A stretch of DNA of 30,800 bases from Polyangiales bacterium. GTDB taxonomy: Bacteria > Myxococcota_A > Polyangia > Polyangiales > Polyangiaceae. Made by a program: the position numbers and the translations under genes. Positions 1-30,800 of this stretch are shown in pieces (positions within the stretch are counted from its first letter, which is position 1; every line of letters begins with the position of its first letter). The notes beneath the pieces are model-generated. The model did no database searches. It was not told the DNA's origin and saw only the letters and a program-made list of their open reading frames with translations. The DNA lies in assembly GCA_038231275.1 (NCBI GenBank), contig JBBRLQ010000053.1, positions 1-30,800 on the forward strand, in the 5' to 3' direction.

Positions 1-441
1 GGTCAGCAGGCGCGCGCGAATGGGGATGGGCCGGCGCCGGCGGCGGACACGGGCGGCGGGTGGAGCACGGGGAAGACGGTCACGGTGATCTCGCTCGGCG
101 TGGCGGCAGCGGGTGCGATCGTGGGTGGCGTGGTGCTCAAGCTCGGGCAGGACTCGGCGCAGACGGACGCGCAGGCGATCGCGGCGGCGAACCCGGGCCT
201 CAACTGCCCCGCGAATCCGAACGCCGGGGCGTGCTCGCAGCTCGCCGACAAGAAGAGCACCTACGACTCGGATCGCACGTTGTCGGTGGTCATGTTTGGT
301 GTCGGTGGGGCGCTCGCGGCGGGCGCCGTGGCGACGGCGTTCTTGTGGCCGAACGAAAAGGGCGCGCCGCAAAAGGGGAGTCGGCTCGTTCCCGCGGTGA
401 CCGCGGGCGGGATGTCGTTGCAGTGGGTCGGTCGGTTCTGA
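1..441 (+). CDS. 5'-truncated CDS; C-terminal part of a probable PEGA/TPR-type outer-membrane-associated protein
   Basis: Frame is open from base 1 (GQQARANGDGPAPAADTGGGWSTGKTVTVISLG...). It has two hydrophobic Gly/Ala-rich helices flanking a Cys pair and a terminal amphipathic beta strand ending in Phe (GGMSLQWVGRF). This C-terminal layout is typical of myxobacterial PEGA-domain proteins, but the PEGA domain itself lies outside the window. Confidence 0.6.
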   Translation, partial: GQQARANGDGPAPAADTGGGWSTGKTVTVISLGVAAAGAIVGGVVLKLGQDSAQTDAQAIAAANPGLNCPANPNAGACSQLADKKSTYDSDRTLSVVMFGVGGALAAGAVATAFLWPNEKGAPQKGSRLVPAVTAGGMSLQWVGRF

Positions 442-445
442 GGGC

Positions 446-2074
446 ATGACGATGCGACGAATCTTCGTGATGGCGGCGATGGCGGCCGGGGCGGGCGCGG
501 CCTTGGTGGCGTGCGGGTCGAGCTCGGACGACTTGTGCGAGTTCAGCGGCACGTGCGGCGGCGCGACGCCGGGCGACGGCGGCGGACCCGATGGGGACGC
601 GACGGTGAAGCCGGATTCGCCGATCGGAACAGACGGGAGCGACGACGGGAGCAACGACGGCGGGCTCGACGCACTGCCGGATACAGCTCCGCCCGGATGC
701 GAGCCGGGCAAGGACCCGAAGGACTCGCCGCCGTGCGTCACCGACGACTACGGCATTTTCGTGTCACCGAAGGGGAGCGACTCTGCTGCGGGGACGATGG
801 CTGCGCCCGTGCAGACGATCGCGACGGCCCTCACGAAGACGGACGCGAAGCATCCGCGCATCTACGTCTGCGCGACCGCGGGCGACTTCAAAGAGCAGAT
901 CAGCGTGACGGCGGCGAACGACGGCCTCGGGATCTACGGCGGCTGGGACTGCACGAAGTCCGGCTGGCCGTACACGGGAACCACCGGCGCGGCGACCTTG
1001 AGCAAGGTAGATCCGGCGAAGGGGGTTGCCCTCAAGATCGTGGGCACCGCGAATGGCGTCACGATTGAGGACGTTCAAGTGGAGGGCAGCGCGGACATCG
1101 CGGTGTCCGGTGACTCGGCGATCGCGGTGTTCGCGTCGAACGCGAAGGTGACGTTCAAGCGCGTCGCAATGGTCGCCCATGACGGAATCGCGGGCCAGGC
1201 CGGACCCGATGGAATCGCGGGCCCGAATTGGGCTGGGACTCCGACGGCGGGGAAGAGTGGCGACACGAACAATGGCGGCGCGCAGGTGGACTGCTCTTGC
1301 AATGACCTGACGACGTCGCATGGCGGCGCGGGTGGCGGGAAGAACGGCGGAGGCTTGCCAGGGTTCTCCTCCCCCGACGCCGGGTACGCTTCCGGCGGAA
1401 ACTCGGGCTGCTCACCGGGTACGTCGGGACCGAACGGCACAATCGGCGGCCAATCCGCTGGTGCGGCCTCGAGCGGCACACTTGATGCGAACGGATGGAA
1501 GGCATCGACGGTGATCGGCCAGGCGGGGGTCACCGGCCGGCCTGCGTCGGGCGGCGGCGGCGGCGGCGGAGATGGCGCTGGCGGCGGCGGCGGTGGCGGC
1601 TGTGGCGGTTGCGGCGGGAGCGGTGGCAAGGCCGGTACGACCGGCGGATCGAGCTTCGCGCTGCTCGTGTACCAGTCCGTGGCCTCGGCAACCGTTACCT
1701 TACTGCAAAGCACGCTTAAGGCTGGCAACGCAGGCGTTGGTGCGAAGGGTGGCACAGGCCAGCCGGGTCAAGCCGGCGCAGGACGAGGAACCGGGGCATG
1801 CGGTGGAGGCATCGGCGGTAACGGGCCGGGCGGCGGTGGCGGCGGCGGTGGCGCTGGGGGAATCTCCGCCGCGATCGCGTACCACGGCACGGAGCCGACC
1901 GTTGACGGCGCGACCGCGGCGGCTTTGACTCCCGGCCTCAAGGGCGACGCGGGCGCAGGCGGTGGCGGCGGCCTTGGTGGATTCCAAAATCTCGGCGACA
2001 CCCAGGCCTCGACCGGTGCAGCGGGGCTCGCCGGCGCGGACGGCGTCACACAGCCGAAGGTGCTCATCCCGTAA
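446..2074 (+). CDS. Gly-rich PGRS-like lipoprotein with DUF1565/beta-helix-like N-terminal domain
   Basis: Signal peptide with lipobox ALVA-C; motif IFVSPKGSDSAAGTMAAPVQTIATAL; long Gly-rich C-terminal half; starts 4 bp after the upstream stop. Confidence 0.8.
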   Translation: MTMRRIFVMAAMAAGAGAALVACGSSSDDLCEFSGTCGGATPGDGGGPDGDATVKPDSPIGTDGSDDGSNDGGLDALPDTAPPGCEPGKDPKDSPPCVTDDYGIFVSPKGSDSAAGTMAAPVQTIATALTKTDAKHPRIYVCATAGDFKEQISVTAANDGLGIYGGWDCTKSGWPYTGTTGAATLSKVDPAKGVALKIVGTANGVTIEDVQVEGSADIAVSGDSAIAVFASNAKVTFKRVAMVAHDGIAGQAGPDGIAGPNWAGTPTAGKSGDTNNGGAQVDCSCNDLTTSHGGAGGGKNGGGLPGFSSPDAGYASGGNSGCSPGTSGPNGTIGGQSAGAASSGTLDANGWKASTVIGQAGVTGRPASGGGGGGGDGAGGGGGGGCGGCGGSGGKAGTTGGSSFALLVYQSVASATVTLLQSTLKAGNAGVGAKGGTGQPGQAGAGRGTGACGGGIGGNGPGGGGGGGGAGGISAAIAYHGTEPTVDGATAAALTPGLKGDAGAGGGGGLGGFQNLGDTQASTGAAGLAGADGVTQPKVLIP

Positions 2075-2346
2075 TCCAGGGGTGGCGATGGCGGCAACGG
2101 CGGTGGCGGCAGCGGCGGCGGCGGGCTGTCTTTCGGCATTGCGTATCGCGGCACCGCACCGACGATCGACGGCGCTCCGAAACATCGGCCGACACGTTGC
2201 CCGCTGTCACTCTAGGAACTCCGGGTCCACTCGGCGGTGGCCGCGGGCTCGGCGCCGCCGCAACGACGAATGGCAACGGCGGTATTGCGGGAGTCGTGGG
2301 CGGTTCCGGCACCGCTGGCGTCGCGAAGGCCGTCATCGGGTTCTGA
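2075..2346 (+). pseudogene. Orphan, frameshifted C-terminal fragment of a paralogous PGRS-like lipoprotein
   Basis: In frame directly after TAA 2072-2074 it reads GGDGGNGGGGSGGGGLSFGIAYRGTAPTIDGAP, matching GGAGGISAAIAYHGTEPTVDGAT of the intact gene. After a frameshift near 2177-2182 it continues TSADTLPAVTLGTPGPLGGGRGLGAAATTNGNGGIAGVVGGSGTAGVAKAVIGF* (TGA 2344-2346). No start codon. Confidence 0.75.
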
Positions 2347-2624
2347 CTCACGCGCCGTGAGAGCACTCGCGCGAAGTGGAACCCGCCCCTGAGCGCGCGG
2401 AAGCGACGTGCGGGTCGCGTGTGATGCGTGCATTGTGCACGCACGTCGCTGAGCACGCGATTTGGGGCGGGTCGGCGACGCGTAGCGGCGCCGGGGTGGG
2501 GCAGCCCTTCTCCTTCTCCTCATGGCTCCGACGCCGGGCTCCAGTTTCATCGCGGCGCCGCGACTCTCGCGACCGGCGCTCGCGCACCGGGTAGGGCTCG
2601 AGGGGTCACGTCAAACGGGTCGGA

Positions 2625-2645
2625 ATACGTGCATTATACATGCAT
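2625..2645. promoter_or_regulatory. Possible transcription-factor site: direct repeat ATAC(G/A)TGCAT with 11-bp period in an AT-rich patch upstream of the DUF3494 gene
   Basis: ATACGTGCAT (2625-2634) T ATACATGCAT (2636-2645), 9/10 identical and one helical turn apart, in an unusually AT-rich spot. Confidence 0.3.
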
Positions 2646-2842
2646 AAATCGACGTCGCGCCGTTCGATCGGTCGTCGCTCTGCGCGCGGCGGGAATGTCG
2701 ACGTAACCGCCTCACTCGGCGCACGAACGCCTCGTTGCATGCGCCAGGTTCCGTGTCGTTGCGAGCGGCTGAGATCTTGCGTAGGGCTCCCCCGATCGCC
2801 GCTACACGAGCCTGGCGAGAAAAAAGAATTGGAGTAGCGCTC

Positions 2843-3907
2843 ATGCGTCGATCCCTTCGCCTCCCGCGCTTCGCGGTGGGGCTGACCCTCGTTTCTTATG
2901 CCGCGTTTCTCACGGCAGCTTGCGGCGGAACCGACGTCGTCGACGATCCCGATGCCGCGCCCCAGCCCGACGCCACGGCGGACGGCACGCTCCCCGACGG
3001 GCGCGGCCCCGACGCCACGCGTGACGGCACCACCGACGTCGATGTTCCCGATGTCCAGAACGACACCTCTCGCCCCGACGCCGCGGACGCCGCCGTGCGC
3101 GACGCCGACGCCGGAGCTCTCGACGCCGATGCCGGCGCCGATGCAGACGCCACGTCTGACTCCGCTTCCGATGCAGACGCCACGTCTGACTCCGCTTCTG
3201 ACGCGGACGCCACGTCCGACTCCGCTTCCGACGCCGACTCCGCGTCCGATGCCGCCTCCGACGCCGACGCCGGCGACGCCGCGGCTCCGATCCTCTCAAG
3301 CGCGACGAAGTTCGCCATCCTCGCCGGATCGACCATCACCATCTCCGCCACGCCGGGCACTACGATCGTTGGCGACGTGGGCGTCAGCCCCGGAACCTCG
3401 ATCATGACGCTTCCGCCCGGTCAGCCCGTCGGCACCGTTTACGCCGGCGGCCCCGTCGCGGCGCAAGGTCAGGCCGATCTCACCACCGCGTACAACACGC
3501 TCGCCGGCATGGCCTGCGGCACCACGTTGAGCGGCGATCTCGGCGGCCGGACGCTCGCGCCCGGTGTGTACTGCTACCCCGGCACGTCCGCGGGCCTCAC
3601 CGGCGCGCTGGTCCTCGACGCGCAGCTCAATCCAAACGCGGTCTGGGTCATTCAGGTCGGAAGCACCCTGACGACGGCGACCTCGTCGACGGTCACGGTC
3701 ATCAACGGCGGCTCGGCCTGCAACGTCTACTGGCAAGTCGGAAGCTCGGCGACCCTGGGGACCGGAACCGTGTTCAAAGGAAACGTCGTCGCGCTCACCA
3801 GCGTCACGCTCGTCACCGGCGCGACGCTCTTGCCCGGACGCGCGCTCGCGCGAAACGGCGCCGTGACCCTCGATGGAAATCAGCTCTCCGCGGCGACGTG
3901 CCAGTGA
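2843..3907 (+). CDS. DUF3494 ice-binding-protein family lipoprotein with Asp/Ala/Ser-rich stalk
   Basis: GGAG SD at 2831-2834 before ATG 2843; lipobox TAA-C; C-terminal domain with FAILAGSTIT, GDVGVSPG, DLGGRTLAPGVY, NVYWQVGSSATLG, FKGNVVA and GRALARNGAVTLD, characteristic of DUF3494. Confidence 0.9.
   Translation: MRRSLRLPRFAVGLTLVSYAAFLTAACGGTDVVDDPDAAPQPDATADGTLPDGRGPDATRDGTTDVDVPDVQNDTSRPDAADAAVRDADAGALDADAGADADATSDSASDADATSDSASDADATSDSASDADSASDAASDADAGDAAAPILSSATKFAILAGSTITISATPGTTIVGDVGVSPGTSIMTLPPGQPVGTVYAGGPVAAQGQADLTTAYNTLAGMACGTTLSGDLGGRTLAPGVYCYPGTSAGLTGALVLDAQLNPNAVWVIQVGSTLTTATSSTVTVINGGSACNVYWQVGSSATLGTGTVFKGNVVALTSVTLVTGATLLPGRALARNGAVTLDGNQLSAATCQ
3140..3229 (+). repeat. Three tandem 30-bp coding repeats (DADATSDSAS)
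   Basis: GATGCAGACGCCACGTCTGACTCCGCTTCC and near-identical copies at 3140, 3170 and 3200. Confidence 0.9.
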
Positions 3908-3959
3908 GGCGCGCGTACGCAATCTCTCTCTCGCCACGCGGCGGTCTTCAGGAGAATTC

Positions 3960-5777
3960 ATGAAACGTCGTTCCTTACATGCTCGCTCGCTCCAGGCACT
4001 GGCCCTCTGCACCGCGGCGGGCGCGGCGCTCTGCGCATCGGAGGGGAGCGCGCGCGCGCAGAACGCTCCTGGCTTCGCGCTCAACCGCTTCGAGCCGTCC
4101 GAGCGCGGAAGCGAGTGGTTCGCGAACGACACGCTCGATCTCCGCGGCAACCTCCGCCCCGCCCTCGGGATGGTGCTCGACTACGGGTACAAGCCGTACG
4201 TGCTCGTGAACCGTGACGGCTCCGAGAACACGAGCATCATCACCGACCAGCTCTTCTTGCACGTCGGCGGCTCGATCGTCTTGGGATCGCGCATTCGCAT
4301 CGGCGTCAGCCTTCCGCTCCTCCTCACGCAAGACGGCTCGCTCACTGGCGGCGTCGTCGCGGGGCAGCGCGTGATCGGTGCCACCAGCGGCGGCGTCGGC
4401 GATCTCCGCTTCGGCGCAGATCTCCGGCTCGTCGGCGAGTACGGCGATGCCTTCACGCTCGCGATTGGCGGCCGCGTGTGGCTCCCCACCGGCGACGCCG
4501 CGAGCTACCTCGGCGATGACGCCGTCCGCGTCGGTCCGCAGGTGGCCGCCGCCGGCGATATCGGCGCGTTCGTCTACTCGACCACGGTCGGCGTCGTGTA
4601 CCGCGCGAACAACCACGCCTTCCTGGGCCACCCCACCGGCAGCGAGCTCACCTTTGGCGCCGCCGCCGGTGTGCGCGTAGCCGACAAGAAGCTCGTCCTC
4701 GGGCCCGAGCTCTGGGGCAGCACCGTCATCGCCGACTCCGAGGCAATCTTCGCGACGCGCACGACGCCGCTCGCGCTCCTCTTCGGCATGCACTACACCG
4801 CCGGCGACTTTCGCATGGGCCTCGGCGCCGGACCGGGCCTCTCTCCTACGGCAGGCACCGCGGTCTTCCGCGGCCTCGCGTCGTTCGAGTACGCACCGGC
4901 GTTCGTCCCGCCGGCCCCGCCCGTCGAGCCTCCGCCCCCTCCGCCTCCGCCCCCTCCGCCTCCTCCTCCGCCCGATCGCGACGGCGACGGCATCATCGAC
5001 AGCGAAGACGCGTGCCCCGACGTCCCCGGCGTCCGCACCGACGATCCGAAGACGAACGGCTGCCCGAGCGATCGCGACAAGGACGGCATCTACGACGCGG
5101 TCGACGCGTGCCCGGACGTCCCCGGCATCCAGACCGACGATCCGAAGACGAACGGCTGCCCGCCCGATCTCGATCGCGACAAGGACGGCATCCCCAACGA
5201 CGTCGACGCCTGCCCCGACACGCCGGGCCCCAAGAGCGACGATCCGAAGACGAGCGGCTGCCCCCGCGTCTTCATCAAGAACGCGCAGATCCAGATCCTG
5301 GAGCAGCCGAAGTTCGACTTCAACAAGGCCGTCATCAAGAAGGAGAGCGACTCGCTCCTGACCGAGGTCGCCAAAGTGATGAACGACCACCAGGAAATCA
5401 AGCACGTGCGCGTCGAGGGGCACACCGACGGCGTCGGCACGGCGGCGTTCAATCAGGTGCTGTCGCAGCAGCGCGCGCAGGCGGTTGCCACGTGGCTCGT
5501 CGCGCACGGCGTCGACAAGGCGCGCATCGACGCGAAGGGCATGGGCAAGGAGCACCCGATCGCACCGAACGACAACGAGGTCGGCCGCGCCATCAACCGC
5601 CGCGTCGAGTTCCACATCGAGACGCAGGACTCGACGACGCACGAAGAGGTGCGAAAGCCCGGCGGCGGCACCGTGGCCGCGCCGCCAGCGACGAAGCCGA
5701 TCCCGGCCGGCGCCGCGCCGACGCCGAAGAAGGACATCCCGAAGGACGCGCCGCCCTCGCCGATGCCCAAGCCCTAG
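3960..5777 (+). CDS. OmpA-family outer membrane protein with N-terminal beta-rich domain, poly-Pro linker, thrombospondin type-3 repeats and C-terminal OmpA peptidoglycan-binding domain
   Basis: AGGAG SD before ATG 3960; signal peptide ending ARA-Q; three DRDxDGIxDxxDACPD repeats; VEGHTD...LSQQRA...NRRVEF OmpA_C motif. Confidence 0.92.
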   Translation: MKRRSLHARSLQALALCTAAGAALCASEGSARAQNAPGFALNRFEPSERGSEWFANDTLDLRGNLRPALGMVLDYGYKPYVLVNRDGSENTSIITDQLFLHVGGSIVLGSRIRIGVSLPLLLTQDGSLTGGVVAGQRVIGATSGGVGDLRFGADLRLVGEYGDAFTLAIGGRVWLPTGDAASYLGDDAVRVGPQVAAAGDIGAFVYSTTVGVVYRANNHAFLGHPTGSELTFGAAAGVRVADKKLVLGPELWGSTVIADSEAIFATRTTPLALLFGMHYTAGDFRMGLGAGPGLSPTAGTAVFRGLASFEYAPAFVPPAPPVEPPPPPPPPPPPPPPPDRDGDGIIDSEDACPDVPGVRTDDPKTNGCPSDRDKDGIYDAVDACPDVPGIQTDDPKTNGCPPDLDRDKDGIPNDVDACPDTPGPKSDDPKTSGCPRVFIKNAQIQILEQPKFDFNKAVIKKESDSLLTEVAKVMNDHQEIKHVRVEGHTDGVGTAAFNQVLSQQRAQAVATWLVAHGVDKARIDAKGMGKEHPIAPNDNEVGRAINRRVEFHIETQDSTTHEEVRKPGGGTVAAPPATKPIPAGAAPTPKKDIPKDAPPSPMPKP

Positions 5778-5785
5778 GCTTCTTC

Positions 5786-5825
5786 CGAGGGTGCGCTCTG
5801 CGCACTCGCGCAAAGCGCGCCCTCG
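5786..5825 (+). terminator. Long GC-rich hairpin right after the OmpA gene (terminator or mRNA-stabilising stem)
   Basis: CGAGGGTGCGCTCTGCGC-ACTC-GCGCAAAGCGCGCCCTCG forms an 18-bp stem with one mismatch and one G-U pair; only a short T tail follows. Confidence 0.5.
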
Positions 5826-5902
5826 TTGGGGGCGCCGTTGAGCTAGGCACTTTCCCCGCAACTTCCCCACACCCGTGCCGATGGGGCCTCAACGGAGGTC
5901 TC

Positions 5903-7924
5903 ATGACGTTCTCACTTCGAAACGTAGGCTCTCTTTCGCTGTTCCTCTCGCTCCTCGGCGTCGTCGCCGGGTGCACCGGCGGTGACGATTCCGCCGGAGG
6001 TCCCGACGCTGAGGTCGTCGACGCAGGGCCGTCCACGCAAGACGCGTGGCATCCGCTCGGCGATTCGGCCGACTCGTCCGCGCCGCCGAACGACGCATCA
6101 GGCCCGGTTGGCGCGTTCACCGTGGGTGGCACGCTGAAGGGGCTGCTCGGAACTGGGCTCGTACTGCGGAACAATGGCAGCGAATCGCTCGCGGTCGCGG
6201 CCGACGGTGCATTCACCTTCGCGTCGCGCATCTCCACGGGTGACGCTTACGCCGTAAGCGTGCGCGCTCGACCTTCGAGTCCCGCGCAAATTTGCTCGGT
6301 CGCCAACGGCAACGGGACGATGGGAAGCGGCAACGTTACCGACGTCACCGTCACGTGCTCCGTCGCGGCACTCAAGGTCGGCGGACAGGTCGTCGGCCTC
6401 GCGGGGCAGGGCCTCGCGCTTCAGAACGAGGGGGGTGACGACCTCTCGATCTCCAAAAATGGCGCCTTCACGTTTCCGACGCCGATCGCAAGCGGTGCAC
6501 CGTTCGACGTCAAGGTGAAGAGCCAGCCGTGGGGGCCGGTGCAGACGTGCACGGTCTCTGGAGGATCGGGGACGAGCGGCAACGTCGACGTCACGAGCGT
6601 CGTCGTCAATTGCGGGACGAACTCGTACACGGCGGGCGGCACGGTCACCGGTCTCGGCGGTGCCCTCGTCCTTCAGAACGAAGGGCACAGCGATCTCACC
6701 GTGACGGCAAACGGCTCGTTCGCATTTTCCCCCCAAGCAAGCGGTACGCCGTACTCCGTGACGATCAAGACGCAGCCGTCCAGCCCGGTGCAGGTATGCA
6801 CCGTGACGAATGGCTCCGGCACCGTGACGAACGCAAGTGTCACGAGCATCGGCATATCGTGCGACACCACCACTTTCACGCTGGGCGGAACCGTCGTCGG
6901 TGATCCGCCGGCCGGCCTCCATCTTCTCAATGGCGGCGTGCAGCTTCCCGTGTCGCTGGTCACGGCCGGACCCTTCACGAGCACCGCACGCATCCTCAGC
7001 GGCGCGAAATATTCGTTGAGCACTGCGGTGTCGTCGGGCTCGGGATTGAACTGCTCGATCACGAACGCCACCGGAACCGTGACGAACGCGGATGTGGCCA
7101 ACGTGATCATCACTTGTCCCCACGCCGGCTGGGTGTCGCGCGCGCCAATGCCGACCGCGCGCGCGGGCGTCGCGGCGACCGTGGGCAACGACACGCGTAT
7201 CTACGTCCTCGGCGGTTTCGGTGCGGGCGGCCAACCGCTCGCGACGGCCGAAGCGTACACGCCGTCCGACGACACCTGGACGAAGCTCCCGAACATGCCG
7301 ACCGCGCGCACGTTCCTGGGCGCGGCCACCGGCGCCGACGGGCGAATCTACGCGATCGGCGGCGGCTTCGGAGAAACCGCCCTCCCGACCGTCGAGATCT
7401 ATACGCCGAGCACGAACACATGGAGCACGGGTGTTCCGCTCGCCGCCAGCGCCGTTCGCATCGCGGCGTCGATGGGGCCCGACGGCAACATCTACGCGTT
7501 CGGCCGGGACCGGATGCAAGTGCTCACGCCCGGAGGTACCGCGTGGGCTGTGAGCGACATGCCGGTCGCGCGTGGCACGGCGCCACTCGGCGTCGCCAAC
7601 TCGAACGGCGCGCTCTACGTCCTCGGTGGTGGCGTTTTCGAGGCCTTCAAGCCGGGCAGCGGGTGGTCGTCGACCGTCTCGGACCCCTTCATGAGCCAGT
7701 CGATTCTTGCGGACGCTTACGGCTACCTTTACTCGTTCGGGCTGAAGACGGCGACCTTCGACTACTCGAAGGGCGCCTGGGTCCAATCGGTCCCCGTGAT
7801 GATTCGGCCGCGAACCTCGGTGGCGGCGGCGGGGGTCTTTCCAATCCTCGACAGGTACTTCTACGTCTTCGGCGGCACCGCCGATGGCACGACGCCGCTC
7901 GCCGATGTCGAAGTGCTTCGCTGA
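5903..7924 (+). CDS. Lipoprotein with four tandem ~85-aa disulfide-containing beta-rich repeats and a C-terminal Kelch beta-propeller
   Basis: GGAGG SD before ATG 5903; lipobox VAG-C; repeats xxxGGxVxGL..LxLxN...GxFxF...YxV...QxCxV..GxG...NVTxVxVxC; Kelch motifs MPTAR...IYVLGG, MPTAR...IYAIGG, LYVLGG, FYVFGG. Confidence 0.85.
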   Translation: MTFSLRNVGSLSLFLSLLGVVAGCTGGDDSAGGPDAEVVDAGPSTQDAWHPLGDSADSSAPPNDASGPVGAFTVGGTLKGLLGTGLVLRNNGSESLAVAADGAFTFASRISTGDAYAVSVRARPSSPAQICSVANGNGTMGSGNVTDVTVTCSVAALKVGGQVVGLAGQGLALQNEGGDDLSISKNGAFTFPTPIASGAPFDVKVKSQPWGPVQTCTVSGGSGTSGNVDVTSVVVNCGTNSYTAGGTVTGLGGALVLQNEGHSDLTVTANGSFAFSPQASGTPYSVTIKTQPSSPVQVCTVTNGSGTVTNASVTSIGISCDTTTFTLGGTVVGDPPAGLHLLNGGVQLPVSLVTAGPFTSTARILSGAKYSLSTAVSSGSGLNCSITNATGTVTNADVANVIITCPHAGWVSRAPMPTARAGVAATVGNDTRIYVLGGFGAGGQPLATAEAYTPSDDTWTKLPNMPTARTFLGAATGADGRIYAIGGGFGETALPTVEIYTPSTNTWSTGVPLAASAVRIAASMGPDGNIYAFGRDRMQVLTPGGTAWAVSDMPVARGTAPLGVANSNGALYVLGGGVFEAFKPGSGWSSTVSDPFMSQSILADAYGYLYSFGLKTATFDYSKGAWVQSVPVMIRPRTSVAAAGVFPILDRYFYVFGGTADGTTPLADVEVLR

Positions 7925-7945
7925 TCGGATGACGTAGCGCGCGAC

Positions 7946-10489
7946 CTACCCGCGCCGCCCGAACCGCATGGGGATCGCAACGTGCGGATCCTCCGGCCAG
8001 GCGTGGCGCGGGTACTTTCTTGCGAGCTCTTTCTTGATCGCCGGGTAGTGCCGCTCCCAGAATCCCGCGAGATCCTGCGTCACCTGCACCGCGCGCTTGT
8101 TGGGCGACAGGAGGTGCACGACCAGCGGCACGCGGCCGCCGCCGACCTTCGGGCTTTCTTTCATCCCGAAGAAGTCCTGGAGGTACGACTCGACGCGCGG
8201 CTTGCCGTCCGCGTACTCGATCTTCGCGTTGCGGCCGCTCGCCAGCGGAAGGCGCTCGGGGGCCAGCTGATCGATGCGTGCAAGATGCATGGAAAAGCGC
8301 GCGCGTAGCAAATCGAGGAGCGACACTTGGGCGAGCTCGGCGAAGCTGCGCTTGCCTTCGCAGGCGTCGATCATGGCCGCGCGGACGTCGTCGTCGCTAG
8401 GTGAAGGGACCGCGGCGTCGACGGAGGCGGCGAAGCGGGCGCGGGCGAGCCAGCGATCGAGCTCGCCTTCTGGCGCGAAGGCGCGGGCTCCCTTCGCGAG
8501 GGCCTTGTCGGCGAGCGCGCGTGCGACGGCGGCGTCGTCGACCCCCGAGGCGTCCGACTCGGTGAGCACGATGCCGTCGTAGAGCATGCGGCTCTTGGCA
8601 AGGACGCGCTCGGCCTGCGCGTTCCAGGTGACCTCGGTGGTCTCGCGGATGCGATCCTCGAAGAGCTCGAGGAGCCACTCGGGCTCGATGCCGCTCGCGA
8701 CGCGGACGAGCGGCGGGCTGCGGGCGCCGTCGGCGTCGACGCACACCATGAGCTCCGCCTTCCGCACCTGGCTGCGCTCGGCGAGCTCCGCCATGCCGCC
8801 CTGCGCGAGGGCGAGATCGCGCGAGCCGAATTTGCGCCGCTTCGCGACGCGATCGGGGTAGCCGGCGAGGACGCACATGCCGAGGGCGGCGTCCACGGAG
8901 GGCGGCCCCTTCACGTTCCGGCTCGCGCGTGACACGAGTCGCGTGAGCTGCTTCTGCGCGCGATCGACGGCGTGCACGGCGCCGGCGTCGAGGCCAATCG
9001 CACGGAGCGCGTGGTGCGAGAAGCCGCTCGCCTCCGCCTCGCGGAACGCGTCGAGCATCGCGACCACGTCGCTGTCCTCGGTCGGCGTGTCGTCCTTCCG
9101 GCCGCGATCGCCGAACGACGTCTTCTGGGAGAGCCGAATTTCCCGCTCGGCGACGAGGGCCGCGACGACGCACGCGTCTTCCGCGATGCCGCGCGCTTCG
9201 CCTTCGACGACGAGGCGCGCCTGGCGCGGATGGAGCGGGAAGGTCAGCATCCGCGTGCCGCGCGGCGTGATCTCACCCTTCGCGTCGACGGCGCCGAGGC
9301 GGAGCAAGAGCTCTTGGGCGGCGCGCCACGCTTCCTCGGGCGGCGCCTCGAGCCACGACAGATCGCGCGCGTCCGCGGCGGCGAGCTCGAGCGCGGTCTG
9401 CGCGAGATCGGCGCGGCGGATCTCGGGCGCGTCGTGCTCGGCGCGCGCGTCGAGATCCGCCTTCGTGTAGAGGCGAAGACACCGTCCCTCACGCGTACGC
9501 CCGGCGCGGCCTGCGCGCTGCGTCGCCGAGGCGCGGCTCACCTTCTCGACGCGCAGCTCGGGCAACCCCGACCACGGCGAGTGCCGCGCCACGCGCGCGA
9601 GGCCCGAGTCGATCACGGCGGCGACGCCCTCGATCGTGACGCTCGACTCGGCGACGTTCGTGGAGAGCAAGATCTTGCGCTTCTCGCTGGGCCTCACGGC
9701 GCGGTCTTGCTCGGCGGGCGGCAAGTCACCGTGGAGGGGCAGAAGCAGCAGATCGTTCTCGGCGGCGAGCTTCTCGAGCGCCTCCTTCGCGCGCCGGATC
9801 TCCGCCGCACCTGGCAGGAACACGAGCACGTGCCCATCGAGCCCGTCTTTGATGAGCGCACGCACCGCGGACGCGACGAGCGACTCGAGTGGCCTGTCCT
9901 CGGCGGACGGCAGATGCTCGAGGCGCACGTCGAACCGTCGCCCTTCGGCGCGCAGCTGCGGGCAGCCCAGGTACGCGGCGACCGGCGCGGCGTCGAGCGT
10001 GGCGCTCATGACGACCAGCGAGAGCGGCCGGCGCGCCTGGAGGCGCTTCAGCCACGCGAGCGCGATGTCGCCGTGGAGGTGCCGCTCGTGGAACTCGTCG
10101 ACGACGACGCACGCCACGCCGCGCAGCTCCGGATCGGCGACGAGCTTGCGCGTGACGATCCCCTCGGTGACGAAGCGGATGCGCGTGCGTTTGCTCGAGA
10201 CGTCCTCGAAGCGCACCTGGTAGCCGACGGTGCCGCCGAGCTCCTCGCCCAGCTCCTCTGCTACGCGTCGGGCGGCAAGGCGCGCCGCCAGCCGACGAGG
10301 CTCGAGCACGAGAATTTCTCCGTGATCGCCGGCGAGCCCGGCGTCGAGCATCGCGCGCGGCACACGCGTCGTCTTTCCCGCGCCGGGCGGCGCCTCGAGC
10401 ACGAGGCTCTGGTGCGCGCGCAGGGACGCAATGACCTCGGGAAGCAGCGGATCGATGGGGAGCGCTTGCAATCGGGCGCAGCATCCCAT
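7946..10489 (-). CDS. hrpB: ATP-dependent RNA helicase HrpB
   Basis: APPGAGKTT, LEPRRLAAR, DEFHER, MSAT, STNVAESSVTI, QRAGRAGR and C-terminal QVTQDLAGFW...YPRHAWP. The start may be TTG at 10471. Confidence 0.95.
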   Translation of the reverse strand: MGCCARLQALPIDPLLPEVIASLRAHQSLVLEAPPGAGKTTRVPRAMLDAGLAGDHGEILVLEPRRLAARLAARRVAEELGEELGGTVGYQVRFEDVSSKRTRIRFVTEGIVTRKLVADPELRGVACVVVDEFHERHLHGDIALAWLKRLQARRPLSLVVMSATLDAAPVAAYLGCPQLRAEGRRFDVRLEHLPSAEDRPLESLVASAVRALIKDGLDGHVLVFLPGAAEIRRAKEALEKLAAENDLLLLPLHGDLPPAEQDRAVRPSEKRKILLSTNVAESSVTIEGVAAVIDSGLARVARHSPWSGLPELRVEKVSRASATQRAGRAGRTREGRCLRLYTKADLDARAEHDAPEIRRADLAQTALELAAADARDLSWLEAPPEEAWRAAQELLLRLGAVDAKGEITPRGTRMLTFPLHPRQARLVVEGEARGIAEDACVVAALVAEREIRLSQKTSFGDRGRKDDTPTEDSDVVAMLDAFREAEASGFSHHALRAIGLDAGAVHAVDRAQKQLTRLVSRASRNVKGPPSVDAALGMCVLAGYPDRVAKRRKFGSRDLALAQGGMAELAERSQVRKAELMVCVDADGARSPPLVRVASGIEPEWLLELFEDRIRETTEVTWNAQAERVLAKSRMLYDGIVLTESDASGVDDAAVARALADKALAKGARAFAPEGELDRWLARARFAASVDAAVPSPSDDDVRAAMIDACEGKRSFAELAQVSLLDLLRARFSMHLARIDQLAPERLPLASGRNAKIEYADGKPRVESYLQDFFGMKESPKVGGGRVPLVVHLLSPNKRAVQVTQDLAGFWERHYPAIKKELARKYPRHAWPEDPHVAIPMRFGRRG

Positions 10490-10503
10490 TTAACCGAGGG
10501 GAG

Positions 10504-11538
<1,035 letters not shown>

Positions 11539-11584
11539 ACGTGGAGCGAAGCGCAGCGGAGCGAAACGACTCCTGACGGAATCG

Positions 11585-12709
11585 TCAGCTGCGGCGATAC
11601 GCGCGCACGCGAGGGCATTCGGGATCGGGGCCGTGCACGTCGTCCACGAAGCGTGAGACGACCTTGCAGCCACCCTTGCACACGGGGCGAAGCGTGCAGG
11701 ATGCACATGGTTCGAGGGGCGCGGCCGCGTAGGCGCGCCAGCGTTCGAGCTCGGCGTCGTCGGCGGGCCCAGCGAAGCTGCACGGCGCGGTCTTCCCGTC
11801 GACACGCACGGCGCCGAGGCGATCGCCGGCCTCGCACCCGAAGACGCCGAACCGCGCGAACGCGTCGGGCGCGAGCGACGCGTCGCCGGATAGGAACGGG
11901 ACGAGCGCACAATCGACGCGCACGTGGAAGCCCCCGTCGTCGCAGCGGTGCTCGGCGACGATCGCGCGGAGGGTCGGGACAAACTCGTCCACCTGCGCGG
12001 GCGAGAGGCGTCGCGCCAAGTAGTCGAGCGTCGCGGCGCGTCCGGCGGGCTTGTAGCGGAGCAGCTGGGCCTCGCGCGCCCCGAGCGCGCGTGCGCGGCG
12101 CACCGTATCGGCCAGGTGCGGGAAGCTCTGGCGCGTGAGGACGACGTTGACGCCGACCGTGACGCCGGCGCGCGCGAGCCGCTCGATCGCGGCCTCGGCC
12201 GCCCGCGCGCCGTCGAAGCCGCGCACGCTCTCGTACGCTTCGCCCGCGCCGTCGTAGCTCACGTTCACCTGCGCGAAGGCGCCGAGGCGAGCGACGCGCG
12301 CGTCACTCAGGCCGAGCCCGCTCGTTGTGAGGACGGGCGTGAGGCCACGTGCGCGTGCCGCCTCCGCGATCTCGCCGAGATCGTCGCGCGTGATCGGCTC
12401 GCCGCCGCCGAACGCGACCGTGAAGACGCCATCCGCCGCGAGCGCATCGAGGCGCGCGAGGAGCGTGGACTGCGGAGGCTCCTCGCCGTCGGGCCGCGCG
12501 TCGAGGTAGCACCCTTCGCACCCTGCCGCGCACTTGCCGGTGACCGCGAGGTGCACCTCCACCGGTGCGCTCGCGGCGATCGCCGCGCGCGACCAGACGT
12601 CTCCGCCGTCGAGCCCCGCTGCGCGCGCACCATCATGATCGAGCGCGACGAGCGCCGCCATCTCTTCGAGCTTCACCCAGGCGCCCCACGCCTCGTAGCG
12701 GACGATCAC
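11585..12709 (-). CDS. Radical SAM protein with C-terminal SPASM-type domain (PqqE/MftC-like subgroup)
   Basis: CAAGCEGC radical SAM motif, FGGGEP, VSYDG...VRG, GCEAG...DG...PCSF and CxxCx5CxGGC...DPEC auxiliary-cluster cysteines; GTG start with GGAGG SD overlaps the upstream stop (GTGA). Confidence 0.92.
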   Translation of the reverse strand: MIVRYEAWGAWVKLEEMAALVALDHDGARAAGLDGGDVWSRAAIAASAPVEVHLAVTGKCAAGCEGCYLDARPDGEEPPQSTLLARLDALAADGVFTVAFGGGEPITRDDLGEIAEAARARGLTPVLTTSGLGLSDARVARLGAFAQVNVSYDGAGEAYESVRGFDGARAAEAAIERLARAGVTVGVNVVLTRQSFPHLADTVRRARALGAREAQLLRYKPAGRAATLDYLARRLSPAQVDEFVPTLRAIVAEHRCDDGGFHVRVDCALVPFLSGDASLAPDAFARFGVFGCEAGDRLGAVRVDGKTAPCSFAGPADDAELERWRAYAAAPLEPCASCTLRPVCKGGCKVVSRFVDDVHGPDPECPRVRAYRRS

Positions 12710-12975
12710 GGCTCGCCTCCCGTCGCGTCGTCTTCAGCGGCGCTCGTGCGGTCGCTCGCCTTCGACGTGCCCGAGCCCCGTGAAGGGACGACGACCACGC
12801 GCTTCTCGCGGGCGATGGCGGCCGCGATCGCGGTGAGGAGGACGCCCCCGACGACCGCGCTCGCGAAGAGCGTGTCGACGACGCTCCCGATGCTCGAGCA
12901 GTTGGCGCCGTGCCCGATGCGGACGACGCGGAGGCCGCGCGCGATCTCGTCTTCCTTCTTCACAGGCTCCGTCAT
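12706..12975 (-). CDS. Small (89 aa) single-pass membrane protein with RIGHGANCSSIGS motif; candidate radical SAM partner or substrate
   Basis: ATG 12975 overlaps the upstream TGA (ATGA) and its TGA overlaps the rSAM GTG. Sequence MTEPVKKEDEIARGLRVVRIGHGANCSSIGSVVDTLFASAVVGGVLLTAIAAAIAREKR... Confidence 0.75.
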   Translation of the reverse strand: MTEPVKKEDEIARGLRVVRIGHGANCSSIGSVVDTLFASAVVGGVLLTAIAAAIAREKRVVVVPSRGSGTSKASDRTSAAEDDATGGEP

Positions 12976-14051
12976 AAGCCGAACCCCTTCAGGTACTCCA
13001 CGTCGATCCACTCGAGGACGAGGAACGCGGCGGCGACCACCGACGCTCCGCACACCAACGTACGCGCCGCGCGCGCTGCCGGACGCGGGGACCCGACGGC
13101 GGCCCACGCGCGCGCGCCGAACGTGATCGGCAACGCGGCGACGCCGAACGCAACAAACGGCGCGCTCGTCCCACGCTCGTAGAACGTCGCGAGGAGCGCC
13201 CCAGTGATCGCGACATAAGCAAAAAAGCCTGCGATGAGCTTGTAGGATGCACGTATCGCGTTCGAGGCCGCGCCGATCTCGCCCCTCGTCCGGGCGCGCG
13301 CGAGCACGATGGCCACGGCCGCGAAGGTGACGGCGAGGACGCCGAGCGACGTGCGATGCAGCGCGCGCCGCCGAACGAGCGTACGGACGCGCGCGGTCAG
13401 CGACGGCTCCGCGATGGCGGCGTGACGCGTCACGGTGTCGCGCGCGTCGTCGAGGCGCCCGAGGTCCAGCTCCACGTCCACGAGCATGTCGAGGGCCAGC
13501 CGCGCGGTGAGCGGATCGGCGCTTGGATCCGCCGCGACCTTCTCGAGGAGCGGGACGGCGCGCGCGGGCTGATGAAGGCGTCCCGCGTAGGCCTCCGCCA
13601 CGAGGAGGCGCGCCTCGCCACGGACCTGCCCCGGCGGGAACCCATCGGCGCGCGCGGCCAGATCGTCCAGCGCCTGCGGATCGTCCGCCGCGGCGCGATC
13701 GGCGCGCATCACCTCGAGCGCCGTGAACGGAGCGAAGTCCCCCTCGGCGTGCGACCGCAACGTCCGCGCGCGCGCCTGCGCTCTCGGAACGAACCCCGCC
13801 GACGGCGTCGCCTTGACCGCGCGCTCGTACTCGTCGGCCGCCTTCGCGAACGCGCGGCGCTGATCGTCCTCCTCGGCGGCGTGGAACAGCTGCGCGCCAT
13901 CGTCCGTCTGCGCGTGCGCGCGCGGCACGACGAGCGCGAGCAGGACCGGCACGACGCGCACGACGCGCACGACGCGCACGACGAAGGCGAGGGGAGGGGC
14001 CCAGGCACGCGGCACCGCGGGACGTTCACACGCAAGGCCCGCCTTGTCCAC
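12972..14051 (-). CDS. Hypothetical protein: signal peptide, TPR-like helical domain and four C-terminal transmembrane helices
   Basis: AHA-Q signal cleavage site; Ala-rich helical repeats (AFAKAADEYERAVKATP, AVPLLEKVAADP); four hydrophobic segments at the C-terminus. Start uncertain (GTG 14015 is plausible). Confidence 0.7.
   Translation of the reverse strand: MDKAGLACERPAVPRAWAPPLAFVVRVVRVVRVVPVLLALVVPRAHAQTDDGAQLFHAAEEDDQRRAFAKAADEYERAVKATPSAGFVPRAQARARTLRSHAEGDFAPFTALEVMRADRAAADDPQALDDLAARADGFPPGQVRGEARLLVAEAYAGRLHQPARAVPLLEKVAADPSADPLTARLALDMLVDVELDLGRLDDARDTVTRHAAIAEPSLTARVRTLVRRRALHRTSLGVLAVTFAAVAIVLARARTRGEIGAASNAIRASYKLIAGFFAYVAITGALLATFYERGTSAPFVAFGVAALPITFGARAWAAVGSPRPAARAARTLVCGASVVAAAFLVLEWIDVEYLKGFGL
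13949..13984. repeat. Four tandem 9-bp repeats GCACGACGC (VVR repeats in the signal region on the minus strand)
   Basis: GCACGACGC x3 plus GCACGACGA. Confidence 0.8.
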
Positions 14052-14103
14052 GGTCGCGGTCGGGACTTCGGCGCCGGGCGCGCGCGTTCTTCAATCGCGT
14101 GGT

Positions 14104-15966
14104 ATGCCCGGAAAGCCGATGAGAGGTGGTCCGTCGCTCCCGCTGCTCGTCTTGCTCGCCTCGTCGACCGGGTGCGCGAAGGCATGCAAGAACGACCACC
14201 CATACGTGCCCTATTCGATCGGTGACGGCGACGCGCCGGACGGATGGGAGGACGGCGCGACGACCCAGGTCGTCGAAGACTCCGGCGCGATGGAGATCGC
14301 CGCGACCGCCGCGCCGGCCGGGGCGACGCGCTGGACGCTCGAAGGCCTCGATCTCGCCGCGCCGCCGGATCGGGTGTTCGTGCTGGGGCTGGCGCGCGAC
14401 CTCGACGGTGACGGCGCGAAGGACGCGCTCGCGATCGTCCGCGCGACGAAGGACGAGGCGGCCCCCGACGAGACGATCTTCTTCAAAGGAACCGCGCGCG
14501 GCCTCGACGCGCCCGCGAGCGTCGCGACGGGTCCGGGTCCGGCGCCTGCGGTGGACGCCGGCTGCGCACGCGTCGCGCGCCTCGCACAAATTGGCCGGCG
14601 GTCTGCGGTCGTCGAGCTCGGCGCGGCGTGCGCGACGCTCGCGACGTCGCGGTGGCTCGGCGTCCTCTCGTTCGATCGCGGCGTGCGAACGCGCTTCGCG
14701 ACGACGATCGTGGATCCCGCCGAATCACCGCACCTCACGGTCGACGCGGACGGCGCCGATCGCGACGGCGATGGGATCGACGACGTCACCCTCCGCGTCT
14801 CGATCGACGCGCCGAACACGCCGTTCGAGCCGATGCCGCGCGCAACCACGAAGATCGTTTGGTTCGATCGGCCCGCCGGCCTGAGCCGCGAGCGCGACGA
14901 GCCGGACGCGTCGCTTCGCGCCCTCGCGCAGGCCGCCGCCACGCGCGCGGCGAAGGCGAAGGACGCGCCGCAGGTCCCGGGCGCCGTGCATCAGATCCGC
15001 GCGCTTTACGGCGCCGTGTGCGCGGAGGGGGGCGCCGCGCGGCTCGTGAAGATCACTGTCGGCACCGGCGGCGTCGCGTGCGGCCCGAGCCGTGCGCTCG
15101 AGGAAGCGGGCTTTGCGCTCGCTCGCGCGCACGCGACGATGGGCGATCCGGCGCGCGCGGTCTGGGCGATCGATCGCGCGCAGCAGCCTCCCGCGTCCAA
15201 GACGCCCGCGCGCGTCGCCGAGGCGTACGCGTGGATCGCGCAGGCGGCCCCGATCGCGCTCGCCAAGCAGCTCCGCGCAATCGCGGCGGTGCCGCAGATC
15301 GAGCGCGGCGCGGCGCCGTCGTGGGGCGCGCTCGCCTTCGAGCCGAACGGCAAGCTCCTCATCCGAACGGCGGCCGGCGTCGCGCGCGTCGATCCGGTCG
15401 CGGGCGACGAGGTGGACGCGCCCGATGCGACGCCGTGGCGCACGCACGTCGTCTCGCCCGACGGGACGCTTCGTTGGCTCTCGGTCACGACCGCGTGCGA
15501 CGGCGGACCTCTCCGCGCGTCGTTCGCGTCGACCGGTCCGGCGCTCGACGCCGACGCGCGCGATGTCCTTCTCCCCGTGGCGACGCCGCTCGGAACCAAA
15601 TGCGCCGCGGGCCGTGGCGAGGCCGCGCACGCTGTGCCGCTCGCGTGGGGTCCGCGCGGCCTCGAGGCGCTCGTCGCCGGCGAGCCGGTTCTCTTCACCG
15701 CCGATCTGTCGCGCGCGTCGATCGCGGCGGCGGCGCTCGAACAAGCCGTCACGCCCGGCGCGCCGCGCTCCCCATCCGGCAAGGTCACCGTCGTGCCCAC
15801 CTCGCTCGGCATCGTCGTTCGCTCCCCCAAGGCGCGCATGCTCAAGGCGAAGGAGCTCGACGGCGGCTACGGAGAGCTCCAGAGCTGCACCGTGAGCGAC
15901 GACGCGACGATGGTGGCGTGCGTCCGCGGCGGCCGCGCGTTCGTCGGGACCTGGGACCCGCCGTGA
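14104..15966 (+). CDS. Hypothetical lipoprotein with two DxDGDG Ca-binding (FG-GAP-like) motifs
   Basis: Long ORF with high GC3; lipobox-like LLVLLASSTG-C; DLDGDGAKD and DRDGDGIDD. Start is ATG 14104 or 14119. Confidence 0.7.
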   Translation: MPGKPMRGGPSLPLLVLLASSTGCAKACKNDHPYVPYSIGDGDAPDGWEDGATTQVVEDSGAMEIAATAAPAGATRWTLEGLDLAAPPDRVFVLGLARDLDGDGAKDALAIVRATKDEAAPDETIFFKGTARGLDAPASVATGPGPAPAVDAGCARVARLAQIGRRSAVVELGAACATLATSRWLGVLSFDRGVRTRFATTIVDPAESPHLTVDADGADRDGDGIDDVTLRVSIDAPNTPFEPMPRATTKIVWFDRPAGLSRERDEPDASLRALAQAAATRAAKAKDAPQVPGAVHQIRALYGAVCAEGGAARLVKITVGTGGVACGPSRALEEAGFALARAHATMGDPARAVWAIDRAQQPPASKTPARVAEAYAWIAQAAPIALAKQLRAIAAVPQIERGAAPSWGALAFEPNGKLLIRTAAGVARVDPVAGDEVDAPDATPWRTHVVSPDGTLRWLSVTTACDGGPLRASFASTGPALDADARDVLLPVATPLGTKCAAGRGEAAHAVPLAWGPRGLEALVAGEPVLFTADLSRASIAAAALEQAVTPGAPRSPSGKVTVVPTSLGIVVRSPKARMLKAKELDGGYGELQSCTVSDDATMVACVRGGRAFVGTWDPP

Positions 15967-16445
15967 TACGCTCGCGGCTGGCGATGCCGCTCGGGACTCA
16001 TCGAAGTGCTTCAGGAAGCGCGCGCCTTTCGGTCGCGCTCGTCGGCATCATCGCCTTGCTCGCGATCGCGCCGTCCGTTTCCGCCGCGGCCGACGCGCCG
16101 CCCGCCCTCCAAGCGACGCTGGCGTGCACCCCCGCGGGCGAGCCGGGCCGCGTCCGCTGCGAGGTCGAGGCGCAGGTCCCCGGCGCGCAAATCAAGTGGG
16201 CGGACGCCGAGATCCTCCAAGTCCCCGAGATGATCACGCCGCTGAAGGGGCGCATCGGGCCGCGCGACGCCGCCGTGAAGGAGCCGCAGCTCTGGCGCCT
16301 CTCGCTCGCCCTCGTCGCGAAGCGCACCGGGGAAGGACCGGTGGTCGTTCGCGTTCGCGTCGTCGCGTGCCAGACCGTAGAAGGCAAGGAACGCTGCGTG
16401 CCGCTCGCGGTCGAGGCGACCGGTCGCGTGAAGGTCGGCGCCTGA
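15963..16445 (+). CDS. Secreted hypothetical protein resembling the DsbD N-terminal Ig-like domain
   Basis: GTG overlaps the upstream TGA (alternative ATG 15984); hydrophobic signal ending VSA-A; C-terminal strand with VAC-x8-CVP Cys pair, as in nDsbD-like folds. Confidence 0.55.
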   Translation: MIRSRLAMPLGTHRSASGSARLSVALVGIIALLAIAPSVSAAADAPPALQATLACTPAGEPGRVRCEVEAQVPGAQIKWADAEILQVPEMITPLKGRIGPRDAAVKEPQLWRLSLALVAKRTGEGPVVVRVRVVACQTVEGKERCVPLAVEATGRVKVGA

Positions 16446-16504
16446 CGATCCATAATTGGCCGAGAATTTGGCTGTAATCGCGTCGTCGGGCTTCAATCGG
16501 CGGC

Positions 16505-17230
16505 ATGCACCTGCCTGGCCGACTGCGCTCGACGACCCTGGGCGATCTGCTCGGCACGCTCCACCGCGAAGGCGCCACTGGCACGATGGAGCTCGCCGAG
16601 TTGCGCGGACGTGTCCATCGCGTGCACATGCTCCGCGGATACGTCGCGGCCGTCGAGCTCGACGGCGCGAGCGCGTCCCTCGCCGAGATGCTCCGCCGCC
16701 GCCAGGTCATCGGTGAAGAGACGCTGCGCCGCTCGCTCCTCCGCGCGATGTCGTCGCGTCGTCTCCACGGTGAGGTCCTCGTCCGTGACTTTCGCCTCTC
16801 GCCTTCGGTCGTCGACGACGCCCTGCGCGCGCAGCTCCAGAACCGCCTCGAGATCTTGGACCAGCTCACCGACGCGCAGATCTGTTTCCGTGTTGCCGTC
16901 CGGGCGCCGCGTGGCGCGCTCACCGACGTCCCCCTTCGCCCGAGCGAGTTCCTCGGCGGGAAGCGACGCGCGCGTGATCGCACCCACGACACACGAGACT
17001 CGAGCCAGGCCCGCTCCGCCTCCGCTTCCACCCCGCGTCCTCGCGTCGAGGCGTGCCGTGTGCTCGGCATCGCCGACAGCGCCGACGCCACCGAAGTGAA
17101 GCGCGCCTACCGCCGCCTCGTCCACGCGACGCACCCCGATCTCCACCCTGGCGCGACGCCCGACGAGAAGCGCACGCTCGCCGCACGCTTTCAGCAGATC
17201 ACCGAAGCGTACCGTCACCTCGTGGCGTGA
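16505..17230 (+). CDS. DnaJ-domain protein with N-terminal DUF4388-like domain
   Basis: GRLRSTTLGDLLGTLHREGATGTMEL N-terminus; C-terminal J domain VLGI...VKRAYRRLV...HPD...FQQITEAY. Confidence 0.88.
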   Translation: MHLPGRLRSTTLGDLLGTLHREGATGTMELAELRGRVHRVHMLRGYVAAVELDGASASLAEMLRRRQVIGEETLRRSLLRAMSSRRLHGEVLVRDFRLSPSVVDDALRAQLQNRLEILDQLTDAQICFRVAVRAPRGALTDVPLRPSEFLGGKRRARDRTHDTRDSSQARSASASTPRPRVEACRVLGIADSADATEVKRAYRRLVHATHPDLHPGATPDEKRTLAARFQQITEAYRHLVA

Positions 17231-17233
17231 CGG

Positions 17234-17689
17234 TCAGCCGGGGCTGGCGTCCGCCGGTGGCGGGCCGGCATCAGGCACCGTCGCCGCCCCGCATCGCTCC
17301 GAGCTCGTCACGCTGCTGGGCTCCACCCAGACTGGGCACCCGTGGGTGTCCTTCCCGATGTGCCAGCCCGGCACGTCGGGACGCGGCATGTAGTCGCACG
17401 TCGTGAGGCCGCACGCGCCGCTCTCGATCCATCCGCCGTAGTCCATGCAGCATCCGGGGGACTTCGCGGGCGCGCAGCAGACGCCGAGGTTGATGGTCGG
17501 CGCGCCGCTCGTGCTGTTGCCGCCGGGGACCGGTGATCCCGAGGAGCTCGAGGAGCTCGAGGAGCTCGCCCCCGAGGAGCTCGCCCCGCCCGACGACGAG
17601 CTCGTCCCCTCCGGACCCGGGGCGACGCCGCCACCGCACGCGATCAAGAGGAGGGAAGCCAGGGCGGGGAAGGGGAGGCGATGGAGCAT
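17234..17689 (-). CDS. Small Cys-rich lipoprotein
   Basis: MLHRLPFPALASLLLIA-C lipobox, Ser/Gly linker, then a domain with 8 Cys (VCCAP...GCCMDYGG...C...C...GCPVW...C). Confidence 0.7.
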   Translation of the reverse strand: MLHRLPFPALASLLLIACGGGVAPGPEGTSSSSGGASSSGASSSSSSSSSGSPVPGGNSTSGAPTINLGVCCAPAKSPGCCMDYGGWIESGACGLTTCDYMPRPDVPGWHIGKDTHGCPVWVEPSSVTSSERCGAATVPDAGPPPADASPG

Positions 17690-17798
17690 GCTCACCAGAG
17701 AGCATTCGCCATACCACGCCGAAAAAGGGTGGAAATTCCTCGTCACGCGCCATCCGCGGCCGACACCGCAAGGGTCCTTGGCATTCCTTGACACAGCC

Positions 17799-17894
17799 GA
17801 CCCCGACCTCGACCCCGACCCCGACCCCGACCGCGACCCCGACCCCGACCGCGACCCCGACCGCGACCCCGACTCCGACTCCGACCCCGACTCC
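17799..17894. repeat. Intergenic degenerate hexamer array (GACNNC)x16
   Basis: GACCCC, GACCGC, GACTCC and GACCTC units in perfect 6-bp register, ending 1 bp from the TAG of the 17896 gene. Confidence 0.9.
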
Positions 17895-17895
17895 G

Positions 17896-18756
17896 CTAGT
17901 GCATCAAATTCAGCTGGGCGAGCTGGAGCTTTGCTTCCGGCGTGTAGTGGGAGTCCGGGAAACGGCGAATGAGCTGGCGCCACGTGTTCTTCGCGTCGTT
18001 CCACGCCTGGCTCTCCATCTCGCAGAACGCTAGCTGGTAGAGCGCGTCGTCCTGCACCTCACGATCCGGTGCGGACTCGCCGAGGAGCTGGAGGATCGGG
18101 ATCGCCTCCTTCTGTCGCCCGAGGTGACGGTACGCGTCTGCCAGCGCGAGGCGCACGCTCGGGGCGATCGTCGAGTCGTCCTTGTACTTGAGCGACTCCT
18201 CGAGAGCTGTCGCGGCTTCTTGCCAACGTTGAACGCGCGCCTTGTCCTGCCCTTGCCAGTACGCCTGCGCAGCGAGCTCGTTCTTCGCGCGCTCGACCGC
18301 GTCGGTGAAGAACGCGAGCTCCGCCTTGCTGAGCGGCTCCTTCTTCACCGCCTCGAACTGCTCGACGAGCTCGACGCGCTTGCCCTGTCGCACCAGATCG
18401 TAAAACTGCGCCGCCTTCGCCTCGGCGCGGGCGCGATCCTCGTCGCGCTTCTGCGCGTCGCGCGCCTCTTTGCGGAGCCGCTCGTTGTCGGCGGTCTTCT
18501 GCTCGGTCTCCGCCTTCACCGCGTCGACGCGCGCGTCCCACGCGAATTTCAGCGCCGTGAAGACGACCAGCACGAACACCACGTACGCGACTGCGCTGTT
18601 CCAGGAGATGCGCCGCTCGTAGCTCTGTTGCCGCTTCGCGATCGACTTGATGTCGGCCGAGAGCGCGTTCGTGAGGTTGTTCGTCTTGATGACGAGCCCG
18701 CGCGACTCGATGATCTCGCGCTTGATTTCCCCGAGCTCGTCGTCGACCTCACGCAT
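17896..18756 (-). CDS. Membrane-anchored coiled-coil/TPR protein (CpoB/YbgF-like C-terminus)
   Basis: AGGAG SD; N-terminal coiled coil, one TM helix (AVAYVVFVLVVFTALKFAW), TPR repeats ending DDALYQLA...LIRRFPDSHYTPEA. Confidence 0.8.
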   Translation of the reverse strand: MREVDDELGEIKREIIESRGLVIKTNNLTNALSADIKSIAKRQQSYERRISWNSAVAYVVFVLVVFTALKFAWDARVDAVKAETEQKTADNERLRKEARDAQKRDEDRARAEAKAAQFYDLVRQGKRVELVEQFEAVKKEPLSKAELAFFTDAVERAKNELAAQAYWQGQDKARVQRWQEAATALEESLKYKDDSTIAPSVRLALADAYRHLGRQKEAIPILQLLGESAPDREVQDDALYQLAFCEMESQAWNDAKNTWRQLIRRFPDSHYTPEAKLQLAQLNLMH

Positions 18757-18890
18757 GGCTCTCCTTGGACGCGGGCAAACGACAGAAAGGACTCTCTACG
18801 TAGAGGCACATGGCTTACTTGCGAAAGGCCGCGGGTGGCAAGCCCTCCTTGCCGGCCCTCCCGCCGCCGTGCTATCCCCGCGCTCCCGCC

Positions 18891-19451
18891 ATGATGACCA
18901 CGGACATTCGCAAGGGCCTCCGCATCCAGATCGACGGCGTGCCGTTTCACGTCGTTGAGCACACGTTCGTCAAGCCCGGCAAGGGCCAGGCCTTCACGCG
19001 CGCCCGCATCCGCAACCTCACGAACGGCAACGTCGTCGAGCGCACCTGGAAGAGCGGCGAGTCGGTGGAGATCGCGGACGTCGAAGAGCGCAAGATGACC
19101 TACTCGTGGGCGGAGTCGGACACGCTCGTCTTCATGGACACGAACACCGGCGACCAGATCCACGTCGAGACGAGCAAGGTCGGCGACGACGCGCGCTGGC
19201 TCAACGAAGGCCTCGACGTCAACGTCACCCTCTTCAACGGCAACCCGATCGGCATCGATCTCCCGGCGAGCGTCGTCATGCAGATCGTCGCGAGCGAGCC
19301 CGGCATCAAGGGCGACACGGCGAGCGGCGCCACCAAGCCGGCGACGTTGGCGACCGGCGCGACGGTTAACGTCCCCCTCTTCATCAAAGAAGGGGAGTGG
19401 ATCAAGATCGACACCACGTCGGGGCAGTACCTCGAGCGTGTGAACAAGTAA
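18891..19451 (+). CDS. efp: Translation elongation factor P
   Basis: HTFVKPGKGQAFTR loop, PGIKGDTASGATKPATLATG, VPLFI...IKIDT...Y.ER. Confidence 0.97.
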   Translation: MMTTDIRKGLRIQIDGVPFHVVEHTFVKPGKGQAFTRARIRNLTNGNVVERTWKSGESVEIADVEERKMTYSWAESDTLVFMDTNTGDQIHVETSKVGDDARWLNEGLDVNVTLFNGNPIGIDLPASVVMQIVASEPGIKGDTASGATKPATLATGATVNVPLFIKEGEWIKIDTTSGQYLERVNK

Positions 19452-19530
19452 CCTACACGCCCGACCCTTTTCGCGTCTCCGCGCGCGGGTTTGCTTGGCG
19501 CAGGTCGCTTCGGCCTTCATGGTTACGGCC

Positions 19531-20892
19531 ATGCGGAAGCCGGATCTCGTCTTCTCCTTCGTCGTCTTCTTTTGCGCGATCCTCGCCGCGTGCAGCGGCG
19601 CCACGTCGAGCGTCTCGACGAGCGGCGGACCCGGCGACGCGGACGGCGGTGTGTCGACGGACGGCAGCGGCCCCGGTGACGACGCCGGCGGACCGAGCGG
19701 GCCGAGCGGCTTGCCGTGCGACGTCGACAAGATCGTGACCGCCAACTGCCAGAGCTGCCACGCGCGCTCGCCGGTGTACGGCGCGCCGATGCCGCTCGTC
19801 ACGTGGAGCGATCTCCAGGCGCCTGCGAAGAGCGACGCGTCGAAGAAGGTCTACCAGCTCGTCGGCACGCGCATCCACGACGACGCGAAGCCGATGCCGC
19901 AGCCGCCGAACGTCCGCCTCTCCGCCGCCGACACCGCGACGCTCGACGCGTGGATCGCGCAAGGCGCGCCGCAGTCGACGACCGGCTGCACCACGCCTCC
20001 GCCGCCCCCGAGCGACGGCGGCATCGTCCCGACGTCGTGCACCCCCGACGAGCACATGCGCCCGACGGCCGCGTGGTCGATGCCGCAAGGCACGAGCGAT
20101 CAGTACACCTGCTACCTCTTCGACGTCCCGCGCACGACCAAGCGTCACGTCGTGGCCCTCGCGCCGGTCATCGGCAACCCGAAGATCGTTCACCACCTCC
20201 TCTTGTTCCAGGCAACGACCGGCGTCACCGGCGTCACGACGTCACCGTCCCCCTGCTCGTCGGGCGGCGGCAGTGGATGGCGCATCGTGTACGGCTGGGC
20301 CCCCGGCGGCAAGCCGATGGAGATGCCTCCCGAGGCTGGATTTCCCGAGGATCCGGGCACGACGCATTACGTCGTGCAGGTCCACTACAACAACATCAAC
20401 CACCTCGCGGGCGAGACCGATACGAGCGGCTTCGATCTGTGCACGACCGACCAGCTCCGCGCGAACGACGCGGATGTGATCGCGTTCGGCACGATGAGCA
20501 TCAACATCCCGCCGCACGGCACGCTCGACACGACGTGCTCGGTCGACATCCAGGCCACCTTCGAAGGCGCGCACGTCTTCGCGGCCTCGCCGCACATGCA
20601 CAAGCTCGGCACGAAGATCATCACCACGCTGAACCCCAAGGCCGGTGGCTCGGCGGATCTCGGGAAGAAGGATCCGTTCGACTTCCAGTCGCAGTACTGG
20701 GTGCCGGTGAGTCAGATCCTCCACACCGGTGACACGGTGAAGACGCGCTGCGTGTGGAACAACACGACGGACACCGCGGTAACCTTCGGGCAAAATACAG
20801 AGAACGAGATGTGTTACTCGTTCACGATGTACTACCCGCGCGTGCAGCTGCCGTCGTGGGCGGCGCCGGCGTACTTGTCGAAGTGCCAGTAG
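19531..20892 (+). CDS. Lipoprotein: c-type cytochrome domain fused to a copper type II (PHM/DBH-like) monooxygenase
   Basis: Lipobox LAA-C; NCQSCH heme motif with downstream MPQPP; CuH ligands VHHL and QVHY; CuM ligands PHMH and EMC. Confidence 0.85.
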   Translation: MRKPDLVFSFVVFFCAILAACSGATSSVSTSGGPGDADGGVSTDGSGPGDDAGGPSGPSGLPCDVDKIVTANCQSCHARSPVYGAPMPLVTWSDLQAPAKSDASKKVYQLVGTRIHDDAKPMPQPPNVRLSAADTATLDAWIAQGAPQSTTGCTTPPPPPSDGGIVPTSCTPDEHMRPTAAWSMPQGTSDQYTCYLFDVPRTTKRHVVALAPVIGNPKIVHHLLLFQATTGVTGVTTSPSPCSSGGGSGWRIVYGWAPGGKPMEMPPEAGFPEDPGTTHYVVQVHYNNINHLAGETDTSGFDLCTTDQLRANDADVIAFGTMSINIPPHGTLDTTCSVDIQATFEGAHVFAASPHMHKLGTKIITTLNPKAGGSADLGKKDPFDFQSQYWVPVSQILHTGDTVKTRCVWNNTTDTAVTFGQNTENEMCYSFTMYYPRVQLPSWAAPAYLSKCQ

Positions 20893-20893
20893 C

Positions 20894-21013
20894 GGCGTCG
20901 GAGTCGGAGTCGGAGTCGGCGTCGGCGTCTTGGTCGCGGTCGTGGTCGCGGTCGCGGTCGCGGTCGTGGTCGTGGTCGCGGTCGCGGTCGTGGTCGTGGT
21001 CGCGGTCGTGGTC
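20894..21013. repeat. Intergenic degenerate hexamer array (NNNGTC)x20
   Basis: GGCGTC/GGAGTC units then GCGGTC/GTGGTC units in unbroken register, starting 1 bp after TAG 20890-20892. Confidence 0.9.
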
Positions 21014-21086
21014 GCGTGGGCTGTGCGATCCACGCGTGTCTCCGTCGCGCACTGGAAGATTGGCGACCTATAGGAATTTTCAGCCA

Positions 21087-21150
21087 CCCATGTGGGACAG
21101 AGACTCTGTAACCGCCTGAATTAAGAACGCTTGGAACTGGGCTACCCAGT
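21087..21150. promoter_or_regulatory. Cluster of short palindromes in an AT-richer region upstream of the second monooxygenase (possible operators)
   Basis: CCCA-TG-TGGG (21087-21096), ACAGAG-A-CTCTGT (21097-21109), ACTGGG-CTA-CCCAGT (21136-21150). Confidence 0.3.
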
Positions 21151-21177
21151 GGCCCAGTGGATGCAAATGGCTCTGTC

Positions 21178-22581
21178 ATGCGCATCACCAACCCCCCGGT
21201 TCGTCTCCCCCACGTCGCTCACCTCTTCGTCGCGCTCGGCGTGTTCGTTGGCGCGTGCGCGAACGCCGACGGCACGGGCACGCTCGGCGGACAGGGCTCC
21301 GACAACGGAGCCTCCGCGGGAACGATCGCCGGCGGGGACGGAGGAAGCGGCGGCGGGGGAGGAGGAGGCGCATCGAGCAGCGGCGGCGGCGGCGGCGCGA
21401 GCACCGGCCTTCCGTGCAACGTCAGCGCGATCCTCCAGAAGAACTGCGCGACGTGCCACGGCGCGACGCCCTCGTTCGGCGCGCCGAATCCGCTCGTGAC
21501 TTACGCAGACCTCACGAAGAGCGGAGCCGACGGCAAGGAGTACGCGACGGTGCAGAAGCGCATGCACGCGACGCAAGGAGTGATGCCGCCGTCCCCGTCG
21601 TCGCCGCTCTCGGCCGCCGATCTCAAGACATTCGACGACTGGGTCGCGGCCGGCGCGCCGCCCTCCGACGCCGCGTGCAGTACCGACGGTGCGGACGCAG
21701 GCCCGGCGGTGAAGCCGCTGTCATGCACGCCCGATCAGTTCATCCGGTCGACCACCGCGTTCACGATGCCGCCGAACACGCCGGACGTGTACATGTGCTA
21801 CGGCTTCGACGTCCCGACCACGGCCAAGCGCCACGTCGTCGGCTTCGGCCCGAAGATCGACAACCCGAAGATTGTCCACCATCTCCTGCTATTTCAGGCC
21901 GATTCGAGCTACGGCACCACGCCGCAGCAGTGCTCGGCGACGACGAGCGCGCAGTGGCGCCTCGTGACCGGATGGGCGCCGGGCGGGCCGAACATGGAGA
22001 CGCCGCCCGAGGCCGGCTTCCCGGAGGAGGGGACGACGCACTGGATCCTCCAGGTCCACTACAACAACGCATCGGGCCAGAACGCCGGCCAAGTCGACAA
22101 GAGCGGCTACGATCTGTGCACGACCGACAAGCTCCGCCCGAACGACGCCGCGGTGATGGCGCCCGGCACGCTGAAGATGACGCTGCCGCCGCGCGCGACG
22201 ACCGACATCACGTGCAACTGGAGCCCGATGCTCATCGGCAAGGTGCACTTCTTCGGCGCCACGCCGCACATGCACAAGCTCGGCACCAAGATGAGCACCT
22301 ACGTGACGCACAACGGCGTGAAGACGAAGGTCGTGGACCAGCAGAACTTCGACTTCAACTACCAGAGCGCGTACCCGGCGAGCGTCGACCTGCAAGACGG
22401 CGACACCGTGAGCACGCGCTGCGCCTGGAACAACACGACCGATCAGGCCGTGCAGTGGGGCGAGAATACGGGCGACGAGATGTGCTTCAACTTCATCCCG
22501 TACTACCCCAAGATCAACTCGGGCCTCTGGTCGTGGACCACGCCGAGCATCCTCGCGAGCTGCACGCCGACGGCGCCGTGA
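21178..22581 (+). CDS. Paralogous lipoprotein: c-type cytochrome domain plus copper type II monooxygenase
   Basis: Lipobox VGA-C; NCATCH with MPPSP; VHHLL, QVHYNN, PHMHKLG, GDEMC; aligns end to end with the upstream paralog. Confidence 0.85.
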   Translation: MRITNPPVRLPHVAHLFVALGVFVGACANADGTGTLGGQGSDNGASAGTIAGGDGGSGGGGGGGASSSGGGGGASTGLPCNVSAILQKNCATCHGATPSFGAPNPLVTYADLTKSGADGKEYATVQKRMHATQGVMPPSPSSPLSAADLKTFDDWVAAGAPPSDAACSTDGADAGPAVKPLSCTPDQFIRSTTAFTMPPNTPDVYMCYGFDVPTTAKRHVVGFGPKIDNPKIVHHLLLFQADSSYGTTPQQCSATTSAQWRLVTGWAPGGPNMETPPEAGFPEEGTTHWILQVHYNNASGQNAGQVDKSGYDLCTTDKLRPNDAAVMAPGTLKMTLPPRATTDITCNWSPMLIGKVHFFGATPHMHKLGTKMSTYVTHNGVKTKVVDQQNFDFNYQSAYPASVDLQDGDTVSTRCAWNNTTDQAVQWGENTGDEMCFNFIPYYPKINSGLWSWTTPSILASCTPTAP

Positions 22582-22620
22582 CGATTGCAATGCAGGAAAA
22601 ATAGGCCTAAAGCCTGACCC

Positions 22621-24447
22621 ATCGATCTCTACGGCAACAAGAGCGGCCTCTCGCCGTCGGCAGTCAAGACGCTCGAGCGGATCTACCGGAGACGGGTGCC
22701 GCTCGATGACATCTCGACCCCCGAGCTGACGCGCTCGCTCGTCGACGCGTCGATGGAGACGGGGCGGCAGGTCGGCGCGCTCGTGCACCGCTCGGGGCAG
22801 GTCGACTACGTCGTCGTGGGGGACGCAAGGAAGCTGATGCTCCCCGACATCGGGCGCCTCCGCGCTGCCGAGGGGCGCTTCCGAGGTCTGCGTCTCGTCC
22901 ACACGCACGTGCGCGGCGAGCCGCTGACCAAAGACGATCTCGTCGACCTCGTGCGACTGCGCCTCGATCTCGTCGCGGCGATCCAGATGACGTCGCGGGG
23001 CGAGGCGCGCAGCATGGTCTGGGCGCACAACGTGCCGAGCGACGGGAGCGAAGGGCCCGGCGTCATGCCGTACCGGGAGATCGGCCCCGTGCTCATCGGC
23101 AACGCGCACGTCGACGTCGGCTCGCTCATGGGCAACCTCGAGGCCGAGTTCCAGCGCGCGCGCCGCGCCCGCGAGGTACGCGCGAAGGACGGGCGCGCGA
23201 TCTTGGTCCAGGTCCTCGAGAAGTCACGCGCGCACGGAACCGACGGCGGCGACGTGCGCGTGCGGGAGCTTCGCGAGCTCGCGCGGACCGCAGGCGTGGA
23301 CGTCGTCGATGTGGTCGTGCAATCGCGCGAGGCGATCGATCCGAAGTTCGTCCTCGGGCGCGGCAAGCTCGACGACGTCATCGTCCGCGCGATGCAGATC
23401 GACGCCGAGACGCTCATCTTCGATCGCGATCTCAGCCCCGGGCAGGCGTCGGCCATCGCCAAGGTCAGCGATCTGAAGGTGATCGATCGCACGCAGCTGA
23501 TCCTGGATATCTTCGCGCAGCGCGCCGAGAGCGCCGACGGCAAGCTCCAGGTGGAGCTCGCGCAGCTGAAATACAGCCTCCCCCGCCTGGCATTGAAGGA
23601 CGACTCGCTCTCGCGCCTCACCGGCGGCATCGGCGGGCGCGGCCCCGGCGAGACGAAGCTCGAGATCGGTCGAAGGCGCGCGAAGGAGAAGGTCTCGCAC
23701 CTCGAGTCGCAGCTGAAGCAGCTCGTCAAGCGCCGCGAGCAGCGCCGCCGTAAGCGAACGCGCGAGGCAGTGCCGACGATCGCCATCGTCGGATACACGA
23801 ACGCCGGAAAGAGCACGCTCCTCAACACGCTCACCGGCGCGCACGTCCTCGCGGAGGACAAGCTCTTCGCGACGCTCGACACCCGCTCACGCCACCTCAA
23901 GGTCGGCTGGGCGGGGTACGGCGATCGCGAGGTCGTCATCACCGACACGGTCGGCTTCATTCGGGACCTGCCGAAGGATCTCTTCTCCGCCTTCCGCGCG
24001 ACGTTCGAGGAGGCCGCGGACGCCGACATCCTCGTGCACGTCGTCGACGCGAGCGATCCGGCGAAGGCCGATCACGTGCGGACGACCGAGGAGCTCCTCG
24101 AAGAGCTCGGGCTCGACGAGATTCCGAAGATTGTAGTGTACAACAAAACCGATCTGCTCTCCCCGATCGAGAGAAAGGTCCTCGCCAGAGCGCACCCCGA
24201 CGCGGTGCTCCTCAGCGCGACCGAGCGTGACTCGACGCTCGCGCTGATCGAGCGCGTCGCGCGCGGGCTCAAAGGGCGATGGGAGGAGAGCGCGAAGACG
24301 CCGCACCTGGACGTCGCCGGCGCGCCCTCGCCCGAGGATGCGCCGACCGACTCGGACGAGCCGGCGTCGGGCACGCAGGCGACGACGCTCGACGAAATGC
24401 TCCGCGCGACGGGACGGCGAACGAAGAAGCGCGTTACGGCGCGGTGA
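22621..24447 (+). CDS. hflX: Ribosome-splitting GTPase HflX, long form with N-terminal extension
   Basis: GYTNAGKST, LFATLD, DTVGFI, NKTD, GGIGGRGPGETKLE. The conserved-looking N-terminus IDLYGNKSGLSPSAVKTLERIYRRR starts at ATC 22621; the first canonical start is GTG 22696. Confidence 0.93.
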   Translation: MDLYGNKSGLSPSAVKTLERIYRRRVPLDDISTPELTRSLVDASMETGRQVGALVHRSGQVDYVVVGDARKLMLPDIGRLRAAEGRFRGLRLVHTHVRGEPLTKDDLVDLVRLRLDLVAAIQMTSRGEARSMVWAHNVPSDGSEGPGVMPYREIGPVLIGNAHVDVGSLMGNLEAEFQRARRAREVRAKDGRAILVQVLEKSRAHGTDGGDVRVRELRELARTAGVDVVDVVVQSREAIDPKFVLGRGKLDDVIVRAMQIDAETLIFDRDLSPGQASAIAKVSDLKVIDRTQLILDIFAQRAESADGKLQVELAQLKYSLPRLALKDDSLSRLTGGIGGRGPGETKLEIGRRRAKEKVSHLESQLKQLVKRREQRRRKRTREAVPTIAIVGYTNAGKSTLLNTLTGAHVLAEDKLFATLDTRSRHLKVGWAGYGDREVVITDTVGFIRDLPKDLFSAFRATFEEAADADILVHVVDASDPAKADHVRTTEELLEELGLDEIPKIVVYNKTDLLSPIERKVLARAHPDAVLLSATERDSTLALIERVARGLKGRWEESAKTPHLDVAGAPSPEDAPTDSDEPASGTQATTLDEMLRATGRRTKKRVTAR

Positions 24448-24922
24448 CGACCGTTTCCGGCAAGACGCCCTCGGCCTGTCGGACCTCCGGCTCCGCGGCG
24501 TGCCTCTCGAACGACCAGTCGACCGAGAAGCGACCGGCGCCGCCCGCGGCGAAGAGCACCAACATGACGAAGACGAGCGAGTCGAGCTCGAGCGTCTGCG
24601 CCTGGCTGAAGAGGCCGCTGCTGAGATGAACGAACACGATCGCCCCGAGTAGATTCGGCAGCTGGATGAGGGCGGCGAGCCGCGTGAAGAGGCCGAACGT
24701 CAGCGCCAGACCGCCGGCGACATGTGTGGCGGCGATGTACTCCGCGAGAAAGCGCGACGCGAGCGGGACGTGGTGCGCGGTCATGAGCGCGACGAGCTCG
24801 TTCGGAGCCGCGAGATACGCGACACCCTTCACGAACAGCGCGAGCCCAAGGTAAATGCGCAGTACGTCCCACGCCAGGTCTCGGTTCTTCTCGATCCAGA
24901 GTCGAAGCTCGAGGGTCATCAT
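24434..24922 (-). CDS. DoxX family membrane protein
   Basis: LRIYLGLALFVKG, GGLALTFGLFTRLAA, VFVH, GAGRFSVD; overlaps the hflX 3' end by 14 bp. Confidence 0.9.
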   Translation of the reverse strand: MMTLELRLWIEKNRDLAWDVLRIYLGLALFVKGVAYLAAPNELVALMTAHHVPLASRFLAEYIAATHVAGGLALTFGLFTRLAALIQLPNLLGAIVFVHLSSGLFSQAQTLELDSLVFVMLVLFAAGGAGRFSVDWSFERHAAEPEVRQAEGVLPETVVTAP

Positions 24923-25012
24923 GGTGCGTCACCTCATGGCGATGATGGAGAGCAAGCGCCGCGCCAGCGCGAGCGGCGTCTCGGCGGGAGTCGGTGTATC
25001 GTCGCATGCATC

Positions 25013-25372
25013 ATGCGGTCCCACCTCCCTGCGACCCTCACGATCGGGCTCGTCGTCCTCTCCGCGTGCGGCAGCGCGCTGTCCGACGCGAAGAGCGATT
25101 TCAAGAAGGGTCGCTACGGCGAGGCGCGCGAGACGCTCGTGCGCGTGGAGCCCGAGAGCCAGAAGTGGGACGACGCGCGCCGCGCCGAGTACGCCCTCTA
25201 TCGCGGCCTCACGCACGGCGCCCTCGGCGATCGCCGGAGCGCGGGCGTGTGGCTGAAAGAGGCGAAGGCGCTCGAAGACGCGCACCCGGGCTCTCTCGGC
25301 GACGACGATCGCGCGCGCTTGCGGCTCGGTCTCGAGTCGGTCGCGCCGGACGTCGCGGCGCCGAGCCCGTAA
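25013..25372 (+). CDS. Small TPR-like lipoprotein
   Basis: LVVLSA-C lipobox; FKKGRYGEAR...YALYRGLTHGALGD helical repeat pattern. Confidence 0.75.
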   Translation: MRSHLPATLTIGLVVLSACGSALSDAKSDFKKGRYGEARETLVRVEPESQKWDDARRAEYALYRGLTHGALGDRRSAGVWLKEAKALEDAHPGSLGDDDRARLRLGLESVAPDVAAPSP

Positions 25373-25475
25373 CGCGCGCGATGGAACGATCCGCCAGGTA
25401 GTTCGTTCCCATCGGCGCGCCAGCTGACGTTCGTCTCTGCGCGCGTGAAGTAAAAACCTTGGAGCGGGAGGCTTC

Positions 25476-26951
25476 ATGAGCTCGGCCCTTCAACCCACGC
25501 GCCGTGTGGCGCGGTCGTGTCGGCTTGCCCTGGCGCTCGCGCCGGCGGCGCTCTTTATCGCGGCGTCGTGCAGCGCGAGCTGCAGCAGCACGAGCAGTGG
25601 CGGGACACCCGCGTCCGGAGACGGGGGTGGTGGCGGTGACGGATCGAGTGCGACCGGCCTTCAGAGGATCGACCACGTCGTCGTGATCGTGCTCGAAAAC
25701 TGGAGCTTCGACAGCCTCTACGCCGAGTTTCAGGGCGCCGAAGGTCTCGCGAACGCCATGAAGGCGCCGCCGCAGATCGACGCGACGGGCGCCGCCTACG
25801 CGACGTTGCCGCAGTCGGAGACGCACCTGCCGCAGACGCTTCCCAACGCGCCGTTCGCGCTCGACGCGCTCATTCCGTCCTCCGCGCAGACGTCGACAGA
25901 CCTGACCAACAACTTCTACGAGGAGCAGCGCCAGATCCACGGCGGCAAGATGGACCAGTTCGTCCTCTTCGACACCGCGGCGAAGGGGCTCACGATGGGC
26001 TTTTACCATACGGCCGGCCTCCCTCTTCAGGCCGAGGCGGCGAGCTACACGCTGTGCGATCACTTCTTCCACGGCGTCTTCGGCGGCTCGATGCAGAACC
26101 ACATTTTCCTCGTGTCGGCGGCGGTGGCAGCGTTCCCCAACGCGCCTGCGTCGGTGAAGCGCGCGGTGCTCGACGCGAACGGCGTCCCGGTGCCCGACGC
26201 GAACGGCAAGCAACAAGACGGACCGCTCACGCCGGACGGCTACCTGGTGGGGACGCTTTATCCGACGGCGACGCCGCATCCACCCAACGTCCCGGCCGAG
26301 CAGCTGGTCCCTCCGCAGACCATGCCGACGATCGGAGATCGCCTCACCGCGCAGGGCCTCGACTGGGGTTGGTATTCGGAGGGCTGGACGGAGATCACGT
26401 CGAACCCGACGCTCAACGAGGCCGGCATCGATCCGCAGACGCTCTTTCAGTACAACCACCAGCCGTTCGTCTACTTCGCGGCGTACGCCGAGGGCACGCC
26501 AGGGCGCGCGCACCTCAGGGACGAGAGCGATTTCGTCGCTGCCGCGAAAGGGGGGACGCTGCCGGCCGTCTCGTTCGTGAAGCCCGATGGGATGGACAAC
26601 GAGCACCCCAACTACGCGAACGTGACGCGAGGCGAGGCGCACGTGCTCGATCTCGTCAACGCGGTGCGGAGCGGGCCGAACTGGGCGAGCACCGCCATCA
26701 TCGTCACCTACGACGAGAACGGCGGCTTCTGGGATCACGTGGCGCCGCCGGCCGGCGACAAATGGGGACCGGGGACGCGGGTCCCCACGATGGTCATCTC
26801 GCCCTTCGCGAGGAAGGGGTTCGTCGACGCGACGGTGTACGACACGGCGTCGATCCTCGCGCTCATCGAGCATCGCTGGAACCTCGCGCCGCTCGGCACG
26901 CGGGACCAGGCCGCGGCCGACATGACGAACGCGTTCGACTTCTCACGCTGA
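25476..26951 (+). CDS. Phosphoesterase family protein (AcpA-like acid phosphatase / phospholipase C superfamily), exported
   Basis: GGAGG SD; HVVVIVLENWSFDSLY, GGKMDQF, CDHFF...FGGSMQNH, NEHP, TYDENGGFWDHVAPP, GPGTRVP. Confidence 0.92.
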   Translation: MSSALQPTRRVARSCRLALALAPAALFIAASCSASCSSTSSGGTPASGDGGGGGDGSSATGLQRIDHVVVIVLENWSFDSLYAEFQGAEGLANAMKAPPQIDATGAAYATLPQSETHLPQTLPNAPFALDALIPSSAQTSTDLTNNFYEEQRQIHGGKMDQFVLFDTAAKGLTMGFYHTAGLPLQAEAASYTLCDHFFHGVFGGSMQNHIFLVSAAVAAFPNAPASVKRAVLDANGVPVPDANGKQQDGPLTPDGYLVGTLYPTATPHPPNVPAEQLVPPQTMPTIGDRLTAQGLDWGWYSEGWTEITSNPTLNEAGIDPQTLFQYNHQPFVYFAAYAEGTPGRAHLRDESDFVAAAKGGTLPAVSFVKPDGMDNEHPNYANVTRGEAHVLDLVNAVRSGPNWASTAIIVTYDENGGFWDHVAPPAGDKWGPGTRVPTMVISPFARKGFVDATVYDTASILALIEHRWNLAPLGTRDQAAADMTNAFDFSR

Positions 26952-26968
26952 AGTCGACCCTCGGCGCG

Positions 26969-28804
26969 TCAGACCGGGGGCGGCGGGGCCGACGCGGTGG
27001 CGCTGCGCGGCTTGGCCACGGGGAGGAGGACCGAGACGACGGTGCCTTGTCCGACGACCGAGCCGACCCTCACCTCGCCGCTCATGCTCTTCACGATGCC
27101 GTGCACCAGCGCGAGACCGAGCCCCGCGCCTTGGCCCAGCGGTTTCGTCGTGAAGAACGGGTCGAAGATGCGGGGCAGCGCGTCCGCGGGGATGCCGCGC
27201 CCGGTGTCGCGGATCTCGACGAGGACGCAATCGTCGCCGGCCTTGCTCGTGACGATGCGGATTTCGTGGTGTTCCGGCTCACCCTCCGGCAACGCTTGCA
27301 CCGCGTTGGACAGAAGGTTCACGAAGACCTGATGGAGGCGCGTCTCGCTGCCTGCGACGTCGGGCACCGTGTCGAGCTGCATCACGAGCCGCGCGCGCGC
27401 CTCCAGATCGGTCGACACCATGCGGACCGCGGTCTTCAGCACGTCCGCGACGGCGACCGGGCGCGGGGCGATCTCCTCGCCGAAGGAGAGAGCGCGCATG
27501 TCGGCGACGATCCGGCGGACGCGCTCGGCGCCGGTCTGCGCGTCTGCGAGCGCCTCGAGCACCTCTCGCATCGACGCGGCGGCCGCGTGGCCTGCGCGCG
27601 GATCGCTCCCGAGCTCCTCTTTGAGCGCGAGGAGTCGTTCGTGCAGGAAGCTCTGGTTGGCGAGGAGGAACGCGAGCGGGTTGTTGATCTCGTGCGCGAC
27701 GCCCGCCGCCATCATGCCGACCGAGGTCACGCGCTGCGAGAGGGCGAGCGCCTCCTGAGCGCGTTTTCGCTCGGTCAGATCCTGTCCGATGCGGACCGTC
27801 GTCCCGCCCGTCAAGCGCACGGTCGCCCACGTGGTCGGCAGGCGCTCGCCGGCCTTCGTCGTGGACTCGACGTCCTTCCACGCGCCGCTCGCCGCGTCCT
27901 CCCCCGCGAACGCGAGGGCGCGAACATCGGGGCGCGCGTAGTCGTCGAGCGTCCATCCGAGCCGCTCCTCGATTGCGCGGTTGATGCGCACCACCGCGCC
28001 GGCCGCGTCGCAGATCTGGAGCATGACCGGGCTGTGATCGAAGACCTTCTGGAAGAGCTCCTTCTGCGCGGCGAGCTCCGCGGTGCGGGTCTCGACGCGT
28101 TGCTCGAGGGTCCCGCGCGCATCGGCGAGCCCATGAGCGAGCGCCTCGTTCTCGAAGCGAAGTCGGGACGACTCGGTCAACGAACGACCCCCCGTGCGCG
28201 CGATCGACGTCATCGCGAGGCCGAAGAGGACGAGCATGGCCGCCATGGCCCAGTGCAGGCGATCGCCAGCATCGACGAGGCGCACGACGATCGGCGCGAG
28301 CGCCGGTACCGCGAACGCCGGAAACGCGGGCGGGTAGGTGGCGGTCGACGACGCGGCGCCCGCGCACATGCCGCCGAGGACGAAGAGGAGCAGCACTTGC
28401 GCGCCGAGCGACGCGGGCGCGTAGAGCGCGTAGCCGCCCGCGCCCCACACGACGCCATTGACGAACGTGCCTAGGGTGAAGGCGCGTCCCCACCCGCCGG
28501 CCTCCGCGTCGGGCGGCGCGCGCCTTCCGTAGGCGGCGTGGAGCACCACCCGAGCGAGCGTCACCGCGTAAATTGCGGCGAGCCACGGCCACACGCGCGA
28601 ATGGTCGACCTCGGACCAGAGGACGACCGAGACGATCGCGCTGTTGACGATGACGGTGAGAAAGGCGACCCGCCCCTTGGAGTAGAGCGCCCGCACCTGC
28701 TCGGCGCGCACCCTCGTCTCCAAGGCCAGCGGCGCCTGGCCTGCGTCCGTCGGTCCCACGTCTCCTAGATGCAAAGTATCCGTCCCGACTGCTGGGGTCC
28801 ACAT
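26969..28804 (-). CDS. Membrane-bound PAS sensor histidine kinase
   Basis: About 5-6 TM helices, PAS-like segment, H-box AHEINNPL, N-box QVFVNLLSNA, DTGRGI, FDPFFTTK, GAGLGL. Confidence 0.92.
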   Translation of the reverse strand: MWTPAVGTDTLHLGDVGPTDAGQAPLALETRVRAEQVRALYSKGRVAFLTVIVNSAIVSVVLWSEVDHSRVWPWLAAIYAVTLARVVLHAAYGRRAPPDAEAGGWGRAFTLGTFVNGVVWGAGGYALYAPASLGAQVLLLFVLGGMCAGAASSTATYPPAFPAFAVPALAPIVVRLVDAGDRLHWAMAAMLVLFGLAMTSIARTGGRSLTESSRLRFENEALAHGLADARGTLEQRVETRTAELAAQKELFQKVFDHSPVMLQICDAAGAVVRINRAIEERLGWTLDDYARPDVRALAFAGEDAASGAWKDVESTTKAGERLPTTWATVRLTGGTTVRIGQDLTERKRAQEALALSQRVTSVGMMAAGVAHEINNPLAFLLANQSFLHERLLALKEELGSDPRAGHAAAASMREVLEALADAQTGAERVRRIVADMRALSFGEEIAPRPVAVADVLKTAVRMVSTDLEARARLVMQLDTVPDVAGSETRLHQVFVNLLSNAVQALPEGEPEHHEIRIVTSKAGDDCVLVEIRDTGRGIPADALPRIFDPFFTTKPLGQGAGLGLALVHGIVKSMSGEVRVGSVVGQGTVVSVLLPVAKPRSATASAPPPPV

Positions 28805-28863
28805 CGGCGCGCGCGCTGGGGTCTGTGTGGATCTGGCGCGGGGAGGAGTGCTAGGTCACCGTC

Positions 28864-30525
28864 ATGAGCGAACCGCGCGTCCTTCGAGCACCGCGAGGCC
28901 CCGAAATCAGCTGCAAAGGCTGGGTCCAGGAGGCTGCCCTCCGAATGCTCCACAACAACCTCGATCCCGAGGTGGCCGAGCGGCCTCAGGATCTCGTCGT
29001 GTACGGCGGTATCGGCAAGGCCGCCCGCAACTGGCCGGCGTTCGACGTCATCGTCCGAGAGCTCCGCGCCCTCGAGAACGACGAGACGCTGCTCATCCAG
29101 TCCGGCAAGGCGGTCGGCAAGTTCCGCACGACGAAGGACGCGCCGCGCGTGCTCCTCGCGAACTCGAACCTGGTCGGCAAGTGGGCGACGTGGGAGCACT
29201 TCCGGAGCCTCGACGCGGCGGGCCTCATCATGTACGGCCAGATGACCGCGGGCTCGTGGATCTACATCGGCACGCAGGGGATCTTGCAGGGGACGTTCGA
29301 GACGTTCGTAGCCGCCCGAAAAGCCCGGGCCGCGCGAACGGGAGACACGTCGCAGCCGTGGGTGCTGACCGCTGGCCTCGGCGGGATGGGAGGCGCGCAG
29401 CCCCTCGCCGCGACGATGGCCGGTGTGTCGTGCCTCGCCGTCGAGGTCGACCCGTCGCGCATCACGAAGCGCCTCGAGACCAAATACGTCGACGAGCGGA
29501 TCGACGATATCGATCGCGCGCTCGCGCGGATCGATCGCGCCAAGAAGGAAGGGACGCCGGTGTCGGTCGCCCTCTGCGGCAACGCGGCGGAGATCTACCC
29601 CGAGCTCCTGCGCCGCCAGATCGTCCCCGATCTCGTCACCGAGCAGACGAGCGCGCATGATCCGTTGAACGGGTACATCCCCAACGGCTTCACGCTCGAA
29701 GAGGCCGCGGACCTGCGGCACGACGATCCCGAGGGCTACATCGAGCGCGCGAAGGCGAGCATGGCCGAGGAGGTCGAGGCGATGGTCGCGTGGAAGGATC
29801 GCGGCGCCGAGGTCTTCGACTACGGCAACAACATCCGCGCGTGCGCGCAGGAGGCCGGCTACGCGCGCGCGTTCGACGTGCAGGGCTTCGTGCCTTTGTA
29901 CATCAGGCCGCTATTTTGCCAAGGGAAGGGGCCGTTCCGCTGGGTCGCCTTGTCCGGCGATCCGAACGACATCGCCGTGACCGACCAGGTGGTGCTCGAG
30001 ACCGTGCCGAACGATCCGGACCTCGCCGCGTGGATGCGCCTCGCGAGCGAGCGCGTGACGTTCCAGGGTTTGCCGTCGCGCATCTGCTGGCTCGGCTACG
30101 GCGATCGCGCGAAGGTGGGGCTGGCGTTCAACGAGCTCGTGCGCACCGGCAAGGTGAAGGCGCCGATCGTGATCGGCCGTGACCACCTCGACTGCGGCTC
30201 GGTGGCGTCACCGAACCGCGAGACCGAGGCGATGAAGGACGGCTCCGACGCGATCGCCGACTGGGCGATCCTGAACGCGCTCGTCAACACCGCAGCGGGG
30301 GCCAGCTGGGTGAGCTTCCACCATGGCGGCGGCGTCGGTATGGGCATGAGCCTTCACGCGGGGATGGTGGTGGTCGCCGACGGAACGCCCGAAGCCGCGG
30401 CGCGTCTGGGCCGCGTCCTGACGAGCGATCCGGGCATGGGCGTCATCCGCCACGCGGACGCGGGATACGAAGACGCGATCGCGTGCGCAAAAGAAAAAAA
30501 CGTCCACATCCCGCATTCGCTGTAG
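28864..30525 (+). CDS. hutU: Urocanate hydratase
   Basis: [71 protein letters not shown]. Confidence 0.98.
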
Positions 30526-30532
30526 CGCCCGC

Positions 30533-30568
30533 GACCACGACCACGACCACGACCACGACGGCGACCGC
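30533..30568. repeat. Short hexamer array (GACCAC)x4 GACGGC GACCGC after hutU
   Basis: Same GACNNC unit as the 17799 and 20894 arrays; bracketed by the inverted repeat TAGCGCC (30523-30529) / GGCGCTA (30572-30578). Confidence 0.8.
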
Positions 30569-30584
30569 GAAGGCGCTAGGTGTG

Positions 30585-30622
30585 TGTCATTCCGAAGGTG
30601 GCGCGAGCCACCGAAGAACCCC
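30585..30622 (+). repeat. Possible REP-like palindromic element (TGTCATTCCG...hairpin...GAACC)
   Basis: TGTCATTCCGAA-GGTGGC-GCGA-GCCACC-GAAGAACCCC: 6-bp stem with a GNRA loop behind a GTCATTCCG head, resembling small intergenic REP/CIR-type repeats; only one copy is in the window. Confidence 0.3.
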
Positions 30623-30800
30623 CAACGCGCCTCGCGCCCCCCTTCTTCTCTTCGTGCTCCAACCGCGGGCCCGGTGCTCTCGCTTTGGTCAAGCCCGCGC
30701 CAGGCTTCGCCTGTCACTCGGGCTTGCAGCATCGGTTGGGCGCTCGCGAAGGTGTGCTTGGGTCGTTTCCATGAATTTTCTCCTCCGACGGGGCGGAGGA

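Follow-up and report, generated by a model that had tools for sequence, protein, structure and literature searches.

Among the described systems closest to the locus reported here, anSME (AtsB, anSMEcpe) is a radical SAM/SPASM enzyme whose two auxiliary clusters are fully ligated by eight Cys; it acts on a protein and not on a free RiPP and, as the text of PMC10288494 states, converts Ser or Cys to formylglycine. Its substrates, of Cys and of Ser type, carry the signature C/S-x-P/A-x-R in a sulfatase. PqqE and MftC act with a PqqD/MftB-type RRE protein on a dedicated small peptide that is encoded next to the enzyme, conserved in the manner of housekeeping genes and provided with an invariant target motif (terminal Glu...Tyr, Val-Tyr). 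The thioether-forming SPASM/Twitch maturases (SkfB, CteB, AlbA; NxxcB; CrpC), in which the key residue is a Cys, commonly have an auxiliary cluster I with an open site. In the borosins (OphMA-type) one polypeptide carries both the precursor and the methyltransferase that modifies it, and split bacterial forms occur too. As for the range of targets, the abstract of PMC13692751 on CrpC reports that thioether maturases also modify whole proteins.

In the window, the 30,800-nucleotide stretch of Polyangiales DNA that we analysed, three minus-strand genes, here called A, B and C, are coupled by short overlaps:

12972..14051, minus strand: gene A, a 359-aa ORF read directly from the strand
12972..12975, minus strand: ATGA overlap, the stop of A with the ATG start of B
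12706..12975, minus strand: gene B, an 89-aa ORF with a strand, a motif, a hydrophobic helix and a variable acidic/Pro-rich tail
12883..12921, minus strand: conserved motif of B, R19-S31, RIGHGANCSSIGS, with the family core G-x-x-x-N-[C/S]-S-x-x-G
12808..12882, minus strand: hydrophobic helix of B, about residues 32-56 (Kyte-Doolittle)
12706..12709, minus strand: GTGA overlap, the stop of B with the GTG start of C
11585..12709, minus strand: gene C, a 374-aa ORF, radical SAM/SPASM enzyme
12575..12709, minus strand: small N-terminal beta domain of C (residues 1-45), predicted docking site for the B strand
12509..12532, minus strand: CxxxCxxC of C (C60, C64, C67), the radical SAM cluster site, conserved in 80/80 orthologues
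11615..11911, minus strand: eight auxiliary-cluster Cys of C (C267, C292, C310, C335, C338, C344, C348, C365), SPASM region

The first-pass annotation of this DNA had described the two overlaps, an 89-aa middle gene with a compact motif before a hydrophobic helix, and a CxxxCxxC core with SPASM-type Cys in the last gene, and had read the locus as a candidate peptide-modification system. Each of these features can be read directly in the DNA, and the reading itself is supported, since the motif is conserved beside radical SAM orthologues and C lies outside the small-molecule families.

C resembles anSME in its eight auxiliary Cys and in its fold (4k37/4k39, E about 5e-10) and, judging from the flavours of B sequence, one enzyme family would again serve both Cys and Ser substrates. 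However, the sequence match to anSME is 44 bits and confined to the radical SAM core, C stands outside the curated anSME family, and no anSME model is among the best 25 of its 41 NCBIfam matches. B, an 89-aa helix-bearing peptide, is not a sulfatase and does not have the sulfatase signature, while C carries an extra N-terminal sheet, predicted to dock B, and exists in fused forms as well. PqqE and MftC, the best sequence relatives of C, share with the locus an adjacent dedicated peptide, its housekeeping-type conservation and its invariant motif, but a PqqD/MftB-type RRE protein is absent here, their target residues are unlike the B motif, and B has a hydrophobic helix. Thioether maturases are the top fold matches to C; yet the only Cys of B gives way to Ser in most of the wider family, a full RRE was not detected, and C keeps all eight auxiliary Cys, unlike enzymes with an open auxiliary cluster I. 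With the borosins the locus shares the coexistence of fused and split forms in one family, the difference being that theirs is a SAM methyltransferase with the peptide C-terminal, and ours a radical SAM enzyme with the peptide N-terminal.

Our literature searches, on radical SAM/SPASM enzymes in myxobacteria and on RiPPs, found no publication on the A-B-C system among the papers listed, as judged from titles and the opening of the abstracts, and strings of the B motif turned up only in an unrelated proteomics paper. The main text of PMC10288494 makes no mention of Myxococc, Polyangi, Labilithrix or transmembrane, and the 15,108 RRE-associated radical SAM enzymes of its dataset may or may not include the C family.

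Conservation, linkage and fusion of B and C

In 36 of 39 related loci the gene immediately upstream of C is B, the exceptions being one locus without room for B and two without B, and a homologue of A is found upstream of B in 30 of the 39. In the closest relatives adjacency alone is weak evidence, because the entire surroundings (HrpB, MurB, lipoprotein) are syntenic there. The pair is kept in 27 of the 30 loci of a phylum-wide sample, even where the identity of C has fallen to 40-47% and A is beyond detection. Among 401 Myxococcota genomes, with B counted as a match to either the Cys- or the Ser-type profile, 69 contain B and 74 contain C, which places the B/C system in about a sixth of the genomes sampled; all 69 B-positive genomes carry C, and of the five with C only, one has a fused B recognised by eye and two have C truncated at a contig end. 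Conservation of the small gene and its motif beside radical SAM orthologues, on which the first-pass annotation had staked its reading, is thus borne out in both sets of loci, and co-occurrence in the genome sample agrees with it. B and C are unlinked in genomes G059 and G230 and in families f25, f29 and f32, and this unlinked state was counted against a substrate role of B.

We found 426 homologues of B, and the Cys type comprises 424 clusters at 50% identity. Residues R19, G21, G23, A24, N25, C26, S27, S28 and G30 are invariant in alignment A1, and the motif Cys is kept in 263 of 264 homologues. A second flavour has Ser in place of Cys (G-x-N-P-N-S-S-S-x-G) and comprises 3113 clusters or more at 90% identity; the sequence at the motif is N-C-S-S-I-G-S in the Cys type and N-S-S-S-L-G in the Ser type. 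The R-x-G-x-x-x-N-S-S-S motif near radical SAM genes, which the first pass had mentioned, exists and is this Ser-type flavour. The 13-codon motif occurs in 57 distinct versions at the DNA level; among these, variation is 0.26 at the third codon position against 0.12 and 0.10 at the first and second, and invariant residues are encoded by several synonymous codons; the small ORF is therefore under purifying selection at the protein level, and this selection is strong on the motif, unlike the variable core of a RiPP. The helix has a median best 19-residue Kyte-Doolittle mean of 2.27 in 261 stand-alone homologues; in fused forms its hydrophobicity is lower, at 1.5-2.16, yet still near the transmembrane range. 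The charge around it (net median -1 on the N-side, median 0 in the 15 residues past the helix) does not settle its topology. The names shown for B homologues, among the matches listed, are all 'hypothetical protein'.

B and C are fused in 13 distinct sequences, at three places on the C tree, with motif and helix in frame N-terminal to the radical SAM core and the start codon 8-12 residues upstream of the motif. Both the Cys-type and the Ser-type B adjoin orthologous C, and the two flavours are separated by a single change on the C tree. Only two columns of C switch with the flavour of B, Q215 to E and A268 to S, both inside the predicted B contact set (61 of the 327 core residues of C); because the Cys/Ser switch occurred once on the tree, this correlation is not independent evidence.

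The locus is single-copy, lies amid housekeeping genes and is syntenic across a family. Around it are genes for HrpB, MurB, a family-less 640-aa lipoprotein, a DnaJ-domain protein, a BamD-like TPR protein, EF-P and HflX, and neither a protease nor an ABC exporter is among these neighbours, in agreement with the first-pass description. A cell-wall link through the adjacency of MurB was considered and rejected, the block being syntenic in close relatives and lost in distant ones. A fourth component, D, is a small membrane protein usually encoded downstream of C in relatives; in the source genome a search of its own contigs found it only on contig C38, outside the window. In A, a putative signal peptide is followed by short helical, TPR-like repeats over some 160 aa and then by four long helices; its AF2 model (pLDDT 89.5) has ten short helices followed by the four long ones (216-349). 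Its initial description as a TPR membrane protein holds in part: its short helical repeats are TPR-like, its neighbours in the Atlas belong to TPR clusters (0.93-0.94) and TPR proteins lead the PDB matches, but these have E >= 0.016, with no Foldseek match in the PDB at E <= 0.001, and Pfam TPR models are matched in A orthologues alone, below their cut-offs. Pfam and NCBIfam hold no family covering A, B or D.

The radical SAM enzyme and its predicted complex with B

C belongs to the radical SAM superfamily (PF04055, 50.7 bits against a cut-off of 29.5) and, within it, to the SPASM subgroup defined by C-x9-15-G-x4-C ... C-x2-C-x5-C-x3-C ... C. Besides C60-x3-C64-x2-C67, the seven-Cys pattern is complete (C292-x12-G305-x4-C310, C335-x2-C338-x5-C344-x3-C348, C365), with C267 in addition, and all 11 Cys (3+8) are retained in 79-80 of 80 orthologues. 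The SPASM model TIGR04085 is passed by one orthologue, L079 (35.3 against 27), and the Pfam SPASM model has no match to the window's C at E <= 0.01. The NCBIfam scan suggested in the first pass placed C in no equivalog or curated radical SAM family: it scores 82.5 bits against MftC (TIGR03962, cut-off 265), 62.6 against PqqE (TIGR02109, 381), 64.8 against NirJ (515), 59.8 against AhbC (650) and 58.9 against AhbD (500), and is far below the cut-offs of the Tes and MoaA models. A place in a small-molecule family such as heme d1/Ahb, which the first-pass annotation had named as the outcome that would overturn its reading, was thus not found. Beyond PF04055, C has no RRE, PqqD or other Pfam domain, and the missing RRE/PqqD domain was counted against a substrate role of B. 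By sequence, its relatives in the PDB are PqqE (6c8v, best, 1.5e-26), SuiB and SkfB; by fold, SkfB (6efn, 8.4e-15) and CteB (5why, 3.8e-12) come top, with SuiB, PqqE and anSME also matched. The nearest solved relatives of C are therefore peptide maturases, and we counted this in favour of B as a substrate.

The multimer model of enzyme and peptide that the first pass had proposed as a check scored 0.89 in each of three runs, against 0.00 for the best of three controls; of 157 solved complexes 116 attain the mark for this score, as do 2 of 215 mismatched pairs, counts that apply only roughly here, where alignments were self-built and ligands included. At least 96% of contacts recur between the runs, and the partner has a pLDDT of 83 or more. 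In this model, which is read at the level of residue contacts, B lays a strand on the N-terminal sheet of C (the contacts with least error are C 19-24 with B 14-19) and its motif sits among invariant barrel residues: B 13-39 contacts E51, G101, G102, N188, R218, K220, D266, C267 and C310, each invariant in 80 of 80 orthologues. B 57-62 contacts C 1-5, where B and C are joined in two natural fusions, L044 and L048. A naturally fused protein modelled with AF2 (pLDDT 91.5, pTM 0.91; N-terminal strand pLDDT 85) has strand 4-10 beside strands 45-50, 56-61 and 64-70. Solved complexes of radical SAM enzymes with peptides include SuiB-SuiA, CteB and anSME-peptide, and because such structures exist, the complex score may partly mirror likeness to them. 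The natural fusions and the passing complex prediction go beyond what had initially been proposed for the locus.

Substrate, subunit or anchor

The locus most likely represents a large uncharacterised protein-modification system of myxobacteria in which B is chemically modified by C, and we think it rather probable that B is the dedicated peptide substrate of C, modified at or beside the Cys/Ser. In the mechanism suggested by the model, the B strand (about residues 14-19) would pair with the edge of the small N-terminal beta sheet of C, threading G-x-x-x-N-[C/S]-S-x-x-G into the barrel, near SAM and the clusters. The 5'-deoxyadenosyl radical would then take a hydrogen at or next to Cys26, or the Ser of the other flavour, and the outcome could be a formylglycine-type aldehyde by oxidation, the reaction that anSME performs on both Cys and Ser, or else a crosslink of the (thio)ether type. 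The product would not be freed, staying on the hydrophobic helix of B, or on the enzyme in fused forms. Modified B would probably act with the membrane proteins A and D in a housekeeping envelope-associated module, and not as an antibiotic-type RiPP. More tentatively, and as a proposal that we hold for possible but doubtful in its full form, C would stand for a new class of protein maturation by radical SAM enzymes, in which the invariant N-[C/S]-S of a helix-tethered peptide, bound or fused to its enzyme, receives either an aldehyde of the formylglycine type or a new kind of crosslink, giving a self-modified reactive group or cofactor for an A-B-C-D envelope module.

Two features of the fused forms speak against B as a substrate. 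A substrate fused to its own enzyme allows a single turnover only. Also, an Fe-S enzyme is necessarily cytosolic, so that a membrane-spanning helix in the fused forms would put motif and enzyme on opposite sides and the motif could not reach the active site; the topology counts against the substrate reading if the helix does span the membrane, and it is uncertain whether B is a membrane-tethered substrate. As an alternative of low probability, B would instead be a permanent subunit, a membrane anchor whose conserved N-terminal motif would plug, gate or complete the active site of an enzyme with another true substrate, the Cys/Ser being for instance a hydrogen donor or a regulatory pseudo-substrate. 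Fusion in 13 distinct sequences is the pattern expected of subunits, the hydrophobic helix is conserved, the motif is extremely conserved with no variable 'core', and a complex prediction indicates binding, not turnover. However, C needs no cluster ligand from B, since it supplies all eight auxiliary Cys in 79-80 of 80 orthologues; Ser for Cys in thousands of members fits a thiyl or ligand role poorly; and the peptide-bound relatives of C use their peptides as substrates.

An invariant G-x-x-x-N-[C/S]-S-x-x-G beside a docking strand is also hard to square with a mere anchor, as B would be if C acted on a membrane lipid or other small molecule and B, A and D just held it at the membrane. Membrane proteins make up three of the four components and tetraether lipid synthase is among the relatives of C (PDB 7tol, 3.5e-13; NCBIfam Tes, 35.5 bits), but peptide maturases are better relatives, the Tes, NirJ, Ahb and MoaA scores are far under their cut-offs, and in the predicted model the barrel is filled by the B motif, all of which makes this explanation improbable. 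We regard it as very improbable that an exported RiPP is made from B, as a short leader and core cut by a protease encoded elsewhere. A radical SAM/SPASM gene adjoining a small peptide gene would suit it, as would the resemblance of split and fused forms to borosins; yet the locus does not have the RRE/PqqD-like domain, the leader protease and the exporter that accompany the precursor in a classical RiPP cluster, it is single-copy amid housekeeping genes with family-wide synteny, the conserved part of B leads straight into the hydrophobic helix, and the motif is near-invariant across clusters numbering in the hundreds, whereas variation is usual in RiPP cores.

With B as the substrate of C, the fusions would be the first natural family of radical SAM enzyme-substrate fusions and formylglycine, should this be the product, would be without precedent outside the sulfatase/phosphonatase fold. 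Radical SAM enzymology gains a genetically encoded candidate enzyme-substrate pair, including single-polypeptide fusions, and a natural Cys/Ser switch in B that co-varies with two predicted active-site residues of C; fusions and switch together make target residue and chemistry directly testable. The locus points to an envelope-associated function in Polyangia and other myxobacteria, and one of its hosts is in culture, Labilithrix luteola DSM 27648 (locus L003).

An overlapping operon and its conserved peptide

The window has a G+C content of 70% and contains three consecutive minus-strand ORFs with gene-like codon statistics, encoding a helical-repeat protein (A), a small motif peptide (B) and a radical SAM/SPASM enzyme (C), with murB convergent downstream. 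The three-gene overlap and the position of the motif, as described in the first-pass annotation, all agree with our reading of the minus strand:

11585-12709, minus: C, 374 aa
12706-12709, minus: GTGA overlap, B's TGA over C's GTG
12706-12975, minus: B, 89 aa, start ATG at 12975
12883-12921, minus: motif R19-S31 of B, whose sequence begins MTEPVKKEDEIARGLRVVRIGHGANCSSIGSVVDTLF
12972-12975, minus: ATGA overlap, A's TGA over B's ATG
12972-14051, minus: A, 359 aa
14044-15966, plus: upstream gene for a 640-aa predicted lipoprotein without Pfam family, divergent from A

Beyond its motif, B continues into a hydrophobic stretch and then a tail rich in acidic residues and Pro. That this is a genuine, conserved protein is shown by 426 homologues at E <= 0.01 in a 90%-cluster database and by a profile search run exhaustively over 1.84 billion representatives, which gave 424 clusters at E <= 0.001, 284 of them reaching 1e-10. 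Residues R19, G21, G23, A24, N25, C26, S27, S28, G30, D34, T35, L36 and F37 are invariant in 31 aligned sequences, and 264 homologues carry the pattern R-x-G-[HPR]-[GS]-A-N-C-S-S-[IV]-G-S, in which the Cys is found in 263 and replaced by Ser in 1. Across 57 distinct DNA versions of the 13 motif codons, third positions vary more than the other two (0.26 versus 0.12 and 0.10), and invariant residues are encoded by several synonymous codons.

Linkage, fusion and two flavours of the peptide

The first-pass annotation had supposed that the small ORF and its motif accompany the enzyme, and this is borne out at two scales. B lies directly upstream of C in 36 of 39 loci with a C relative, all from Polyangiaceae, Labilithrix or unclassified Myxococcales; in one exception the locus begins 80 bp before C, and two (L034 and L036) have no B upstream. 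Taken alone this count carries little weight, since these close relatives also keep HrpB, MurB, A, the lipoprotein and a DnaJ-domain gene in synteny, and we therefore sampled 401 Myxococcota genomes. The profile of Cys-type B (Cys at residue 26 of B) matched in 46. Of the 30 loci fetched from this sample, 27 have C less than 1.5 kb from B, some of them in families where the identity of C drops to 40-47% and A can no longer be detected. The three exceptions all have C elsewhere: 2.5 kb off, beyond A and a gene for a lipoprotein (G355), on a different contig (G059) or at about 2 Mb (G230). With a Ser-type profile added, which matched in 62 genomes, B was found in 69 of the 401 and C was present in 69/69. 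C itself occurs in 74 (E <= 1e-40); of the five with C only, one has a fused B recognizable by eye (G056), and in two C is truncated by the end of the contig (G242, G397). A Fisher p-value for this co-occurrence would be overstated, the genomes being related and not independent.

In 12 of the 30 loci, motif and CxxxCxxC share a single open frame. With duplicates removed, 13 distinct fused sequences are found among 80 C sequences; their ORFs open 8-12 residues ahead of the motif, as in MKQQIHEVRLGHAANCS and MIRRIRLGHAPNCS. Fusion requires three changes on the C tree (a quick maximum-likelihood tree of 80 cores, midpoint-rooted for drawing only): two distant clades, one with 4 rows and one with 8, and a single row in the window's own family, L018, which is the 452-aa fusion of locus L044. 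A second close-relative fusion, L048, is absent from the tree. In L044 as in L048, no more than a few residues stand between the end of B's helix and residue 1 of C.

In other families, the peptide ahead of the C orthologue reads [KR]-x-G-[LYFMV]-N-P-N-S-S-S-[LVI]-G and continues into a hydrophobic helix, which matches the N-S-S-S motif near radical SAM genes mentioned in the first pass. These Ser-type peptides form at least 3113 clusters at E <= 0.001 among 8000 candidates scored, and the source names shown are all "hypothetical protein". Both types share the core G-x-x-x-N-[C/S]-S-x-x-G. Cys-type enzymes form one clade (SH-aLRT 96) within a Ser-type grade, so that one change explains the labels, and at >=90% the types differ in only two columns: Q215 (Cys) versus E (Ser) and A268 (Cys) versus S (Ser). 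Ser-type B shows no linkage to C in families f25, f29 and f32. Three genomes (G012, G048, G111) have two Ser-type B matches and two C matches each, and in the first two no C lies near at least one of the B matches, which suggests duplicated, partly unlinked pairs.

Enzyme class, predicted binding and candidate chemistry

C carries C60-x3-C64-x2-C67, the full SPASM pattern and an additional C267; all 3+8 cysteines are conserved in 79-80 of 80 sequences. Its sole Pfam match is PF04055 (50.7 bits, cut-off 29.5). Its best NCBIfam matches, MftC (82.5 bits, cut-off 265), GeoRSP (80.6, 400), NirJ (64.8, 515), PqqE (62.6, 381) and AhbC/D (about 59, 650/500), all score below their cut-offs, which places C outside these families, the small-molecule families NirJ and AhbC/D included. 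Profile matches among PDB sequences were PqqE (1.5e-26), SuiB (3.9e-18), SkfB (2.8e-16), tetraether synthase (3.5e-13), anSME (1.2e-10), BlsE and CteB, and Foldseek with a B-C fusion model gave SkfB (8.4e-15), SuiB (1.3e-13), CteB (3.8e-12), PqqE (4.2e-12) and anSME (5.4e-10). By these matches to sequence and predicted fold, the nearest relatives of C are peptide or protein maturases rather than small-molecule enzymes.

The pairing of enzyme and peptide proposed in the first pass is also favoured by structure prediction. We modelled C and B 1-62 (with our alignments of C and of Cys-type B) together with three 4Fe-4S clusters and SAM. The complex scored 0.89 in 3/3 runs, against 0.00 for the best of three controls, with contacts agreeing at >=96% between runs and partner pLDDT >=83. 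Of 157 solved complexes, 116 attain that mark, as do 2 of 215 mismatched pairs, counts that are only a rough guide given our own alignments and the riding ligands; since solved radical SAM-peptide complexes exist, the pass may partly reflect likeness instead of pair-specific evidence. The least-error contacts join B 14-19 to C 19-24. B 13-39 contacts E51, H53, Y68, A99-G102, Q147, N149, N188, E213, Q215, R218, K220, R264-A268 and C310-F312, so that both type-discriminating columns fall within the predicted contact set (61 of 327 core residues), and B 57-62 meets C 1-5, the junction of the chains in natural fusions. An AF2 model of the natural fusion L070 (pLDDT 91.5, pTM 0.91) places an N-terminal strand (4-10, pLDDT 85) alongside three strands in the N-terminal domain of the enzyme; confidence is lower for the motif segment (pLDDT 69), and the hydrophobic part forms short helices (pLDDT 89).

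The most likely reading is that strand pairing lets C capture B and modify it at the N-[C/S]-S site. The chemistry could be an anSME-like abstraction of the C-beta hydrogen of Cys/Ser, yielding formylglycine, as anSME is described to do with Ser/Cys (PMC10288494). This fits because targets alternate between Cys and Ser, as in the two types of B, because the auxiliary clusters of C are fully ligated as in anSME, and because Glu215 occurs only in Ser-type enzymes. The data allow a thioether (Cys) or ether (Ser) crosslink just as well, and the actual target could instead be one of the invariant residues N25 and S27. That B is an exported RiPP product is argued against by the near-invariant motif, the single copy of the locus, the housekeeping neighbourhood and the absence, already remarked in the first pass, of a protease or exporter among the neighbours; these same features favour protein maturation. 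As to the membrane tether proposed for B, the stand-alone form looks like a single-pass membrane protein (median hydrophobicity of its helix 2.27); in fusions, a spanning helix would part the motif from the cytosolic enzyme. Helices of the fused forms have lower hydrophobicity (1.5-2.16) and pack against the enzyme in AF2, but neither observation settles topology.

We place the system with the radical SAM/SPASM peptide or protein maturases, from which it is distinguished by a helix-tethered putative substrate, natural enzyme-substrate fusions, Cys/Ser substrate types and conserved membrane partners. No curated family covers it, and we found no paper with the motif strings and none joining radical SAM, SPASM and Myxococcota, the supplements of the compendium PMC10288494 aside.

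Membrane partners and neighbouring genes

A and B gave no match in Pfam and NCBIfam; nor did Ser-type B, an orthologous A or the small membrane protein D score above any family cut-off. A is predicted (AF2, pLDDT 89.5) to have ten short helices (51-209) and then four long ones (216-349), preceded by an N-terminal helix that is uncertain. Its Atlas neighbours are TPR clusters (0.94 and 0.93), and its PDB fold matches are TPR proteins, only at E >= 0.016. A-like genes also stand upstream of B in G066, G355, G062 and G003. At about 13950-13985 (minus), a 9-bp unit, GTCGTGCGC, in about three tandem copies encodes VVR-VVR-VVR within A's putative signal peptide, which makes A's true start codon uncertain.

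D (94-118 aa, with three helices predicted and the loop motif D-P-x-x-V...[FY]-[FYS]-W-R) lies 3' of C or B in distant genomes. A 4-sequence profile found it in 46 of 401 genomes, 42 also with C and 37 with B, and most of the D matches compared by coordinates are directly beside C. Whereas D comes immediately after C or B in most other genomes, the window's own genome has it outside the operon (contig C38, 65577-65825, minus, E 6e-9; L081:8539-8847, 102 aa, likewise with three predicted helices, its loop motif containing NPATIVSQVRVAMFWR), between genes for a LuxR-type response regulator and a Pro/Gln-rich repeat membrane protein. At the Ser-type locus of G245, a 92-aa ORF with three hydrophobic segments (L082:4137-4415, minus) overlaps B's start where the TPR/4-helix protein A stands elsewhere; it could represent a shortened version of D or of A's membrane part. 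C is separated from A-B-D in G355 by a 476-aa lipoprotein (L076:9077-10507, minus) that may be a metallophosphoesterase, judging by the look of its sequence.

Among the 39 related loci, synteny is kept in 28 for the 640-aa lipoprotein gene and in 21 for 16505-17230 (plus), encoding a protein with DUF4388 and a C-terminal DnaJ domain. Copper type II ascorbate-dependent monooxygenases are chiefly known in animals; the ORF at 19495-20892 (plus) matches both of their domains (PHM/DBH-like, 80.7 and 70.1 bits), and that at 21157-22581 (plus) resembles it in size and composition.
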